DNA of 64,000 nt. Source: an uncultured Gammaproteobacteria bacterium. GTDB lineage: Bacteria; Patescibacteriota; Patescibacteriia; UBA9934; CAZDDW01. The position numbers were made by a program, and so were the translations under genes. Of the stretch, positions 1-64,000 are shown one piece after another. The DNA is taken from assembly GCA_964504365.1 (NCBI GenBank), contig CAZDDW010000002.1, positions 53,246 through 117,245 on the forward strand, read 5' to 3'. Position 1 is the stretch's first letter, and each line of letters begins with the position of its first letter. Below the pieces are notes generated by a model, which searched no databases, was not told the DNA's origin, and saw only the letters and a program-made list of their open reading frames with translations.

Positions 1-918
1 ATGAAGCCTGAGGACATGGTTGAGGCTGCAAAGAAAATCGCAAAGAATTCGAAAGGGAAGATTCGCGTCATTGTTAAGAACCGGGAACAATTAGAAAAGA
101 TGAAAGCTGGTGCGTTTTTGTCTATTGCCCAGGGTGCGGATTCAGAACCGTATTTGGTGCATCTAAAATATCATCCTGAAGGAGCTAAGAAAAAGATTGC
201 TCTTGTTGGAAAAGCTATCACTTTTGATTCAGGTGGTCTTCAACCAAAGCCTGGAATGTCGATGTATGAAATGGGAACAATGAAGATTGATATGGCCGGT
301 GGCGCAGCAGTACTCGGCGTTTTCTCTGCATTGGCAGAACTCGATATTAAAGTTGCAGTTGATGGAATTTTTGCTGCCTGTGAAAACATGTCTTCTAGTA
401 ACGCAATCAAGCCCGGAGACGTAGTCGCAGCCATGAACGGCAAGACGATTGAGATCGTTCACACAGACGCTGAAGGTCGGGTTACTCTAGCGGACAGCCT
501 AAGTTACGCTGCTCGACAAAAACCGGATGCAATAATCGATATGGCTACGCTAACCGGGGCAGTTCTTGTTGCTCTTGGTCAAGAGATCACCGGAGTTTTT
601 GGTAACAATGAAAAGATACTCGACAAAGTCTTCGAAGGAGCCGATCTTAGTGGTGAAAAAATGTGGGAATTACCGCTGGAGCAGGGGTATAAGAAGAAAA
701 TAAAATCCAAGGTCGCGGACATTAAGAATCTAGATAACAAATACGGAGAAGCAATTAATGCTGCCTTGTTCTTGGAAAACTTCGTTAACGATATACCGTG
801 GGTTCACATGGATATTGCCGGCCCAACCTTTGCTGAAAAACCAATGAGTGCCTACAACAAGTACGGGGCCACTGGAGTTGGGGTGCGGACCATGCTAGAA
901 TTGATAAGAAAATACTAA
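1..918 (+). CDS. pepA: Leucyl aminopeptidase (M17 family), 5'-truncated by the window edge
   Basis: Carries the M17 signature NTDAEGR(L/V)TLAD (here HTDAEGRVTLADSL). The ORF runs from the window start to a TAA stop at 916-918. Confidence 0.85.
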   Translation: MKPEDMVEAAKKIAKNSKGKIRVIVKNREQLEKMKAGAFLSIAQGADSEPYLVHLKYHPEGAKKKIALVGKAITFDSGGLQPKPGMSMYEMGTMKIDMAGGAAVLGVFSALAELDIKVAVDGIFAACENMSSSNAIKPGDVVAAMNGKTIEIVHTDAEGRVTLADSLSYAARQKPDAIIDMATLTGAVLVALGQEITGVFGNNEKILDKVFEGADLSGEKMWELPLEQGYKKKIKSKVADIKNLDNKYGEAINAALFLENFVNDIPWVHMDIAGPTFAEKPMSAYNKYGATGVGVRTMLELIRKY

Positions 919-919
919 G

Positions 920-1813
920 ATGAGGAAATACTTCCCGTACATATTGCTAATCGTCTTGCTTGGTGCAATTACTTATCATGAGTACCAAATACGGCGTGTT
1001 CCACCAACGCTCGAGCCAGAACCAGCTCGAGCTGGTGTTTCGTATTTGTTAGCTGAGCCAATTGTTGAAGAAGAGGCGAGTTATTTGGTTGACCGATTTG
1101 AATTGGTTTCTGGTGGGACCAACCGTGATTCAATTCCAGCCCTGATGAATCCTGATTATGAATCTGTTTACGCAGCGGATACACATCTCAGTGATGAGGG
1201 TGAGGGAATTTTTGTTGAGGTATCTGGCCAACCGTATTTTTATCCATTCGTGATCATGTCTTGGCATGAGATTGTTAATGACACTCTTGCAGGTAAACCG
1301 TTGTCGATTTCTTATTGTCCGATGTGCCGATCTTCTGTGGTTTATGAACGCACTTTTGAAGACCAGATTCTGGACTTTGGAACAACCGGATTGCTCTTAA
1401 ATAACAACTTAGTTATGTACGATCGGCAAAGTGAATCTCTTTGGCCACAGCTTTTGGGGACTGCTGTTGCTGGAGACATGATCGGACAAGAGCTAGTACA
1501 GTATCCAGCGCACCATATGACGTTTGGCGAGTTCAAAGACCAGTATTCATATGGACTAGTATTAAGTCGAAACACTGGTTACGAGCGAGATTACACCCAG
1601 GATACGTACTGGCAATATCATGAGACTGATGAGATCAAATTTATAGTTAGTAATTTTGATGGGCGCTTGATGGCAAAGCAGTTGATTTATGGTGTGCATA
1701 ATGGCACAGAATCAGCCATTGCTTACGAAAGTGAAACTGAGAATTCGATTCCGTCGTACTGGTTCTGCTGGGCCAATGCATATCCAGGGACCGAACTTGA
1801 AAGTGATTTATGA
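920..1813 (+). CDS. Hypothetical membrane-anchored protein (possibly DUF3179-like, CPMC motif)
   Basis: Complete 297-aa ORF with an N-terminal TM helix and a conserved-looking SISYCPMC motif. No SD site, as in other backbone genes. Its stop overlaps the thiI start (ATGA). Confidence 0.5.
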   Translation: MRKYFPYILLIVLLGAITYHEYQIRRVPPTLEPEPARAGVSYLLAEPIVEEEASYLVDRFELVSGGTNRDSIPALMNPDYESVYAADTHLSDEGEGIFVEVSGQPYFYPFVIMSWHEIVNDTLAGKPLSISYCPMCRSSVVYERTFEDQILDFGTTGLLLNNNLVMYDRQSESLWPQLLGTAVAGDMIGQELVQYPAHHMTFGEFKDQYSYGLVLSRNTGYERDYTQDTYWQYHETDEIKFIVSNFDGRLMAKQLIYGVHNGTESAIAYESETENSIPSYWFCWANAYPGTELESDL

Positions 1814-2976
1814 AATACACCCACATATTAATCCACTACGCTGAAATTGGTTTGAAAGGAAAGAACCGAGCACTTTTTGAACAGAAGTTAGTTCGTAATA
1901 TTAAGACAGCGCTGGAAGGCTGCGATATCAAAGGAGTTCGACGTACATTTGGTCGTATCATGGTTGAGTTAGATGAAACCAGAAAACTAGACAATAAGAT
2001 AACCAGACAACTTGAACGTGTTTTTGGAATTGCTTCGTTTTCACCAGTTGTTAGTGTAAAAAATGATTTTGATAAGATTCAAGAAACCGCTCTAGAATTA
2101 GCTCAAGCAAGCAAGGACTGGAAAACATTCAAAGTCGCCACTAAACGCAGTCAGAAGCTGTTTCCTGCGACCTCAATGGAGGTTAGTCGTGATGTTGGGG
2201 CTTATATCTTGGAAAACATGCCTGACAAGAAGGTTGATATTAAAAATCCAGACTTGATGGTTAGGATCGAGATCACTGAGAAAAAGACCCATGTGTTCAC
2301 AGACAAGATTCCTGGTGGAGGTGGTTTGCCTGTTGGATCTAGCGGGACTGTTGTTTCTTTGTTGTCTGGTGGGATTGACTCACCAGTTGCTTCTTGGCAG
2401 TTAATGAAGCGCGGTTGTCAGGTAATCTTTGTGCATTTTCATTCTGCGCCACAGACCAAAAAAGCAGCTATTGATAAAGTTGAGGAGCTAGCAAGCATAT
2501 TGTCTAAGTGGCAGATCAAAACAAAAGTGCACATGGTTCCGTTTTTGGATATTCAAAAAGAGATTGTAAAAGAGTGTCGTGGCGAGTATCGAGTAGTGTT
2601 GTATCGACGATTCATGGTTAAGATCGCTGAGCGGATTGCAAGAAAAGAGCGGGCCGGTGCTTTGATTACTGGTGAGTCTGTGGGGCAGGTTGCTTCACAA
2701 ACCATAGAGAATATCGCAGCAATTAATGATGCCATTACCATTCCAGTGTTACGACCATTGATCGGTGATGATAAAAATGAAATTATTGAAAAGGCAAAAC
2801 GAATCGACACTTATGAGACATCAATCATTCCACACGATGATTGTTGCTCATTGTTTGTGCCACGTCATCCAGTTACGAAAGCGAACATCGCCGTTGCTCG
2901 ATCCGAAGAAGGGAAGTTGGATGTAATAAAATTGATCGAGGAAGCGATTAATAAAACTGAAGTAATAGATTTATGA
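1810..2976 (+). CDS. thiI: tRNA 4-thiouridine synthase ThiI (THUMP + PP-loop ATPase)
   Basis: PP-loop motif SGGIDSPVA is present. The N-terminal region has THUMP-like architecture. Length is 388 aa. Confidence 0.85.
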   Translation: MKYTHILIHYAEIGLKGKNRALFEQKLVRNIKTALEGCDIKGVRRTFGRIMVELDETRKLDNKITRQLERVFGIASFSPVVSVKNDFDKIQETALELAQASKDWKTFKVATKRSQKLFPATSMEVSRDVGAYILENMPDKKVDIKNPDLMVRIEITEKKTHVFTDKIPGGGGLPVGSSGTVVSLLSGGIDSPVASWQLMKRGCQVIFVHFHSAPQTKKAAIDKVEELASILSKWQIKTKVHMVPFLDIQKEIVKECRGEYRVVLYRRFMVKIAERIARKERAGALITGESVGQVASQTIENIAAINDAITIPVLRPLIGDDKNEIIEKAKRIDTYETSIIPHDDCCSLFVPRHPVTKANIAVARSEEGKLDVIKLIEEAINKTEVIDL

Positions 2977-3647
2977 AACTATACATAGTCGCTACACCGA
3001 TTGGTAATTTAAGTGATGTATCTGAGCGCGTGCTTGAAACATTGCGTTCGGTTGACCTGATTCTTTGTGAAGATACACGTGTAACTGCGAAATTGTTAGC
3101 GAAGTTTGGAATCCAGAAACCTTTGCAAAGTTACCACCAACATTCAGATCAGAAAAAAGTGAATAAAATTCTGGATGAACTCAAGGAAGACAAAGACATT
3201 ACTCTGGTAACGGACGCTGGTACACCTGGCATATCTGATCCTGGCGGCATGCTTGTTGCCGAGGCGTTACATCGTTTTGAAGATCAGATCGAGATCATCC
3301 CGATTCCCGGACCGTCTGCAATCACTTCTGCATTATCGATCTCAGGATTCCCAGCTGATGAATTTTTATTCCTTGGGTTCCCGCCGCATAAGAAAGGGCG
3401 CAAAAAGTTTTTCGATCGTTTGTTCGACATTAAATCAACAATGGTTATCTTTGAATCAACCCACCGCATTGAAAAAACACTTAGCGAAATCGCAGAACGA
3501 ATTGAAAACCGTCCGATTGTGCTTTGTCGTGAACTAACTAAACTACACGAAACCATTTATCGCGGTACTGCGGCCAGTGTGACAGACAAGCTTAAAACTG
3601 GTAGTATTAAAGGCGAATTTGTAATCGTAATTGGTCCAACAAAATAA
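2973..3647 (+). CDS. rsmI: 16S rRNA (cytidine1402-2'-O)-methyltransferase RsmI
   Basis: N-terminus LYIVATPIGNLSDVSERVLETL...LCEDTR is typical of the RsmI/tetrapyrrole-methylase family. The start overlaps the thiI stop (ATGA). Confidence 0.85.
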   Translation: MKLYIVATPIGNLSDVSERVLETLRSVDLILCEDTRVTAKLLAKFGIQKPLQSYHQHSDQKKVNKILDELKEDKDITLVTDAGTPGISDPGGMLVAEALHRFEDQIEIIPIPGPSAITSALSISGFPADEFLFLGFPPHKKGRKKFFDRLFDIKSTMVIFESTHRIEKTLSEIAERIENRPIVLCRELTKLHETIYRGTAASVTDKLKTGSIKGEFVIVIGPTK

Positions 3648-3648
3648 T

Positions 3649-5148
3649 ATGGCAAAGTTCTACGTAACAACACCGATTTACTATGTTAACGACAAGCCGC
3701 ATATTGGCCACACGTATTCAACCGTGGCTGCGGATATTTTAGCTCGTTATAATCGAATGTTGGGCAAAGAGGTCATGTTTTTGACTGGGACTGATGAGAA
3801 CTCGCAAAAAGGAGTAGATGCGGCTGAGGCGCTTGGGAAAGATACAAAAGAATATATCGACGAGATGGCATCGCGCTGGCAGTCTACTTTTGATTCGCTT
3901 GGGTTTACTAATGATGACTTTATTCGCACCACAGAGGATCGACACGCGGCTGCTGCAACCAAGTTTTTCAAAAAGGTTTACGATAACGGTGATATTTACG
4001 AAGGTGAGTATAAGGGCTTGTACTGTGTTGGGTGTGAAGCGTTTTTAACTGAGGGCGATCTGGTTGATGGAAAGTGTCAGAATCACAAGAAAGCACCAGA
4101 ACAAATTAGTGAAAAAAATTATTTCTTTAAATTAACAAAGTATCGTGATGCTTTGCTTGAACACATTGAAAAAAATCCTGAATTCATAATGCCAGAATCA
4201 CGTCGCAATGAAGTAATTAGTTACATCGAAAAGTTCATGGACGATATTTCGATTTCACGATCAAGTATGAAATGGGGAATTCCTGTGCCAGTTGATGAGT
4301 CACAGCGAATTTATGTTTGGTTTGATGCGTTGATTAATTACATTAGCGCAATCGGTTACACTGAAGAAACTGAGCAATTTAAGAAATTTTGGCCAGCAGA
4401 TGTTCAAATCGTTGGAAAAGATATTATTAAGTTCCACTGTGCCTTGTGGCCCGCTATGTTAATGGCCGCAGATCTACCACTTCCAAAAACAGTATTTGCA
4501 CACGGATTCTTTACTATCAATGGTGAAAAAATTAGCAAGTCACTAGGTAACGCAGTTGATCCAGTTGAGATGACTGAAAAGTATGGGATCGATCCAGTGC
4601 GTTATTTCCTAATGAAAGAAATTCATTTTGGTGAGGATGGTGATTTTTCTGTAAAACGTTTGGAAGAACGGTACAACGGTGAATTGGCTAATGACCTTGG
4701 AAACTTATTGAGTCGTGTCTGTGCCATGACTGAAAAATATTTTGACGGCAAGGTTCCAGACAAGGCTGACGGGTTCCTGGCCAGTGCTTGGCCAAGTTAT
4801 CAAGAGGCAATGAATACACTGCGTTTTCACGATGCGCTTGAAGTTACTTGGTCTGTTATTCGCCAAGCAAACCAGTTTGTTGAACAACAAAAACCATGGG
4901 AACTAGCTAAGCTTGATGACAAAAAAACACTTAGTGATACTTTGTATGTACTGCTTGAGACGCTTCGGCACATTGCCTGGATGATTTATCCATTCATGCC
5001 TGAAACCGCAGAGAAGATGTTTGCACAACTCGGCTTAGAAGCGCCAAAAGAATTTTCACAATCATTTGAATCTGCCTGGGTTTGGGGTGAACTTGAGCCA
5101 GGTGGTAAAATAGAAAAAGGAGAAGCATTATTCCCTAAAATAGAATAA
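3649..5148 (+). CDS. metG: Methionyl-tRNA synthetase
   Basis: Class I signatures PIYYVN..HIGH (HIGHTYS) and KMSKS (KISKSLGN). The start is taken at MAKFYVTT immediately after the rsmI stop. Confidence 0.9.
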   Translation: MAKFYVTTPIYYVNDKPHIGHTYSTVAADILARYNRMLGKEVMFLTGTDENSQKGVDAAEALGKDTKEYIDEMASRWQSTFDSLGFTNDDFIRTTEDRHAAAATKFFKKVYDNGDIYEGEYKGLYCVGCEAFLTEGDLVDGKCQNHKKAPEQISEKNYFFKLTKYRDALLEHIEKNPEFIMPESRRNEVISYIEKFMDDISISRSSMKWGIPVPVDESQRIYVWFDALINYISAIGYTEETEQFKKFWPADVQIVGKDIIKFHCALWPAMLMAADLPLPKTVFAHGFFTINGEKISKSLGNAVDPVEMTEKYGIDPVRYFLMKEIHFGEDGDFSVKRLEERYNGELANDLGNLLSRVCAMTEKYFDGKVPDKADGFLASAWPSYQEAMNTLRFHDALEVTWSVIRQANQFVEQQKPWELAKLDDKKTLSDTLYVLLETLRHIAWMIYPFMPETAEKMFAQLGLEAPKEFSQSFESAWVWGELEPGGKIEKGEALFPKIE

Positions 5149-5149
5149 T

Positions 5150-5716
5150 ATGGAGGTAGCATTAGTTGACCTTATCTTGGTCATAATTATTGGCGGTTTT
5201 GTGTTTTATGGTGCGTTTTTCGGGTTTATCCACAGCCTAGGAAGTTTGATTGGTGCCATTATTGCCGCGATTATTACGAGTCGAATAATTGATACGGTTT
5301 TTGACTGGATTGGTTTTATTTTCGGCGGCGGACATTGGGGTCGGATTATTCTGTTTGTTATAATTTTCTTGATAATAACCAAAGTTGTTGGGATGCTATT
5401 TGCAATCGTTGATAAAATCTGGTCGGTTGTGCCATTTGGAAAATCATTAAATCGATTATTAGGACTGGTGTTTGGTTTTATCGAAGGTGTGATCGTGATC
5501 GGAATAGTTTTGTTCTATGCCATGCAATACCTACCAGAAGAAGGCGTGCGCTCAGTACTTGAAATGTCAGCAGTTGCAGATTATTTACTAATGGTTGCTG
5601 GTGTTGTTTCGATCTTGATGCCAGTTGCAATAGAACAAGCAACAGAAGCGGTTCAGAATATTGATGTGGATGTTCCTGACATTGATATTGATGTCCAGAT
5701 CACGCCGACTGAGTAG
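5150..5716 (+). CDS. CvpA-family membrane protein
   Basis: A 188-aa protein with four hydrophobic helices. The N-terminus resembles colicin V production protein CvpA. Confidence 0.55.
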   Translation: MEVALVDLILVIIIGGFVFYGAFFGFIHSLGSLIGAIIAAIITSRIIDTVFDWIGFIFGGGHWGRIILFVIIFLIITKVVGMLFAIVDKIWSVVPFGKSLNRLLGLVFGFIEGVIVIGIVLFYAMQYLPEEGVRSVLEMSAVADYLLMVAGVVSILMPVAIEQATEAVQNIDVDVPDIDIDVQITPTE

Positions 5717-5718
5717 CT

Positions 5719-6600
5719 ATGAAATTGATTGATACACACTGTCACGTTCACTTTAACGCATACAAAAAAGATTCAGATGAAGTCATCCGGCGTTCTTTGG
5801 ACGCCGGAATTTTGATGATAACTGTTGGCACACAAACAGATACCTCCCGCAAGGCTATTGAAGTGGCAAATAAATACGATGGTGTTTGGGCGACTGTTGG
5901 TTTGCACCCGAATCATTTGTGTGAGCAAGAGTTTATGGATCCAAACGAGATCGAAGAGATTTCTACAGTGAAGACGCGGTGTGAAAAGTTTAACCCTGAG
6001 GATTATCGGGAAATGGCCAAGGATCCAAAGGTTGTTGCCATTGGCGAGTTTGGTCTTGATTATTTTCACTTACCTGAACAACTGGACCGTGATCAGTTGA
6101 TAGCAGATCAGAAAGAATCAATGTTAGCAGAACTTGATTTCGCGGATGAGCTTGATTTGCCAGTGATCATTCACAGCCGTGATTCACACGATGACCAAAT
6201 TGCATTGTTAAAGGATTATATTGGAAAAGGGAAGTTGGCTCGCCGAGGTGTGGTTCATTGTTATACTGGAACACTAGAACAAGCTGAGAAATATTTCGAG
6301 CTAGGTTTTCTGATCTCGTTCACAGGTATCATTACCTTTCCGCCACGACGAAGTGAGATTAGTGCTGGGGTCGAACTGACTGAGATTCAAGAGGTTGTAA
6401 AAAAAGTTCCGCTTGATAAAATCATGGTTGAAACAGATGCACCATATTTATCACCAGTACCGCAACGTGGTAAACGGAACGAACCAGCTTACGTTCAACA
6501 TGTTGCAGAAAAGATTGCTGAGTTAAAGGGCATGTCATTGGAAGAGGTGATTGAAACAACTGGTAACAATGCGCAAAAACTTTTTAATATCAAATTTTGA
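5719..6600 (+). CDS. tatD: TatD-family metal-dependent DNase/hydrolase
   Basis: N-terminal LIDTHCHV motif and TatD-like length and architecture. Confidence 0.8.
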   Translation: MKLIDTHCHVHFNAYKKDSDEVIRRSLDAGILMITVGTQTDTSRKAIEVANKYDGVWATVGLHPNHLCEQEFMDPNEIEEISTVKTRCEKFNPEDYREMAKDPKVVAIGEFGLDYFHLPEQLDRDQLIADQKESMLAELDFADELDLPVIIHSRDSHDDQIALLKDYIGKGKLARRGVVHCYTGTLEQAEKYFELGFLISFTGIITFPPRRSEISAGVELTEIQEVVKKVPLDKIMVETDAPYLSPVPQRGKRNEPAYVQHVAEKIAELKGMSLEEVIETTGNNAQKLFNIKF

Positions 6601-6602
6601 TT

Positions 6603-6636
6603 TCTGACATTTGTCCTGATCAGGACAAATGTCAGA
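6603..6636. repeat. Perfect 34-bp palindrome (TCTGACATTTGTCCTGA|TCAGGACAAATGTCAGA)
   Basis: Read directly from the sequence; the two 17-nt arms are exact reverse complements. No T-run follows on either strand, so it is not a canonical intrinsic terminator. It lies right after tatD at the low-GC/high-GC junction. Confidence 0.9.
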
Positions 6637-6645
6637 AAATAAAGA

Positions 6646-6671
6646 AGACGCTCGAGTGAGCGTCTTTGTTA
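6646..6671 (+). terminator. Intrinsic terminator after tatD
   Basis: AGACGCTC-gagt-GAGCGTCT hairpin followed by TTTGTT. Confidence 0.6.
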
Positions 6672-6762
6672 TCTAGCAAGTCCGAGTACCTGATGCGCGC
6701 CAGCAAAAGTAAAAGACGCCACCCGCGGGGGTGACGTCGATGAGAAACGTGAAGGAACTGGT

Positions 6763-8517
6763 CTAGGCTTGGTCTGCCGGCTGTTCCGAACTGGCCTCGG
6801 CTTCCTTCTCGGCCGCAGGTGCCGGTTCGGAAGGCTTGGCCTCGGTCTCGGCACCACTGGAGTCCGGTGCTTCGGCCGCAGGCTTACGAGGCCTACGGGG
6901 CCGACGCCGACTTCGCTTGCGCGGTGCCGGCTCCTCGGAACCTTCCTCAGCCGCTGACTCGGCTTCGGCTTCGGCCCTGGCTTCCTGGATCCGATCGACC
7001 AGTTGGTCGACCTGTTCCGAATCCACCAGACACCTGGCCGCCTTGATCAAGACGGTCGCCCGGAAACCCATGATTCCGGGATGAACACGCCCAGCCCAAC
7101 CACCACGACGCACGGCCTTGTAGCCGGTGTCATGTCCGCGGTCGAGCTGATCGAAGCTCACACCGAGCATGAGCTCGAGCTTGGCCAGGATCGTATCGGC
7201 ATCGGCATCGTCCTCGAGACCCAGAACCGTCAAGGCCTGGTATCTCTCGGGAACGCCGCTACCACGAACACTGAAGAGGAATTCCCCCTTGCCAAGAGCC
7301 AGCTTGATCGCGATTGCCCGTGCTTCACGCAAGAGCGCCTTGCGCACCTTGCGTCCGTCGGACGAGCTCGGATCACCAGACCACCTTGCGCTGCGCATGG
7401 CCTGGAAAGCCACATCTGAGGCATGGTCTGCCTGAAGCTGCTCGGACTTGATGACCAGAGCCGCATCGAACAGATCAGCCACCTCACCCTTGCCAGCACT
7501 CATGGTCTTGCCGACCAGAGCCATGACGTAGATCTTCACACGACCGCCGTCAGGCTGGGGAATCCAAACCTGGTTGTTGTACTTGGTCAGACCTGTCATG
7601 ACCAGCTCACGCCGGGCATCCTCGATGACCTGCAAACGCTCTTTGCGCCCCTGGTCAGAACTCGGATCACCCGGGAAGCCAGCATTGATCATGACCTGGA
7701 AGACCGGATCGTCAGCGCCTGGATCTCGAACATCGCTCAAGGCCTTGGCCCGCGCATCGACTGCGTTCGAACTGGTCTTGTCCGATTCGGAATCGAGTCC
7801 GAACATTTCCCAGCAGCTCATGAACGTACCAGTGCGTGCCACGATCGATCCCGGGGGACAGATCAGGGCTTCGGCCTTGGACTCATCGATCTTGACCGTG
7901 CCATCGTTGAACTCGCCGGCATCGACCATCTGCGCAGTTGCCCGCGCAGTGGCGTGGATCAAGCCAGGGTGCATCACCTTGAACATGATCGGAACCTGGG
8001 AACGATCCTTGACCGCACCGGCCTCGATCTCGTCGTCGTAGTACGGGGCCTCGTTCTGAGGACCGCGCCAGAGAACCTCTGCACCACGGAAATCACCGAT
8101 CCAACGCTGACCCTTCTTGGTGAAAGCGACGTAAAGGAAGTTGCGGTCAACAACCTCACCATCCAGCGCACCCTCTTCGCCGAGCCAGGTATGCTCGAAC
8201 ATCGGCCACGCCAGACTGGTGTTCCCGCGCATCGCAGACGGCTTCACAGCCACGCAGATGATCGGCGCACCCAAGCGCACCAACAGCCTGGTCGGATCCG
8301 GAATGACCACCTCGAATGTCTGGCCGCCTTCCACAGGCGTGAACTGACCAAGCACTCTTCCGCGATACAATCCATCTTCTCCCGTGGTACCAGGACCGTC
8401 GCTGCCAAAGAAGACCTGACCGTAGGAAAGATCACTCTGCCGGAAACGGTGTCCCAGCGGATGAAAAACCTCTCTGTTGATCCTGATCATCTCTTGTCTG
8501 TACATTTCGTCACTCAT
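6763..8517 (-). CDS. Hypothetical 584-aa protein from high-GC islet 1, with an internal duplication and a Lys/Arg/Pro-rich C-terminal tail
   Basis: Long ORF in a ~62% GC region, with GGAGG 7 nt upstream of ATG. Two internal segments resemble each other (SDVRDPGADDPVFQVMINAGFPGDPSSDQGRKERL and SDVAFQAMRSARWSGDPSSSDGRKVRK). The C-terminus (PRKRSRRRPRRPRKPAAEAP, followed by an acidic stretch) looks like a histone-H1-like disordered tail. A hairpin plus TTTTACTTTTG terminator follows downstream on the minus strand (~6700-6740). Confidence 0.6.
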   Translation of the reverse strand: MSDEMYRQEMIRINREVFHPLGHRFRQSDLSYGQVFFGSDGPGTTGEDGLYRGRVLGQFTPVEGGQTFEVVIPDPTRLLVRLGAPIICVAVKPSAMRGNTSLAWPMFEHTWLGEEGALDGEVVDRNFLYVAFTKKGQRWIGDFRGAEVLWRGPQNEAPYYDDEIEAGAVKDRSQVPIMFKVMHPGLIHATARATAQMVDAGEFNDGTVKIDESKAEALICPPGSIVARTGTFMSCWEMFGLDSESDKTSSNAVDARAKALSDVRDPGADDPVFQVMINAGFPGDPSSDQGRKERLQVIEDARRELVMTGLTKYNNQVWIPQPDGGRVKIYVMALVGKTMSAGKGEVADLFDAALVIKSEQLQADHASDVAFQAMRSARWSGDPSSSDGRKVRKALLREARAIAIKLALGKGEFLFSVRGSGVPERYQALTVLGLEDDADADTILAKLELMLGVSFDQLDRGHDTGYKAVRRGGWAGRVHPGIMGFRATVLIKAARCLVDSEQVDQLVDRIQEARAEAEAESAAEEGSEEPAPRKRSRRRPRRPRKPAAEAPDSSGAETEAKPSEPAPAAEKEAEASSEQPADQA

Positions 8518-8624
8518 TGTTCGCCTCCATCTGCCTCTTGGGCAGTATTCGTGTTGTTCTGGTTAAAATGACCGTTGTCGTCCTTTTTATTAGACTGATC
8601 AGACTACCATAGTTTTTTGCCTTT

Positions 8625-8681
8625 GTCAAGCCTAAATAGCCTAATTAAGGCTTGACAGAACTGGTATTTTGTGTTAACTTA
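8625..8681. promoter_or_regulatory. Symmetric divergent promoter
   Basis: TGTCAAGCCT (8625-8634) and AGGCTTGACA (8648-8657) are reverse complements, and each arm contains a TTGACA -35 box. On the plus strand, TTGACA is followed by 18 nt and then TGtTAACTT. On the minus strand, TTGACA is followed by 17 nt and then TGgTAGTCT. Confidence 0.6.
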
Positions 8682-8722
8682 GGTTGTTATTAGCTCATTC
8701 ACACACTTACGGAGGACAGTAA

Positions 8723-9739
8723 ATGGTCCCTGCAGACGAACGAGAAACGATCGATGACGAGACTCAGATGGATATCAGGGTCGTAGAAGCGAGTATCAGC
8801 CCCTGGGTTGATGATCTACGAACCAATTTCCCTTACTGGCCGGATGAGGATGACGGTGAACAGCCACCAACGTTCACCCAGGCCAGGGAAGAGGACGCCG
8901 CGGATGAACGCTTCCGAGAGCTTTGCGATGATTCTGGTCTAGCTGCTGATCTGATCATCATCGTTCTGGAAGGGATCGATACGGACCTGGAAACCGATCC
9001 TGTGCCGGAAGACCTGTTCCAGGAAGCTCGGAATCGGATCGAGGCAGAAGACGACAGCCTCACCGTTCAGCTGATTGACATTGCTCTGCGCTACCTCTTG
9101 TACACGGATTCGAACAACGAAGACGACAACAGAAAACACGCAGCAGCAATCAAGGATGCCTTGAGTCAGCCGGAAGCATCAAAGGAGGCGAATGAACCTG
9201 CGAAAACCGCAGCTGAGCCGAAGACTCCGGCCAAGCCCGGGGTTCCACCCAAGCCTTCGATGCCTGGAGAAGGTGGTGCAGAAGGTGGTAGGCCCGGAGC
9301 TTTGCGGAAGACTGATGGTACGCAAGAGCAGCCTCCTCCTCCCGAGAAGACTCCACCGGAGGCAACTACTCGAACTACTCAGCCGGCAGAACCGCCACCA
9401 CCGACGCCCCCAGATGGCTCGAGCGATGACGACCTCAAGGCAGAGCCACGCTACGTAGAGCTGCTTGCAGCTGCACAGCGAAACATCACCAAAGCAAGAG
9501 CTGGAGAAGCTCCGGCTCAGCTCTGGCTGGATGTGACTGTGTCAGACTTGCGTAAGGGAACAGGCGTTGGTTCACGAACCCACCCCAACCCGATTTACGC
9601 AAGACTGGCTGCTGATGGGACGACCATCCGAACAGGCTTCGATCACAGGGACAAGAACGCCCGTGCCAGAAGCCTTCTGGTCCGAGAAATCCAGGCTCTG
9701 GTCACTCAGGCCGGCCTGAAGATCAACCGCCTGCGTTAG
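8723..9739 (+). CDS. Hypothetical acidic protein with a Pro-rich linker (islet 1)
   Basis: 338 aa with a GGAGGA SD site. The N-terminus is acidic, the middle has PPKP/PPPPTPP low-complexity sequence, and a C-terminal domain follows. A TGCCGCTCAGC...GCTGGGCGGCA hairpin lies downstream at ~9750-9780. Confidence 0.6.
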   Translation: MVPADERETIDDETQMDIRVVEASISPWVDDLRTNFPYWPDEDDGEQPPTFTQAREEDAADERFRELCDDSGLAADLIIIVLEGIDTDLETDPVPEDLFQEARNRIEAEDDSLTVQLIDIALRYLLYTDSNNEDDNRKHAAAIKDALSQPEASKEANEPAKTAAEPKTPAKPGVPPKPSMPGEGGAEGGRPGALRKTDGTQEQPPPPEKTPPEATTRTTQPAEPPPPTPPDGSSDDDLKAEPRYVELLAAAQRNITKARAGEAPAQLWLDVTVSDLRKGTGVGSRTHPNPIYARLAADGTTIRTGFDHRDKNARARSLLVREIQALVTQAGLKINRLR

Positions 9740-9868
9740 CAGGAACTCATTGCCGCTCAGCTCAGCTGGGCGGCATCTTAATTTCCATAAATTTTATACC
9801 CTTGATCTTTTTACGCCTTTGTTATACACTACGGGCGAAATTTTTAGGCTAGTGAATACATTTACTCT

Positions 9869-10195
9869 ATGAGTGAGGACGCAACCATATCGCAGATCCA
9901 AGATGCAGAAAAAGCTGCTGCAGATCGGATCCTTGAAGCAGAAAAAAGTGCTCAACAAACTATAAATCAGCTTGAGGACGGATATCAAGACAAGTTGTCA
10001 CAAGTGAAAGAAAGTCTTGATTCAGAACGAGGGCAAGTTGTAGAAAAAATCCAAAAACAAGCTACAGCCTTTAAAGAGGAGATTTGTGAACAATCAAAAA
10101 AAGAGATGACTGCGATGAAGAAGGATTCTGAAGGCAGAATCAGTTCAGCTGCTGGATACGTAAAAGATCAGTTTCTAGAATATGTCCGTCAGTAA
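9869..10195 (+). CDS. V/A-type ATP synthase peripheral-stalk subunit (G/H-like)
   Basis: A 108-aa charged coiled-coil protein that is the first gene of the V-type operon. Its size and position match ntpF/atpH. Confidence 0.5.
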   Translation: MSEDATISQIQDAEKAAADRILEAEKSAQQTINQLEDGYQDKLSQVKESLDSERGQVVEKIQKQATAFKEEICEQSKKEMTAMKKDSEGRISSAAGYVKDQFLEYVRQ

Positions 10196-12143
10196 AATGG
10201 CAAAAATCCGGTTGACTGCGGTAAAAGATGTTTATGATCAGGTGATCGACATCTTGCATTCTGATGGGGTAATCGAGATAGAACAGGTTGAGGCTGAAGA
10301 AAAGGACCTTTATCGTCCTGATTCAAAAGCTGAATATTGGCAAACTAACGTAAAGTTTGCCCTGGATTTGCTCAAGGACTATCAAGATGAAGAGAAAAAG
10401 AGCTTTTTAGACAAATTGAAAAGTGCAAAGCAGGAAGTTGATAATAGTGATATAGAGAAACTACTTTCTGAGTTTGATTACAAAAAAGTTGTTGCTGAAC
10501 TAGAAAATTTGGACAAAGAGCTTAACGCTGCTAAAAACAAGGTTTCTCAGTACAATAAAGAAAAGAAGTCGCTGCGCGAATGGCAAGGGCTGCCAAAATT
10601 AGAAACGCAAGATCTGCGTTTTGTTGTTTTTTATACCGGAACTGTGCCAGTGATTCATTTCGAAGCCTTTCAGAAAGCAGTGCTTGATCTTGGGACATCA
10701 GAATTGATTCGAATCAATGAAAGCGAGAATGAGATCCGTTTAGTTTTGATCGCTAGCAAAGATCTGGAAACCAAGCTAACAGAACTGTTCGAAACCCATG
10801 ACTTCAAGACGGTTGAGTTGGATCTAAACGGGGCAGGGGATATTGATCAGCGTTTGACTAAGCTGGATGAATTGATTGGGTTTGATCAGAAGGTGATGAC
10901 TGAAGTTCAGGACAAAATTAAAAAATTCGCACCGCATCTGAGCAAATTTCAGATCTTGTATGATTATTTAACATGGAAAAAAGAGCAGGATGACGCTTCT
11001 CGTAAAGCTTTGGTTACAGGCGAGACTGTTAGTTTGATTGGGTGGCTACCACAGAATAATATTGCAGATGTAAGTAAGCATATCGACACAGTAACCGATC
11101 AGTACATGATCGAGGAACTTGAGATCAAAGAAGATGAGAACATTCCAATCGTTCTGAGCAATCCAAAAGCAGTCACACCATTTGAATCTGTAACTGAAAT
11201 TTATGGCGCGCCATTATACAACGAACCGGATCCGACTATTTACTTAGCACCATTCTTTATTGTTTACTTTGCGCTTTGTTTAACTGACGCTGGATATGGA
11301 ATTTTGCTTTCGCTTCTTGCTTTCGCTGCTTTGAAACTAATGAAACCAAAAGGTTCAGCCAAGAAACTGATCCAGCTATTAATTGCTGGTGGAGTGGCCA
11401 CGTTTGTTGCTGGAGCGCTCTTCGGTGGTTGGTTTGGTATCGTAATTGCGGATCTGCCAAACGGTATAATCAAGGACGCGGTAAATGCAGTTCGTATCAT
11501 CGATCCTGTACAAAATCCAATGACCGTACTGATCATGTCACTGATTCTGGGTTTTATTCAGTTAGTTATTGGAAACTTGGTTGGTATGTTCTGGAAGATT
11601 CGTCATGGACAGGTCATGGATGGAATACTTGATAGTGGAGTCTGGGCTTTGTTCCTGCTGATGATTGGTTTCTGGATCACAGTTAAAGTCGAAGTCCTGC
11701 CAGTATCACTAATAACTTTTGCTAATGTTGTTCTACTGCTCGGAATCCTAATGCTGGTCGCAACACAAGGGCGTCAGCACAAGAACGTGTTCGTAAAAAT
11801 TGGAGCTGGTGTAGCAAGTTTGTATGGTCTGGTTGGATATTTAAGCGACGTGCTTAGTTACTCACGTTTGTTAGCACTTGGACTTTCAACCGGAATTATC
11901 GCCATGGTTGTTAACTTGGTTGCTGATCTGTTTGCTGGAATGATCCCGTTTGTTGGTTGGTTGGTCTGGATCCTGATTATTGTTGGCGGTCACTTATTTA
12001 ATTTGATTATCAATGTACTTGGAGCTTTTATTCACGCAGGACGTCTGCAGTATGTCGAATACTTCCCGAAATTCCTTGTCGGTGGTGGACGAAGATTCAA
12101 GCCGTTGGTAAAAGAAGCTAAATATATAACTATTAAAAGTTAA
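10182..12143 (+). CDS. ntpI: V/A-type ATP synthase subunit I (a-subunit)
   Basis: 653 aa. The N-terminal hydrophilic coiled-coil region is followed by ~7-8 TM helices. It is in operon context. Confidence 0.85.
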   Translation: MSVSKMAKIRLTAVKDVYDQVIDILHSDGVIEIEQVEAEEKDLYRPDSKAEYWQTNVKFALDLLKDYQDEEKKSFLDKLKSAKQEVDNSDIEKLLSEFDYKKVVAELENLDKELNAAKNKVSQYNKEKKSLREWQGLPKLETQDLRFVVFYTGTVPVIHFEAFQKAVLDLGTSELIRINESENEIRLVLIASKDLETKLTELFETHDFKTVELDLNGAGDIDQRLTKLDELIGFDQKVMTEVQDKIKKFAPHLSKFQILYDYLTWKKEQDDASRKALVTGETVSLIGWLPQNNIADVSKHIDTVTDQYMIEELEIKEDENIPIVLSNPKAVTPFESVTEIYGAPLYNEPDPTIYLAPFFIVYFALCLTDAGYGILLSLLAFAALKLMKPKGSAKKLIQLLIAGGVATFVAGALFGGWFGIVIADLPNGIIKDAVNAVRIIDPVQNPMTVLIMSLILGFIQLVIGNLVGMFWKIRHGQVMDGILDSGVWALFLLMIGFWITVKVEVLPVSLITFANVVLLLGILMLVATQGRQHKNVFVKIGAGVASLYGLVGYLSDVLSYSRLLALGLSTGIIAMVVNLVADLFAGMIPFVGWLVWILIIVGGHLFNLIINVLGAFIHAGRLQYVEYFPKFLVGGGRRFKPLVKEAKYITIKS

Positions 12144-12147
12144 AATT

Positions 12148-12621
12148 ATGGGATTAGGAATTGCTCTTGCGGTATGTGGTGCCGCATTAGCCATCGGTCT
12201 TGCCGGAGCTGGTTCAGCCCTAGGAATGGGTGCAGCTGGACAAGGTGCCGCTGGTGTTGTTTCTGAAGATCCAGAAAAGTTTGGTAAAGCATTGCTTTTC
12301 GAAGCTCTTCCAGGAACACAGGGAATCTACGGATTCTTGGCTGCGATCATGATCTTGCAGAAAATTGGTCTGCTTGGTGGTGAAGTTGTGGCAATAAGTC
12401 CAGAAACTGGTTGGGCCATTTTATTTGCTGGTTTACCAATCGCTATTACTGGTTTAAGTTCTGGTTGGATGCAGGGACGTGTATCTGCTGCAGGTATGGG
12501 TGTGCTAGCAAAACGACCAGGTGAAGCTGGAAAAGCAATCATTCTTTCAGCCATGGTAGAAACCTATGCTGTGCTTGGTTTGCTGATTACCATTCTCTTA
12601 GTCACTAGTATTTCCGTTTAA
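12148..12621 (+). CDS. ntpK: V/A-type ATP synthase proteolipid subunit K
   Basis: 157 aa with four TM helices and a Gly/Ala-rich proteolipid sequence (duplicated c-subunit type). Confidence 0.85.
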   Translation: MGLGIALAVCGAALAIGLAGAGSALGMGAAGQGAAGVVSEDPEKFGKALLFEALPGTQGIYGFLAAIMILQKIGLLGGEVVAISPETGWAILFAGLPIAITGLSSGWMQGRVSAAGMGVLAKRPGEAGKAIILSAMVETYAVLGLLITILLVTSISV

Positions 12622-12622
12622 T

Positions 12623-13186
12623 ATGGCATTGGCCGAAATTCAAAAACACATTCAAACCAAGGCCGATGAGCAGATCGCTAAGATTCAGGCTGCTTCAAGT
12701 AAGCAGGTTGAAGAGAGTAAAGAAGGGTGGGAAAAGAAGTTGGTTGATGAGCGCGAGCGAGTGCTGGCCGAGATCAATCGCAATGCTGATTCAAAGTTGA
12801 CTCAGGCAAAATTCAAGATCCGCGAGCGAATTAATGCTGAGAAGTTAAAAGCTAAGCAGGCTCAGATCAACGAAGTTTATAGCAAAGCCCTAGAAGCTTT
12901 GTCAGAATTATCAGATTCTGAATATACTGAGCTGATGGTTAAGCTGCTTAAAAGCCTAAAGGGAACCGAAGGCAGCCTGTCGACCTGTGCCAAACGCAAG
13001 GCTGAACTTGAACAAGCTTTGTCAAAAGCCGGCCTTAAAGTTGATATCAAAGATGACCTAGACTCTGTTGGTGGTTTTATCTTCCACACGGAAGCGACTG
13101 ATATCGACAATACATTTGAGACCTTGATTGACCAGACTAAGGAACAAACCTTAATTGATGTTCATGCAAAATTATTTAACACTTAG
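12623..13186 (+). CDS. ntpE: V/A-type ATP synthase subunit E
   Basis: 187 aa with an N-terminal coiled coil. It follows the K subunit, as expected from operon synteny. Confidence 0.75.
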   Translation: MALAEIQKHIQTKADEQIAKIQAASSKQVEESKEGWEKKLVDERERVLAEINRNADSKLTQAKFKIRERINAEKLKAKQAQINEVYSKALEALSELSDSEYTELMVKLLKSLKGTEGSLSTCAKRKAELEQALSKAGLKVDIKDDLDSVGGFIFHTEATDIDNTFETLIDQTKEQTLIDVHAKLFNT

Positions 13187-13191
13187 ACTCT

Positions 13192-14190
13192 GTGACTCAC
13201 GACGCCTACATCTACGCTAGCTCGAAGATTCGTTCGCTTGAACAGCACTTGCTTTCTGATTCGGACATGACACGTGTAATCGATGCCAAAACGCCAGACA
13301 TTGCTTTTAAGGCTTTTAATAGTCTTGATTATGCTGGTGAGCTTTTGGATTTAGAAGCCAAAGATTATCGTGTGGCAATGGATCGCAAAATGGCTCGGCT
13401 GAAAAAAGTGTTACATCATATTGTTCCTGACGAAGATCTTCATCGCTTGTTGTTCTTGGAGCGTGATTACTTTAATATTCGTTTCTTGTTAAAGACAAAG
13501 GCAGCAGGTGAAGATGCAAAGGATCTTTCAGAGCTATCACCTGGACTAGTTAAGGTAGATCAGCTCAAACGTTATATTATTGATGAACTGGAATCAGACA
13601 TCGACATTAAAGTTCAAGGTGATATCAATGATCTGCGATCTGAAATTGGGGAAGCAACTGATCCAGAAAAGATTGCCAACTTGGTTAACCAGAAAATGAA
13701 CAAACGCAATCGCGAACTAACCGAAAAGATTGACAATGCATTTATCACTGATCTTTATCGCTATCTTGCAGACATGAACAACATTCGCTTATTCCTGCGT
13801 GCTCGGCGTCTTGAAAAGAGTAAGGGTTGGTTTATGGAACGAGTTAATCAAACTGGAAATATTCCAGCGGATGTTTACGACAACATCTACGATAACAGTG
13901 ATGATGAGTCTTTACTAACACAGATGCGTGTTTTCTTGCCAGGTATTATCGAACCTGAGCTTGAAGAGTTTGCTAAGGACAAAGCTATCTGGCACATCGA
14001 GCTTGCACTACACAATGTGATTATCGAACACTTGCAAAAGGCAAAGATCATTGGTTATGGACCAGAAGTTGTGGTTGCTTACTTCTTTGCTAAGAAGTAC
14101 GCCATTCGCAACTTAAGTACAATCATGGCTCTTAAGTTCGGTGAGATTGAACCATTGGAAATCAGAAAACATTTAGTTAACGCTTACTAA
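13192..14190 (+). CDS. ntpC: V/A-type ATP synthase subunit C (V0 d)
   Basis: 332 aa and all-helical. It sits between E and F, as in characterised ntp/atp V-type operons. Confidence 0.75.
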   Translation: MTHDAYIYASSKIRSLEQHLLSDSDMTRVIDAKTPDIAFKAFNSLDYAGELLDLEAKDYRVAMDRKMARLKKVLHHIVPDEDLHRLLFLERDYFNIRFLLKTKAAGEDAKDLSELSPGLVKVDQLKRYIIDELESDIDIKVQGDINDLRSEIGEATDPEKIANLVNQKMNKRNRELTEKIDNAFITDLYRYLADMNNIRLFLRARRLEKSKGWFMERVNQTGNIPADVYDNIYDNSDDESLLTQMRVFLPGIIEPELEEFAKDKAIWHIELALHNVIIEHLQKAKIIGYGPEVVVAYFFAKKYAIRNLSTIMALKFGEIEPLEIRKHLVNAY

Positions 14191-14191
14191 T

Positions 14192-14518
14192 ATGCAGGAC
14201 TACAAAATAGGCATTATCGGAACCGAAGAGGCTGTGGCCGGATTTATGGCCTTGGGTGTTACTTGTTTTCCAATAACTGAAGACGATCAAATTAAAGAAA
14301 TCATTAATCAAATTAAAAACGACGCGTTTGCAGCAATCTTCATCACAGAAGACTGGGCAATTCGCGTTCGTGACCAAATAGATGAAGCTTTTCGGGATGC
14401 AGCTCTACCGGCCGTGGTGACTGTTCCGTCACCCGGAGGAGCCACTAAGGCTGGGCTCGAGAATCTGAAGAAAATTGTTGAGCAAGCTGTCGGAAGCGAC
14501 ATTCTATTTAACAAATAA
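14192..14518 (+). CDS. ntpF: V/A-type ATP synthase subunit F
   Basis: 108 aa; the N-terminus [19 protein letters not shown] is typical of subunit F. Confidence 0.8.
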
Positions 14519-14522
14519 TTAT

Positions 14523-16274
14523 ATGGAGCAAAAACAAGGAAGCATTATTAAAATCTCTGGACCATTAGTTGTTGCCAAGGACATGAACGAGGCTCGTATG
14601 TACGACGTGGTTAAAATCGGTGAACAAAAGCTGGTTGGAGAGATTATTAAACTTGAAGGCGATAAAGCTTCGATTCAGGTTTACGAAGAAACAACAGGGT
14701 TGAAGCCAGGTGATCCGGTTTTCATGACTGGTATGCCACTTTCTGTGGAGCTTGGTCCTGGAGTTTTGAAGTCAATTTACGACGGTGTGCAGCGTCCTTT
14801 AAAGGACATCGAAGCTGTAGCACAGTCACCATACATTACTAAAGGAATCGATGTTCCTGGAATCGACCGTACAAAAGAATGGGAATTCAAGGCTGAGATG
14901 AATGATGGTGAGCCGGTTAAAGAGGGCGACGTACTTGGAACTATTCAGGAAACAGAATTGATTGTTCACAAAGTAATGGTGCCACCTGGTGTTAATGGAA
15001 CTGTTTCAGGAATCAAGAGTGGTAAGTTCAAAGTCGAGGATGTTGTCGCAACAGTTGATGGTAAAGAAATTACTTTGCTGCAAAAATGGCCAATTCGTGT
15101 ACCACGTCCTTACAAAGAAAAACTTACACCAAAGACACCATTGATCACTGGAACCAGAATCTTTGATACATTTTTCCCAATCGTAAAAGGTGGTGCTGGT
15201 TGTATTCCTGGCCCTTTTGGAGCAGGAAAGACAGTTACTCAACAATCACTAGCCCGTCTTTGTGACGCGCAGATTATTGTTTACATTGGTTGTGGAGAGC
15301 GTGGAAACGAGATGACTGAGGTACTTGATGAGTTCCCAGAACTGATTGATCCTACTTCAGGAAAGCCTTTGATGGAACGAACTGTGCTAATCGCAAACAC
15401 CTCAAACATGCCCGTGGCTGCTCGAGAGGCGTCAATCTACACTGGTATCACAATTGCTGAATATTACCGTGATATGGGCTATAACGTGGCCCTGATGGCT
15501 GACTCAACATCACGTTGGGCTGAAGCTTTGCGTGAAATTTCTGGACGTCTTGAGGAAATGCCTGGTGAGGAAGGATACCCTGCATACCTTGGATCACGTA
15601 CTGCAGCTTTCTACGAACGTGCTGGTTACGTTGACTGTCTTGGAGAAGATGATCGTAAAGGATCGCTCACTGCGATTGGTGCGGTTAGTCCTCCGGGTGG
15701 TGACCTTTCAGAGCCTGTGACTCAGAACACATTGCGTGTGACTAAAGTTTTCTGGGGACTGGATGCCAAGCTGGCATATCGACGACACTTCCCAGCGATT
15801 AACTGGTTGAACAGCTACTCTTTGTACAATGACAACGTTGAAGATTTCTCACGTCAAAACTATGGTGAGGATTGGCCAGAGATGAAAACTCAGGCAATGG
15901 GAATTTTGCAAGAAGAGGCAAGTTTGCAAGAGATTGTAAAGCTGGTTGGACTTGATGCTTTGTCTAGCAAAGAGCAGGTTACACTTGATACTGCTAAGGC
16001 GTTGCGAGAAGACTACTTGCAGCAGTTTGCTTTTGATGAAGTTGATGGATACACACCTCCGAAACGCATGCACTTGATGTTAAAAGCAATTCTAACATTT
16101 CACGAAGCCGCTTCTGATGCTGTAGACAAAGGTGCATCAGTCAAAGATATTACGGCTCTTGATGTAAAAGATAAAATTGCACGTGCCAAGACTGAGACTG
16201 ATGAATCAAAGCTGGCTGCACTTCAAAAAGAATCGCAGGAGCAGATTAAGTCAACCATTAACGCTGCTGCATAA
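14523..16274 (+). CDS. ntpA: V/A-type ATP synthase catalytic subunit A
   Basis: Walker A motif GPFGAGKT is present. The start is taken at MEQKQG immediately after the F stop. Length is ~584 aa. Confidence 0.9.
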
Positions 16275-16278
16275 ACAT

Positions 16279-17661
16279 ATGGAAAAACGATACAAGACAA
16301 TCAAAGAAGTCCAAGGGCCGCTCGTTATCGTTGAGGGCATCGAGGACGTTATGTATGAGGAAATGGTTGAGGTAGAACTTGGTGATGGAAGCAAGCGCAA
16401 AGGACGTGTACTGGAAATTACTGACAAGCACGCTGTGGTTCAGATGTTTGAAGGAACCAGCGGAGTTGATGTTGATAACTCAACAGCCACATTCCTAGGT
16501 AAGACCATGCAAATCGGTGTTTCAACTGACATGCTTGGACGTGTGTTCTCAGGAATCGGTGCTGCTAAGGATGGCATGCCAGATGTGATTCCAGAAAAAT
16601 ACTTGGACATTAACGGTGCACCAATCAACCCGTACTCACGAGAAATGCCTAAAGACTTTTACCAGACTGGTATCTCAACTATCGATGGACTAAACACTTT
16701 GGTGCGTGGACAAAAGCTGCCAGTGTTCTCTGGTGCTGGACTTCCACACAACGAGATCGCGGCGCAGATTGCGCGTCAGGCCAAGGTGATTGAAGAGGGA
16801 ACTAATGAGGAAGATTTCGCTGTTGTGTTCGGAGCCATGGGTGTAACCTTTGAAGAATCAGAATTCTTTATTAACGAGTTTAAGAAAACTGGAGCCATCG
16901 AACGTGCCACTTTGTTTATCAACTTAGCTGATGATCCTGTTGTTGAACGAATCACGTTGCCGCGCCTAGCTCTGACAACCGCAGAATATCTAGCCTTTGA
17001 AAAAGGTAAGCACGTGTTGGTGATCCTGACTGACTTGACCAACTATTGTGAAGCCTTGCGTGAGGTTTCTGCTGCTCGAAAAGAAATTCCTGGACGACGT
17101 GGTTACCCTGGATACCTTTACACTGACCTTTCAACTATTTACGAACGAGCAGGAAAGATGAAAGGCCGAAAGGGAAGCGTGACCCAGATTCCTATTCTAA
17201 CCATGCCTGAAGACGATATCACTCACCCAATCCCTGACTTGACTGGATACATTACTGAGGGACAGATCATTGTTTCACGTGACCTGTACCGACAAGGAAT
17301 TTATCCTTGTGTAAACGTGTTACCATCCTTGTCACGTTTAATGAAAGCCGGAATCGGTGAAGGACAGACTCGTGGTGATCACTCTGGTGTTGCTAACCAG
17401 CTCTTCGCTGCATACGCCACCGGAAAAGAAGCTCGTGAGCTGGCTGTGATTCTTGGTGAATCTGCTTTATCAGATGCTGAGCGTGCATACATTAAGTTTG
17501 CTGACGCATTTGAGAAAGAGTTTGTAACACAGGGCAAGGACGAGGATCGTGGGATTGAAGAAACCTTGAAGCTTGGTTGGAAACTAATGTCAATCTTGCC
17601 AAAACGAGAATTGAAACGTGTTAAGGAAGAAGAAATCGACAAGTATTTACCGAAAAATTAA
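16279..17661 (+). CDS. ntpB: V/A-type ATP synthase subunit B
   Basis: Non-catalytic B-subunit homology (GAMGVTFEE...[14 protein letters not shown]). The start is reassigned to ATG 16279, right after the A stop. Confidence 0.9.
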
Positions 17662-17782
17662 AAATAACCAATGACCAAATCACAATGATCAAAAAAATGA
17701 CCAAATAACCAATGTTCGAAAATTAGATCATTGTTTATTATCTCGGTCATTGATTATTGATCATTGGTCATTCACTGCCCAT
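17662..17782. promoter_or_regulatory. Array of direct and inverted AATGACCAA/TTGGTCATT half-sites between ntpB and ntpD
   Basis: ACCAATGACCAAAT occurs twice in direct orientation (17666-17679 and 17701-17714). GGTCATTG (17745-17752) and ATCATTGGTCATT (17762-17774) lie in inverted orientation just before the ntpD ATG. Confidence 0.5.
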
Positions 17783-18415
17783 ATGGCTAACGCACTAGGC
17801 GTCAACCCAACCCGACAAGAACTGCTAAAACTCAAGGTTAAACTTAAAACCTCTGAGCGTGGTTATAAGTTACTCAAAGACAAGCGTGATGGTTTGATGA
17901 AACAGTTCATGGAGATCATTCGTGAAGCCAAGGATCTGCGTGAAAAAGTTGAAGCTGATCTGTCAGTTGGATTTCAAGCTTACTTGTTTGCTTCTGCTAA
18001 GACTTCGCCAGATCTGTTGAAAAGCGCTTTCTTATTGCCTTCGATGAAAACTTATCTGCAGGCTGACGTGAAGAATGTCATGTCTGTGAACGTGCCAGTA
18101 TTCGAGTACAAGGAAGAAGGCGACTTTTTGTCTTATGGATTCAGTTTTACAGCCTCAGAGCTTGATACGGCGCTGAAGAGTTTCTCAGAAAGCTTGAAAG
18201 ATATGGTTCGTCTCGCTGAGGTAGAGCATAGCGCCAAGTTGCTAGCAGAAGAGATCGAAAAAACACGTCGACGAGTAAACGCGCTTGAATACGTCTTCAT
18301 TCCAAAGATGAAAGAAACAATCAAATACATCCAGGCCAAGCTAGCAGAACAAGAACGCGGAACGATTATCACACTGATGAAGGTCAAGGATATGTTGGTA
18401 GAACAGGAGGGATAA
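17783..18415 (+). CDS. ntpD: V/A-type ATP synthase subunit D
   Basis: The N-terminus MANALGVNPTRQELLKLKVKLKTSERGYKLLKDKRDGL is typical of subunit D. This is the last gene of the operon. Confidence 0.85.
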   Translation: MANALGVNPTRQELLKLKVKLKTSERGYKLLKDKRDGLMKQFMEIIREAKDLREKVEADLSVGFQAYLFASAKTSPDLLKSAFLLPSMKTYLQADVKNVMSVNVPVFEYKEEGDFLSYGFSFTASELDTALKSFSESLKDMVRLAEVEHSAKLLAEEIEKTRRRVNALEYVFIPKMKETIKYIQAKLAEQERGTIITLMKVKDMLVEQEG

Positions 18416-18429
18416 AATAGATTAAATAG

Positions 18430-18468
18430 GCGGGGTCCCTTGACCCCGCTTTTTGTTTATGCTAAGTT
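18430..18468 (+). terminator. Intrinsic terminator of the ATPase operon, fused to an islet promoter
   Basis: GCGGGGTC-cctt-GACCCCGC hairpin followed by TTTTTG. The TTGACC inside the 3' arm, followed by 17 nt and TGcTAAGTT, forms a promoter for the downstream islet gene. Confidence 0.7.
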
Positions 18469-18496
18469 CTGGCCAGGACATTGAAAGGAGACACTT

Positions 18497-19162
18497 GTGA
18501 AAATCGACGGAAACGAATTCGTTGTTGCTTCTTCTGACATCGGACGCATCAGAGCTGGGTACATCTTCATGCGCCGGGCTGAGCGAGAGGGCTGCCGGGT
18601 CGAAGACCTGGACAAGCTTCAGGTTCGTTTCCAAAACGGACCCGAGACAAGCTCGTATACCCAGGTGGAACTCCAGCACCTGCTCGACCTGATGGGCCAA
18701 TCTTGCAGCGAAACCGACGTCCTGCGTGAACTCGGGATCGTGCCCGGTTACCGCGGGCATCTGCCCCCGGCCTGGAAGGCCGCCTACCTCTACCGCGGTG
18801 ACCAGGAGTTCCTGCTCGGTGACATCTGGCTCGACGAGTCTGCTGTTTGCCGAATCGCCCGGCGTCTGCACAGCATGCAGCAGGACGAAGAAGAGCACTG
18901 CGTGACCGTTGTCCTGCGCGAGACCTTGCCCGAAGAACTCTTCGACAAGCCGGACCAACTCACGCCCGAACAGGTACGTGAGCATGCCGCCATCGTCATC
19001 AGGCATGGCGAAATCATCTTCAGCGTCCCGTCCCACCGTGACGGCTGGGGCCCGCGTGGATTCGGTGAGCTGGCCATCAGTGCACTGAATGGCAGCTTCC
19101 TGGCCCTACTCGAACACGCCAAGTTCACCTCCACCCGCCTGCACACGCCGGCAAGCTCCTAG
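18497..19162 (+). CDS. Hypothetical protein, paralog 1 of an islet-2 pair (GTG start)
   Basis: 221 aa in high-GC sequence, with an AAAGGAG SD 7 nt before GTG. It shares domain order and motifs with the next gene (…F(Q/E)NGP…Y..V.LQ.LLD.M..SC.E.D(V/I)LR…(I)VPG(Y/F)…). A hairpin plus T7 terminator lies at 19169-19195. Confidence 0.65.
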   Translation: MKIDGNEFVVASSDIGRIRAGYIFMRRAEREGCRVEDLDKLQVRFQNGPETSSYTQVELQHLLDLMGQSCSETDVLRELGIVPGYRGHLPPAWKAAYLYRGDQEFLLGDIWLDESAVCRIARRLHSMQQDEEEHCVTVVLRETLPEELFDKPDQLTPEQVREHAAIVIRHGEIIFSVPSHRDGWGPRGFGELAISALNGSFLALLEHAKFTSTRLHTPASS

Positions 19163-19254
19163 CACTTCAGCGACCACACTGGTCGCTTTTTTTATATCTT
19201 GACATAGCACTTAGTCCATGCTAAGTTCTGCTCAGCACCTTGAAAGGAGCGAAG

Positions 19255-19911
19255 ATGGAACCCACGCCAAACGGAGTTCACATTCTCGATACTGACATCG
19301 GCAATGTTTCTGCGCTAGACGTTTTCCGTCTCGACGCCGAGACCGAGCGTGAGCGCGACCTGGAGCACCCGGATCACATCCTGGTCACCTTCGAAAACGG
19401 CCCTGGGCCAGCTGAGTACGACCGTGTTGCTCTTCAGCTTCTGCTCGATCGCATGAGCATGTCCTGTGGTGAGGGCGACATCCTGCGCAAGATCAAGATC
19501 GTTCCTGGCTTCATGGGCATAACGTTTCCAGCCCACTGGGAGGACGTGGTCCTGTTCGATGGTAATGGCAATTACCTGGTCCACCCTGTCTCGCTCGACG
19601 AGGTCGCTGTGGTCCTTATCGCCAAGAGTCTGCATGACGAAAAGCTGTTCGGTGAGCGCCATGCCGTAGTCGTACTGCGTCGCTCAGACCTGCCCGAGGA
19701 CTGGAAGCCCGGTGATTCGATCGAGGCCGAGTTCATGATGAACACAGCCACCATCGTCATCAACCACAACAACGTCTACCTGCTTTCGTCTGGTGCCCAA
19801 CACTACAAGGCGATCAGCTTCGGTGACGTTCACATGGCCAAGCGCCAACAGCGTGACTCGCACTCCTTCACCATGTACACCTCGACCCGTTTGCGGCCGC
19901 CGATGCCGTAA
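19255..19911 (+). CDS. Hypothetical protein, paralog 2 of an islet-2 pair
   Basis: 219 aa with an AAAGGAG SD. The upstream leader ATGCTAAGTTCTG…TTGAAAGGAG is nearly identical to that of paralog 1. A CCCGC…GCGGG+T5 terminator lies at 19920-19940. Confidence 0.65.
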   Translation: MEPTPNGVHILDTDIGNVSALDVFRLDAETERERDLEHPDHILVTFENGPGPAEYDRVALQLLLDRMSMSCGEGDILRKIKIVPGFMGITFPAHWEDVVLFDGNGNYLVHPVSLDEVAVVLIAKSLHDEKLFGERHAVVVLRRSDLPEDWKPGDSIEAEFMMNTATIVINHNNVYLLSSGAQHYKAISFGDVHMAKRQQRDSHSFTMYTSTRLRPPMP

Positions 19912-19979
19912 CGCACACACCCGCCTCAGCGCGGGTTTTTAATTCGTGGAAAAGATGGGGATATTAAAAACAAAAACCC

Positions 19980-20008
19980 TTGACACGAATGCCTAGGATC
20001 GATACGCT
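19980..20008 (+). promoter_or_regulatory. Sigma70-like promoter (TTGACA-17-TACGCT) with no ORF downstream
   Basis: TTGACA is at 19980-19985 and TACGCT at 20003-20008. No ORF of 60 aa or more follows on either strand before the terminator at ~20232. Confidence 0.5.
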
Positions 20009-20015
20009 GGAAGTG

Positions 20016-20262
20016 AGCCGGGGATCGCGCTAGTTTAGTTAAGTTCAAGAGGGTAGGACTGTGAAAACAGAAACCGATCTGCGGGAGGAACAAAGCACTG
20101 AAAGAGACGGGGATCGCATAGGAAGCTATAAAGTCACTGCAACTCTACGAGTGTCATGACCTGATAAGGTACAGCCTTTCAAAGGGGGAAGACCCTGAAG
20201 AACACCTGGATTGGAGAACTCGGCTCAAACAAAAAACTGACCCTGCGGTCGGTTTTTTGTAA
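20016..20262 (+). ncRNA. Candidate ~245-nt small RNA (unclassified)
   Basis: Bounded by the promoter above and by a hairpin terminator ACTGACC-ctgc-GGTCGGT+TTTTTTGT at 20234-20262. The complementary ends GAGCCG (20017-20022) and CGGCTC (~20222-20230) can close a long stem. No coding potential was found. Confidence 0.4.
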
Positions 20263-20265
20263 TCT
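20228..20265. terminator. Bidirectional intrinsic terminator (A-run/hairpin/T-run)
   Basis: CAAACAAAAAACTGACCctgcGGTCGGTTTTTTGT reads as a hairpin with a U-run on both strands. It would serve the plus-strand sRNA and the minus-strand gene 20294-20611. A second hairpin GACAGGC-gtaa-GCCTGTC lies at 20270-20288. Confidence 0.6.
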
Positions 20266-20293
20266 GAGGGACCGACAGGCGTAAGCCTGTCAT

Positions 20294-20611
20294 TTAAGTT
20301 CCTTGCTCGACTCGCTGCAATGCATGTAACTCAGCGTTGAGCTGCTGAACACCAGGATGCTGATCAGTATAACTATAGCCTTTTAGCAAATCTCGATCAC
20401 CTGTAATACTGCGTCGAGCATCTTCAATTTTAGCTTTTCGTGTAGCTCCTTCAAGGCCTTCAAATCGCTGTGCAAACACGATCATGGCCTGCTGAATGGC
20501 TGCGCTGTCTAGTGTATCAGCCGAAACCATGTCTGGTTGTGATTCAACCTCAGGCACCATGCTGGCCGCAGCTTCTTTTTGAGCTGCTCGTTTACCAAAA
20601 AATTCTAACAT
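20294..20611 (-). CDS. Hypothetical 105-aa protein (islet 2)
   Basis: ORF with an upstream TTGACA-17-TAAGAT promoter on the minus strand at ~20640-20670. Confidence 0.45.
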   Translation of the reverse strand: MLEFFGKRAAQKEAAASMVPEVESQPDMVSADTLDSAAIQQAMIVFAQRFEGLEGATRKAKIEDARRSITGDRDLLKGYSYTDQHPGVQQLNAELHALQRVEQGT

Positions 20612-20698
20612 AAAGTATCAGTTAATTTTTGTTTATCTTAGGCTGTTTGGGGTCAAGTGTCAAGGGTGACTAAGAAGGGAATGACACACTTCAGTGTG

Positions 20699-21052
20699 TC
20701 ATTTGACAGACTTACGTCTGTCAGTCCCACAAAGAAACAACACCCCAATCACCAGTAACGGCAATGTCGTGACAAGTAAAGAGAACAGCATTTCTTCAAG
20801 ATTGAACAGGAAAATCGGGAGCATAGCCAGCAGCACAAACATCCACCCGCCGATACCCGGTCGTATCCAAGAAACCCATAATGCGCCCAGGATCAATAAC
20901 GTCGGGACGTTGTGCATGAATAACGCAACAATCATCTCGTACCAGTGATAATCTTCTGCAAAAACATCGAGGGACATTAGGGCAAAGAAGACGGCGAGCA
21001 AGATAACCAGAACTCGCGGAAGCCATTTGAGAACTTTGTTTAGCATACTCAT
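20699..21052 (-). CDS. Hypothetical small membrane protein (3-4 TM helices), islet 2
   Basis: Hydrophobic ~117-aa ORF. The start is reassigned to MSMLNK so that the upstream palindrome and the TTGTGTCAAG…TGcTAGAAT promoter become non-coding. Two perfect hairpins, ATGACACAC-ttca-GTGTGTCAT and TGACAGAC-ttac-GTCTGTCA, sit at and within the 3' end (20681-20723). Confidence 0.55.
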   Translation of the reverse strand: MSMLNKVLKWLPRVLVILLAVFFALMSLDVFAEDYHWYEMIVALFMHNVPTLLILGALWVSWIRPGIGGWMFVLLAMLPIFLFNLEEMLFSLLVTTLPLLVIGVLFLCGTDRRKSVK

Positions 21053-21067
21053 ACATTCTAGCACACC

Positions 21068-21093
21068 TGTCACGTCGCTCGCGAGCGACGTGA
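21068..21093. promoter_or_regulatory. Perfect 26-bp palindrome GTCACGTCGCTCG|CGAGCGACGTGAC between the -35 and -10 elements (candidate operator)
   Basis: Exact reverse-complement symmetry, read directly. It lies between divergent genes 20699-21052(-) and 21160-21489(+). Confidence 0.7.
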
Positions 21094-21159
21094 CTTGACA
21101 CAATCAACTTTATCTGATAAGTTACTTCCTTCTCAACGAAGACAAAGGAGGGAAGTACT

Positions 21160-21489
21160 TTGGAACTCAGACATCGAGAATTGGTGAGAATAAACCTGGA
21201 AGGCGCCACGATCATCGAGCATCGTCCGGATTGCCCAGTGGCTGGCAAGATCGACACCGCAAGCTTGGCTGCTGTGATCGGGATGAGCTGGAGACACCTC
21301 GAAGACGGAACGTGGCGTGACACCGTGTTCACGACCGATTCCTGGCGATTCGAGCGACAGGGCGACGTGATCTTCTTCCACCGCACCGAACCCAACGATG
21401 TGTCACGTGGTTTCGATCAGCCCGACCTCACGACCGATCTGTACACCATCGTCCTGCCGAACACGCGGGAAGTCAGCCCTGGCTGGTAG
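21160..21489 (+). CDS. Hypothetical 109-aa protein (TTG start), islet 2
   Basis: AAGGAGG SD 7 nt before TTG, high-GC codon usage, and a terminator at 21514-21538. Confidence 0.55.
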   Translation: MELRHRELVRINLEGATIIEHRPDCPVAGKIDTASLAAVIGMSWRHLEDGTWRDTVFTTDSWRFERQGDVIFFHRTEPNDVSRGFDQPDLTTDLYTIVLPNTREVSPGW

Positions 21490-21513
21490 GACCGTTTACC
21501 TCAGACTCCACTT

Positions 21514-21570
21514 GACCCACCTCGGGTCTTTTTCTTTTGGGTTGACAATTTGTGTAGATTCAAATATATT
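21514..21570 (+). promoter_or_regulatory. Terminator-promoter module copy 1
   Basis: GACCCacctcGGGTC hairpin, then TTTTTCTTTTG, then TTGACA (21543-21548), 16 nt, and TATATT. Confidence 0.7.
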
Positions 21571-21605
21571 AACGCTGGTTCCTGAACAAAATTACAGGAG
21601 AAATC

Positions 21606-21944
21606 ATGCTTCCAGGCAACCGGCCAACAGGAAGAAGAATGACAAAACAAGGTCCGCAAGAAGCCAGAAGACTCCCGGACCAAGTCAGCGGCCCTCTGCT
21701 GTACTCGTATCTCCAAGGCATAGCCCGCGCCATGACTGACGGGGCAGTATTGATCAACAGTACGACAACCACTTTCTCGCGTGCCAGCGTCATTTCTGTT
21801 CTCAAGGCACAGAACATCCATGAGAGTGACATCGCCGAGGCCATCACGTACTGCTTGGATAATGATCTACTCATCGAAGAACACGATGGCTTCCACATGA
21901 CCACCTTCGGGCTGACCAGTACTCGCCCCAAGCGCCGGTTATAG
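21606..21944 (+). CDS. Hypothetical small protein, paralog 1 of a tandem islet-2 pair (possible winged-helix DNA-binding fold)
   Basis: 112 aa. Its C-terminal ~75 aa align with the next gene: LLYSYLQGIARAMTDG…FSRASVISVLKAQNIHESDIAEAITYCLDNDLLIEEHDGFHMT against SLYSRLWDVATAMSAG…FPRASIVAVLQSMGIREERVERAIQYCLRNGLLEERDDGFHLV. Confidence 0.6.
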   Translation: MLPGNRPTGRRMTKQGPQEARRLPDQVSGPLLYSYLQGIARAMTDGAVLINSTTTTFSRASVISVLKAQNIHESDIAEAITYCLDNDLLIEEHDGFHMTTFGLTSTRPKRRL

Positions 21945-21994
21945 CAAAACCAATGGACACACACTGGGCCTAGCCCCATCTAGACCTAAATCTC

Positions 21995-22054
21995 GACCCG
22001 TAAACTGGGTCTTTTTTCTTTTGGGTTGACAAAATACGTGGAAATTGGTTTACT
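21995..22054 (+). promoter_or_regulatory. Terminator-promoter module copy 2
   Basis: GACCCgtaaactGGGTC hairpin, then TTTTTTCTTTTGGGTTGACAA, 17 nt, and TTTACT. Confidence 0.7.
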
Positions 22055-22093
22055 TGTCCCAGAACGATCATTCATACACGAAAGGGGCAACAA

Positions 22094-22438
22094 ATGCTCT
22101 CAGACAACTATCCCAATGAATGCAGGGAACGGCAGCAACCGCGACGAGACCCTCGGCCCAGGGGTCCCATGGTCGACAGCTTCTCGCTGTACTCTCGGCT
22201 GTGGGACGTAGCCACGGCCATGTCCGCAGGCGGCAAGGGGTTCCCCAGGGGAACCGAGATCGCTTTCCCACGCGCCAGCATCGTGGCCGTGCTCCAGTCT
22301 ATGGGTATTCGTGAAGAGCGAGTCGAACGGGCCATCCAGTACTGTCTGCGCAACGGCCTGCTCGAGGAGCGTGATGATGGTTTCCACCTGGTCCAGAGCG
22401 AGCTGTCGTCCTTCCGCATGACGATGCGCCGCATCTAG
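22094..22438 (+). CDS. Hypothetical small protein, paralog 2 of the tandem pair
   Basis: 114 aa with an Arg/Pro-rich N-terminus. The C-terminal domain is paralogous to 21606-21944. Confidence 0.6.
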   Translation: MLSDNYPNECRERQQPRRDPRPRGPMVDSFSLYSRLWDVATAMSAGGKGFPRGTEIAFPRASIVAVLQSMGIREERVERAIQYCLRNGLLEERDDGFHLVQSELSSFRMTMRRI

Positions 22439-22450
22439 ACCACACACCTC

Positions 22451-22510
22451 GACCCAACCCTGGGTCTTTTTCTTTTGGGTTGACAAACCGCGAGATGGAA
22501 GGTAAGTTCT
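22451..22510 (+). promoter_or_regulatory. Terminator-promoter module copy 3
   Basis: GACCCaaccctGGGTC hairpin, then TTTTTCTTTTGGGTTGACAA, 17 nt, and TAAGTT. Confidence 0.7.
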
Positions 22511-22526
22511 AGACAAGGAGGCCCTC

Positions 22527-22736
22527 ATGAGAGAACCGCAACCTGCAAGCGTGCTCCGAGCCTGCTTAGCAGCAAATCAAGGCTGCAGAATCGAATACTT
22601 CGATGATGGAGGATCGATCGAACTTCAGCCTAGATTTGTCCTGGAGGACATGCATGTCCGCGGTCGTACGTGCAAGCGCGGAACGCGTGTATCTGTTCCT
22701 TTATTCGAACCGATCAAGGGCGTCACTCCTCTCTAG
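22527..22736 (+). CDS. Hypothetical 69-aa protein (islet 2)
   Basis: AAGGAGG SD 6 nt before ATG. A GAGTCTTTAAAGGCTC+TTTTTCTTTTG terminator follows, running into the TGgTATAAT extended -10 of the helicase gene (~22745-22780). Confidence 0.5.
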   Translation: MREPQPASVLRACLAANQGCRIEYFDDGGSIELQPRFVLEDMHVRGRTCKRGTRVSVPLFEPIKGVTPL

Positions 22737-22871
22737 CACCACACCTGAGTCTTTAAAGGCTCTTTTTCTTTTGTGGTATAATGGGGCCGGAAAATAAGCT
22801 TGTCGCACGTGGCACGTCGCATGTCGTCTCCAGAACGACGCGCGACCTCCGACGCGCGACGCACACCACAT

Positions 22872-25820
22872 ATGCCCGACAACCTACTTGAAAACCTAAA
22901 TGAAGAGCAACTCCAAGCTGCAATGCACAAGGAAGGACCTCTTATGATTATTGCTGGCGCAGGAACGGGGAAGACTACTGTGATTACACAGCGTGTGGCC
23001 TGGTTGATCGAGCAGAAGCTAGCAGAACCAGACGAGGTTTTAGCATTAACGTTCACGGAAAAGGCAGCCACTGAAATGGAAGAGCGTGTCGATCGTTTGC
23101 TACCCATGGGTTATGTTGATCTTTGGATCTCTACGTTCCATGCTTTTTGCGAACGAGTGCTTCGTGACTACGGAGTTGAGATCGGGCTGTCACGAAATTT
23201 TAAACTATTATCTGAAATTGATACCTGGCTGCTGATGCGCCAGAATTTTGATAGGTTCGAACTGGACTATTATCGGCCTTTGGGAAATCAGACAAAATAC
23301 TTGAAATCATTGCTTCAACATTTTTCTCGAGCCAAGGACGAAGTGATAACACCTGAAGAGTATCTGAGGTTTGCTGAGGAGCAGAAAGCGAGCCTGGATA
23401 CAAAGACATCAAACGACGAAGCAACGACTGAAGTAGCTCGGCTTGAAGAGCTGGCTAATGCGTATCACACGTACCAACAGATTTTGCTTGAGAATGACGC
23501 CATGGACTTTGGTGATCTGATAATGTACACATTGCACCTGCTTCAGAAGCGCCCGAAGATCCTAAAGGAACTTCGAGACAAATTTAAGTACGTGCTAGTA
23601 GATGAGTTTCAAGATACCAACTGGGCGCAATACGAATTAATCAAATTACTTGCTGCTCCGAAAAACAATGTTACGGTTGTTGGAGATGATGATCAGTCAA
23701 TTTATAAATTTCGTGGTGCTTCGCTGTCAAACATTCTGCAATTCGAAGTTGACTATCCAGACGCGACGCAGGTTGTGCTGACCAAGAACTACCGCACAGT
23801 GCAATCGATCTTGGACCATGCCTATAACTTTATTCAAAAAAACAATCCGAACCGACTCGAGACTCAACCGCGGGATAAACCGTTATCAAAGCAACTTGTG
23901 GCACATCGCGAAGAAGCTGGGCTAGTCGAGCACATGCACTTTAAAACTTTGGATCTGGAAGTTGAGGGTGTGGCTGATCGGATTCTTGAATTAAAAAAAC
24001 AATATCCAGATGCAGACTGGTCTGACTTTGGAATCCTGGTTCGAGCAAATGATAGCGCGAACAATTTCTTGTCTGCACTAGAACGCCGCGGTATTCCATA
24101 TCAGTTCCTGGCCCTGCGTGGTCTATACACGAAACCGATAGTTCTGGATCTTTTGTCATATATGCACGTAATCGACAATCCATACGATAGCCCTAGCTTT
24201 TATCGAATCCTAACGCATCCGATGCTGGATATCGCACACGAGGATCTAACGAAGATTAATTTCGAAGCATATAAAAAAGGCCGTTCAACTTTTGAGATCC
24301 TGCAGTCAGCAAAGTCAATCACAGGAATGAACGAGGAAACGTATCAGAAAATCGATGCTTTGTTATCACTACTTGCAGACCTAGCACAAGAAGCTAAGAC
24401 AAAGCCCGTGACCGAAATGGTCGTAACAATCATGCAAAAATCTGGGATATTAAAGTACGCGCAAACATTGCCAGAGCAAGATGAACACGATGCGTTTAGA
24501 TATTTACATCAGTTCTTTGAGCGAGTGAAACGATTCGAAGCACGGGCAGACCACAAGGCACTGAAAAACTTTTTGTTTGAGTTCAAGTTCGAACGCGATG
24601 CTGGAGAAGAGGGAAGTCTGCAGTTTGATATTGAGTCTGGACCGGACATGGTCAAGTTAATGACCGTGCATGGATCCAAAGGCCTGGAGTTTCGTTTCGT
24701 GTTCGTGGTCAACATGATTGATCAACGCTTCCCAACAATCCGTCGCAAGGATCCAATTCCATTACCTGACGATTTGGTTAAAGAAAAAGTTCCTGAAGGT
24801 GATGTCCACCTGGAAGAAGAGCGGCGTTTGTTTTATGTCGCGATCACGCGCGCCAAAGAAGGTTTGTTCTTAACTTCAGCCGAAGATTACGGCGGCGTGC
24901 GCAAACGCAAATTATCGCGCTTTATGCACGAGCTAGAAATTGTCGACGATAAAGCACTCACCCCAAACGAATCCGTCGGCCCATTCGAAGATAATCGGGA
25001 AAATGTACCGACCAGGACAAATGTCCGAAATGTTGTGTATACGATTCCGAAGCATTTTAGCTTTACGCAATTAGCTGCTTTTGCTACTTGTCCTTTGCAA
25101 TATAAGTTTGCTCATCTGCTCAAGATTCCTGTATTCGGTAAATACCAAATGTCGTATGGAAAAACCATGCACAATACATTGCAAGAGTTTTTCAGGGTTT
25201 GGATTGAACGACAGAATGCTCCGCAGCAGAATCTATTCGGAGACGCAGGTGATTCACCAATCGATCCTGTACCTGTATCATCAGATGAACTCACAAAAAT
25301 CTACGAAGAACAATGGATCGACGACTGGTATCCAAACAATAAGGTTCGCGAAGAATATAAACAAAAAGGACTAGATACGTTTAAGGACTACTGGAAGCAG
25401 CTCAAAACTGAACCGCCGAAACCTAATCAACTAGAAATAGGATTCACTCTCAAGATCGATGACCTGGTTCTTAAGGGTCGGATAGACCGCATCGATGATA
25501 TCGAGGGTGGGGTAGAGATTATCGACTACAAGACAGGAAAAGCAAAAGAGAAACTAAGCAAGGATGACAAAAGACAGCTCTTGATCTACCAGATCGCAGC
25601 TGTTGAATGTCTTGGTCTTGTTCCAAAAAAGTTGACTTATCACTACTTAGACAACAATACAACGGTCTCATTCTTGGGCACACCAAAAGAACTTGAAGGG
25701 TTGAAAACCGATCTGCTCGCAGCTTTAGAAAAAATCAAAGAAAGCAACTTCAACGCCACCCCAGGATTCAATTGCCGCTTCTGCGACTTCGCTGATATCT
25801 GTGAATTTAGGAAACTATAA
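22872..25820 (+). CDS. UvrD/PcrA-type SF1 helicase fused to a C-terminal Cas4/AddB-like Fe-S PD-(D/E)xK nuclease
   Basis: Walker A AGAGTGKT and helicase motifs (DEFQDTN, VGDDDQSIY, VHGSKGLEF). The C-terminus has a nuclease core (IDRIDD…IIDYKTGK…YQ) with a Cys set (C…CRFCDFADIC). The start is taken at MPDNLL, because the 72-nt GC-rich extension upstream has GACGCGCGAC direct repeats and looks like junction sequence. Confidence 0.85.
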   Translation: MPDNLLENLNEEQLQAAMHKEGPLMIIAGAGTGKTTVITQRVAWLIEQKLAEPDEVLALTFTEKAATEMEERVDRLLPMGYVDLWISTFHAFCERVLRDYGVEIGLSRNFKLLSEIDTWLLMRQNFDRFELDYYRPLGNQTKYLKSLLQHFSRAKDEVITPEEYLRFAEEQKASLDTKTSNDEATTEVARLEELANAYHTYQQILLENDAMDFGDLIMYTLHLLQKRPKILKELRDKFKYVLVDEFQDTNWAQYELIKLLAAPKNNVTVVGDDDQSIYKFRGASLSNILQFEVDYPDATQVVLTKNYRTVQSILDHAYNFIQKNNPNRLETQPRDKPLSKQLVAHREEAGLVEHMHFKTLDLEVEGVADRILELKKQYPDADWSDFGILVRANDSANNFLSALERRGIPYQFLALRGLYTKPIVLDLLSYMHVIDNPYDSPSFYRILTHPMLDIAHEDLTKINFEAYKKGRSTFEILQSAKSITGMNEETYQKIDALLSLLADLAQEAKTKPVTEMVVTIMQKSGILKYAQTLPEQDEHDAFRYLHQFFERVKRFEARADHKALKNFLFEFKFERDAGEEGSLQFDIESGPDMVKLMTVHGSKGLEFRFVFVVNMIDQRFPTIRRKDPIPLPDDLVKEKVPEGDVHLEEERRLFYVAITRAKEGLFLTSAEDYGGVRKRKLSRFMHELEIVDDKALTPNESVGPFEDNRENVPTRTNVRNVVYTIPKHFSFTQLAAFATCPLQYKFAHLLKIPVFGKYQMSYGKTMHNTLQEFFRVWIERQNAPQQNLFGDAGDSPIDPVPVSSDELTKIYEEQWIDDWYPNNKVREEYKQKGLDTFKDYWKQLKTEPPKPNQLEIGFTLKIDDLVLKGRIDRIDDIEGGVEIIDYKTGKAKEKLSKDDKRQLLIYQIAAVECLGLVPKKLTYHYLDNNTTVSFLGTPKELEGLKTDLLAALEKIKESNFNATPGFNCRFCDFADICEFRKL

Positions 25821-25868
25821 GCAGACCAAAAAACCCGCCTGAGAAATCAAGCGGGTTTTTTGATTATC

Positions 25869-27014
25869 TTATCGTGTCAACCAAAGTTTCTTGTAGCAGA
25901 CCTGAAGCAGGGAACCAAAGGCGATCAGGAAGAAGATGCAGTACAGTGCCCAACCAATGATCGGCACCAGGCAAACTATCTGAAGCACCAACACACCAAG
26001 CAATGCCCATTTCCAATCAATTCCAACCTTGCTCTTGGCCCACTTGGCAAACAAACCACCAAGAAGCATGCCTCCGTAAACTTTTGACAAAAGAATAAAG
26101 AAAGCATAGGCAAGCATTCCCAGGATACCAAAACCGATTCCAACAACAGTAAACATCAAGATCACAACAGCCACAGGAATCACGATTGCACAAACAAAAC
26201 CAGTTAAGAAACCGCGCCCTGGCTTAGTCAAACCTAATCGAACCACTTCTTTTGAATATTTCTTAAAGACCAATACTAGAACAACTGCACTGACCAAAAG
26301 CACTAGTAGTTTAACCAAATTCATTACTCCAACAAAAGCAGCCAAGGCAACACCAAACCCATCAGCATGATACTGAGCACGAGAAACTCTTTCATAAACA
26401 AACTCACCGTTCACAAAAGCACCCTCATCAATCACAGCCTCAGTCGAACCTTTATACAAAACATCACCGTCGATAACTGCACCACTGCCAATAGTCAACT
26501 TGGTCCCAGCTTCGATCATAACATCGCCCTGCAAAGTACCATTGATAACCACCTCATCGCCGTAGATCATTGTTTCACCCTCAACCAAACCGTCAAAGAC
26601 GATATAACCACCAGCGAGAACCATGTCTCCGGCAACAGTTGTGCCAGACAGGATCTGCAGCATCCCACCAGCTGCCATCAGTTCGTCGCCAACGACACTA
26701 TCGACCATTACCGTACCGCCGGCCACTCGCAGGTCATCAGCCACATCGTTGAGCACACTAACCGAGCCACCAGCTGTTAGTAAGTCATGGCCAACTGAGC
26801 CATTAATTAAAACATTGCTTCCAAAAGCAACTAAGTCTGCCAAAGCATCACCAGACACGGTAACGTTGGCTGCACCAACATATAGGTCATCATCGACCTC
26901 TGTGCCACTACCAAGCGAGTACATTTCACCACCGTCAAAAGTGGCAGCCATGGTTGTTGGAGCAAAGCTAAAAGCTAGCAAAAACAACATCAGGCCAAAA
27001 ACCGCTTTTTTCAT
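25869..27014 (-). CDS. Secreted/membrane protein with bactofilin-like beta-helical repeats and a C-terminal multi-TM domain
   Basis: N-terminal signal peptide and a repeated G-D-x-x-x-AGG-x-V motif spaced every ~18-20 aa (DUF583/bactofilin-like). Four or more TM helices lie at the C-terminus. Confidence 0.6.
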   Translation of the reverse strand: MKKAVFGLMLFLLAFSFAPTTMAATFDGGEMYSLGSGTEVDDDLYVGAANVTVSGDALADLVAFGSNVLINGSVGHDLLTAGGSVSVLNDVADDLRVAGGTVMVDSVVGDELMAAGGMLQILSGTTVAGDMVLAGGYIVFDGLVEGETMIYGDEVVINGTLQGDVMIEAGTKLTIGSGAVIDGDVLYKGSTEAVIDEGAFVNGEFVYERVSRAQYHADGFGVALAAFVGVMNLVKLLVLLVSAVVLVLVFKKYSKEVVRLGLTKPGRGFLTGFVCAIVIPVAVVILMFTVVGIGFGILGMLAYAFFILLSKVYGGMLLGGLFAKWAKSKVGIDWKWALLGVLVLQIVCLVPIIGWALYCIFFLIAFGSLLQVCYKKLWLTR

Positions 27015-27113
27015 ATTTTGAGTTTATTTAATAACAGATTCATTATAGCACTTTTCCGCAGGGTTGACACATTAGTCAGCCCCTACGCTCATCTGTGGTA
27101 TAATCTTGTCGAT

Positions 27114-27425
27114 ATGTTAAAACCAATGAGCGATATTATTCCCAACGCTGTAGGGCGGTCTGGGATCGGGCAATCCATGTATGCCGCAAATGTGGTTACT
27201 GTTGTAGTTGGTTTTTTTCAGCAGCTCCTGGGCGATGCCAGTAAGCAGTTTAAAGTAATCAGCTACAAGGACGGAGTACTGACCGTTGATTGCCTGAACA
27301 GCGTTATCGCTAACGAAATCGCACAGTCAGAAGACAAGTGCCGGGCGTTTCTTCGTAAAAAAGTACCGCGCGCAAAATTGAAAACAATTCGAACACGACT
27401 TACCGACGAGCTCGAGTCGTGGTAA
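27114..27425 (+). CDS. Small DUF721/DciA-like protein (tentative)
   Basis: A ~103-aa ORF that starts just after a TGgTATAAT extended -10 box (27099-27107). The size and sequence pattern resemble DUF721. The assignment is tentative. Confidence 0.4.
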   Translation: MLKPMSDIIPNAVGRSGIGQSMYAANVVTVVVGFFQQLLGDASKQFKVISYKDGVLTVDCLNSVIANEIAQSEDKCRAFLRKKVPRAKLKTIRTRLTDELESW

Positions 27426-27434
27426 AATACTTAC

Positions 27435-27833
27435 ATGACATTTCAGCAATACATAACTGTAATGCTAATTGGAACAGGCGGAGCATGGCTAGCCTGGTTG
27501 ATTACGCTTTTTATGACTGATCCAACAGAAACCTCAATCATCGGTTTCTTATTTTTCTATCTGACCCTGTTCATCGCACTAGTCGGCACGATCGCCATTA
27601 TCGGTTCAGCAATCCGTGTCCTGATCAAGAAGCCGGCTGTGATCGCTCGCCAAGTCTACATTGCTTTCCGCCATTCGATCCTGTTCAGCATCTTACTCAT
27701 CGGCTCTTTGATCCTGGTCTCGTTCGATATTCTGCGCTGGTGGTCGATCTTGTTGTTTATTGTTGTCCTGGCCTTTATCGAGCTATTTTTCCTAACCTCA
27801 AAACCCAGACCAACTCGTCCACCAGTTGAATAA
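27435..27833 (+). CDS. Hypothetical integral membrane protein (3 TM helices)
   Basis: A 132-aa hydrophobic ORF. Confidence 0.5.
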   Translation: MTFQQYITVMLIGTGGAWLAWLITLFMTDPTETSIIGFLFFYLTLFIALVGTIAIIGSAIRVLIKKPAVIARQVYIAFRHSILFSILLIGSLILVSFDILRWWSILLFIVVLAFIELFFLTSKPRPTRPPVE

Positions 27834-27908
27834 TATTTGTGTCCAATATAGGCTTGCACAGCAGGCCAGGATCGTATAAAATAGAGGCCCTGAAAGCCTT
27901 GCTTTTTT

Positions 27909-28961
27909 ATGCTCAACAAGTTACTTGGAAAATTCTCAAAGGATCTCGGAATTGACTTGGGTACAGCCAATACCCTTGTTTTTGTTGAAGAAAAGGGAAT
28001 CATCATTAACGAGCCTTCGGTTGTTGCTATTAACACTAGAACTGACCAGATTGTGGCTGTGGGTAAGGATGCCAAGGACATGCTTGGTAAAACTCCGCCG
28101 CACATAATTACTTCAAAACCGCTGCACCAAGGTGTAATTTCAGATTTTGAGGTCACTGAGAAAATGCTTAAGTACTTTATCGATAAGGTTCATCAAGAAT
28201 CATTTACGATCGTGCCGCGACCGCGTGTGGTTATGGGTGTGCCGTTGGAAATCACGGAAGTAGAACGCAAGGCTGCCGAGGATGCGGCCATCTCTGCAGG
28301 GGCCCGTAAAGTTTACTTGGTTGAAGAACCAATGCTGGCCGCAATTGGTGCACGGCTGCCAATCACTGATTCAGTTGGTTCAATGATTGTTGACATCGGT
28401 GGTGGTACAACAGAAATCGCTGTTATATCGCTAGCTGGAGTTGTTACCTGGAAGTCACTACCGATCGCTGGTGAAGAAATGAACAAAAATATCGTCCAGT
28501 ACGCACGAGAAAAATTTAATCTTTTACTAGGAGAACGTGTTGCTGAACAAGTGAAAACACGAATTGGATCTGCGCTGGAACTTGATGAGGAACTAGAAAT
28601 GCAAATGCGTGGACGAGACTTAATCACAGGGCTACCAAAAGAAATCATGGTCAACGACAGTCAAATGCGCGAAGCACTAACCCGGTCGATCAGAGTAATA
28701 ATCGAAAACGTTAAATCAACACTTGAAGTAACACCTCCGGAGTTAGTAGCAGATATATATGAACGTGGAATCGTAATGACTGGTGGAGGCTCGCTGCTAA
28801 AGGGAATTGATGTGGCAATTTCTCAAGCTGCAGAAATACCAGTTCGTATTGCTGAAGATCCACTAACATGTGTTGTCCGCGGTGCAGGTGCACTTCTAGA
28901 CAATCAAACTCTACTATCGGACATTGCTTTACCTTCAGCAACTGATGACAATACTTTATGA
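27909..28961 (+). CDS. mreB: Rod-shape determining actin homolog MreB
   Basis: GIDLGTANTLV phosphate-1 motif and DIGGGTTEIAVISL phosphate-2 motif. Length is 350 aa. Confidence 0.92.
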   Translation: MLNKLLGKFSKDLGIDLGTANTLVFVEEKGIIINEPSVVAINTRTDQIVAVGKDAKDMLGKTPPHIITSKPLHQGVISDFEVTEKMLKYFIDKVHQESFTIVPRPRVVMGVPLEITEVERKAAEDAAISAGARKVYLVEEPMLAAIGARLPITDSVGSMIVDIGGGTTEIAVISLAGVVTWKSLPIAGEEMNKNIVQYAREKFNLLLGERVAEQVKTRIGSALELDEELEMQMRGRDLITGLPKEIMVNDSQMREALTRSIRVIIENVKSTLEVTPPELVADIYERGIVMTGGGSLLKGIDVAISQAAEIPVRIAEDPLTCVVRGAGALLDNQTLLSDIALPSATDDNTL

Positions 28962-29743
28962 AACTGAAACGTGCGCTAACGACCCTAATCGTTGCCATCG
29001 CTATTCTCATTTTCATTATTATCCTAGGAGGATTTACCAGCCGGGCGCTTGCCATAATTCAGCGGCCGTTTTTGCAACTCGGCACTTGGGTCAGCACGAC
29101 TACGGATTCGTTTCGCTCACAATCTAGCTTGATCGCTGAAAACCAAGACCTACAAGACAAACTTGAGGCTTTGGCTGTTTTTGCATCTGAGTTGGAAACA
29201 TTGCGCGATGAAAACAGTAACTTACGTCTGCAACTTGGGTATATCAAAGAAACCGAATTAGTTAGTGTAACTGCGGCTGTAACCACACGAGCCATCACCC
29301 CGGCTAGCGCACTGATCACAATAGATCGTGGATCTGATGATGGAGTTGCTGTTGGGAATGCTGTGATTGTAGAAGAAGGAATTGTTATTGGTAAAATTAC
29401 AGAGCTCAGACAAAAGTCAGCCACGGTACGTTTGCTTTCAGATCGTAATAGCACTGTTGCAACAGCAATTCAAAATTCAGATCGTACACTTGGTGTAGTC
29501 GAGGGTTCAGGTGGTAGCTTGCTTAACTTTGGCTATATTCCACAGAATGTCGAAGTATCAGTCAATGATTTAGTAATCACTTCTGGACTTGAAGAGACGG
29601 TTCCGAACGGCCTGGTCATTGGTATGATCAACAATATAACCAGCAATGAAACCGACCCCTTTCAAAACGCGGTCATCGAACCGTTGGTTGACTATCGCTA
29701 CTATACATTTGTAAGCGTGATCACTGGCACAACAGAATTATGA
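28958..29743 (+). CDS. mreC: Rod-shape determining protein MreC
   Basis: N-terminal TM helix, a coiled coil, and then a beta-rich domain (…GIVIGKI…SAIQNSD…GVVEG). The ATGA overlaps the mreB stop. Confidence 0.8.
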   Translation: MKLKRALTTLIVAIAILIFIIILGGFTSRALAIIQRPFLQLGTWVSTTTDSFRSQSSLIAENQDLQDKLEALAVFASELETLRDENSNLRLQLGYIKETELVSVTAAVTTRAITPASALITIDRGSDDGVAVGNAVIVEEGIVIGKITELRQKSATVRLLSDRNSTVATAIQNSDRTLGVVEGSGGSLLNFGYIPQNVEVSVNDLVITSGLEETVPNGLVIGMINNITSNETDPFQNAVIEPLVDYRYYTFVSVITGTTEL

Positions 29744-30186
29744 TCAAATCAATCGTAATTATTGCCACCCTGATAATCGCGATTATTATCGAGACAAGCT
29801 TTGTTTCCTCACTAACTGGCCCGCTTTGCTGCATCCCATTGATTCTAGCTTTGGCTGTTTATCTGATCCAGTATCGCGGATCTAAGCTGGGAATCTGGTG
29901 GCTGGCTGGTTACGGCCTATATCTTGACTACATGCAAATCGGTATCTGGCCAGTTGAAACACTAATCTGGCTAACAATCGGTATTCTGTCCTGGCTGCTC
30001 TCACAACGCCTGTTTACTAACCGCTCGCTTTACGGCATTCTTGGCTGTGGCCTTTTTGCATTCTTCTTGTCAAATATCCTGCACCTAACCTTCTTCTGGC
30101 CACAAACCGCTTGGGAACTGTTATTCTTGATCCTCTTGCTGTCCGTGCTCTCATACCTTAGCGATAAAATCAAAAAGATAATCTAA
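29740..30186 (+). CDS. mreD: Rod-shape determining protein MreD
   Basis: A 148-aa polytopic membrane protein directly after mreC. Confidence 0.7.
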   Translation: MIKSIVIIATLIIAIIIETSFVSSLTGPLCCIPLILALAVYLIQYRGSKLGIWWLAGYGLYLDYMQIGIWPVETLIWLTIGILSWLLSQRLFTNRSLYGILGCGLFAFFLSNILHLTFFWPQTAWELLFLILLLSVLSYLSDKIKKII

Positions 30187-32103
30187 ATGTTTTTTCGTAA
30201 AAACAACAACGAACCTAACCCTTTTGGAATCGAGACCAGTCAATTTAAAAACCTTCAGATGGAAAACCTGGAGGACAAATCAACGATTTCTCAGACAGTG
30301 CTTGACCAAGAGGTTGGTGGTAAATCCGGGGGCTTTCTTGGATTAACTATTTCTTTGCGCAGAATGAAACTTTGTTTAATCCTGACCCTTTTTGTGATTG
30401 GAATTTTATTTGCTAAAGCAGCACACTTACAAATTATCCAAGGAAGTCAGTACCGCTCGCTAGCAGAAGGAAACCGGATACGAATTGAATCCATACAAGC
30501 AGCTCGTGGTGTTGTTTACGATCGCAACCAGAATCTACTTATAGAAAACGTGCCCGCATTTACTGTTACTTTGACAGATGGAGATATCCCGGATAGCGAA
30601 CGAGAGCAAGTGCTAGATGACCTGGCTGATATCTTGAACATGCCTCGTGGTGAAATAGAAGCCTTGCTTGAGGAATATAAGGACGTGCCTTATGAACCAG
30701 TACCAATTGCTCGTGGTGTTGGCCATGAGCGGGCAATGGCGATTGCTTCTCAGCAACAAACCTTACCAGGTACAGATCTGACTTTATCGACTTTGCGATC
30801 CTATGCAACTGATGCTGCCCGATCTTTGTCACATGTTCTAGGTTTCTTGGGCAAGATTTCACCAGATGAAATCGATACGCTGTCTGCTGAGTACCGTCGT
30901 ACGGACGAGATTGGTAAGCAGGGAATCGAGGAAGCTTATGAAACAGAGCTGCGTGGGCAATCCGGACAAAAGGTTGTTGAAGTTGATGCCCGTGGATTTG
31001 AAGCAGCTATTATTACAGAAAAAGCTCCTGTTGATGGAACAAATATTACTTTATCGATCGATGCAGACCTTCAGTCTTTCATAGAAATGCGCTTGTTGGA
31101 AAATCAAGAAACCTCAGGAGACAACAAAGCAGCTGTGGTAGCACTGGATCCGAATAACGGGGAAGTGTTGGCTTTGGTTAGTCTGCCTACTTTTGACAGC
31201 AATGATTTCTCAGGTGGAATTGATAGTGCTGCTTACGGTTTGTTGATCAATGATGAAAGCCAACCTTTATTTCCGAGGGCAATCTCGGGCGAATATCCTT
31301 CTGGTTCAACCTTCAAGCCGATCGTTGCTGCCGCAGCTTTGTCCGAAGGCCTGATTAGTGAGTACACCAGCTTTTTATCCGAAGGCGGGATTGCGATTTC
31401 TTCTTGGTTTTTCCCGGACTGGAAAGCTGGTGGGCATGGCATGACTGATGTGCGCAAGGCAATAGCTGAATCTGTTAATACCTTCTTTTACATTATCGGT
31501 GGTGGTCTGGATGATTTTGTTGGACTGGGCGTAGCTAGGATCACTAAGTATGCCGCCTACTTTGGACTAGGATCACTAACCGGTATTGAGATAGCTGGCG
31601 AAGCTGAAGGATTTTTGCCGTCAAAAGAATGGAAAATGGAATACAAGAACGAGCGCTGGTATGTTGGTGATACATATCATTTAGCTATTGGGCAGGGTGA
31701 TATCTTAGTTACACCGCTTCAGATTGCTAGCATGACTTCTGTTTTTGCAAATGGTGGTATGTTGTATCAGCCGCATTTGTTGCACGATGCTGAATCAGAA
31801 GGATCTAACGTAAACGAGAAGGTCGGTGCCGACTCAATCCGAATCGTCAGCGAGGGAATGCGACAAGCTGTTACTGAAGGATCGGCTCGCTATCTGCTAA
31901 CTGTGACTGAACCAGTGGCTGGCAAAACCGGAACCGCACAAACCGGAGGTGACAAAGATTATCACGCCTGGTTCACTGGCTTTGGCCCATACGAAGACCC
32001 AGAAATAGTTTTAACAATTCTAGTTGAGGAAGGCGGCGGCGGCTCAGAGGTCTCTGTACCAATCGCCCGAGATATATTCAACTGGTGGTTTGCTAATCGA
32101 TAG
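30187..32103 (+). CDS. mrdA: Penicillin-binding protein 2 (elongasome transpeptidase)
   Basis: All three active-site motifs are present: SxxK (SGSTFKP), SxN (ESVNTFF) and KTG (KTGTAQ). An N-terminal TM helix is present. It is in the mreBCD operon. Confidence 0.9.
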   Translation: MFFRKNNNEPNPFGIETSQFKNLQMENLEDKSTISQTVLDQEVGGKSGGFLGLTISLRRMKLCLILTLFVIGILFAKAAHLQIIQGSQYRSLAEGNRIRIESIQAARGVVYDRNQNLLIENVPAFTVTLTDGDIPDSEREQVLDDLADILNMPRGEIEALLEEYKDVPYEPVPIARGVGHERAMAIASQQQTLPGTDLTLSTLRSYATDAARSLSHVLGFLGKISPDEIDTLSAEYRRTDEIGKQGIEEAYETELRGQSGQKVVEVDARGFEAAIITEKAPVDGTNITLSIDADLQSFIEMRLLENQETSGDNKAAVVALDPNNGEVLALVSLPTFDSNDFSGGIDSAAYGLLINDESQPLFPRAISGEYPSGSTFKPIVAAAALSEGLISEYTSFLSEGGIAISSWFFPDWKAGGHGMTDVRKAIAESVNTFFYIIGGGLDDFVGLGVARITKYAAYFGLGSLTGIEIAGEAEGFLPSKEWKMEYKNERWYVGDTYHLAIGQGDILVTPLQIASMTSVFANGGMLYQPHLLHDAESEGSNVNEKVGADSIRIVSEGMRQAVTEGSARYLLTVTEPVAGKTGTAQTGGDKDYHAWFTGFGPYEDPEIVLTILVEEGGGGSEVSVPIARDIFNWWFANR

Positions 32104-32166
32104 CTTGACTTTTAAACTAAGGATTGGTAGTTTTTAACTACCGTACACTCAAACTGGGGGTTTGAA

Positions 32167-32754
32167 ATGACAGGGCAGAGAAGCCTTACTGACATGATTC
32201 GTGAAGACCTGGTGTGGGAACCGAGCGAGGATGAGTTGACCGAACTGATGGCCAACAGCGAACCGATCCGGATTGATCCCGTACGTCAGGCGGCTTTCGC
32301 ACAAAAGATGCGGCAGCGCTGCGAGCTTGCTCGTCAAGACCAACCACTACTCCAGCGAGCACGCCGGCTGTTGACCGAGTATCTGGACGATCTGACCCGC
32401 CCATTCGCGGAAATGACCTTTGTTAACTTCCTCGAGCTGCTCAGGCGCGATCTGGGGATAGATGACGAGCGTCTGGCTCGAGTGTTCCTTGCCAGCCCTG
32501 CACTGTTCGCAGAACTCAAGGAGCCGTACGTCTACGACATCCACGGCCTGGCCAACCTGCTCGGAGGTCTAGGCATGGATCCATGTGACTTCGAAACCTC
32601 GATGCGCATCCCGGATCGTATCGAGCACTGGGACCTGGCTCCACTGACCTGGATCACGAACCCGGAACCTCCGACCACATATCTCAACCGGCCGCACTGG
32701 CTGTATCAGCTCGAAGAGGTACTGCACCGTCGGCAGATGGAGCTTGCCTCATGA
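32167..32754 (+). CDS. Hypothetical 195-aa protein (islet 3)
   Basis: High-GC ORF with a GGGGG SD. Confidence 0.5.
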   Translation: MTGQRSLTDMIREDLVWEPSEDELTELMANSEPIRIDPVRQAAFAQKMRQRCELARQDQPLLQRARRLLTEYLDDLTRPFAEMTFVNFLELLRRDLGIDDERLARVFLASPALFAELKEPYVYDIHGLANLLGGLGMDPCDFETSMRIPDRIEHWDLAPLTWITNPEPPTTYLNRPHWLYQLEEVLHRRQMELAS

Positions 32755-32939
32755 CCAGGGGTGCACGACGACGTCCCACCCCAGACGAACTCGAAGAGCG
32801 CGAACGAACTGCTCGCGGCATCGAACGCTTTGTGGAACAGCTGCCACCTGGCAGAGCTCGTGACACGATTGCCAAGCTGGCTGATATCGCTCGCAGCAAG
32901 AACCGTCGCGCCTTGCATCCGCACAGCTGCTCTCACTGA
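32751..32939 (+). CDS. Hypothetical 62-aa Arg-rich protein, translationally coupled to the preceding gene (ATGA overlap)
   Basis: The start overlaps the stop of 32167-32754. A CCCCACAcctGTGGGG+CTTTTTCTTTT terminator follows at ~32943-32972. Confidence 0.4.
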   Translation: MTRGARRRPTPDELEERERTARGIERFVEQLPPGRARDTIAKLADIARSKNRRALHPHSCSH

Positions 32940-33018
32940 CACCCCACACCTGTGGGGCTTTTTCTTTTCACAAATTTATGCTAAGCTCAGCGTGCTGTTT
33001 TACAAAAGGGAGGACGCA

Positions 33019-33402
33019 ATGTTCGATTGGAAACAGGCAGAAAAAGTAGCCAAACGTCTGGAGCAAGAACCAGAGCACACCGAAAGCCTGACTTGGATGA
33101 CAAAATTCATTGCCGGTAGCACGGTAATGGAATGGCTCATCTGTGTCATGATGATGACCACACTCAGTTTTGGTGTCGCGAACATTGGTCAAACAGTTGG
33201 CCTCAACGAGCATATCAGTCTTGTACTGGTCTTCCTGATCGGACTGACCTGTCTGTACTGCTGGGGCTCTGTGGCCTTTAGTAAGTTCACTCTGGTCTTT
33301 TTCGATCTCAAGCGCTGGCGCTGGTCGTCTTCGTTCTTTCCCTTGGCTGCATACTGCCTGATCTTCGGTATTTTCATGTCTCTTAGAGAATCATCTGGAT
33401 AG
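33019..33402 (+). CDS. Hypothetical membrane protein (3-4 TM helices), islet 3
   Basis: AAGGGAGG SD 5 nt before ATG. An ATGCTAAGCT-type promoter lies upstream. Confidence 0.5.
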   Translation: MFDWKQAEKVAKRLEQEPEHTESLTWMTKFIAGSTVMEWLICVMMMTTLSFGVANIGQTVGLNEHISLVLVFLIGLTCLYCWGSVAFSKFTLVFFDLKRWRWSSSFFPLAAYCLIFGIFMSLRESSG

Positions 33403-33417
33403 CAGGAGATCTTCCAA

Positions 33418-33633
33418 ATGGAACTAACACCGACGCAAATCGTCTGTGGACTGATGCTTGTTGGGATTTTACTGTTCTGTGCTATCATCTGGCCTCGAGT
33501 CTGGGGCATCCGATCCAACGGAAAAACAACCGAACCAGAACTCCGTGTCGCTTCTCTTCATGATGATGAGCCTTCGGAAGAAGTGCTACGTGATCTCATG
33601 GAACGTCATGCTGATGACTTCAGGCAGCCCTGA
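33418..33633 (+). CDS. Hypothetical 71-aa single-TM protein (islet 3)
   Basis: AGGAG SD. A CCCCACaccactcGTGGGG+ATTTTATTTTCTG terminator lies at ~33640-33668. Confidence 0.45.
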   Translation: MELTPTQIVCGLMLVGILLFCAIIWPRVWGIRSNGKTTEPELRVASLHDDEPSEEVLRDLMERHADDFRQP

Positions 33634-33752
33634 CCCCCCACACCACTCGTGGGGATTTTATTTTCTGTGGATAACCTCTTGCGTGCAAAAAAGACAAATG
33701 TTATGATTTACGTACTCGTGATCCACAGGTCACGGGTTCTGATTTAAAACTA

Positions 33753-34217
33753 GTGCAGAATATGCCAACTTATTTATCACAAGCAAAGCTCGATGAGCTT
33801 AAAGAAGAGGTGGCTCATAGGCAGGGGCAAGGGCGCAAAGATATTGCCGGCAAGATTGAGCAAGCTAAAGAACTCGGAGATTTATCCGAGAATTTTGAAT
33901 ATCATGCTGCTAAAGAGGAACAGGCGCAAAATGAAACCAGGATCATGGAGCTTAAAGCAATGATCATCGACGCAGCCATTGTTGAAGAAAAAACAGGTGG
34001 TGACAACATTAGCTTGGGTACAAAATTTGTGGTTGATATTGGTGGGGAAGAAAAGACTTATGAAATGGTTGGTTCAACTGAAGCTGATCCAATTAGTGGT
34101 AAAATTAGCAACGAATCAGTTGTTGGAAATGCTTTGGTTGGCAAGGAAGTTGGTGAAGAAGTTGAGGTTGAGCTGCCTTCGGGTAAGTCAATTTACCGTG
34201 TCGTGAAGATCTTGTAG
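33753..34217 (+). CDS. greA: Transcription elongation factor GreA
   Basis: GDLSENFEYHAAKEEQA signature and ~154-aa length. Confidence 0.88.
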   Translation: MQNMPTYLSQAKLDELKEEVAHRQGQGRKDIAGKIEQAKELGDLSENFEYHAAKEEQAQNETRIMELKAMIIDAAIVEEKTGGDNISLGTKFVVDIGGEEKTYEMVGSTEADPISGKISNESVVGNALVGKEVGEEVEVELPSGKSIYRVVKIL

Positions 34218-34331
34218 AAAAAGACCAAAGGTTAAAAGAGTAAAGCCTAAAGCACGACGCAACATCAAGCGGCGTGTTTTTGACAATAAGCTAAAATACA
34301 AGTAAAATAAGCGTGTTTATAACTACAATTT

Positions 34332-36413
34332 ATGATTGAAGAAGAAGCTTATCGACGAGCCCGGCTAGACAAGACCCGTGAGCTCGGAGTTGACCCATAT
34401 CCAATTCAAGCTACTCGAACCCATACCATTGACCGGGTGCTTGATCTTTTTGATAACCTCCTCAAAGCCAAGGAGGTTTTAACTATTGTTGGCCGAATCC
34501 GTGGTTTGCGTAAGCACGGTGGCCTGACCTTTTTGCAGGTTGAAGACGCTCACGGCAAAATGCAGGTAGCCTTGAAAAAGGACGAAATAGGTTCTGAATT
34601 ATACGAACAATTTCAAGAAGTCTTTGATGTTGGTGACTTTATCCAATGCGAAGGAACTTTATTTCGGACCAAAACTGATGAGCAGACCCTGATGACCACC
34701 AAGTACCGCATGCTAACCAAAGCCTTGCTCCCGCTTCCGGAAAAATGGCATGGGTTGTCTGATACTGAAATTCGTTATCGCAAACGTTATCTTGATTTGA
34801 TTGCTAACCCGTCTGTTCGCCATAATTTTGTTTTGCGCAGCAAAATGATTCAGCTACTTCGCGAATTCATGCACGAGCGAAAATTCATGGAGGTTGAAAC
34901 TCCTATACTGCAGCATCTTCCGGGCGGAGCACTGGCAAAGCCGTTTAAAACTCACCACAATGCACTTGATGCTGATCTTTACTTGCGCGTTGCGCCTGAG
35001 TTATATCTCAAACGTTTGATAGTTGGGGGTTACGAACGAGTTTTTGAAATCGCCCGCTGTTTCCGCAATGAAGGAATCGACAACGAGCACAACCCTGAAT
35101 TTACTCAGATCGAATTCTACTGGGCTTATGCAGACTACAATGACATAATGTCTTTTATGGAAGAGCTGATTCCATATCTACTTGAAGGCATGGGCCTTGA
35201 TCTTAAAGTTAAGGTCGGTGATCAAACTGCTGATTTTACCCCACCATATCCAAGAGTGACCATGCGCGAGCTGATCAAGAAGTATGCCAAGCTGGATATC
35301 GAAAAGTATCAAGACACTGAAAAGCTTTACAAAAAGGCGGTCAAGATGGGAGTCGAGGATATAAAGCCTACAGATGGACGTGGAAAGTTAATCGATGAAA
35401 TTTATAAAACTTTTGCTCGACCAAAAATTATGGATCCAATCTTTATGATTGATCATCCGGTTGAGCTATCTCCACTAACCAAACGTAAGCCAGATGATCC
35501 TCGATATGTTGAACGAATGCAGATTGTTTGCGCTGGTGGAAATGAACTGTGTAATGCGTTTACAGAGCTTAACGATCCAATCGATCAAGAAGAGCGGTTC
35601 CAGGAGCAAGAAGAGTTGCGTGTTGCTGGAGATGAAGAGGCCCAGCGCTTTGACCAAGATTTTATTGACGCGCTCAAGCACGGCATGCCACCAACTGGTG
35701 GTATTGGAATCGGTCTTGATCGGTTGTTTAAAACTTTAGTCGGTGCACCAAATCTTAAGGAAGTAATTTTGTTCCCAACACTACGCCCAGAAAAACCAGC
35801 CAATGACTCGTCAACACTAAAAGACGAGGATGATTTTGAGGAAATCACCGGTAAGATCCCTGATCGCAAAGATGCGCTAAAACTACTTAAAAAACACATC
35901 AAAGAAGACAACTTGGTTAAGCATCACTTAGCAGCAGAAATGGTTATGCAAGCATTTGCTAAGCACTTCAAAAAGAACAAGGGTCTTTGGGGTATTACTG
36001 GTCTGCTCCACGATATCGACTGGAATGAGACAAAGGACCGAGCCGAAGAGCACGGTCTAATAAGTGCTGAGATCTTAGAGAAAGAGGGAATTGACTGCCG
36101 CATCGTTTATGCGATTAAAGCTCACAACGAAGAGCATGGGCTGCCAATGAATCTATTGCTTGATCGCGTCTTATTCTGTGTTGAAGAGCTAACTGGTTTG
36201 ATTACTGCGACAGCACTGGTTCAGAAAGACAAGAAGCTGGCTTCGGTCAGTGTTGCCTCGGTTCAGAAAAAGTTCAAGAAAAAAGAGTTTGCCAAGAACG
36301 TTGATCGAAAGATCATCTCGCGCTGTGAAGAGCTAATTGATCTACCGCTTGAGAAAGTGATTGAAATCTCACTCAAAGCAATGCAAAAGGGGGCCAAGGA
36401 TCTTGGCTTATGA
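34332..36413 (+). CDS. lysS: Lysyl-tRNA synthetase (class II) fused to a C-terminal HD-domain phosphohydrolase
   Basis: An N-terminal OB-fold plus the class II core (…FRNEGID…; GGIGIGLDRL motif 3) occupy ~500 aa. An extra ~190-aa C-terminal extension carries H…HD…D residues (KHHLAAEMV…LLHDIDW…). Confidence 0.85.
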   Translation: MIEEEAYRRARLDKTRELGVDPYPIQATRTHTIDRVLDLFDNLLKAKEVLTIVGRIRGLRKHGGLTFLQVEDAHGKMQVALKKDEIGSELYEQFQEVFDVGDFIQCEGTLFRTKTDEQTLMTTKYRMLTKALLPLPEKWHGLSDTEIRYRKRYLDLIANPSVRHNFVLRSKMIQLLREFMHERKFMEVETPILQHLPGGALAKPFKTHHNALDADLYLRVAPELYLKRLIVGGYERVFEIARCFRNEGIDNEHNPEFTQIEFYWAYADYNDIMSFMEELIPYLLEGMGLDLKVKVGDQTADFTPPYPRVTMRELIKKYAKLDIEKYQDTEKLYKKAVKMGVEDIKPTDGRGKLIDEIYKTFARPKIMDPIFMIDHPVELSPLTKRKPDDPRYVERMQIVCAGGNELCNAFTELNDPIDQEERFQEQEELRVAGDEEAQRFDQDFIDALKHGMPPTGGIGIGLDRLFKTLVGAPNLKEVILFPTLRPEKPANDSSTLKDEDDFEEITGKIPDRKDALKLLKKHIKEDNLVKHHLAAEMVMQAFAKHFKKNKGLWGITGLLHDIDWNETKDRAEEHGLISAEILEKEGIDCRIVYAIKAHNEEHGLPMNLLLDRVLFCVEELTGLITATALVQKDKKLASVSVASVQKKFKKKEFAKNVDRKIISRCEELIDLPLEKVIEISLKAMQKGAKDLGL

Positions 36414-36832
36414 AAATAGTAATGGTTTTTGGGACTTTTGATGGGATTCATCCTGGGCATGATTCGTTCTTGTCGCAGGCACGTGAACTAGGGGACCGGT
36501 TAGTTGTATCAGTCGCTTCTGACCAGTTTGTTCGAGAGCTAAAGAAACAAGAGCCGCTGCATGGTGAGCAAGATCGATTGCAAGCGATTCGGTCGAACGA
36601 GTTGGTTGACGATGCAATCGTCGGTGACCAAGTTATCGGAAACTTTGAAAGCGTGCAAAAGATTCAGCCAGATATTATCGCGCTTGGATATGACCAAGAA
36701 CAGTTGGCAGAAAAGCTTTCTGAGTGGATCACTGATACCGGATCAAAGATCAAAGTCATGACATTAAAACCACACAAACCTGAAAAATATAAATCTTCGA
36801 AATTGAGATATGTTGGACATACAAATAATTAG
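36410..36832 (+). CDS. HxGH-family nucleotidyltransferase (cytidylyl/adenylyltransferase-like)
   Basis: N-terminus VFGTFDGIHPGH (the (T/H)xGH motif). Length is 140 aa. Confidence 0.6.
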   Translation: MKIVMVFGTFDGIHPGHDSFLSQARELGDRLVVSVASDQFVRELKKQEPLHGEQDRLQAIRSNELVDDAIVGDQVIGNFESVQKIQPDIIALGYDQEQLAEKLSEWITDTGSKIKVMTLKPHKPEKYKSSKLRYVGHTNN

Positions 36833-38105
36833 AGATGACCCGAAGCTGGTCAAGAAAGTGGCCAAGGACAAGAACGTCGAGGTTGATATCGACAAGATTC
36901 TTGAATTGGATAAAAAGCGGAAAGACCTGCTTCAGAAAACTGAGAAATTAAACGCAGCCAAAAAGGAAACAGCCGCGAAAATGAAAGGTGCTTCAGACGC
37001 TGATAAAAAGAAGATTGCTTCAGAGGGAAAAAAGATTAAAGACGACTTGTCTAAGATCGAACCTGAATTACGTAAGGTTGCTGATGAGTTAGATCAGCTG
37101 ATGCTAGCCACACCAAACATTCCTTCAAACGACACACCGATTGGTGCTGATGAATCTGGGAATGTTGAAGTGAGTAAATGGGGAGAGCCAGCCAAGTTTG
37201 ATTTTGAGGCTAAAGATCATGTTGAACTGGCTGCTGATTTGAATCTACTTGATACTGAGAGAGGTGTAAAAGTTGCTGGGTTTAGAGGATATTTCCTTAA
37301 AAATGAGTTAATGATGATGCATATGGGGCTAATGATGTTGGCCTTGGGTCGATTGCGTGACAAAGGTTTTGAAGTCATGTCAGCACCAACCATAATCCGC
37401 GACATGGCCCTGGTCGGGTCTGGTCATTTTCCTGGTGAATCAGACGAGATCTTTGAAGTGCAAGATCATGCTGGGGAAGGGAAGAAAGAGACAAAATATC
37501 TTGCCGGAACCTCAGAACCGTCATTGTTGGCCTATCATGCAGACGAAATTCTTAACGAGGCTGATCTTCCAGTGAAGTCAGGTGGCTTTTCTTCATGCTA
37601 TCGCCGTGAAGTTGGTGGATACGGAAAAGACACGCGTGGAATTTATCGTGTACATGAGTTTTTGAAAGTTGAGCAGGTGATAATGTGTAAAAATGACGTT
37701 GAAGAAGGTTTGAAGTGGCTTGAGGAAATTCGTGAGAACTCTGAGCAATTACTTCAGGATTTAGAACTTCCATATCGCGTTATTCAAATGTGTACCGGTG
37801 ACATGGGTCAAGGCAAGTACAAGATGTACGACATAGAAACCTGGATGCCATCACGTAACGAGTATGGTGAAACACACTCTGCTTCTTACTTAACTGACTG
37901 GCAAGCACGTCGTGCTGGGATTCGCTATCGCACCAAAGACGGTGAGATCAAGTTCTGTCACACACTGAACAACACATTAGTCGCATCTCCACGAATCCTT
38001 ATCGCAATCTTGGAAAACAACCAGCAAAAAGACGGCTCAATCAAGATTCCAAAGATCTTGCAGCCGTACATGGGTAAACAGAAAGTGATCAAACCGGTTG
38101 CATGA
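36810..38105 (+). CDS. serS: Seryl-tRNA synthetase
   Basis: An N-terminal coiled-coil arm plus a class II core (…CYRREVG…, GDMGQGKY…). Length is 431 aa. Confidence 0.88.
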   Translation: MLDIQIIRDDPKLVKKVAKDKNVEVDIDKILELDKKRKDLLQKTEKLNAAKKETAAKMKGASDADKKKIASEGKKIKDDLSKIEPELRKVADELDQLMLATPNIPSNDTPIGADESGNVEVSKWGEPAKFDFEAKDHVELAADLNLLDTERGVKVAGFRGYFLKNELMMMHMGLMMLALGRLRDKGFEVMSAPTIIRDMALVGSGHFPGESDEIFEVQDHAGEGKKETKYLAGTSEPSLLAYHADEILNEADLPVKSGGFSSCYRREVGGYGKDTRGIYRVHEFLKVEQVIMCKNDVEEGLKWLEEIRENSEQLLQDLELPYRVIQMCTGDMGQGKYKMYDIETWMPSRNEYGETHSASYLTDWQARRAGIRYRTKDGEIKFCHTLNNTLVASPRILIAILENNQQKDGSIKIPKILQPYMGKQKVIKPVA

Positions 38106-39241
38106 CCAAACACCGAACATGGATTGAAATAAATGAACAAGCGCTACGGAAGAATATCCGGGCGCTTGGTTCTTTGTTATCTAAGAAGACCAGGTTCTGT
38201 GCCGTGGTTAAGTCGAATGCATACGGACACGGTGTAGAGCAGATTGTTTCGATCGCACTTGATGAAAACGTTGACGCGTTTGCAGTGGACAGTATCGACG
38301 AAGCGCTGGTTGTGCGCGAGCTCGCACCAGATGCTCTGATTCTGGTTCTTGGATACACAATGCATAATCGGCTCGATGATGTGGTTAAAAATAATATTGA
38401 GCTAACAGTCTACGATATTGATACAGTACGAACACTCGATGCGGTTGCATCGAAGCTGAACAAACAGGCGCATGTTCACCTTAAGATCGAAACTGGGACA
38501 AACCGTCAGGGAATCATGCCAACAGACCTGCCACGATTTCTAGAATCTCTGAAGGGAATGACACATTTTAGTGTGTCAGGTGTCTCAACCCACTTTGCAA
38601 ACATCGAAGACACGCCTGACCAAACTTATGCCATGAATCAACTCGAAGAATATCAGCAAGCAGTCGAGCAAATTCGAGAAGCCGGCTTTGATCCTGAGTA
38701 TCTGCACACCGCTTGCAGCGCAGCGATTCTCTTATATCCAAACACGCACGGCAACCTTGTGCGTGCTGGGATTAGCCTTTACGGACTCTGGTCGTCTGAG
38801 AGCACAAAACAGTCTGTACAAGCCAAAAATAAGGCTGTAGAGCTACATCCTGTGCTTAGCTGGAAAACACGCGTCGCCCAAATCAAAGAACTTCCGATCG
38901 GGACCGCCATTGGCTATGGTTTAACCGAAAGACTAAAACGCGACAGCCGAATCGGGATCATCCCAGTTGGCTATTGGGATGGCTTTGATAGAGGACTAAG
39001 CTCGAAAGGTGAGGTTCTTGTTGGTAGCACACTATGTAAAATAATCGGTCGGATTTGCATGAATATGTGTATGGTTGATCTGACAGATGTGCCAGAAGTA
39101 AGTCTTGAGGATGAGGTAGTGCTGATTGGAAAGCAGGGAAGTGGTATAATAAAAGCACAAGATCTTGCAAAGAAAATCGAAACAATTGATTACGAAATAG
39201 TGACACGAATAAATCCAAGATTACCACGGATAATCACATGA
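38102..39241 (+). CDS. alr: Alanine racemase
   Basis: PLP-binding signature AVVKSNAYGHG. Length is 379 aa. Confidence 0.9.
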   Translation: MTKHRTWIEINEQALRKNIRALGSLLSKKTRFCAVVKSNAYGHGVEQIVSIALDENVDAFAVDSIDEALVVRELAPDALILVLGYTMHNRLDDVVKNNIELTVYDIDTVRTLDAVASKLNKQAHVHLKIETGTNRQGIMPTDLPRFLESLKGMTHFSVSGVSTHFANIEDTPDQTYAMNQLEEYQQAVEQIREAGFDPEYLHTACSAAILLYPNTHGNLVRAGISLYGLWSSESTKQSVQAKNKAVELHPVLSWKTRVAQIKELPIGTAIGYGLTERLKRDSRIGIIPVGYWDGFDRGLSSKGEVLVGSTLCKIIGRICMNMCMVDLTDVPEVSLEDEVVLIGKQGSGIIKAQDLAKKIETIDYEIVTRINPRLPRIIT

Positions 39242-40074
39242 GGCGTCGACGACGAAACTTTTTTAAAAAACACCACCTAAAGCGATACGAGTCGCGGCGT
39301 TTTAATAATCCTTACTTTAAAAAACCAAAACGACAGATCAAAATCAAATGGCAAACGATTGCTGTCCTGGTAGCGATTATTTTTATAGTTGCGGTCCTGA
39401 TCTACTCTTCGTTATTCCGAATTGACAATGTTGATATTAAGGGAACTGAACACATTAGTCCTGATCAAATCACCCAAATCGCCCACGCTGAACTGGACCG
39501 TGGTCGATTCCTAATCTTTCCAAACAACAACCGTTTTTTCCTGCATGAAGAACGCATGCAAAGCAAACTTAACGAACAGTTTGTCTTTGACTCAATCGAA
39601 ATGGAAGTATCAGGACATACACTAACTATCACTGTCAAAGAGCGTGTTTCAACACTAATCTGGATCACTGCTGATCGTTATTACTTTGTTGATCTTTCCG
39701 GAACTATTATTCGTGAGTTGGCACAAGACGAGTTTGAAGAAGCGCCAGGATTTCCCAAATTTTTCGATGAAAATAACCATCAGGTAGCTGTTGGTCAAAC
39801 CGTCTTAGCCTCAGAAGCAATTCAAGGCAGTATTGATTTCTTGATCCTGGCTGAACAAGGTGGAATAACAATTGACTCATTTAGTTACGAAAGTGTTGAA
39901 AATGATTGGCTAGCAGCCAAATCAACAGAAGGTTATTGGATCTTATTTAAACCAACAGAAGACATAGAATCACAAGTAAATAATTTGTTGATTGTACTTC
40001 GTGAATCGATCGACAGTGTAAATTTGATTCAGTACATTGATCTGCGCTTTGGGGATCATGTATACTATAAGTAA
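39238..40074 (+). CDS. ftsQ: Cell division protein FtsQ/DivIB-like (POTRA domain)
   Basis: A basic N-terminus, one TM helix, and then a POTRA-like beta-alpha region. Confidence 0.6.
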   Translation: MRRRRRNFFKKHHLKRYESRRFNNPYFKKPKRQIKIKWQTIAVLVAIIFIVAVLIYSSLFRIDNVDIKGTEHISPDQITQIAHAELDRGRFLIFPNNNRFFLHEERMQSKLNEQFVFDSIEMEVSGHTLTITVKERVSTLIWITADRYYFVDLSGTIIRELAQDEFEEAPGFPKFFDENNHQVAVGQTVLASEAIQGSIDFLILAEQGGITIDSFSYESVENDWLAAKSTEGYWILFKPTEDIESQVNNLLIVLRESIDSVNLIQYIDLRFGDHVYYK

Positions 40075-40103
40075 ATCTCAAAAACCAATATCCAAATTCC
40101 AAT

Positions 40104-41393
40104 ATGAAATATCTTGAAACTGATTTTAAGAACATGATGCAGACCAGGGTTGGGTCGCGTGGAGCAACACAGAAAGAGCTAAAGAGTGTTGAAAACAAAT
40201 TAAAAAAGGCTCACAAGAAACTGACTCAGTTGCGAGAAACTGCTCAGCAAGGTTTTATGGATTTGCCATATGAAGCAGTAACAGTACGGCTGGTTAATAA
40301 ATTGGCTAAAGATGTAAAAAAGAATTTTGATAATTTGATTGTTGTTGGTGTTGGTGGAGCAGATCTTGGTACCAGAGTAATAAATGGTGCACTTGGTCAC
40401 ACTGGTGATGGGGTAAATTTATATTTTGCAGGCTCAAACACAGATCCTGATACACTATCAGCCCTGCTAGCAGAAGTTGATCTCAAAAAAACAGCTATAA
40501 ACGTAGTTTCAAAATCTGGATCAACCATGGAAACCATGTCTACATTCTTGATCTTGCGCGAAGCATTGATCAAAAAGGTTGGCAAAAAGAAACACACAAC
40601 ACACATTTATGTAACCACGGACATATCTAAAGGTACATTGCAATCAATAGCTGAAGGGGAAGGGTATACAATTATTCCACACCCTTTAAATGTTGGTGGC
40701 CGTTTCTCAGTTCTATCAACTGTTGGCTTGTTTCCAGCGGCCTGTGCTGGGATTTCAACTGCAAAAATATTAAGAGGTGCGCGCCAGATCGAAGATGAAC
40801 ATCGGGGTAGGGGACATCGGTCAAATGCAGCCAAATTTGCTGCTTTGCTTTATCTTGGCTACAAAAAACGTGGACAGCACATACATGTTTGCATGCCATA
40901 TGCTGACGGGTTGGAAGATTTTGGATTTTGGTTCTGCCAACTTTGGGCTGAATCACTAGGGAAGTCTGATGAAGTTGGACCAACTCCGATCGCCGCGCTC
41001 GGTGCCACAGATCAGCATTCAGAGTTACAACTGTATCTTGAAGGTCCGCCAAACAAAATTATTTCGTTGATAAAAGTGAAAAAGTTTGAAACCGACATGG
41101 TTGTTCCAAAGACATTTAAAAAATACGATGCCTTGAATTATTTCTCAGGTAAAAAAGTAAGTGTCTTGAACCATGCTGAGCTCGAGGCCACAGCGAAAGC
41201 TCTGACAAAGACTGATACGCCAAATACATTACTAACAATTCCGAAAATCAGTCCTGAAAGTTTGGGTGCACTATTCATGTTTTTTGAACTCGCCTGTGCT
41301 TACGCTGGTGAGTTATTCGGGGTCGATACCTACAACCAACCTGGAGTAAAACTTGAAAAGGACACAGCAAAGCGAATTTTAAGCTCAAAATAA
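40104..41393 (+). CDS. pgi: Glucose-6-phosphate isomerase
   Basis: The SIS-domain motif VVSKSGSTMETM is present. Length is 429 aa. Confidence 0.85.
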   Translation: MKYLETDFKNMMQTRVGSRGATQKELKSVENKLKKAHKKLTQLRETAQQGFMDLPYEAVTVRLVNKLAKDVKKNFDNLIVVGVGGADLGTRVINGALGHTGDGVNLYFAGSNTDPDTLSALLAEVDLKKTAINVVSKSGSTMETMSTFLILREALIKKVGKKKHTTHIYVTTDISKGTLQSIAEGEGYTIIPHPLNVGGRFSVLSTVGLFPAACAGISTAKILRGARQIEDEHRGRGHRSNAAKFAALLYLGYKKRGQHIHVCMPYADGLEDFGFWFCQLWAESLGKSDEVGPTPIAALGATDQHSELQLYLEGPPNKIISLIKVKKFETDMVVPKTFKKYDALNYFSGKKVSVLNHAELEATAKALTKTDTPNTLLTIPKISPESLGALFMFFELACAYAGELFGVDTYNQPGVKLEKDTAKRILSSK

Positions 41394-41488
41394 GGTCCTG
41401 TTCAGTGCCTTGACCTTATTTTGTTTTATTGCTATAATACAGGCGGTCTCTGAAAAGGCCGCTTAAGATTCTTAAGAATACCAAGGCT

Positions 41489-41674
41489 ATGTTTGACGAC
41501 TTCACACCAGCAGCTGATGATGCAGCTCCAGCAGATGATGCTGCACCTGCAACAGACGACGCTGCTACAGAAGAGGCTGCTCCTGAAGCACCAGCTGAGG
41601 AAGCTGCTGCTCCTACAGAGGAAGCTGCTGCTCCTGCTGAGGAAACTCCTGCAGAGGAGGCTCCAGCTGCATAA
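41489..41674 (+). CDS. Small acidic low-complexity protein (Ala/Glu/Pro/Asp repeats)
   Basis: A TATAAT box at 41432 precedes a 61-aa ORF of (D/E)AAPA-type repeats. The underlying DNA has ~18-bp tandem repeats (GAGGAAGCTGCTGCTCCT), and a GGGCctagaGCCC hairpin follows. Confidence 0.4.
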   Translation: MFDDFTPAADDAAPADDAAPATDDAATEEAAPEAPAEEAAAPTEEAAAPAEETPAEEAPAA

Positions 41675-41699
41675 GCAAGTCATCTCATAGGGCCTAGAG

Positions 41700-42330
41700 C
41701 CCGTTCAAAGAGTGTCACTTTATGTGACGCTTTTTGATTTAAAAAAGTGTAATATGTTTTACGACACATCAACATTAAAAAGCAACGTGGGGTAGAGAGG
41801 GACAAAAAGAAACAGTTACATCAGGTACCAAGTTACCTGTTTTTTCTTAAAACGTGTTACAACAAGTCAAAGTAGATTTAAAAACAACAAATATAAAAAA
41901 CACGAAATCGAAAACGGCTCTGTAACGATTTCACAGGTATCAAGACACCTATAGAATATATGTAAATTTAGAAATAAAACGCAGATAAACAAACAGCGGG
42001 GACCAAGCCACATTTTACGTACACAAACACGTATAACAGGCTGTTTGTGTCGTAACAATGTGGCTAATGTTAGACCGACACATAACCTTATGCCTTAAGC
42101 TTGGTTATGTGTCGTCTAACATATATTGTGCGACACACTATCTCGCTTAAATATACGATCCCCTACGTATTTCTTTTAACTTTTCATTACAAACAAATTG
42201 TTGCTTTTTATTTATCATTAATGCACTTATCTTGTTTCTTGAAAAGCAAACACGAATCAAAAAGAGGGTGCTTTTAACACCCTCCCTATTCTGAGCTCCT
42301 CTATCCCCCACTCTATGTGTCGCAAAACAT
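41700..42330. other. Unusually long (~630 bp) AT-rich non-coding region with a repeated TGTGTCG/CGACACA motif and several hairpins
   Basis: No ORF of 60 aa or more on either strand. There are five copies of TGTGTCG (42046, 42075 inverted, 42105, 42128 inverted, 42312). An imperfect 18-bp inverted repeat GTTAGACCGACACATAACC…GGTTATGTGTCGTCTAAC spans 42069-42122. A plus-strand terminator CAGGTAccaagtTACCTG+T6 lies at 41822-41850, and a minus-strand terminator hairpin GAGGGTG…CACCCTC at 42263-42285. Confidence 0.6.
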
Positions 42331-42542
42331 TATATGGTCAGTGGCATAAATAAATATCGAATGGCCAACATGACAGCACCGGCGATCATAACTCCAATCC
42401 CAACATTAATTAACGTGCTTACCGTTTGATCTTCTCTCTTCAAGTCCTTCATCATCATCACAGTTAAAAAAATAAATAGGATTCCTGGAAACAAGAAAAA
42501 AATAAATCCAAAAATGGTTAGCAACATGGCTATCTCTTCCAT
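42330..42542 (-). CDS. Hypothetical 70-aa two-TM membrane protein
   Basis: Hydrophobic ORF. Its start codon overlaps the upstream M23 peptidase gene. Confidence 0.45.
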   Translation of the reverse strand: MEEIAMLLTIFGFIFFLFPGILFIFLTVMMMKDLKREDQTVSTLINVGIGVMIAGAVMLAIRYLFMPLTI

Positions 42543-42543
42543 A

Positions 42544-43761
42544 TTAATAGTCTACTAAATAATTTAATGGGTTAACTGGAATACCGTTTAAACGGACTTC
42601 AAAATGAAGATGAGGTCCAGTTGAAAGACCGGCTCCTGAAGTTCCTGGCATTCCACCTGATAATGCAATTGTTTCTCCTCGCGAAATAAATTGATCAGCC
42701 GAGACCATTGGTTTTGACAAGTGAGCGTATAACGTGGCTATTCCATTCGTATGAATTACCATGATGTAATTCCCATAAAGCCGCCCTTGCTTAACCCAAG
42801 CTACGTATCCTGGGGCTGGGGCCGTGATTGGGGTCCCTTGCATTTGAGGAATATCGATACCTGAGTGCTCAAACAAATGACGGAATGGATAGGTTGGATC
42901 ATGATAATAGGCCGAGATACCACGATAATTTGGATCTAACGGCCAAGACAAAATCGTTGCGTCTCCATAGATATCAGAATCAAGAATCTTGTTCTCGATT
43001 TCGTTTTGCAGTGCTCCGATCTGCTGTTCAATATACTGTTCCTCCTGACTAAGTTCGTACAACAAAGAAGCAAACTGCGCTTCTGAGTAATTCACCTCAG
43101 CCACCAAAACCTCCTTGGCACTGACCTCGTTTTCAAGCAACATTATTTCCCTTTCTAGTTCTTCTTCTAAATCCACCAATCGCAACAAATTCTCTTCTTT
43201 AACAGTCTGCTGCTCTTCTAAACGATCCCGCATCCCTTTTGTATCATCTAGGGTCGCAGCCAAATCGCTGTTCACCTCTTCAAGATAACGCAACTGATCA
43301 AATAACTCAGAAAAGGAATCGGTTCCAAAAACCAACTCCAATAAACTATTTTCATCATATTGGTTCATGCGTCGTAAAATCGAGGCCAACAACTCTTTCT
43401 GTACTTCCAACTTTGCCTCAAGATCAAGGACCTCGGCTTCGATGGCATAAATTTCAAGCTCGGTTGTTTCCACTTCTAATTCTGTTGCTTCGATATCCAA
43501 ACCTGTTTTAGCAATTCTATTTTCTAAAATCGCAACCTCTGTTTCTAAAGAAATCGATTCAGCCTGCTTAGCGCTTATCTGCTCTTGATACGACTCAATC
43601 CGCCGATTTATCTGATCCAAATGAACTTTCTTTTCCTCAATCACCTCACTCAGCTCATTGACCTTCTCTGTTGTACCCTCCTCAGCAAAAACAAACTGCA
43701 TTGATCCCATTGGTAGGATCAATCCAGTTAAAATAACAAGCTGTATTAGTTTTTGTTTCAT
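42544..43761 (-). CDS. Coiled-coil M23/LytM-family peptidoglycan endopeptidase (EnvC-like)
   Basis: A signal or TM sequence, a ~250-aa coiled coil, and a C-terminal M23 domain with HxxxD…HLHFEVR motifs. Confidence 0.85.
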   Translation of the reverse strand: MKQKLIQLVILTGLILPMGSMQFVFAEEGTTEKVNELSEVIEEKKVHLDQINRRIESYQEQISAKQAESISLETEVAILENRIAKTGLDIEATELEVETTELEIYAIEAEVLDLEAKLEVQKELLASILRRMNQYDENSLLELVFGTDSFSELFDQLRYLEEVNSDLAATLDDTKGMRDRLEEQQTVKEENLLRLVDLEEELEREIMLLENEVSAKEVLVAEVNYSEAQFASLLYELSQEEQYIEQQIGALQNEIENKILDSDIYGDATILSWPLDPNYRGISAYYHDPTYPFRHLFEHSGIDIPQMQGTPITAPAPGYVAWVKQGRLYGNYIMVIHTNGIATLYAHLSKPMVSADQFISRGETIALSGGMPGTSGAGLSTGPHLHFEVRLNGIPVNPLNYLVDY

Positions 43762-45227
43762 TTAAGCGCTGTAAGAGCGTTTTTTAGACGTTTGAGCGTC
43801 TGTTCCCTCCCAAATACCCAAGCCAACTCAAATGGCCCAGGCGAAGCTTTCTGTCCGCTTAATGCAACACGCATAGGCCAGAGAACATTACCATTCGCTA
43901 GCCCCTTACTATCAATATACCCTTTTATCGCCTTCTCGACCAGTTCAACCGAGGCAAAATCCCCTTCTTCAAGTGATTCAATCAATTCAATCACACCCTT
44001 AAGATTTTGCACCGCATCATTTTTGTCTGCTTTTTTCCAAATCAAGATCTCAGGGTCCTCAAGCTTTAAATCTTCAACATACATATCAACCATATCAACG
44101 ACCTCATCCAGACGAACCATACGTTCTTGTTCAATTGACACTATCTTTTTCAACACCTCGGAATCAACACTCTTCCCTGCTCTTTCCAAAAACGGCTGAC
44201 ACAATTCAACTAACTGCTCAACACTTTTTTGACGAATATAATGCCCGTTCATCCAGTTCAACTTATCGATATCAAAAACCGCGCCTGAAGCGTTAACCTT
44301 TGAGAGGTCAAACAACTGAATCAATTCATCAAGTTCGTAAATTTCTTGATCTCCTTTTGGATTATATCCAAGCAAGGCCATGAAGTTCAACAGTGCTTCT
44401 GGTAAGTAACCCTTAGCCAAATAATCCTCTGCAGCAACATCACCCTGGCGTTTGGACAATTTTGACTTGTCTGGATTCAACACCATTGGCAAATGGGCAA
44501 ACACTGGCAATTCCCATCCGAACATCTGGTACAGCATGACGTGTTTCGGTGTTGAGCTAATCCATTCCTCTGCACGAATAATGTGAGAAATCTGCATCAA
44601 ATAATCATCAACAACAACTGCCAAATGATATGTTGGAAATCCATCCGACTTCATCAACACCTGATCATCAACCTCAGAATTATCGATTGTAACAGCACCA
44701 CGGACAACATCCTTAAAAGTTGTCTTCCCTTCTGGAACTTTCATGCGCACAACAAAAGCTTCACCAGCATCAACTTTCTTCTGAACCTCATCATCTGTTA
44801 GATCGCAACAATGCCGATCATACTTGGTTGGCATCTTTGCAATCTGTTGCTGCTTACGCATTTCATCCAAACGTTCCTTGGTACAAAAACAACGATATGC
44901 ATGGCCTTGCTCAAGAAGCTGATCTACATGCTGCTGATACAGCTCACTTCGCTCAGATTGAATATACGGCCCAAGATCACCACGCTGAACAATTTTATCT
45001 CCATCCAAAAACACACCCTCGTCGTAATCAACACCAAAGGTCTTTAAAATATTAACCAAATTCTCCATCGCACCCTCTACAAACCGCTCACGGTCAGTAT
45101 CTTCGATACGCAAAACCATTTGCCCTCCCTGATTTTTTGCGAATAAATAAGCATAAAGAGCACTTCGAAGGTTTCCAAGATGCAGATATCCTGTTGGCGA
45201 TGGTGCAAAACGAGTTCTTACTTTCAT
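43758..45227 (-). CDS. gltX: Glutamyl-tRNA synthetase
   Basis: RFAPSPTGYLHLGN (HIGH region) and KLSKRQG (KMSKS). Confidence 0.9.
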   Translation of the reverse strand: MKVRTRFAPSPTGYLHLGNLRSALYAYLFAKNQGGQMVLRIEDTDRERFVEGAMENLVNILKTFGVDYDEGVFLDGDKIVQRGDLGPYIQSERSELYQQHVDQLLEQGHAYRCFCTKERLDEMRKQQQIAKMPTKYDRHCCDLTDDEVQKKVDAGEAFVVRMKVPEGKTTFKDVVRGAVTIDNSEVDDQVLMKSDGFPTYHLAVVVDDYLMQISHIIRAEEWISSTPKHVMLYQMFGWELPVFAHLPMVLNPDKSKLSKRQGDVAAEDYLAKGYLPEALLNFMALLGYNPKGDQEIYELDELIQLFDLSKVNASGAVFDIDKLNWMNGHYIRQKSVEQLVELCQPFLERAGKSVDSEVLKKIVSIEQERMVRLDEVVDMVDMYVEDLKLEDPEILIWKKADKNDAVQNLKGVIELIESLEEGDFASVELVEKAIKGYIDSKGLANGNVLWPMRVALSGQKASPGPFELAWVFGREQTLKRLKNALTALK

Positions 45228-45970
45228 ACTGGCCTTATTTTACTCTTAATTACCAAATATGGGAAGACCACGACCGCGGTCCAGATGCGCTTGATCCGAC
45301 TTGGTTGTTTGATCAAACGGTAAAACCACTCTAAGCCCAAGCGGCGCATCAGACGCGGTGCGCGAGGCACATTGCCAGATAAGTAGTCAAAAGCACCTCC
45401 AATACCAGCGGCAACGCGTACGCTTGGCAAATGTTTTAGAAACGAAATGATCCAGCGCTCCTGTTTTCCATGCCCAAGAGCCACGAGTAAGACAGCGGGT
45501 TGAAAATTGATTATATCCCGTGGCACAGCTGGATTCATACTCCATTCCCCGTCCTTGAAAAATATCGGTCCGCCTGCATTTGCTCGAATCTTCAAAGTAG
45601 GATACTTGTCTTTTAGGATCGCTGCTGCTTTTTCGGCAGACTGATCAGATCCTCCGAGCAGAAACATTGACTGACTACGCTCAGCACAAATCTGAGCCAA
45701 CATCTGCATCAGATCGTTCCCAGTAATCCGTGGCAATGCTTCGTCACCCTGAAAGCGAGCAGCGAACTGTAGTCCCACCCCGTCGCAAATAGCCAGGTCT
45801 GCCTCGTTGATTATTGCCAAAAAGTCCTCTTGTTTCTGCGCAGCAACCACAAATTCCGGATTCGGCGTAACCACATAATGCTGTCGATCAGAATCCAAAT
45901 AAGACCGCAACGCCTCGATTACGCCCTTTTTGTCAATATTGCTGATTTTTACCCCAAGTATCTTAGTCAT
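45224..45970 (-). CDS. WecG/TagA/CpsF-family glycosyltransferase
   Basis: 248 aa; the N-terminal third matches the WecG/TagA family. Confidence 0.7.
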   Translation of the reverse strand: MTKILGVKISNIDKKGVIEALRSYLDSDRQHYVVTPNPEFVVAAQKQEDFLAIINEADLAICDGVGLQFAARFQGDEALPRITGNDLMQMLAQICAERSQSMFLLGGSDQSAEKAAAILKDKYPTLKIRANAGGPIFFKDGEWSMNPAVPRDIINFQPAVLLVALGHGKQERWIISFLKHLPSVRVAAGIGGAFDYLSGNVPRAPRLMRRLGLEWFYRLIKQPSRIKRIWTAVVVFPYLVIKSKIRPV

Positions 45971-46032
45971 AAGCTTAAGTATACAAAAAACCGTCCAATA
46001 GGTCGAATCTACTGGACGGCCAATGTTCTTTA

Positions 46033-46647
46033 TTATTCGACAACATCTTCAACCAGCTCTTCAACGTCAGGATTATCAATTGAAACTGTTGTGTCATCAG
46101 TAACACTGTCAGCACCTGCATCTTCTGTTTCTGTAACCGCTTCTTCAACTTCCTCAGCCATCACCTCTAACAACTCGATTGTCCAAAGTGTTGCACCACC
46201 AACTTCTGTGGTTTCAACTTTTCCAATACGAAGCGTTGCTTCTCCGGCAAATTCTAGACTCTCTTCATAATCAAGTAAATCAGCACTTGTTCCTAAGCAG
46301 TAATGTTCTAGGTCTCCGCCAGTGGCTTCAGGCAGCTTTGTTACCTCCTCTTCACTTAAATCTAGAAGTACGCAACCAAGATGAAAATCATAAGTATACT
46401 TGGCCTCTAGCATTTGCTGACCACCATAAACCATTCCAGTACTTGATTCTTCGTCACCATCAAACACGCGTGGTGTTCCTTCATCATAACCAAGAGCAAA
46501 AACAGGCTCTTCGATAGAATCTTCTTGAACGTCAGAAGCCTCATCAGCTTCTTGCTTATCAAGCTCCTCAACCTCCAAAGTTGAAACACACCCAGCACCG
46601 ACCAAGGCAAATGCGGCCACCAGGGCTAAAAGAGAAATCTTTCTCAT
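46033..46647 (-). CDS. Acidic secreted lipoprotein, hypothetical
   Basis: A signal peptide with lipobox LVGAGC. The mature protein is highly acidic. Confidence 0.55.
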   Translation of the reverse strand: MRKISLLALVAAFALVGAGCVSTLEVEELDKQEADEASDVQEDSIEEPVFALGYDEGTPRVFDGDEESSTGMVYGGQQMLEAKYTYDFHLGCVLLDLSEEEVTKLPEATGGDLEHYCLGTSADLLDYEESLEFAGEATLRIGKVETTEVGGATLWTIELLEVMAEEVEEAVTETEDAGADSVTDDTTVSIDNPDVEELVEDVVE

Positions 46648-46648
46648 A

Positions 46649-47886
46649 TTATTTTGTCTTTAAAATTTTATATAATTTATCACCGTGGCGCACGCGCTCA
46701 TCCACCTTAAAAGTAAGCACCTCGCCTTGCTTAGCCACTGTAACTGGTTTTTCATCAACGATCAAGTTCTTGGCACAGGTTCTATACACACCAGTATTTT
46801 TGCCTAAAAATACGACTTCTGTTCCCTCTTCAAGCTCTGATGCCTGGACTGTAACCTCAGCCACAGAAATCTTTGGATAAAACTTTGTAACTGGCCCAAC
46901 GAATTCTTTTGTCTCGCTTGCTTGAGATCCGTATGAACCACACCAGTATTTGAAAGCCTTGCCACGATAGAATCCATCAGACAGTCCGCGATGATACACG
47001 GTACCCAGCTCTTTATTCCAGCGATCAATCTTTTCTTTTGAATATGTACCATCTGCGATCGATTCCAGTGCCTCGCGGTAAGTTCGGACAACACGGTCGA
47101 CATAGTCAGCAGCACGACCACGTCCTTCGATCTTTAAGCAAACCACACCAGACTTCACGATTTCATCGAGCAAACCGATTGTACACAGATCCTCTGGACT
47201 CATAACAAATTCGTTATCGATCTTCATCGCTTTACCTGTTTGTGGATCAGATACTTGATATGCACGTCGACATGGCTGAAAACACATGCCACGATTCGCA
47301 GAAGTGTTATGACAGTAAAGGCTCATGCCGCAACGACCAGACACTGACACACACATTGCACCATGAATAAATATCTCGATCTCAATCAAACGTCCAGATG
47401 GTCCACGAACGTCTTGCTTCTTGATCTCATCAACGATCTCACGAATCTGTTCTAAAGTTAACTCACGGGCCAAAACCATTCGATCTGCCCATTGCGAGAA
47501 AAACTTAACAGCTTCGATATTCGAGATCGAATGCTGGGTAGACATGTGCACCTCAACACCAACAGATCGCGCGTACTCAATCACACTTGGGTCAAAACAA
47601 ATCACAGCGTCGATCTTTGCCTTTTTCACTGCATCAATTACCTGTTTGATCTTCTCAAGCTCATCCCCGTAAACCAAAACATTGAGTGCTAAATAGCACT
47701 TCACATTAGCCTCGTGACACTGCTTAGCAATATCTACCAGATCATCAACAGTAAACTTCTGCGCGGTGTTCGCCCGCATATTCAACTCAGCCACACCAAA
47801 ATAAACCGCATCAGCTCCTGCCTTAATTGCAGCGGTTAAAGACGCTTGAGACCCAGCCGGGGCCAATAGTTCAGGTAATTTCATAG
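46649..47886 (-). CDS. Peptidase U32 family protein (collagenase-like; RNA-hydroxylation-associated family)
   Basis: The N-terminus MKLPELLAPAGS… is typical of the U32 family. The start is taken at MKLPELL rather than the longer in-frame extension. Confidence 0.8.
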
Positions 47887-47977
47887 ATAAGAATAATACA
47901 TCAGACTGCCTGTTTGGACAAGAAACACACTGACCCGAACAAAAACACACACTCTCAACACTCGACTCAATAAATAA

Positions 47978-47997
47978 CCGATCGGTTAGTTAGTGAA
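47978..47997. promoter_or_regulatory. Copy 1 of a 20-bp direct repeat, CCGATCGGTTAGTTAGTGAA, upstream of the U32 peptidase gene
   Basis: Exact 20-mer shared with 48600-48619. With flanks (ATA(A/G)CCGATCGG…), 23 of 24 nt match. It contains the palindrome CCGATCGG. Confidence 0.75.
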
Positions 47998-48009
47998 GTG
48001 CACTTAATT

Positions 48010-48561
48010 TTATTCTTCGGCTAAATAAACTTTGACCCAATCTTCAGCGTCTATTTCTTTAACTAAGGCGCGTAGATCGTTGACAACATCTTTTTTACTA
48101 CGCCACAGACTAAGATGAACAATCTCGAACTCGGCCTCTTTGAGCAAGTTCCTAATCACCCAACGAATATTTCTCACATGTTCTGGAATATCATACGAGA
48201 CCAAACAACACTTACCTTTAGATAATTCCTTTTTGGTGTCGATCACCTTCTGTTTTAAAACTTCGATCCGACCGCGGTCAGTCAATGAAACCAGGATCTT
48301 ATCGCCCTTGTCATCTAATTTAATTAACTCCTGTTCCACTAAACGTTTCTGTGCCTGCAGTTTTGCTTTTCTTTCCAGGCGCCTAGCTTGAATATTGGCT
48401 CCTCGCATCTGTCCCCTGACCAAACCGTAAGCTCCGCTCAACATATTTTTCTCTATTTGCGACGGCTGATCAAGCAAGTGTAATTTCCGATTCAATTCCC
48501 CGAGTTCATTTCTAGTTTTTGATCTTTTATATGTTGTTCTTCTCTTTTGCTCTTCAGACAT
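48010..48561 (-). CDS. Hypothetical basic protein with a C-terminal Cas2/VapD-like sequence pattern
   Basis: 183 aa. The N-terminal half is Lys/Arg-rich coiled coil. The C-terminal LVSYDIPEHVRNIRWVIRNLLKEAEFEIVHLSLWRS follows the Cas2 core pattern (hhhhYD[IV]…R…+.L…G.R.Q.S[VL]). The assignment is uncertain. Confidence 0.5.
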   Translation of the reverse strand: MSEEQKRRTTYKRSKTRNELGELNRKLHLLDQPSQIEKNMLSGAYGLVRGQMRGANIQARRLERKAKLQAQKRLVEQELIKLDDKGDKILVSLTDRGRIEVLKQKVIDTKKELSKGKCCLVSYDIPEHVRNIRWVIRNLLKEAEFEIVHLSLWRSKKDVVNDLRALVKEIDAEDWVKVYLAEE

Positions 48562-48599
48562 ACAAAAATATCATATCACAGATCTGATTCACTAGATAG

Positions 48600-48619
48600 C
48601 CGATCGGTTAGTTAGTGAA
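48600..48619. promoter_or_regulatory. Copy 2 of the 20-bp direct repeat, ~40 bp upstream of the 48561 start
   Basis: Exact 20-mer CCGATCGGTTAGTTAGTGAA. Confidence 0.75.
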
Positions 48620-48690
48620 TCATTGTATTTTGTGTCTTGGGTTTAATCTCTGTATATATTTCCACAAGTGATAAAGAAAAAAGGCCAGGA

Positions 48691-49080
48691 TCAAGTCCTG
48701 GCCGGAGAAGTCCGAACCCGGGCACGGTGCCGATCGCTGAAGTGTTCAGCAATCTTGCGCACCCAGAACCAGTTGTCAGTTTGTGTACCGTCTTGAAGGA
48801 AGGCCCTATTGCCTTCAAAGAGCAAGTGCCCATGCTCGGCACAGAATTCCACCAGCTCGGTCAGCATGGCCATACCCGGCTCATTGGCCCTAATCGTGAA
48901 AGCGTCGACAAGCACTGCCTCGTCGGTTGGCAAACTCTCCAGCCGTCCGTTCCAGCGCTGGAAATCGAACTCGGCCTGCACTCGGTGCATGGCCGCGCAG
49001 ACCCGTGAGGATCGCTCACCCAAGTTGATCACGTAGCCGGTGTAAAAAATCTTGACTTTGGTTTTTTTGTCGTCGCTCAT
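48691..49080 (-). CDS. Hypothetical 129-aa protein (islet 4)
   Basis: High-GC ORF with an AGGGGGA SD. A downstream minus-strand terminator GGCCAGGA…TCCTGGCC+TTTTTTCTTT lies at ~48655-48690. Confidence 0.5.
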   Translation of the reverse strand: MSDDKKTKVKIFYTGYVINLGERSSRVCAAMHRVQAEFDFQRWNGRLESLPTDEAVLVDAFTIRANEPGMAMLTELVEFCAEHGHLLFEGNRAFLQDGTQTDNWFWVRKIAEHFSDRHRARVRTSPART

Positions 49081-49176
49081 TTAATCCCCCTAAAAGAACC
49101 AGTTTTGGTTTTACCATTAATAAACGCGCCTGTCAACCCATGTTGCAATATGCTAAACTGGATCAGAGGAGGAGTC

Positions 49177-49671
49177 ATGGTAACAACCACTAAACGAGAA
49201 GCTGTACGAGAATCTCTCGGGCCTCTGGAACGTGCTCAACAAGCGAAGCAGGAACAACTTGCTCGTGTAAGAGCAGTATACGGTAAAGACGTTTCACATA
49301 TGGCCGAAGCGGCGGCAACAGATGTGTGGTACACGGCACTACTGAAGTTGAAGATGGTTGGTCCGTTCAGACGGATTGTGTTCGATGCTCTGAGGAGAAA
49401 CGATCCAAGACCAACAAAGGTTGTGGTCACAGGCAATTTCGGTGATGTGGTGATCACGTTATCTGATGACGAAGTTCGTTTCCAATACTACGGCGACCTG
49501 GAATTCCTCAAGCTTTCGTTCTTTCAAAAGACCTACCTACACAAACCAGGTCCTGAACGACCCTTGCGGATCGACTTCTCGGTTCCGGTCAAACCGTATC
49601 TTGACACAATCCATGACAACGATTTCGGTCGCGCCATGGACAGACTCAACAGCGGACACTGTCCTATCTAG
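49177..49671 (+). CDS. Hypothetical 164-aa protein (islet 4)
   Basis: AGGAGG SD 6 nt before ATG. An upstream TGTCAAC…TGcTAAACT promoter lies at ~49126-49155. A CCAGCTCAccTGAGCTGG+T6 terminator lies at 49675-49699. Confidence 0.55.
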   Translation: MVTTTKREAVRESLGPLERAQQAKQEQLARVRAVYGKDVSHMAEAAATDVWYTALLKLKMVGPFRRIVFDALRRNDPRPTKVVVTGNFGDVVITLSDDEVRFQYYGDLEFLKLSFFQKTYLHKPGPERPLRIDFSVPVKPYLDTIHDNDFGRAMDRLNSGHCPI

Positions 49672-49699
49672 CTACCAGCTCACCTGAGCTGGTTTTTTC

Positions 49700-49728
49700 T
49701 TGACTCAATCCCGTTAGCACTCTATAAT
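49700..49728 (+). promoter_or_regulatory. clpB promoter: TTGACT-17-TATAAT
   Basis: TTGACT at 49700-49705 and TATAAT at 49723-49728. Confidence 0.75.
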
Positions 49729-49740
49729 ACAGAGTGCTAA
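49714..49740. promoter_or_regulatory. Perfect CIRCE element (HrcA operator) overlapping the clpB -10 box
   Basis: TTAGCACTC-N9-GAGTGCTAA is an exact match to the CIRCE consensus, read directly. clpB starts 13 bp downstream. Confidence 0.85.
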
Positions 49741-49752
49741 TTTAAGCCTATT

Positions 49753-52395
49753 ATGTTACCAAACAACTTTACACACAAATCTCAAGAAGCTATTCAAAAT
49801 GCGCATAACCTAGCTGTTGAAAACGGTCAGGCAGCGATCGAGCCGATTCACTTACTCGCTTCCCTGCTCTCTCAGGACGACGGCGTGGTTATTTCTATTT
49901 TTGACAAAATGAATCTTGATATCGCCACCTTGCGGGGCGAGGTCGACACAATTCTGGATACGCTACCTAAGCAAGAAGCCATGGGTGGTGGCGGTATTGG
50001 CCAGGTTTACTTGTCACAACCAATGGCTCGTGTTTTTGCTACAGCCAACAAAATTGCCAAACAGTTCAAGGACGAATACATTTCAACTGAACACCTGTTC
50101 CTTGGTTTAATGGTCGACAAGAATGTTAAAGGTTTGTTGGAACGTTCTGGTGTAGTTGAGGCTGAGGTGTTAAAAGTTTTAAAAAAAATTCGAGGAAATC
50201 AGAAAGTGGATTCACCAGAACCAGAGTCTAAGTATCAGGCGCTGGAAAAATATTCAATGAACCTGACTGAAATGGCGCGACAAGAAAAACTGGATCCAAT
50301 TATTGGGCGCGACAAAGAAACTCGTCGTCTGATGCAGATCCTGACTCGCCGAACCAAGAACAACCCGGTCCTGATTGGTGAAGCAGGTGTTGGTAAAACT
50401 GCGATTGCCGAAGGTCTTGCTCAGCGAATTGTTGCTGGTGACGTTCCTGAGTCATTGAAGAATAAAGAACTAGTCGCTTTGGATCTTGGTGGTATGGTTG
50501 CTGGAACAAAATATCGTGGTGAGTTTGAGGATCGTTTGAAAGCCGTGATTAAAGAGATCGAAGAATCTGAAGGACAAATTCTGTTATTTATCGATGAGCT
50601 ACATACTTTAGTTGGAGCTGGAACTACAGAAGGCGGATCGCTTGATGCATCTAATTTACTCAAACCCGCTCTGGCTCGTGGAAAGCTGCGTACCATTGGC
50701 GCGACCACGCTCAAGGAATATCAGCGGCACATTGAAAAAGACCCAGCATTTGAACGTCGCTTCCAACCAGTGTTAGTTGAAGAACCTTCTATCGAGGATA
50801 CGATTGCTATTCTGCGTGGAATCAAAGACCGCTATGAACTGCATCACGGAATCCGCATTGCTGACGCAGCCATTATCGCTGCAGCTGAACTGTCCGCCCG
50901 CTACATTACTGACCGCTTTTTACCGGACAAAGCCGTTGACCTGATCGACGAGGCTGGCTCTGCTTTGCGTATGGAGATTGATTCCATGCCTGAGGAGCTT
51001 GACCATTACAAACGTGATGCTATGCGTCTTGAGATCGAGCGTGAGGCTTTGAAAAAAGAAGAAGACAAGGATTCTAAAGCTCGACTTGAAGAGATCGAAA
51101 AGCAACTAGCGGATCTGAACGAACAGTCTCGTGAACTGGAAATGAAATGGAAGAATGAGAAAGATAAGATCGCCGAAATCCGAGCCATTAAAAAAGCCAC
51201 TGATGAACTTCGAGCAATGGCTGACATTGAGGAACGTCGCGGCAACCTGCAGAAAGTTGCTGAAATCCGCTACAGCAAGATCCCGGCGCAGGAAGAAAAA
51301 CTGAAAAAGACAGAGGCCGAACTAGTTAACATGCAAAAAGATCGCGGTTTACTGAAAGAAGTTGTTCAGGATGAAGATATCGCCACAGTAGTATCCCGCT
51401 GGACCAACATTCCTGTTTCAAAAATGCTTGAATCAGAACTGACTAAACTGACGCGCATGGAAGAAGTGTTGTCAAAACGAGTTATTGGTCAGTCTGAAGC
51501 GATTGAAGCCGTCTCAAACGCTCTACGTCGCTCTCGAGCCGGTATTGCTGAAGAAGGCCGCCCAATCGGATCATTCCTGTTTTTAGGACCTACCGGAGTC
51601 GGAAAGACCGAACTTGCGAGAACTTTGGCCGACTTCATGTTCAACGACGAAAGCGCATTGGTACGTATCGACATGTCTGAGTACATGGAAAAGCATGCTA
51701 CTTCGAAAATTATTGGATCGCCTCCAGGTTATGTTGGATATGAAGAAGGCGGACAGCTAACTGAGATCGTTCGGCGCCGACCGTACAGTGTTATCTTGTT
51801 TGACGAGATTGAAAAAGCTCACCCAGATGCGTTTAACATGTTGCTTCAGATTTTGGACGAGGGGCACCTGACAGACGCCAAGGGTCGCAAGGTAAACTTC
51901 AAAAATACTGTTATCATCATGACTTCAAACATTGGATCTGACGCGATCTTAGAAATGACTACCAAAGGTGGCGGCGAGCTTGGGTTCGAATCAGATCGCA
52001 GCGATTCACCAGAACGCGATGAGGAGCGTATGCGCGAACGAGTGATGGGTATGCTCACAGAACACTTCCGCCCTGAATTCCTGAACCGGCTAGATGAAAT
52101 TACTATCTTCCACTCATTGTCTGAAGATAACATCAAACATATTGTTGAACTGCAGCTTGATCGGGTAGCCAAGCGCTTGCAAGAGCGGCGCAAGATCAAG
52201 ATCAAGATTACTGATGCGGCCAAAAAGCTGCTGGCAGAAAAGGGCTACGATCCCGCATTCGGTGCTCGCCCACTCAAACGCGTCATCCAAACTGAGATCT
52301 TAGATGCCCTGGCCAAGAGAATCATCGCCTCTGAGATCGAAGAAGAATCGACGATCACAATCGATGCGAGGAAAGAACAGATCACTATTTCATAA
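49753..52395 (+). CDS. clpB: Chaperone ClpB (AAA+ disaggregase)
   Basis: Two AAA+ modules ([15 protein letters not shown] and [11 protein letters not shown]), a middle coiled-coil domain, and an N-terminal Clp-N repeat. Length is 880 aa. Confidence 0.95.
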
Positions 52396-52405
52396 ATAAG
52401 GATAT

Positions 52406-52438
52406 TAAAAATCCGCAGGTGTGTACCACTTGCGGGTT
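52406..52438. terminator. Bidirectional intrinsic terminator between clpB and the minus-strand islet-5 gene
   Basis: AAAAATCCGCAGGTGtgtaccCACTTGCGGGTTTT. The hairpin has A/T runs on both sides. Confidence 0.6.
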
Positions 52439-52813
52439 TTAGATTCCGGACTTGAACTCGACCGGGACCTGGAAGACGTGGTTGGGCTCGATGTCGCGAG
52501 CTTCCATCCAAGCCTTGAGGGCTCTGAGCTGCAACCTGACAGGGTCATGGCCGCAATAGTAAGTCGTATCGCCTCTTACCTGAACCTCGCAGTCCATTGT
52601 CAGAACTAATTCCAGATCTCCATTGGATCGACGAACATGTACCACACCTTCTGGTCGTTTATCTTCGTCAACGATGAGCTGAAAACTCAGACCATGCTCT
52701 CGCACTCCCGCTTCACTGACTGGAATGATGGCTAGTCCAGTTTGCTCGGTCAAGTCACCCTTGGCCTCGGGTGAAAACACGATAGCCACGAAACCGATTT
52801 TCTCAACAGTCAC
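52439..52813 (-). CDS. Hypothetical 124-aa protein (GTG start), islet 5
   Basis: AAAGGA SD before GTG; high GC. Confidence 0.5.
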   Translation of the reverse strand: MTVEKIGFVAIVFSPEAKGDLTEQTGLAIIPVSEAGVREHGLSFQLIVDEDKRPEGVVHVRRSNGDLELVLTMDCEVQVRGDTTYYCGHDPVRLQLRALKAWMEARDIEPNHVFQVPVEFKSGI

Positions 52814-52919
52814 AGTGTTTCCTTTCTCTGTGGATTGTAATGGTTCAATGAATTAGACCTTAACAATCCTGTTCAGACTTGTCAAAATAAAAGACTCCGC
52901 AGTGATGCGGAGTTTTGAG

Positions 52920-53771
52920 TTACTCCTCCTCGCCGTTGTCGTCTTCTTCATCCGGATCCGGCTGTTGCTGGATCGGTCCTTCTGGCTGAACAAAGAAGAC
53001 TGGCCTGGCTTCTAGCTCGGTCGCCGGAATCCCTTCGTCCTGCAACAACTTTAGTAAAGCCGATTCGAACTCACCGAAAGTTGCGTGCACAAATTTGGGA
53101 CGAAAGCGCTCCTCAACGGAGTCAAAGAACTCCAGATGATCCCAAATATCTCCTGCCGGAAACATGTATGAGAACCGCGGATGACTACTTGTCCCTATAC
53201 CAGCACTAAATCGCACTGGCACTGTCTGGATCAACAGGCGGGCCACCGGTTCATCAATCCCACCTCCTGAGAACTGGGGGTACTTTAAATCAACGATTAG
53301 TTGTCTGCCCCCTGCCAGGAAACAGCGCAAATCAAATTTGACACCGGAAAGCAATATTGAGAAAAAGGACATTCTCCTGTCATCTTCATAATCAGGACTG
53401 CACCTATCCGATATGACGTAACGACCTCGTTCCCTGCTCAGTGATGGTAAGCGGAGCTCGTTCCTTTCGACACGCTTCCCGTAATACCCACGCAACGTTT
53501 TACGGTTTCGATCAAGTAGCGCTTGTGCCACCTGATCTTTATAGGTTGGCCGACCCTTGGCAGCCACACCCTTATTCATCCAACGCCAATCAGCTTGTAG
53601 CTGCTTGAAATCAGGTGGCAAGAGTCGACAGTCGGCTGGCACAAAATCAGGATCAGCATGCATCCTTTTCAGGTGCTCAACGCTTCGCGACAGCAAGAGC
53701 AACTTCTCGTAGAAGTCACGCATACCACACTGCGCGATATCGCGCCAAAGTTCGGAAGTAAAAAGAGCCAT
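52920..53771 (-). CDS. Hypothetical 283-aa protein with an acidic C-terminal tail (islet 5)
   Basis: GGAGATG SD. A terminator ACTCCGCA…TGCGGAGT+TCTTTTATTTTGACAAG lies downstream on the minus strand. Confidence 0.55.
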   Translation of the reverse strand: MALFTSELWRDIAQCGMRDFYEKLLLLSRSVEHLKRMHADPDFVPADCRLLPPDFKQLQADWRWMNKGVAAKGRPTYKDQVAQALLDRNRKTLRGYYGKRVERNELRLPSLSRERGRYVISDRCSPDYEDDRRMSFFSILLSGVKFDLRCFLAGGRQLIVDLKYPQFSGGGIDEPVARLLIQTVPVRFSAGIGTSSHPRFSYMFPAGDIWDHLEFFDSVEERFRPKFVHATFGEFESALLKLLQDEGIPATELEARPVFFVQPEGPIQQQPDPDEEDDNGEEE

Positions 53772-54049
53772 TTCATCTCCAGGCTTGTTGGAATTATCAC
53801 CGGTCTTTTTTCAAAGACGCATTGCCCTACTAGCCAAGCAGGATCGGGACACCCCAAGCTCCATTTCAGAGCTACATCCGGGGAGGTTCCTACAGCCCAC
53901 CTCTATTTCAGAGGTGTTGTCACATGCACCACGCACCAAGCTGTATTCTGCACTTTTCAGCACATCTCTTCTGGATGACATGAAGAGGACTTTCACCTTA
54001 ACAACCCAAACCTATTTCGTCAAAAAAAATCTCCGCATGGGTTGCGGAG

Positions 54050-54340
54050 TTAGAGTGCGTTGCTCGGGGTCTCGCCGGCGCGGCCGAGCTTGAGGCGACT
54101 TGCCGGCGGACCGGTACGTGGCGGACGCAGGTCGTCCTGTCCGATCTGCAGGCTCATTGCCTGAGCTGCACGATAGCCCGTGAAGACGATGTGGTCACGC
54201 TCACTCCGGATAGTGATCTGCTTGACGTGTCCGTCATGCTGAGCCTGGCTAGCCTGGAGCTGGGCCTGACCAACACTCTCGTCCTCAGTAACGGTCGGGT
54301 TGTTATCACCAAAACGGTAGGTCTCGATTCTATATCCCAT
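54050..54340 (-). CDS. Hypothetical 96-aa protein (islet 5); its start overlaps the stop of the upstream gene by 11 nt
   Basis: Coupled to the 170-aa ORF. A terminator CTCCGCA…TGCGGAG+T8 followed by GACGAA lies downstream. Confidence 0.5.
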   Translation of the reverse strand: MGYRIETYRFGDNNPTVTEDESVGQAQLQASQAQHDGHVKQITIRSERDHIVFTGYRAAQAMSLQIGQDDLRPPRTGPPASRLKLGRAGETPSNAL

Positions 54341-54842
54341 CTTCCCTCTCCTGCTCGTCCGTCATGGAAACGAGTTGTGGTGTGATGCTGAGTACCTCAG
54401 TCAGCTCCTCAGCGGTGCGTGTGATCGGTGATGGCTCACCGAGCTTGGTCTTGAGCTGCTGGATGATCCAGGCAAGCATATCGCTGGTCTGTGGCAGACA
54501 GAAATCGACTATCACACCTGATTCAAGTTGAACCGGCCTGGATGCACGGACCTGGAAATGGCGTTCTTTCTGTATCAAGACAACAACCAGATCATGGTCA
54601 GAATATTCGAGCACACCGATGACGATCGGGATGGCCGAGGTACGACCATTCTCTTCGATCTGGTCAACTTGTAGGTACGGCACGTCCATCAACTGCCAGG
54701 TTCGAATCATGTCTTCTCTCCAAGCCAGACGCACCATGAGCGACTCGGTGATCGCCCCTAGGGGCACCGGCTGATCAGTCTTTGGAAGTGTTCCTGGGAA
54801 CATGATCGCTCCTTGTGAAGGTTCGGATGAATAGCATGCCAC
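54330..54842 (-). CDS. Hypothetical 170-aa protein (islet 5)
   Basis: High-GC ORF and the first gene of an overlapping pair. Its start may lie at an internal Met. Confidence 0.5.
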   Translation of the reverse strand: MACYSSEPSQGAIMFPGTLPKTDQPVPLGAITESLMVRLAWREDMIRTWQLMDVPYLQVDQIEENGRTSAIPIVIGVLEYSDHDLVVVLIQKERHFQVRASRPVQLESGVIVDFCLPQTSDMLAWIIQQLKTKLGEPSPITRTAEELTEVLSITPQLVSMTDEQEREDGI

Positions 54843-55059
54843 AGATTTTCCAGGTTGTCAACAGGCCGGCCACTGGATGACTCAGGGTTTTGTTTGTGGA
54901 AGCGTTCGGCCCATTCGTGGTTAAGTCTTGGTTGGTGTCAGGCCTCACTCGGCGTCGGCCGGAACATTTAAGGTTAAGGGGTACGTTATATGACAGGCCT
55001 GATAGTCCGGCCTCCGATCGTTCCACAAATCAAAACCCTTCGTCATAATATTCTGTCGG

Positions 55060-55275
55060 TCAAAAAAAGTGGCCGGCCATAAACAAAGGACGAGGATATT
55101 CTTTTTGTGAGAACACGTGGAGCCGGGCCCACATCTTGCCATCAATAACTACCATTGGTTCTGGTCCCGGCGGAACATCGAGCGAGGCCCAGAGACTATT
55201 CTCTTTTTTCAACAACGTTCTGGCCGAGCGCTTCTCACAAAAATAATGTCCGAGTCCCCCATGGCCGGCCAGCAT
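55060..55275 (-). CDS. Possible small 71-aa ORF at the islet-5 edge
   Basis: High-GC ORF with weak support. GGCCGGCC octamers occur at 54869, 55070 and 55263. Confidence 0.25.
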   Translation of the reverse strand: MLAGHGGLGHYFCEKRSARTLLKKENSLWASLDVPPGPEPMVVIDGKMWARLHVFSQKEYPRPLFMAGHFF

Positions 55276-55324
55276 GTTATATCAACTGGCCTAAACAGCT
55301 AAAATCTGTTAGCATTTAAGCACT

Positions 55325-56719
55325 ATGAAACAAATACTAACAGGAATCATTTCGCTAACTTTAGCGTTTTCACCCTTGGCTCCGGCGTTAGCCAGCACAG
55401 ATTTTAACGCCAATTTTTTAATTTCTGATGACGAACTAACGGATGCTTTTTCCATGGACCGCAATGACATTCAACGCATTCTCGACAAAGGCGGACTAGC
55501 TGATTACTTCACCGAGGACATTGATGGACGAACACGCCACATTGCTGACATCATCTGGTGGACAGCACAGATGCGCGGAATCAGTCCAAAAGTATTACTA
55601 GTAATGCTACAAAAAGAGCAGAGTCTGATCGAAGACCCAACACCTTCGCAGGACCAACTAGATTGGGCCTTAGGCTATGGAGTTTGTGATGACTGTACAC
55701 ACGATGATCCTGACATCCAACGCTGGAGCGGAATTTCAAAACAACTTAATTCTGCTGCTTTGCAGTTGAACGAGGGCTACCTGCAGGACATTGAAGATGA
55801 TGGTTACACAGTAATGGGTTATGGCCCAGGTTTGACCAGCAGGATTGATGATGAGTATGTCACTTTTGCTAACGCAGCCACAGCAGCACTGTACACCTAC
55901 ACACCACACATTCACGGCAACGAGTTATTTGTCACTATTTGGAATCGATATTTTGGAATCTACTATCCATCTGGATCTCTTTTGCAAGACAACACTACTG
56001 GCGGTGTTTACTTAATTAAATTCGACGAGAAGCGACCGATCACCTCACAGACCGCCCTGCTTTCTCGATATAACTCGGATCTGATTATCTCAGTTGACCC
56101 AACAGTACTCCAGACTTATGCTGATGGCGCGCCAATTTCTCATGCCAACTATTCCCTACTTCAGACACCAACTGGTGGCATTTATCTTCTAGTGGACGAC
56201 GTTATCAGACCAATCGCTAGCCAGGAAGCTTTTCGTTCTATTGGTTTTAATCCTGATGAAGTGATCGCTGTTGAATGGGAGGATTTGGCAGCCTACAGTG
56301 AAGGTGAAACGATTACTGAAGACAGTGCTTATCCAATCGGCACTTTGCTACAAAACTCAACCACAGGTGGTGTTTATTTTGTTGAGAATGGAATTAAACA
56401 ACCACTGATGTCACGTGATGTTTTAGATAATCGTTTCGCTGGTTGGGCTATTGTTCCTATGTCTCCAGAAGAATTAGATGAATTCGAAACCGGTGATGCA
56501 GCCAAGTTCTTTGACGGGACATTGGTGAAGGGTCCAGATCCAGATGTATATGTAATCTCCGAAGGCGAGCGTCGACCAATCCCAAGCGAAGAAGTCTTCC
56601 TTGGACTTGGTTGGAAATGGGAAAACATTATCGTCACTGACGAACGAACTCTTGAGCTACACCCGCTTGGTGAAACGGTCTATATGAGTACTGACGAAAT
56701 TGAAGCTGCTTCGAATTAA
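55325..56719 (+). CDS. Secreted protein with four tandem ~45-aa repeats
   Basis: A signal peptide is present. The repeats are LLQ(D/T/N)xTTGG(V/I)Y(L/F)(I/V)…(K/R)(R/Q)PI.S…F…G(F/W), at ~aa 215-260, 265-310, 335-380 and 400-445. Confidence 0.65.
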   Translation: MKQILTGIISLTLAFSPLAPALASTDFNANFLISDDELTDAFSMDRNDIQRILDKGGLADYFTEDIDGRTRHIADIIWWTAQMRGISPKVLLVMLQKEQSLIEDPTPSQDQLDWALGYGVCDDCTHDDPDIQRWSGISKQLNSAALQLNEGYLQDIEDDGYTVMGYGPGLTSRIDDEYVTFANAATAALYTYTPHIHGNELFVTIWNRYFGIYYPSGSLLQDNTTGGVYLIKFDEKRPITSQTALLSRYNSDLIISVDPTVLQTYADGAPISHANYSLLQTPTGGIYLLVDDVIRPIASQEAFRSIGFNPDEVIAVEWEDLAAYSEGETITEDSAYPIGTLLQNSTTGGVYFVENGIKQPLMSRDVLDNRFAGWAIVPMSPEELDEFETGDAAKFFDGTLVKGPDPDVYVISEGERRPIPSEEVFLGLGWKWENIIVTDERTLELHPLGETVYMSTDEIEAASN

Positions 56720-56720
56720 T

Positions 56721-57512
56721 ATGTTAGTCTTTGCCGCCTTTACTCCACACACACCTTTACTCCTGCCGAGTATTGGTAAAGACAACCTAAAAAAGCTTCA
56801 GAAAACCTCTGACTCAATGCAACAATTGGCAGACGAACTTTATGCTGCCCGACCAGATACGATCGTTGTTATTTCTGGCCATAGTCATTCATATACTGAT
56901 GCGTTTGCTATCAACTTTAACGATCCATACAAAATCGACCTGACCAAACTGGGTGATCTTGATGTTACACGTGATTATCACCCTGATCTACGACTGATCG
57001 ATAAAGCACAGCGGCAGTTGCGCCGTGACGAAGTCCCTTTTACCCTTCACCCTGAAGACGCGCTTGACTATGGTTCAGCTGTGCCACTTTTGCTCTTAGC
57101 TGAAAAGTTGAAAGACATTAAGATTGTTCCGGTTTCGGTTTCTGACCTTGCGCCAAAAGAGCACTTTCATTTTGGACAGGCTCTGAAAGAACAGATTGTG
57201 AACACAACGCAACGTGTGGCAGTGATTGCTACTGGTGACCTATCGCACACGTTAACAACAGAATCTCCAGCTGGTTTTCATAAGAGCGGTCCAAAATTCG
57301 ACAAGAAGATCCAAGAACTGATTGCTGAACACAATGCTGCTGGGTTGATTAAGATAAAGCCAGAAATAGTTCAAGAAGCCAAGCAATGTGGATACCGCGC
57401 TTTGTTGATCTTGTTTGGAATATTAGATAAACAAAACATCAAAACAAACATCTTGTCTTATGAAGCCCCGCTTGGCGTGGGCTACCTGACCGCCAATTTT
57501 GAGCTTGCCTAA
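56721..57512 (+). CDS. LigB/MEMO1-family (class III extradiol dioxygenase-like) protein
   Basis: N-terminus AAFTPHTPLLL and …VISGHSH… match the LigB/AmmeMemoRadiSam-B family. Length is ~263 aa. Confidence 0.55.
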   Translation: MLVFAAFTPHTPLLLPSIGKDNLKKLQKTSDSMQQLADELYAARPDTIVVISGHSHSYTDAFAINFNDPYKIDLTKLGDLDVTRDYHPDLRLIDKAQRQLRRDEVPFTLHPEDALDYGSAVPLLLLAEKLKDIKIVPVSVSDLAPKEHFHFGQALKEQIVNTTQRVAVIATGDLSHTLTTESPAGFHKSGPKFDKKIQELIAEHNAAGLIKIKPEIVQEAKQCGYRALLILFGILDKQNIKTNILSYEAPLGVGYLTANFELA

Positions 57513-57513
57513 T

Positions 57514-59160
57514 ATGATCGCTGAAGTTTATTTGATAAAGCGACTGCCGCGCCAGATGGCGTTTTTTGATTATAGGATCCCAGATGAAATGGAAGTGCAA
57601 CGAGGGGCCTTGGTTAATGTGCCGTTTCGCAATCAAACTGTACGCGGGATTGTGGCTGGCATAAAAAAAGAATCTGAGCACGCTAATATCAAGGCTGTTG
57701 GCGAATTGATTGATCCAGAATTCCTAAGCAACGCAGAGCTTGCTGTTTACGAGAGCGTGGCTGAAAAGATCGTACAATCTGTGCCAGCCATCCTTGATAC
57801 GGCTTTTTTACCTCCACGTAAGCGCGCTTCAACAATCGAACACACTAAACCAACATCGATCACAAACAAAGTTCGCGAGCAGGAAGTAGAACATATCCGT
57901 TCAACAATCGAATTACTAAATAATGGCGGGGATCATTTTATCCAATCAACAGACATTGTTCAAAGCACAGCCGTGATCGAAACCTGGTTGCGTAAGAATG
58001 AATCGAATAAACAATGCTTGATCTTGTTATCCCACGTCCATGATGCAGACATGATCGCTGCCGCACTATCAGGAATCGATCCAACCATGACTGTTCTAGA
58101 TAGCCGATCTACCAAACCACAGCGTGCAGATATTGCTAAAGCTTGGCGCAAGGGCGAAATAAAAACATTAATTGCCACCAGGATCGGGTCAGTCTTGCCA
58201 GCCAAAGATCTGGGCTCCATCTTTGTTGTTCGCTCTGGATCTGATGAACATGCTCAGTACGATCGCAATCCTCGCTATGATGCGCGTGACTTTGCTTGGC
58301 ATTGGCATCAAGCCACGGGCGCAACTCTAGCATTTTTCGACGTGGTTCCTCGTGTCAGCGATGTCGTACTCTTGAACTCAAAACCTGCAACTCAAAGCCC
58401 GCAACTTTTAGCCGACACGACCGTTCTTGATCTTAAAGAAGAACGTCAAAAAACCGACACCCCAATCCTATCTGACCCCTTAATCAAGGCAATGGACATG
58501 GCTTTACAAAACAAACAAAAAGTGATACTCTCCTTTAATCTTAAAGAAAGCCAAGAGCTTGGGCTGATGTTGGCAAAACGCTTTCCCCACGCAAAGATTT
58601 CTAGAATTCATAAAGACATAGACAAACCTGAATCTGTTGATTACGATATAATGCTTGCTACCCAATACTATTTCGAAAACATCTTTGATCCTTTCCGCGA
58701 TCGTAACATCGGATTAGTTGCTGAGCTGAACGTAGACTTGGGTCTGCGCGAACCATTTTACACTGCCACCGAAAATACATTGATTCGACTTTTAGAACTA
58801 CGTGGAATCGCATTCAGACAAAGATGCAAGTTTATCGTTCAGACCTGGTCAAGTAATCTCGTCAAACAAATGTTGGATAATCCTTGGACAATCTTGAAAG
58901 CCGAAGACGACGTGCGCAAACAGTTTGCTTATCCGCCACATGGCCGGATCTGGCGTGTGTTTTCTAGGGGGGCTGAAAAAATTGAATTCGTTAAAGAAAA
59001 AATAGAATCTGCAATTCCTAAGATTAAGATGACCCAGTCTGACCAAATCCTAGACATCCGATCTGAGCTTAAATACACTGAAAAAATCAACAACATCTTA
59101 AAAACTCTGCCAGATTCGTATATAATAGAAATTGACCCAGAACGGGTTAGAAAACTATGA
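57514..59160 (+). CDS. priA: Primosomal protein N' (PriA) homolog with degenerate Walker A/B motifs and no Cys-rich zinc region
   Basis: The N-terminal 3'-DNA-binding domain is PriA-like (FFDYRIPDEMEVQRGALVNVPFRNQTVRGIV). Helicase-domain homology follows (…KAWRKGEIKTLIATRIGSVLPAKDLGSIFVVRSGSDEHAQYD…RYDARDFA…). GxGKT is absent, DEEH is replaced by SDEH, and there are no CxxC clusters. The gene order priA-def-fmt is conserved. Confidence 0.7.
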   Translation: MIAEVYLIKRLPRQMAFFDYRIPDEMEVQRGALVNVPFRNQTVRGIVAGIKKESEHANIKAVGELIDPEFLSNAELAVYESVAEKIVQSVPAILDTAFLPPRKRASTIEHTKPTSITNKVREQEVEHIRSTIELLNNGGDHFIQSTDIVQSTAVIETWLRKNESNKQCLILLSHVHDADMIAAALSGIDPTMTVLDSRSTKPQRADIAKAWRKGEIKTLIATRIGSVLPAKDLGSIFVVRSGSDEHAQYDRNPRYDARDFAWHWHQATGATLAFFDVVPRVSDVVLLNSKPATQSPQLLADTTVLDLKEERQKTDTPILSDPLIKAMDMALQNKQKVILSFNLKESQELGLMLAKRFPHAKISRIHKDIDKPESVDYDIMLATQYYFENIFDPFRDRNIGLVAELNVDLGLREPFYTATENTLIRLLELRGIAFRQRCKFIVQTWSSNLVKQMLDNPWTILKAEDDVRKQFAYPPHGRIWRVFSRGAEKIEFVKEKIESAIPKIKMTQSDQILDIRSELKYTEKINNILKTLPDSYIIEIDPERVRKL

Positions 59161-59630
59161 TCAAACCAATCTTAACTGAACCCAATCACGATCTACGCCT
59201 TAAGTCAGATAAGGTCCATCTTCGTCATATTGAAAAAGAAGAAACCCAAGAACTCATTGATGACATGATTGAAACCATGAACCACGCAGACGGGATTGGT
59301 TTGGCTGCACCACAGATTGGTGTGCTAAAACGAATTATAATTGTTGATACAAAGAAAAAAGGACCACAAGCTTTTATTAATCCAAAAGTGGCTAGTCGTT
59401 CTTTGTTGCGCGTTCAGGCTGAAGAAGGTTGCTTGTCAGTACCAGGGATTTTTGGAATCGTTAAACGATATCGTAAAGTCACTATCAAGGCCCTTGATCG
59501 GCATGGTTGTAAAGTTAAGTTTCGAATTGGTGGCATGGAAGCAGTCATTTTTCAACATGAGATCGATCATTTGAATGGCATGTTGTTTACTGACCGAGCT
59601 CATCATTTCACAAATCCACCAAAGATGTAA
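59157..59630 (+). CDS. def: Peptide deformylase
   Basis: All three motifs are present: GIGLAAPQIG, EGCLSVPG and HEIDHLNG. Confidence 0.92.
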   Translation: MIKPILTEPNHDLRLKSDKVHLRHIEKEETQELIDDMIETMNHADGIGLAAPQIGVLKRIIIVDTKKKGPQAFINPKVASRSLLRVQAEEGCLSVPGIFGIVKRYRKVTIKALDRHGCKVKFRIGGMEAVIFQHEIDHLNGMLFTDRAHHFTNPPKM

Positions 59631-59631
59631 T

Positions 59632-60468
59632 ATGACCCGGGTTGTTTTTTTTGGCACACCAGATATTGCAGTCCCTTTTCTCGATGCCCTAAATACGGCA
59701 TCGAATTTTGATATTGTTGGCGTGGTTACGCAGCCAGACAAACCAGTTGGTCGTAAGCAAGTATTAACCCCGTCACCAGTAAAGGTTCGCGCTGAAGAGC
59801 TTGGACTTAATGTTTTAGAACTGAAAAACCTGAAGTCAGATCGTGCAAACTCAAAACTCAAAACTCTTAACCCACAACTTTTCGTAGTCTTTGCCTACGG
59901 CAAGATCATTCCGCAGAGCGTACTTGATCTTGCGCCAACACTGAATGTTCACCCTTCCCTTTTACCAAAATATCGCGGACCATCACCAATGCAGTCTGCG
60001 ATTCTGAATGGCGAGACCGAAACCGGAATCTCAATTATGCTATTGGACGCAGGCATGGACAGTGGCCCTATTTTATCGCAAGAAAAGCTCAAGCTAACGG
60101 ATTACGAAACAGCTGAAACTTTGGAACAAAGAGTTTGTGATGTTGGACCAAAGTTGTTGCTCAATGCAATTCAAGGATATTTGGACGACGCAATCAAACC
60201 AGTGGCACAAGATGATTCGCAAGCAACAACTTGTCACATGCTTGAACGCGCTGATGCTGAGATTACATTGAATGAAACTCTACAGGAGATTGATCGTAAG
60301 ATCCGCGCTTTTACCCCATGGCCTGGAACTTATTTCGAACACGATGAAAAGCGCGTTAAAATTCTAAAAGCCCGACTCGACGAGTCAGGCTTGAATCTGC
60401 TTGAGGTTCAACCAGCTGGTAAAAAACCAATGAGCATCGACCAATTCATCAACGGCTATCTGTCGTAG
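59632..60468 (+). CDS. fmt: Methionyl-tRNA formyltransferase
   Basis: N-terminus VVFFGTPDIAVPFLDAL…, a formyltransferase core (HPSLLPKYRGPSP), and a C-terminal domain. The start is taken at ATG 59632. Confidence 0.88.
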   Translation: MTRVVFFGTPDIAVPFLDALNTASNFDIVGVVTQPDKPVGRKQVLTPSPVKVRAEELGLNVLELKNLKSDRANSKLKTLNPQLFVVFAYGKIIPQSVLDLAPTLNVHPSLLPKYRGPSPMQSAILNGETETGISIMLLDAGMDSGPILSQEKLKLTDYETAETLEQRVCDVGPKLLLNAIQGYLDDAIKPVAQDDSQATTCHMLERADAEITLNETLQEIDRKIRAFTPWPGTYFEHDEKRVKILKARLDESGLNLLEVQPAGKKPMSIDQFINGYLS

Positions 60469-61999
60469 AGGTCATGGCTGGTGTAGCTTGCGCAGTTGGT
60501 TTTTTTGTTTTCATTTTTTCTTTAACTGCTTCCAAAGACAGTTTTGCTTCGCTTGGAGTTAAGAACGGGATAAGGAAGATCAAAAAACCAAGTCCGATCG
60601 GATGATTCAAAAACGGTGTGAACACATGCAATACAAACAAAGCAACCACACTGCGCAAGAAAGCAACCATTAACCAACCAGCATCACCTTTCTTGGCTGA
60701 ATTCCAAAGCGATAGAACATAAAAAACAAACAACCAGACAAAAGCCAGGATTCCAAGAAACCCCATTTTCAACCAAACATCCAACCAACCCCATTCAAAC
60801 GCATAGGTCTCAGCCGTGCCGCCAGTTGCAACCATTCTCGGATCCTCACTCTCATACTCAATAACAGTTCCGAATCCACTTCCAGTAAACGGAAGTTTTT
60901 TTATCTGCAGCATCATTGGCTCAACCAGATTCCAGCGGCTGCGTGCTGCAGCTTCATCAAGTTCTGTTGCCCGGTCTGCAAGCAGTGACCCAAACCCACC
61001 AGCACCTAGATTATCTGGAAACGGAAAAGCAACAATACCAAAGAGTAATACTATCGAAACAATGGCTGCTGAACAAACAATCATGATTCGTCCAACAAAA
61101 GATTTCCATGCTGGTATGAATTTGAATTTCTTTTTGTTAAACAAGAAAGCCAAGGCCGCCAGGATTCCAATAAATACACCGAGCCAGAAACTACGTGACA
61201 TACTAATCACGATCGTGGCCATGGATCCAACAAGGCCGAGATAGACTAGCCAGCGATCCTGCTTTCTTTGCCAAAGCAGGACGCAGAGCGAAACCAAAAC
61301 AAACAACCCAACAATGACCCAGAACTGTGATTGCAAGAAAACACGAAAGATATCGCCGCTAACCCGAGTCAGCTCTGCAATCCGCGCATCACGGAAGAAC
61401 GTATACAAGACCTCTTCTAAACCTTCACTAGCATGTGAGAAAACATAAAGCAAAGCCAGGGTCTCGACAATTAACCAGGTTACACCTGCAGACAGAACCT
61501 GAAGTAGCTGTCGTCTCTTTGTTGCCACCCAGTTGACACTGAGCATTGGCAAAAGATACAAAGCATAAAAATATGCATTCATGTCGTTAAACACGTTCAT
61601 GAGATCATTTCCTCGTGCCCAGCCGATCACACCCCCGACAACCACAGCTAACCCTAGCAGCAACCATGGATACAACCGCGCATCATCATATCGATACTGT
61701 GACTTCTTCAAGGCCACTCGAACAACCCAAGCCAGCATGACTGCTACAAAAATACCCATCCTGATCGAGAATGAGTCAAACGAAAATAAATGCCCGTGTG
61801 AGCCAACCATTAACTCAGTAAACGCAACCAGAAGCCCAAGCTCAAGCTTCCAGATCGACAATGCCAAGACAACCAAACTAATCAGAATGACGATCACCGC
61901 CTCAATTGGCGTATCTAAAACAAAAAATGCCACCAGATGCGCTAGCGCGATCCCTAACAAACACCACCAAAAAGTTTTCCCAAAAAATTGTTCTTTCAT
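60449..61999 (-). CDS. O-antigen ligase/polymerase-like (Wzy_C family) polytopic membrane protein
   Basis: 516 aa with ~12 TM helices and a central periplasmic loop. The family assignment is tentative. Confidence 0.5.
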   Translation of the reverse strand: MKEQFFGKTFWWCLLGIALAHLVAFFVLDTPIEAVIVILISLVVLALSIWKLELGLLVAFTELMVGSHGHLFSFDSFSIRMGIFVAVMLAWVVRVALKKSQYRYDDARLYPWLLLGLAVVVGGVIGWARGNDLMNVFNDMNAYFYALYLLPMLSVNWVATKRRQLLQVLSAGVTWLIVETLALLYVFSHASEGLEEVLYTFFRDARIAELTRVSGDIFRVFLQSQFWVIVGLFVLVSLCVLLWQRKQDRWLVYLGLVGSMATIVISMSRSFWLGVFIGILAALAFLFNKKKFKFIPAWKSFVGRIMIVCSAAIVSIVLLFGIVAFPFPDNLGAGGFGSLLADRATELDEAAARSRWNLVEPMMLQIKKLPFTGSGFGTVIEYESEDPRMVATGGTAETYAFEWGWLDVWLKMGFLGILAFVWLFVFYVLSLWNSAKKGDAGWLMVAFLRSVVALFVLHVFTPFLNHPIGLGFLIFLIPFLTPSEAKLSLEAVKEKMKTKKPTAQATPAMTSTTDSR

Positions 62000-62458
62000 T
62001 TAGTTGCTGTTATTCAAGAAAACCTGGTCCGGGGTGACCCACTTAGAAACCTCAAGCGCGTTACAAGCAATGGCTTGGTATCCTGCCTCTTCAACAGAAA
62101 TCGGTTGCCCGCCGTAAGTATAAGACCAGGCAATTGTCTCTGTTATTGTCCCTGGCGTGGTCTGACAACCGCCTAAAGTTGAATAAGGACAAGTGTTATC
62201 AGAATAAACCCCAACCCCCTGACAATTCAACGCCTTAACCTCAGGTGTGTCCCAGTACGAACCAATATAGTCAACACAAGTACTCTTTTCAGCAATCACG
62301 TTACATGACCCGCGAACACGATAATCTTCTTCGATCTCTTCAATCAACTCCTCAACATCTTCATATTCAATTTGTTGATCTTCGGGTAGTCCCTGAGAAC
62401 AACCGCCGCCGACCAAAACCAAAACCAATGGCAAAATAAAATATTTTGTTTTATTCAT
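62000..62458 (-). CDS. Cys-rich secreted lipoprotein, hypothetical
   Basis: A signal peptide with lipobox LVGGGC and eight or more Cys residues in the mature part. Confidence 0.5.
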   Translation of the reverse strand: MNKTKYFILPLVLVLVGGGCSQGLPEDQQIEYEDVEELIEEIEEDYRVRGSCNVIAEKSTCVDYIGSYWDTPEVKALNCQGVGVYSDNTCPYSTLGGCQTTPGTITETIAWSYTYGGQPISVEEAGYQAIACNALEVSKWVTPDQVFLNNSN

Positions 62459-62999
62459 ATATGTCTATACATTCAGTGAATTCCCATTCAAGGAAGTCAG
62501 CTGATTGCTCAGCCTCGTCCCAAGTATATGTTGCCCAAAAACCACAGTCCCCTAACCCGCGTGACTTTTCTTGCCGAATAAAGGTCTGGTCTTCCGGAAG
62601 ATACGAGAGGCCAATCGGGGTCTGTGTTGTTTGCCATCCGTCTTCTTCTGAATCGTCTGGAATGTCAAAACTCAAAATCTCATTCCCATCGTTGTGCACG
62701 TAAATAGCAACGTAATTATTCTGATAAGCAAAGTAGTCGCATGGCAGGACGATTAATTGTCCGATCTCAACTTGGTAATCAAAGTAACCTTGAAAATCTT
62801 CTGGCCAATACCCTTCTATCGGACCGCGACAATCCAACCCGGCCTCGTTGACCAGATTCAACCAATAATCAGAACTCTTGACTAGTGGCCGCTCATGCTG
62901 CACTGGCAGACTACTCAGGAACGTGTACAATCCCAAAACAACAACAACCGCGATCAGGATCAATGGGATTTTACTTTTCAGTGCCATACTATATTTCAA
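62451..62999 (-). CDS. Membrane-anchored hypothetical protein
   Basis: An N-terminal TM helix followed by a hydrophilic 150-aa domain. Confidence 0.5.
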   Translation of the reverse strand: MKYSMALKSKIPLILIAVVVVLGLYTFLSSLPVQHERPLVKSSDYWLNLVNEAGLDCRGPIEGYWPEDFQGYFDYQVEIGQLIVLPCDYFAYQNNYVAIYVHNDGNEILSFDIPDDSEEDGWQTTQTPIGLSYLPEDQTFIRQEKSRGLGDCGFWATYTWDEAEQSADFLEWEFTECIDIYE

Positions 63000-63486
63000 T
63001 TCCTAAGTAAGCACGAATTAGGTAACCGATCGCAAATGACACCAAAGCCACACCCAAACTAATGCCTGCCATTTCTAAAAAGCGAGCTGGGAATGATAGT
63101 TTATTGGCTCGGGCTATGTAATAGTTAAACACGGCGATAATAAACAATGCAATCAACACCGTTAGTCCAAGACACAAAAAATGATTAGTGAAAATAAAAA
63201 ACGGTGCAATTAGCAAAAGCACAGTTACAATATAAGAAGATCCAGTGTAAATACCTGACCGAATCGGACGGTGTCCGTGATTCTCAGTCTTCACAGCAAG
63301 ATACTGCGAAGCGGCCATAGACATGGCTGCTGCCACCCCAGTGATCAAACCAACTACAGCAATTAAACGTGTATTTTGCAAAGCTAATGTATAACCAGCC
63401 AAGGCGCCTGTTAGCTCAACCAGAGCATCATTTAATCCAAGCACAATCGAACCTGTGTACTTTAAATGTCTACGTCGAAATATCAT
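62989..63486 (-). CDS. VIT1/CCC1-family membrane domain protein (short form)
   Basis: LGLNDALVELTGALAGYTLA matches the VIT-family motif (G-NDGLVS…G). The start is taken at MIFRRR. Confidence 0.55.
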   Translation of the reverse strand: MIFRRRHLKYTGSIVLGLNDALVELTGALAGYTLALQNTRLIAVVGLITGVAAAMSMAASQYLAVKTENHGHRPIRSGIYTGSSYIVTVLLLIAPFFIFTNHFLCLGLTVLIALFIIAVFNYYIARANKLSFPARFLEMAGISLGVALVSFAIGYLIRAYLGIEI

Positions 63487-63524
63487 ACCTATACATTCTA
63501 TCAAATGTGGTATAATCCAGCCAA

Positions 63525-64000
63525 TATGGATAACATTGAATGTGAAATCAGGGCTATTATAAAGAAAAAAGATATTCCGGCCTTGCGACGACAATTAAAA
63601 AAACGCGGCAAGCTTACTAGTAAAGATCGCCGCTTGTCAGTCATGTTATTTCGCTGTGACCCAGAAGCAGATCTTGATCTACGCATTCGCGTGACCAACG
63701 GAGAGTGTGAAATGGTTATGAAACGAGGCGATCATCATTCATCTGATCGTGTTGAAACGGCACAGGAAATTGAGCCTGGCCAATTTGTTGGCATGACAAA
63801 ATTATTCCTTCAATTCGACTGGAACTGGACTAAGGTTGGCGCACGTGATTCTGAAAATTATGATCTTGGTCATGGAGTGATCGCTACTATTGCCTCAGCT
63901 GGTGAATATCGATACTTGGAGCTTGAAAAAATGGCTAGCAAAAAAACACTGTCTAAAATTCAAAAAGAGCTCGAAGCGCTTGCTAACGAGCTCGGGGTTG
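63525..64000 (+). CDS. CYTH-domain protein (class IV adenylyl cyclase/triphosphatase-like), 3'-truncated by the window edge
   Basis: The N-terminal ExExK motif (ECEIRA) is present. A TGtGGTATAAT extended -10 box lies at ~63503-63513. The ORF continues past the window end. Confidence 0.55.

Follow-up and report, generated by a model that had tools for sequence, protein, structure and literature searches.

A short PaaX-like protein with a Cas2-like domain and its two flanking palindromes, a putative autoregulatory module of Patescibacteria

A small gene that carries a copy of the same repeat on either side raises the question of what kind of protein it encodes and whether the repeats serve the gene itself, its neighbours or neither. 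To answer it we analysed the window, by which we mean the whole 64 kb stretch of DNA, where gltX, tagA, a U32 peptidase gene, clpB and orphan ORFs are the neighbours of this gene. A sequence check of the window located the two 24-mers, ATAACCGATCGGTTAGTTAGTGAA at 47974–47997 and ATAGCCGATCGGTTAGTTAGTGAA at 48596–48619, around the gene at 48010–48561, exactly where the preliminary description had placed them. The repeat is thus real, but its reading as a plain direct repeat of 24 nt does not hold, as the repeat finder widened the match to 34 nt with 88% identity (47964–47997 against 48586–48619) and showed each copy to be an inverted repeat in itself, a palindrome of 34–36 nt with the centre CCGATCGG. 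The gene and its two palindromes are as follows.

48010–48561, minus strand: gene of the short PaaX-like protein, 183 aa (ORF list, Pfam, AlphaFold, Foldseek)
48586–48621, no strand: upstream palindrome, putative operator 1, centre 42 nt before the ATG
47964–47997, no strand: downstream palindrome, putative operator 2, centre 28 nt past the stop codon

Read on the gene strand, putative operator 1 is GATTCACTAACTAACC GATC GGCTATCTAGTGAATC and putative operator 2 is TTCACTAACTAACC GATC GGTTATTTATTGAGTC; the two are identical at 30 of 36 positions and lie about 620 bp apart. A search for further copies of the 20-mer core, as had been suggested, was run on the 64 kb window and returned the two known places only, even with up to three mismatches, while no match was expected from 100 shuffles. 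The core matches on both strands because the repeat is a palindrome.

The C-terminal half of the 183-aa protein is Cas2-like by sequence, motif and predicted fold. Pfam PF20803, the central Cas2-like domain of PaaX, matches residues 116–181 with 34.2 bits at a gathering cut-off of 24, and the C-terminal peptide quoted earlier for its likeness to the Cas2/VapD core was correct. The AlphaFold model, built from an alignment of 31 sequences, has a pLDDT of 84.5 that rises above 95 in the C-terminal half, where a linker helix (95–108) is followed by a β-α-β-β-α-β fold over residues 117–182, so that the structure prediction bore out the expected Cas2/VapD-like fold.

48010–48213, minus strand: part coding for the Cas2-like domain, residues 117–183, with D124, R133 and S151 and the motif LVSYDIPE...R...R...LK...F...H.SLW

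The N-terminal half, described before as a coiled coil, looks different in the model, with a basic tail, helices at 15–26, 35–41 and 48–76 and a β-hairpin wing at 80–93, and thus models as a predicted DNA binder of the winged-helix type. When the N-terminal 112 residues were modelled separately (pLDDT 79.7), the model matched the winged-helix DNA binders AF1382, AspA, F93, CzrA, TubR, MarR and PadR with probabilities of 0.75–0.98, but over 36–52 aligned columns and with E-values above 0.2. The family profile of this half gave a weak match to ArsR-type repressors (E = 0.015–0.03).

Over its full length the model had E. coli PaaX (8a39) as top Foldseek match against the PDB, followed by dozens of Cas2 chains (probability 0.93–0.99, rmsd about 3 Å, about 70 columns), with the PaaX-like Rv0674 and VapD of the VapXD complex (6zn8, probability 0.72) among the further matches; the structural E-values are weak overall, from 0.02 to 0.7. 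Like PaaX, which consists of PF07848, PF20803 and PF08223, the protein would combine a winged-helix half with the central Cas2-like domain behind it, and its PF20803 score compares with 33.5 bits for E. coli PaaX itself, where all three domains are found. A profile of 61 relatives aligned residues 65–183 to residues 55–178 of PaaX in hhalign (E = 0.0011), a part that covers the recognition helix, the wing, the linker and the central domain; of the N-terminal half only recognition helix and wing (residues 55–100) align. PaaX is the phenylacetyl-CoA-responsive repressor of the paa genes, with PaaX_C (PF08223) binding phenylacetyl-CoA, and it also represses its own promoter through a site of about 39 bp whose two inverted halves, TGATTC-N27-GAATCA, lie about 30 bp apart (PMC9493321). 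Unlike PaaX, the protein has 183 instead of 316 aa and stops right behind the Cas2-like domain, PF08223 giving no match and PF07848 none at E ≤ 1. The NCBIfam model TIGR02277 (PaaX) aligns to residues 70–178 with 17.9 bits, far from its equivalog cut-off of 264.55. There are also no paa genes nearby, relatives stand beside unrelated housekeeping genes, the D-I-P-E motif is kept whereas E. coli PaaX has lost it, and the gene is flanked on either side by a palindromic site that runs without interruption and has a conserved centre. Of five features that define a PaaX, the protein thus shows one, PF20803.

With Cas2 it shares the β-α-β-β-α-β fold, a β1 strand ending in Asp, an Arg-rich α1 and the pattern Q/H-x-S-V/L-W/F, and the family profile matches PDB Cas2 chains weakly over β1-α1-β2 (E = 0.003–0.01), aligning its motif to Cas2 'FDMP...FSVY' and D124 to the Asp of 'FDMP'. 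Unlike Cas2, it scores below the thresholds of the sequence models (13.3 bits and E = 0.021 with the PADLOC Cas2 model, far under the family threshold), it is fused to a winged-helix half, and it has no cas1 nearby and no array in the window. As stated before, no cas1 was found among the neighbouring genes examined (within about 5 kb), nor any other cas gene, and no CRISPR-like array of regularly spaced repeats in the 64 kb; most likely the module is not part of a CRISPR system. VapD, the Cas2-fold toxin of toxin-antitoxin pairs, belongs to the same fold class, but its match is weaker than that of Cas2, it is without an N-terminal DNA-binding half, and our gene has no antitoxin gene as a partner and stands among varying neighbours. 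Regulators of the Lrp/AsnC type (about 150–170 aa) are similar in size and general layout, combining a DNA-binding helix-turn-helix half with a ferredoxin-like β-α-β-β-α-β domain for ligand binding and oligomerisation; here AldR (4pcq) reached a probability of just 0.15–0.18, against above 0.9 for Cas2, and neither the AsnC-type domain (PF01037) nor the Pfam Cas2 domain matched the protein. A single-sequence search of the PDB sequences found nothing, and no match to known defence or phage families passed. We have therefore dropped a filing as a stand-alone Cas2 or VapD nuclease, given the scores under thresholds, the missing cas context and the winged-helix half. Sequence and model place the protein best with the PaaX-like regulators, as a short form in which a winged-helix half is joined to a Cas2-like domain and the ligand-binding domain is lacking.

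An exhaustive profile search showed that this protein is a member of a large family, with 1,908 clusters (50% identity) at E ≤ 0.001 and 525 at E ≤ 1e-10, mostly of 160–200 aa and matching positions of about 60–182. The few source names are 'hypothetical protein' of Patescibacteria or Parcubacteria, one Nanoarchaeia MAG and one 'PaaX', and the family is mostly from Patescibacteria, with nearly all members annotated as hypothetical. The Cas2-like domain is the conserved part, whereas the N-terminal half is variable: without exception the 181 family sequences carry D124, R133 and S151, and 179 of them carry P126. No paralog is present within the window.

The relatives allowed us to follow the palindromes beyond this locus. 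A scan of the genome collection for family loci yielded 3 loci, 36 further loci were taken from metagenomes, and every locus was scanned end to end. In L001, which encodes a relative of 70% identity, clpB is followed by the regulator gene in the opposite direction and then by tagA and gltX; the gene has thus kept the place in which we were advised to look for it, with LigT replacing U32. Its palindromes have diverged, yet they keep the centre ACCGATCGG as in the window and lie upstream of the gene and just past the stop codon, and members at 28–52% identity also carry their own palindromes at both positions. In a census of 44 non-redundant loci, with at least 12 of 15 arm matches as the criterion, an upstream palindrome was present at 24 of 41 testable loci, a downstream one at 31 of 43 and both in 21. 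Long palindromes reach a density of 4.69 per kb in the zones flanking the gene and 0.178 per kb elsewhere, a 26-fold difference over the 44 loci. The centre is GATC in 37 of 55 flanking sites, and within the half-sites C-3 (88/90), G-2 (86/90) and A-1 (72/90) are more conserved than the outer CA (55/90 and 62/90). Of the 55 flanking palindromes that were scored, 20 have no mismatch at any of the 15 arm positions, and many sites are perfect palindromes of 34–38 nt. The arms are specific to each locus, whereas the two copies within one locus are usually near-identical (up to 36/36), which is the pattern expected of matched pairs of protein and site. The layout 'site-gene-site' is thus conserved over a large family, with an almost constant CGATCG centre.

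This pattern also bears on the possibility that the gene is part of a selfish or mobile cassette, with the palindromes as element ends, comparable to REP sequences around a transposase or to hairpin-ended insertion sequences, or as target-site duplications. A gene between two like palindromes would fit such a cassette, as would the differing genes around the module in the window and L001, the paralogs P0003 and P0005 at unrelated places in one genome (GCA_018824525.1) and a tandem truncated gene copy with an extra palindrome in L030. Yet a protein of 70% identity still has its gene between clpB and tagA-gltX, a sign of vertical descent, and the motif has only its two copies in 64 kb and none dispersed. 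We also found no transposase, integrase or HUH-type protein in the module or the flanking genes examined, and the 183-aa protein is without a match to known phage or defence families. A target duplication in particular would be neither palindromic nor share a GATC centre between unrelated loci, as 37 of the 55 sites do; this form was rejected, and the earlier preference for a shared, predicted binding site agrees with the palindromes that relatives at 28–70% identity carry at both positions. A cassette appears very improbable to us.

Our preferred explanation, which we hold with moderate confidence, is that the protein is a short PaaX-like, predicted DNA-binding regulator with the two palindromes as its own putative binding sites, the whole being a self-contained autoregulatory module. 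Cas2 forms dimers that lie along duplex DNA, and dimerisation of the regulator would occur via the Cas2-like domain, as for PaaX and Cas2. The dyad would then be occupied by the dimer, whose invariant Cas2-like domain would cover the centre that is likewise invariant. The two winged-helix domains with their basic tails, which vary between members, would read the outer arms, which also vary and lie about 27 bp apart, a spacing in line with that spanned by E. coli PaaX on TGATTC-N27-GAATCA. This explanation is favoured by a palindromic site at the gene's own promoter that is positionally conserved in relatives and varies along with the protein, and by the parallel between a conserved centre and a conserved Cas2-like domain on the one hand and variable arms and a variable N-terminal half on the other. 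Against it speaks that upstream palindromes were detected at just 24 of the 41 flanks and downstream ones at 31 of the 43. Moreover, the invariant Cas2-type Asp has no role in a model with a duplex operator.

How the upstream site would act depends on the promoter, for which the sequence offers two candidates in the window, followed further upstream by what may be the boundary of the module.

48570–48578, minus strand: candidate extended -10 element TGaTATGAT, 8 nt before the ATG, read from the sequence
48640–48667, minus strand: alternative, weak candidate promoter TTGTGG-16-TAAACC, upstream of the palindrome, proposed from its position
48683–48703, minus strand: terminator-like hairpin plus T-run where the upstream orphan ORF ends, upstream boundary of the module

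A promoter at 48570–48578 would place the centre of the palindrome near -41 and make the mRNA near-leaderless. The two-hexamer promoter scan of the window did not report this element, and in L001, TGgTATAAT occupies the corresponding place with respect to the palindrome there. For the candidate at 48640–48667 the palindrome centre follows the end of the -10 box by 36 nt, similar to the 35–37 nt of the clear promoters in L008, L053 and L062, where a full promoter precedes the palindrome, which would span about +11 to +47 and lies within the predicted 5' leader, often abutting the ATG. In either arrangement the upstream site would overlap the promoter or directly follow it, and binding there would set the expression of the gene itself. 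Most likely this self-control is repression; a site centred near -41 could also allow activation. The promoter geometry varies between loci and the promoter of the window is a candidate only, so that either sign may apply.

The second copy had been explained by control of the adjacent U32 gene, so that the protein would regulate U32 as well as itself. The regulator and U32 genes are indeed co-directional and 126 nt apart, with the second palindrome between the stop codon of one and the start of the other and its centre about 95 nt before the U32 ATG (47884), and 16 of 27 loci have a downstream neighbour on the strand of the regulator. A promoter-like site of the U32 gene, given below, is clear of the palindrome.

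47893–47921, minus strand: U32 promoter-like site TTGTCC-17-TATTAT, about 45 nt beyond operator 2 and not overlapping it

In the remaining 11 of the 27 loci the neighbour is convergent, L001 has LigT instead of U32 behind the equivalent palindrome, and elsewhere the downstream neighbours are functionally unrelated (FtsEX, rplI, CysRS, UvrC, RadA, Clp ATPase and tRNA genes), with no conserved partner gene found among them. Across the family the downstream palindrome lies 6–68 nt past the stop codon whatever comes next, and it is this distance that is conserved and not the one to the next gene. From the position kept after the stop codon, the varied and partly convergent neighbours and the U32 promoter-like site free of overlap we conclude that the second copy is part of the regulator's own module, and control of U32 as its reason is rather unlikely. 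In the autoregulatory module the downstream site would thus not be an operator of the neighbour; about 620 bp away from the upstream site, it may form a loop with it or act as a roadblock and so keep the gene isolated from the genes around it. A comparable layout is known from phage lambda, where the regulator gene of CI lies between OL and OR, several hundred bp apart, and looping occurs. Unlike there, each side here has one palindrome and not a triple operator, the protein families are unrelated and there is no phage context. Further targets of the regulator, if there are any, would lie outside the 64 kb window.

A position just past the stop codon could also suggest ordinary transcription terminators, active in both directions, that would shield a small gene while being unrelated to its product, and the downstream copies of L021, L047 and L042 do show a GC-rich inner stem that is preceded by an A-run and followed by a T-run. 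A like sequence, however, is found again immediately upstream of the ATG, CGATCG is kept as the centre family-wide, and other terminator-like palindromes in the family loci have a different form. The terminator scan of the window called neither palindrome, while it did call a normal terminator 60 nt away (48703–48683). Such a role therefore seems extremely improbable.

More demanding is the comparison of the two copies within a locus, where we counted 19 compensated double changes, 9 uncompensated and 49 one-sided ones. As the 19 compensated changes were reached by none of 5,000 permutations, the symmetry is beyond chance. These symmetric differences and the perfect arms are not predicted by one homodimer reading duplex DNA, whereas recognition of a hairpin or cruciform, at which the symmetric differences hint, or conversion from arm to arm would predict such symmetry. 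The palindromes might accordingly act in a folded form, as extruded DNA hairpins or as RNA stem-loops at the 5' and 3' ends of the transcript, with the protein binding and perhaps cutting them via the Cas2-type Asp, resulting in a post-transcriptional or structure-specific self-control. The many perfect palindromes of 34–38 nt would agree with this, as would some non-palindromic central four bases (GGTC, GACC, GAAC), which a loop would permit, the upstream palindromes inside the predicted 5' leaders of L008, L053 and L062, and the family-wide invariance of D124, R133 and S151, the Asp being absent from E. coli PaaX. Nuclease activity depending on the Asp of β1 has been reported for Cas2 proteins. 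On the other side, the mismatches in the arms are balanced (31 G·T against 25 A·C) and the non-palindromic centres occur in both orientations, which argues against a strand-specific RNA signal; a sense-strand RNA hairpin was discarded, as it gains no support from a G·T over A·C bias. Single-strand folding of the window's palindromes is weak, with -3.5 kcal/mol and z = -1.1 for the sense strand of the downstream copy, no Rfam match to the sites was found, and the N-terminal half as modelled resembles a binder of duplex DNA. In the window and L001 the likely promoter is located downstream of the palindrome, so the upstream copy would not be transcribed. Taken together, a folded form of the sites appears unlikely to us, yet it is the main rival of the duplex operator.

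A bolder version, which we consider improbable, takes the Cas2-like domain as an active part, structure-recognising or metal-binding, that would read the invariant CGATCG centre of an extruded hairpin or cruciform and perhaps cut it, and the repeat-gene-repeat unit as a self-contained, possibly semi-selfish cassette that is widespread among Patescibacteria. If this were true, the family would represent a free-living Cas2 relative that recognises palindromic repeats of about 36 bp, which would bear on how Cas2 acquired its partnership with palindromic repeats. If the symmetric changes reflect hairpin recognition as such, this would be an unusual mechanism for a winged-helix regulator.

A survey of the literature on PaaX together with Cas2 or with Patescibacteria revealed no description of the family, and the PF20803 domain itself is already catalogued in Pfam. 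To our knowledge, the existence in Patescibacteria of a very large family with the short two-domain architecture, the Cas2 signature kept by short PaaX-like proteins and the conserved 'palindrome-gene-palindrome' module are all apparently undescribed. Patescibacteria have tiny genomes with few recognisable regulators, and the autoregulatory module would provide a family of about 1,900 clusters with a concrete model. As the putative binding site can be read from the DNA flanking each gene, the family also offers ready-made pairs of protein and site for studying how specificity evolves. Since it keeps the Cas2 signature that canonical PaaX has lost, it might connect Cas2-fold proteins with the sequence-specific recognition of long palindromes more clearly than anything so far.

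Two minor observations concern the surroundings of the gene. The upstream site of the window reads TGATTC-N26-GAATCA and so resembles the published PaaX site of E. coli; we gave this likeness no weight, as the hexamers are absent from the other copy and from the relatives. Control of clpB by the regulator was rejected as well, since in the window as in L001 this gene comes with a perfect CIRCE element of its own.

Chaperone genes are repeatedly found close to members of the family of the 183-aa PaaX-like regulator, with clpB lying near the regulator gene both in the window and in the syntenic relative L001, and with the following examples at three further loci:

L025, 3599-5498: groES-groEL, downstream of the family member
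L005, 2149-2544: HSP20, near the family member
L052, 708-2097: Clp ATPase, downstream of the family member

As the genomes are small and gene-dense, these recurring neighbours may be due to chance. Between the regulator gene and clpB the window carries:

48691-49080, (-): orphan ORF, 129 aa
49105-49671, (+): orphan ORF, 188 aa
49714-49740: perfect CIRCE element (TTAGCACTC-N9-GAGTGCTAA), directly upstream of clpB
49753-52395: clpB

CIRCE is the operator of the heat-shock regulator HrcA. An identical element also precedes clpB in L001 (~5770-5796). As clpB has its own CIRCE element, it is assigned to HrcA-type control, and regulation of clpB by the PaaX-like protein is rejected. The two orphan ORFs gave no match in Pfam, NCBIfam, PADLOC or PHROGs and lie in a stretch of raised G+C content (0.50-0.53 compared to about 0.43). 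They are missing from L001 and were found in every other contig with an identical regulator, which looks like a lineage-specific insertion. More ORFs with a G+C content above that of their surroundings are located at 6763-8517 (-) and 52439-53771 (-), one of them encoding a protein of 584 aa whose tail is of low complexity, acidic and rich in Pro/Ala.

Regarding the putative operators, the site upstream of the regulator gene (48584-48623, gene strand) reads TGATTC-N26-GAATCA and nearly matches TGATTC-N27-GAATCA, the site published for PaaX of E. coli. This likeness may be a coincidence, as these hexamers are shared neither by the other palindrome copy in the window nor by the relatives. Another palindrome follows a TatD-like gene:

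5719-6600: TatD-like gene
6601-6638: perfect 36-nt palindrome, TTCTGACATTTGTCC TGATCA GGACAAATGTCAGAA, directly behind the TatD-like gene and ahead of an ordinary terminator

It shows the same style as the putative family operators (GATC centre, outer ..CA) and, as no PaaX_M gene is located close to it, may represent an orphan site that belongs to a paralog located elsewhere.

Paralogs and extra palindromes were also observed at other loci. L030 (1321-2400) contains, in this order, a full-length family member of 187 aa, its palindrome, a truncated paralog and a third palindrome:

2038-2325: truncated paralog, 95 aa, N-terminal part missing
~2353-2383: third palindrome, unlike the others in sequence

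Judged from this arrangement, L030 is a tandem duplication with a putative site for each copy. The genome GCA_018824525.1 encodes two paralogs at unrelated places, P0003 and P0005 (loci L002 and L005), with 45-47% identity to the window's regulator. Their palindromes differ in the centres (AACCGATCGGTT versus TACGATCGT) as well as in the arms, suggesting that the predicted specificities have diverged inside one cell. In L048 (~876-1027 and 1884) the palindrome is present in three copies, two of them upstream of the gene, at distances of 282 and 403 nt, and the third past the stop codon, with none immediately ahead of the ATG.

Follow-up and report, generated by a model that had tools for sequence, protein, structure and literature searches.

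A conserved structured leader RNA linked to a small protein family in a variable islet of a probable CPR genome

We analyzed a stretch of 64,000 nucleotides, hereafter called the window, and found that g283, an uncharacterized gene of its minus strand, is preceded by a structured 5' leader RNA of about 220 nt (positions 53772 to 53994, minus strand). Its identification is supported by sequence conservation, independent folds, covariance-model matches and covariation. This RNA is new to Rfam, and the protein family to which it is locked has neither known relatives nor a known fold. We propose that the leader, a multi-helix and probably pseudoknotted RNA fused to g283, would form with it a self-contained module and would control g283 translation in cis. 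As a whole, the explanation of an accessory islet carrying a leader/g283 module under translational control in cis is one that we hold with moderate confidence.

The islet lies between clpB and the gene of a conserved secreted protein of 464 residues. Five minus-strand open reading frames have been called in it, at 52439-52813 (124 aa), 52920-53771 (283 aa), 54050-54340 (96 aa), 54330-54842 (170 aa) and 55060-55275 (71 aa), of which four are real genes: g124, g283, g96 and g157. The latter corresponds to the 170-aa frame with its true start at the ATG at 54803 (54330 to 54803, 157 aa), since this codon is preceded by an AAGGAG Shine-Dalgarno sequence and gives an N-terminus, MFPGTLP, common to a homolog. 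The original prediction of four or five orphan genes holds insofar as none of the four proteins has a family match in Pfam, PHROG, PADLOC or NCBIfam or a sequence match in the PDB, and the predicted models of g283 and g157, the two that were modelled, have no fold match with Foldseek; homology to ordinary metabolic enzymes was not found either among the islet proteins. They are not strict orphans, however, as diverged homologs of each exist in related genomes. Syntenic loci bounded by clpB and the 464-aa gene are found in five of these (L009, L011, L015, L016 and L017) with different gene sets. Identity to the relatives is 85-97% for the flanking proteins versus 28-72% for the islet proteins, and GC content is 0.50-0.60 in the islet versus 0.44-0.46 in the flanks. 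The islet is thus probably a fast-evolving, lineage-restricted accessory locus in the genome of an ultra-small, uncultured CPR bacterium, probably from Uhrbacteria. At its distal end, g124 (52439 to 52813, minus strand) codes for a protein of pI 5.0, whose sole homolog detected is a 127-aa protein with 46% identity, encoded in L009 just after the g283 homolog. A bidirectional terminator-like hairpin, CCGCAGG...TTGCGGG (52410 to 52440), flanked by an A-run and a T-run, separates g124 (-) from the convergent clpB (+) and has an equivalent in L009.

At the other end of the islet, an insertion of about 400 bp (54864 to 55270) consists of two diverged inverted copies of a self-complementary element of about 200 bp: element A (54864-55078) and, in opposite orientation, element B (55071-55270). 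The insertion is absent at the same intergenic position in all five syntenic loci. Element A and the reverse complement of element B are 74.5% identical over 157 columns, with an alignment score of 73 versus 23.9 +/- 4.5 in shuffles. Inside the insertion there are inverted repeats of 33 nt and 26 nt, and the element hairpins have minimum free energies of -95.7 and -80.9 kcal/mol. The palindromic octamer GGCCGGCC, previously reported to occur three times around a weak 71-aa frame, does so at 54864, 55071 and 55263 (the earlier coordinates being off by 0-5 nt) and both bounds and centres the insertion. With a fourth copy at 9709, it occurs four times in the window versus 0.31 expected, a number that none of 100 shuffles reaches. 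Its presence at both ends could reflect a target-site duplication or a part of the element. As for the 71-aa frame (55060 to 55275, minus strand), it was rightly called weak: it coincides with element B, has no family match, finds no tblastn match in element A and is not kept in this homologous copy. Because it lies inside an insertion of inverted hairpin elements and is not preserved in element A, it is probably spurious rather than a gene. We suggest that the whole would result from a recent insertion of two inverted MITE-like hairpin elements between divergent promoters, delimited by GGCCGGCC. Like MITEs and palindromic intergenic repeats (Correia, ERIC or RUP-type), these elements are about 200 bp long, non-coding and strongly self-complementary, and the insertion sits between divergent promoters, is missing from close relatives and is flanked by a short repeat. 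They differ from them in that only two adjacent inverted copies were seen, with no further copy in the 64-kb window or in the relatives' loci compared, and in that the boundary repeat is a palindromic octamer.

The g283 protein (52920 to 53771, minus strand) is the founding member of a very small family, of which we found eight distinct members. Its N-domain is basic and helical, its C-domain is acidic and of the alpha/beta type, and the protein ends in an acidic tail (...PDPDEEDDNGEEE). The poly-acidic tail noted in the original prediction is thus real, but it is specific to the window and not conserved in the homologs. On the other hand, the pI of the N-domain ranges from 7.8 to 10.1 across seven aligned members (P0011 being left out). 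The AF2 model is of medium confidence (pLDDT 70.7), and neither family nor fold searches revealed any similarity to ToxN/AbiQ, reverse transcriptases, IS110, TnpB or any nuclease. Among close relatives g283 has a patchy distribution, occurring in the window and L009 but in neither L011 nor L016.

Between the window and L009, the leader is about 83% identical at the nucleotide level, versus 64.5% for the g283 coding sequence, 79% for that of clpB and 76.5% for that of the 464-aa protein. By this comparison no other DNA of the locus is as well conserved as the spacer, and the latter appears functionally tied to the downstream g283 rather than to g157 and g96. A covariance model, R1, built from the window and L009 copies only, locates the leader immediately 5' of each of the six remaining g283-family genes, with E-values from 1e-4 to 3e-12 (L027 3e-12, L022 2e-11, L021 4e-11, L019 1e-10, L018 4e-6 and L023 1e-4); the match in L018 lies on a contig cut at the 5' end, and matches are otherwise full-length. 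Each of the eight matches lies on the strand of its gene and reaches the start codon or stops just short of it. The L023 leader, at 24 bits, has kept the topology with an almost wholly diverged sequence. L027 had been predicted from a weak protein match, and its membership of the family was later confirmed by hhalign (98.5%). The neighbourhoods of the g283 homologs are unrelated to one another, and R1 detected neither a leader at the g283-less loci L011, L015 and L016 nor a second copy in the window. The leader is therefore present at all eight distinct g283-family genes and absent where g283 is absent. Promoter-like sites lie upstream of it, which would place it between promoter and start codon on the coding strand.

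The fold consists of helices P1 and P2, a three-way junction P3 with P3a and P3b, P4/P4a, P5, P6 and a long-range helix P7 (GGAA/UUCC) that encloses P4/P4a, P5 and P6. A pseudoknot between the P1 loop (CAUCC) and a P4 bulge (GGAUG) is probable; it shows a single compensatory case (in L021) and is broken in L027. The leader ends 9 nt before the GGAG Shine-Dalgarno sequence of g283, and the 3' strand of P7 lies 9 nt from GGAG in four of the eight sequences and 8 nt from GAGG in a fifth. Over the eight leaders, 91.8% of the cells are paired, versus 40-46% with slid partners, and changes on both sides occur in 38 of 57 pairs versus 6-12 in the slid controls; none of 500 shuffles reaches the observed values, which have to be read in the light of only eight RNA sequences and of an alignment fitted by the covariance model, which inflates pairing. 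RNAalifold returned the same helices, with 61 pairs of which 43 are compensatory, and minimum-free-energy folds of single sequences have the same topology. G-U cells outnumber A-C cells (28 versus 10), which favours an RNA of the sense strand.

The region from 53772 to 54049 had been described as a 270-bp non-coding spacer for which an Rfam scan was advisable. No conserved open reading frame was indeed found in the leaders or in this spacer, but it is not empty DNA, since it holds a promoter-like site and the conserved structured RNA. It did deserve an RNA scan, although Rfam itself returned nothing: none of the 4227 models of Rfam 15 matches at the gathering threshold over the whole window, and at E<=10 over 52380-55340 there is no match in the spacer. 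A search of the leaders for a conserved anti-Shine-Dalgarno element or a terminator switch was negative, and no U-tract terminator follows P6. Complementarity between the P1 loop and the ribosome-binding site is only suggestive, as 1.5-48% of trials with shuffled loops attain the energy that was observed. The repeated TTTCAGAG motifs of the spacer are present in two copies; each covers the loop and 3' arm of a covarying hairpin (CUCU-GAAAU-RGAG when read on the minus strand), one being P3b and the other P4a. The motif is not enriched in the window (6 observed versus 4.0 expected). Within a given RNA, the loops of P3b, P4a and P6 are alike: GAAAU/GAAAU/GAAA in the window and L009, ACGA three times in L022, ACGA/ACGA/ACGC in L021 and AGGA/AGGA/GGUA in L023. 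This concerted variation is seen in few and partly related sequences, with exceptions for P4a of L019 and P6 of L023.

A promoter-like site predicted for the leader and g283, TTGACG-N14-TGTTAAGGT (53995 to 54023, minus strand), matches the consensus, would start transcription at the 5' base of P1 and is kept in L009 (TTGACG...TGCTAAGGT). The T-tract of an intrinsic terminator after g96, CTCCGCA-ACCCA-TGCGGAG followed by T8 (54023 to 54049, minus strand), runs into its -35 box. Similarly, an intrinsic terminator after g283, ACTCCGCA-TCAC-TGCGGAGT with a T-tract (52884 to 52913, minus strand), abuts a promoter-like site for g124, TTGACA-N14-TGTTAAGGT (52857 to 52885, minus strand). The latter agrees with the islet motif without mismatch, matches the consensus and is also found upstream of the g124 homolog in L009. 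Terminators of the form hairpin, T-tract and TTGAC, as originally proposed, do exist at two sites (52913-52894 and 54049-54031), but TTGAC is the -35 box of the adjoining promoter motif. The combination would thus consist of a terminator abutting an islet-specific promoter-like motif. This motif has seven consensus matches in the window versus 0.37 expected, all in GC-rich islets, and T5GAC is not enriched (8 versus 5.6 expected). We propose that islet 5 would be built from several small units that are transcribed separately, each from a TTGAC-N15-TGnTAAGnT promoter of its own and up to its own intrinsic terminator, where g157/g96 and g124 would be further fast-evolving small proteins alongside the leader/g283 module.

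What could be the role of the leader? Control of g283 translation in cis is most likely, because the folded RNA reaches to within 9 nt of the Shine-Dalgarno sequence with no terminator between it and g283. A protein effector, for which g283 itself is a plausible candidate, would be more likely than a small molecule, because the P3b, P4a and P6 loops carry one motif per RNA and change together between RNAs. One could also imagine a riboswitch aptamer sensing a metabolite or an ion, g283 being then an enzyme or a transport-related protein for the ligand. The 5' UTR position near the ribosome-binding site, the covarying helices and the long-range helix with pseudoknot would suit such an aptamer, and in L018 the gene that follows the g283 homolog on the same strand codes for a Vut_1 protein (PF02592), a family that includes queuosine precursor transporters. 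However, the leader is tied to one uncharacterized protein family and to no pathway, nearly all its conserved nucleotides are engaged in helices, the pseudoknot or P7 without an obvious conserved pocket, the concerted change of three hairpin loops between lineages is untypical of ligand pockets, no expression platform was recognized in the leaders and no Rfam family matches them, so that we regard a riboswitch as fairly unlikely. The RNA could instead be the functional partner of g283, in a ribonucleoprotein, a type III-like RNA-antitoxin/toxin pair or an RNA-guided module moving as a unit. RNA and gene do occur together in eight of eight cases within otherwise unrelated neighbourhoods, at insertion points that differ between related genomes (near clpB in the window and L009, at WecG/GluRS in L027) and with the patchy distribution described above; moreover, the RNA is more conserved than the protein, and three hairpins with like loops could bind a protein multimer. 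Yet this partnership seems quite improbable to us given that the leader lacks the tandem repeats of known type III antitoxins, that g283 resembles none of the effectors searched for, that the lack of a terminator between RNA and gene gives no indication of a separate RNA species, and that defence or mobile-element genes are not consistently near and phage matches are absent. Finally, the spacer might act as DNA, with palindromes that serve a regulator as operators and without involvement of a structured RNA. Hairpins are inverted repeats, and palindromic operators can also show paired changes, but it is extremely unlikely that operators would account for ten nested helices and long-range pairs that covary, for the sense-strand excess of G-U over A-C cells, for a topology kept while the sequence diverges almost completely in L023, or for an element located downstream of a promoter-like site within a predicted 5' UTR.

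Two other readings concern the rest of the islet. The overlap of g157 and g96 had been compared with that of a toxin/antitoxin or another two-component pair. The 11-nt overlap (ATGGGATATAG) is real and, as in type II toxin-antitoxin operons, the genes are small and co-oriented, the upstream partner g157 is acidic (pI 4.5) and the Shine-Dalgarno sequence of g96 (54050 to 54340, minus strand) lies inside g157. In addition, g157 has a C-terminus (TAEELTEVLSITPQLVS) that by eye resembles a helix-turn-helix, and the pair is also adjacent in the closest relative, L011, with a 10-nt gap in place of the overlap. Unlike such operons, neither protein is homologous to a toxin or antitoxin family, and the g157 model (pLDDT 69, with a C-terminus of low confidence) found no Foldseek match in the PDB. 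Homologs of g157 were identified in L011 (50%) and L009 (28%), whereas g96, which has a conserved C-terminal motif (TGPPxSRLxLxRAG), is retained more widely than any other gene of the locus (72% in L011, 40% in L009 and 35% in L016). Six genes separate the two homologs in L009, L016 has g96 without any g157, and a small membrane protein comes next after g96 in both. Since the pair is not co-inherited and lacks any toxin or antitoxin family match, the toxin-antitoxin reading is unsupported, and a type II or obligate two-component module is very unlikely. The islet as a recently acquired foreign island, such as a prophage remnant or an integrative element, would explain high GC and orphan genes and would agree with the patchy gene content and the MITE-like insertion, but it appears highly improbable in view of homologs that sit at this locus even in genomes sharing just 90% identity in ClpB, which make the cluster old. 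Neither an integrase, a tRNA or an att-like repeat nor phage matches by PHROGs or tblastn were found, and the high GC and the promoter motif are features of the window's other islets as well and are retained in relatives.

CPR bacteria, or Patescibacteria, represent a large share of bacterial diversity; to our knowledge, however, the majority of their small lineage-specific genes are uncharacterized, as is nearly the whole of their RNA biology. The leader and g283 provide a concrete and testable RNA-protein pair that could yield a new class of regulatory RNA or a new ribonucleoprotein, and the link to the leader would give g283 its first functional handle. More tentatively, and we consider it doubtful, the pair could represent an unrecognized CPR RNA-protein system, portable and with three hairpins docking a g283 oligomer, where the RNA would do more than regulate an ordinary gene and would serve as antitoxin, cofactor or component of a ribonucleoprotein with an activity of its own, or else a new riboswitch-class aptamer. 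The common TTGAC-N15-TGnTAAGnT promoter suggests that the GC-rich islets form a co-regulated and fast-evolving set, which bears on episymbiont adaptation. An inviting toxin-antitoxin annotation, for which we found no support, and one probably spurious frame can also be dropped.

A parallel can be drawn with several known RNA systems. As in type III toxin-antitoxin systems of the ToxIN kind, a structured RNA lies directly upstream of a protein gene that it always accompanies; here, however, it adopts a single complex fold whose two GAAAU hairpins do not form a tandem repeat, it is followed by g283 without an intervening terminator, and g283 is unrelated to ToxN, AbiQ or CptN. With large pseudoknotted riboswitches such as cobalamin, glmS or T-box, the leader shares its size, a multi-helix junction, long-range pairing with a pseudoknot, the 5' UTR location and covariation. 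It differs from them by its lack of a match to any Rfam model, its tie to a single uncharacterized family, hairpin loops that co-vary as a set and the absence of a recognized unpaired pocket or expression platform. Autogenous mRNA leaders, such as ribosomal-protein leaders and the thrS operator of E. coli, offer another comparison. The g283 leader matches no such Rfam family in sequence or structure and is larger and more complex than most (about 220 nt and about 10 helices). Like these leaders, it is a structured 5' UTR directly upstream of a Shine-Dalgarno sequence, with repeated similar hairpins, a strict link to one gene family and no terminator between the RNA and the gene.

Islet 5 (52400-55320) is flanked by clpB (49753-52395, plus strand) and by a conserved gene (55325-56719, plus strand) that encodes a 464-aa protein with a signal peptide, and its GC content is 0.50-0.60 as compared with 0.44-0.46 in the flanks. 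Its minus-strand genes are g124 (52439-52813), g283 (52920-53771), the product of which has the C-terminal end PDPDEEDDNGEEE, g96 (54050-54340) and g157, accompanied by the ORF g71 (55060-55275). The g157 frame covers 54330-54842; on eleven identical metagenome contigs the gene was called from ATG 54803, which gives 157 aa, and this ATG has an AAGGAG Shine-Dalgarno and an N-terminus, MFPGTLP, common to the g157 homolog. Whichever start is used, g157 and g96 overlap by 11 nt; the overlap announced in the original prediction is thus real, and that description of the islet was largely correct apart from its toxin-antitoxin interpretation, which found no support. No paralogs of the islet proteins were found within the window. 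A single hairpin between an A-run and a T-run (52410-52440), with an equivalent in the related locus L009, appears to end transcription of both convergent genes, clpB and g124, as a bidirectional terminator.

Pfam, PHROGs, PADLOC and NCBIfam gave nothing above noise for the five islet products or for the distant g283 homologs, and PDB sequence-profile searches with the four islet families gave chance-level matches only; among these, antibody heavy chains were rejected as a match for g124, the resemblance arising by chance from a ...TYYC... motif. The AF2 models of g283 (pLDDT 70.7; helical N-domain, alpha/beta C-domain) and g157 (pLDDT 69; a long helix, a beta-sheet and two helices) were submitted to Foldseek, against PDB and BFVD for the former and PDB for the latter, and nothing was obtained at E<0.01. 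No ordinary-enzyme family or fold was thus matched by structure prediction or profile searches, and no match to g283 or g157 was obtained by tblastn in 50,697 phage records. The four proteins are without known relatives, yet none of them is a strict orphan. A search of 5.8 billion protein clusters found one homolog at 50% identity for g283 (P0002) and one, at the same identity, for g157 (P0005); when 1.84 billion representative proteins were scanned in full by HMMER, the g283-family profile brought in six more members only. Five of these (P0006, P0008, P0009, P0010 and P0012), at 22-28% identity, entered the seven-member family alignment; the sixth, P0011, is about 26% identical to the profile and its membership was confirmed by hhalign at 98.5%. 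A third homology search with the seven-sequence profile yielded zero new members. The N-domain is basic in the seven aligned members (pI 7.8-10.1). An HEPN-like Rx4-6H motif in g283 was dropped, its arginine not being conserved.

The region between g283 and g96 (53772-54049), regarded at first as a plain non-coding spacer, holds a conserved structured RNA, the leader of g283 (53772-53994, minus strand). In L009, the g283 homolog is preceded by a spacer of 264 bp, which we aligned with window 53760-54060 (minus strand). Nucleotide identity between window and L009 is 83% in the leader, 79% in the clpB CDS, 76.5% in the CDS of the 464-aa protein, 64.5% in that of g283 and 62% in that of g124. Moreover, two hairpins show compensatory changes, CACCUCU-GAAAU-AGAGGUG in the window becoming GGUCUCU-GAAAU-AGAGAUC in L009, and AGCUCU-GAAAU-GGAGCU becoming GGCUCU-GAAAU-AGAGCC. 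The repeated TTTCAGAG motifs noticed in the spacer are present as these two GAAAU hairpins; the word itself is not enriched in the window (6 copies vs 4.0 expected).

With position 1 at window 53994, the fold comprises P1 (8-13/24-29), whose loop carries UCAUCC, P2 (31-36/41-46) and a three-way junction made of P3 (51-56/98-103), a variable P3a and P3b (79-85/91-97). A long-range helix, P7, pairs GGAA 105-108, within a conserved AGGAA, with UUCC 202-205 and encloses P4 (112-115/140-143), which has a GGAUG(A/U) bulge and a hairpin P4a, P5 (153-158/164-169) and P6 (177-182/187-192). Since the MAFFT leader alignment was too poor (18 pairs by RNAalifold), pairing was counted on alignments fitted by covariance model, with the eight sequences in existence. 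Of 415 pair cells, 91.8% hold standard pairs; sliding the partners by 1-3 columns lowers this to 40-46%. Two-sided changes occur in 38 of the 57 pairs (6-12 after sliding), and not one of 500 shuffles reached any of five pairing measures. RNAalifold, given the alignment, independently arrived at these helices, P3a and P7 among them (61 pairs, 43 compensatory). P7 itself covaries, GGAA/UUCC being replaced by GAAA/UUUC in locus L022 and GAAU/AUUC in L027. A pseudoknot between the P1 loop and the P4 bulge is probable: CAUCC:GGAUG is kept in six of seven sequences, and we stop short of calling it established because a single compensatory case is available (UCGUC:GACGA in L021) and the pairing is broken in L027. 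The excess of G-U over A-C cells (28 vs 10) favours a leader acting as sense-strand RNA. Since the model itself fitted the alignment, and to eight sequences only, all these counts call for caution. Two ideas were discarded: GAAAU loops as a mimic of the tRNA-Phe anticodon loop, proposed by eye, do not fit the loop register, and CsrA-type GGA sites are present in the L023 leader only.

The leader follows the g283 family. A long 5' spacer precedes all six further family genes in unrelated neighbourhoods: a Vut_1 gene after the g283 homolog (L018), a position between DoxX and AAA_18 genes (L019), an adjoining GTPase gene and cold-shock gene (L021), a position between HU and ECF sigma factor genes (L023), a short contig without further genes (L022) and a position between WecG and GluRS genes, which overlap in the window (L027). 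Each distant spacer folded alone adopts the same architecture. The covariance model R1, trained on just two leaders, those of the window and of L009, matches all six loci at full length and up to the start codon, with E-values of 2e-11 (L022), 4e-11 (L021), 1e-10 (L019), 4e-6 (L018, the contig being cut at its 5' end), 1e-4 (L023) and, as a prospective test, 3e-12 (L027). With R1, the window showed no leader other than that of g283, and none was found in the g283-less related loci L011, L015 and L016. The more distant relative L027, compared at 946-2727 with window 43758-45970, carries the leader and g283 module plus a 159-aa gene between WecG and GluRS; the module thus sits at different sites in related genomes. 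In L021 (GCA_030674435.1, JAUSIX010000002.1), P5, P6, P7 and a GGAG Shine-Dalgarno lie at 6001-6081, inside the annotated P0009 CDS; because the leader runs into this CDS, the true start is probably Met27, the annotation being 26 codons too far upstream. No small ORF is conserved among the leaders.

The transcription signals bear on how the leader could work. Hairpins with T-tracts, intrinsic-terminator-like, are followed by TTGAC at 52913-52894 and 54049-54031, as the original prediction had it; T5GAC as a word is not enriched in the window. The TTGAC would not be part of the terminator, since it belongs to a recurrent motif, TTGAC-N15-TGnTAAGnT, found seven times with at most one mismatch vs 0.37 expected (8652, 18440, 19199, 21095, 22480, 52857 and 53995), always in GC-rich islets, and in L009 upstream of both the leader and the g124 homolog. 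We therefore read the arrangement as a terminator abutting the predicted -35 box of the next unit, and a single promoter type or sigma specificity may be common to the GC-rich islets.

Straight after the T-tract of the g96 terminator, TTGACG-N14-TGTTAAGGT (53995-54023), an arrangement kept in L009, would start transcription at the first base of P1. No terminator was found after P6. GGAG follows the 3' strand of P7 at a distance of 9 nt in four of eight sequences, and GAGG follows it at 8 nt in one more. On this basis, the leader would be a 5' UTR folded compactly right up to the ribosome-binding site, and we infer translational control rather than transcription attenuation. Several sequences also show complementarity between the P1 loop and the Shine-Dalgarno/start region (in L022 with GGAUG, including the start codon); given the shuffled-loop controls, this pairing is only suggestive. 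The terminal loops of P3b, P4a and P6 carry one motif within an RNA and different ones between RNAs: GAAAU/GAAAU/GAAA in the window and L009, ACGA three times in L022, ACGA/ACGA/ACGC in L021 and AGGA/AGGA/GGUA in L023. Because of these like-looped hairpins, the strict linkage to one family and the basic N-domain of g283, a protein effector, plausibly g283 itself, is somewhat more likely than a metabolite. A role of the leader in an RNP or as an RNA antitoxin is also conceivable.

As to the overlapping pair, the loci of relatives, taken from the contigs of P0002 and P0005 or anchored on the 464-aa protein, are informative. The clpB/464-aa locus recurs in related genomes (L009, L011, L015, L016) with differing gene sets. 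L011 (ClpB 97%) has only a g157 homolog (50%), a 10-nt gap and a g96 homolog (72%). L009 (ClpB 90%) has ten islet genes, including homologs of g124 (46%), g283 (50%), g157 (28%) and g96 (40%), with six genes between the last two; four paralogous small membrane proteins of about 125 aa (7509-9736; two or three hydrophobic segments, mutual identity 20-43%), absent from the window, lie among them. L016 (record titled Candidatus Uhrbacteria) has a g96 homolog (35%), after which come small proteins also present in L009, with no homolog of g157, g283 or g124, and L015 has two unrelated small ORFs. A toxin-antitoxin pair would be compatible with the overlap and the gene sizes; nevertheless the partners are not co-inherited, being split in L009 and reduced to g96 in L016, homology to any toxin or antitoxin is absent and the g157 model has no Foldseek match, so that we hold this reading to be very improbable. 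The islet is rather an old, variable and fast-evolving locus of a CPR lineage than a recent import, since identity between relatives is 85-97% for flanking proteins and 28-72% for those of the islet. Islet 5 showed no sign of an integrase, a tRNA or a phage, and a tRNA/tmRNA scan of the window gave nothing relevant.

Several observations concern the surroundings. The 464-aa protein is 83-95% conserved among these genomes and belongs to no Pfam or NCBIfam family. Just upstream of clpB, small GC-richer genes resembling islet 5 (48691-49080, minus; 49105-49671, plus) have homologs in L009, L011 and L016 only 29-40% identical, vs 80-97% for flanking genes. The L015 contig (CAYZPO010000066.1) shares the clpB/464-aa/Memo/PriA gene order with the window, its proteins being 64-85% identical; it is therefore probably CPR DNA, mis-binned or mislabelled in a MAG that bears the name 'uncultured Gammaproteobacteria'.

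The octamer GGCCGGCC does occur three times around the 71-aa ORF (54864, 55071, 55263) and once more at 9709, that is four copies vs 0.31 expected in the window. The region between g157 and the 464-aa gene measures about 116 bp in L011 and L017; the window has about 400 extra bp there, exactly from the first to the last GGCCGGCC, inserted 2 nt upstream of a TTGACA box in the g157 promoter region. Elements A (54864-55078) and B (55071-55270) are each strongly self-complementary, and the interior of A is 74.5% identical to the reverse complement of B over 157 columns (score 73; shuffles 23.9 +/- 4.5, 0/500 reaching 73; direct orientation 25). We interpret 54864-55270 as a pair of inverted MITE-like hairpin copies or, equivalently, one large palindrome centred on the middle GGCCGGCC. 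The ORF g71, rightly judged weak, lies inside B and is not kept in the homologous A; it is most likely not a gene. The fourth GGCCGGCC (9709-9716) lies in another GC-rich islet, with flanks dissimilar to these elements.

Finally, the leader was compared with known RNAs. Rfam 15 gave no match, either at the gathering threshold, for which the whole window was scanned, or for the leader at E<=10, and a literature search on CPR riboswitches or RNA motifs returned nothing relevant. The islet-specific promoter motif and the MITE-like insertion are additional results beside the leader, which is a new and well-supported structured RNA coupled to a new CPR protein family, that of g283.
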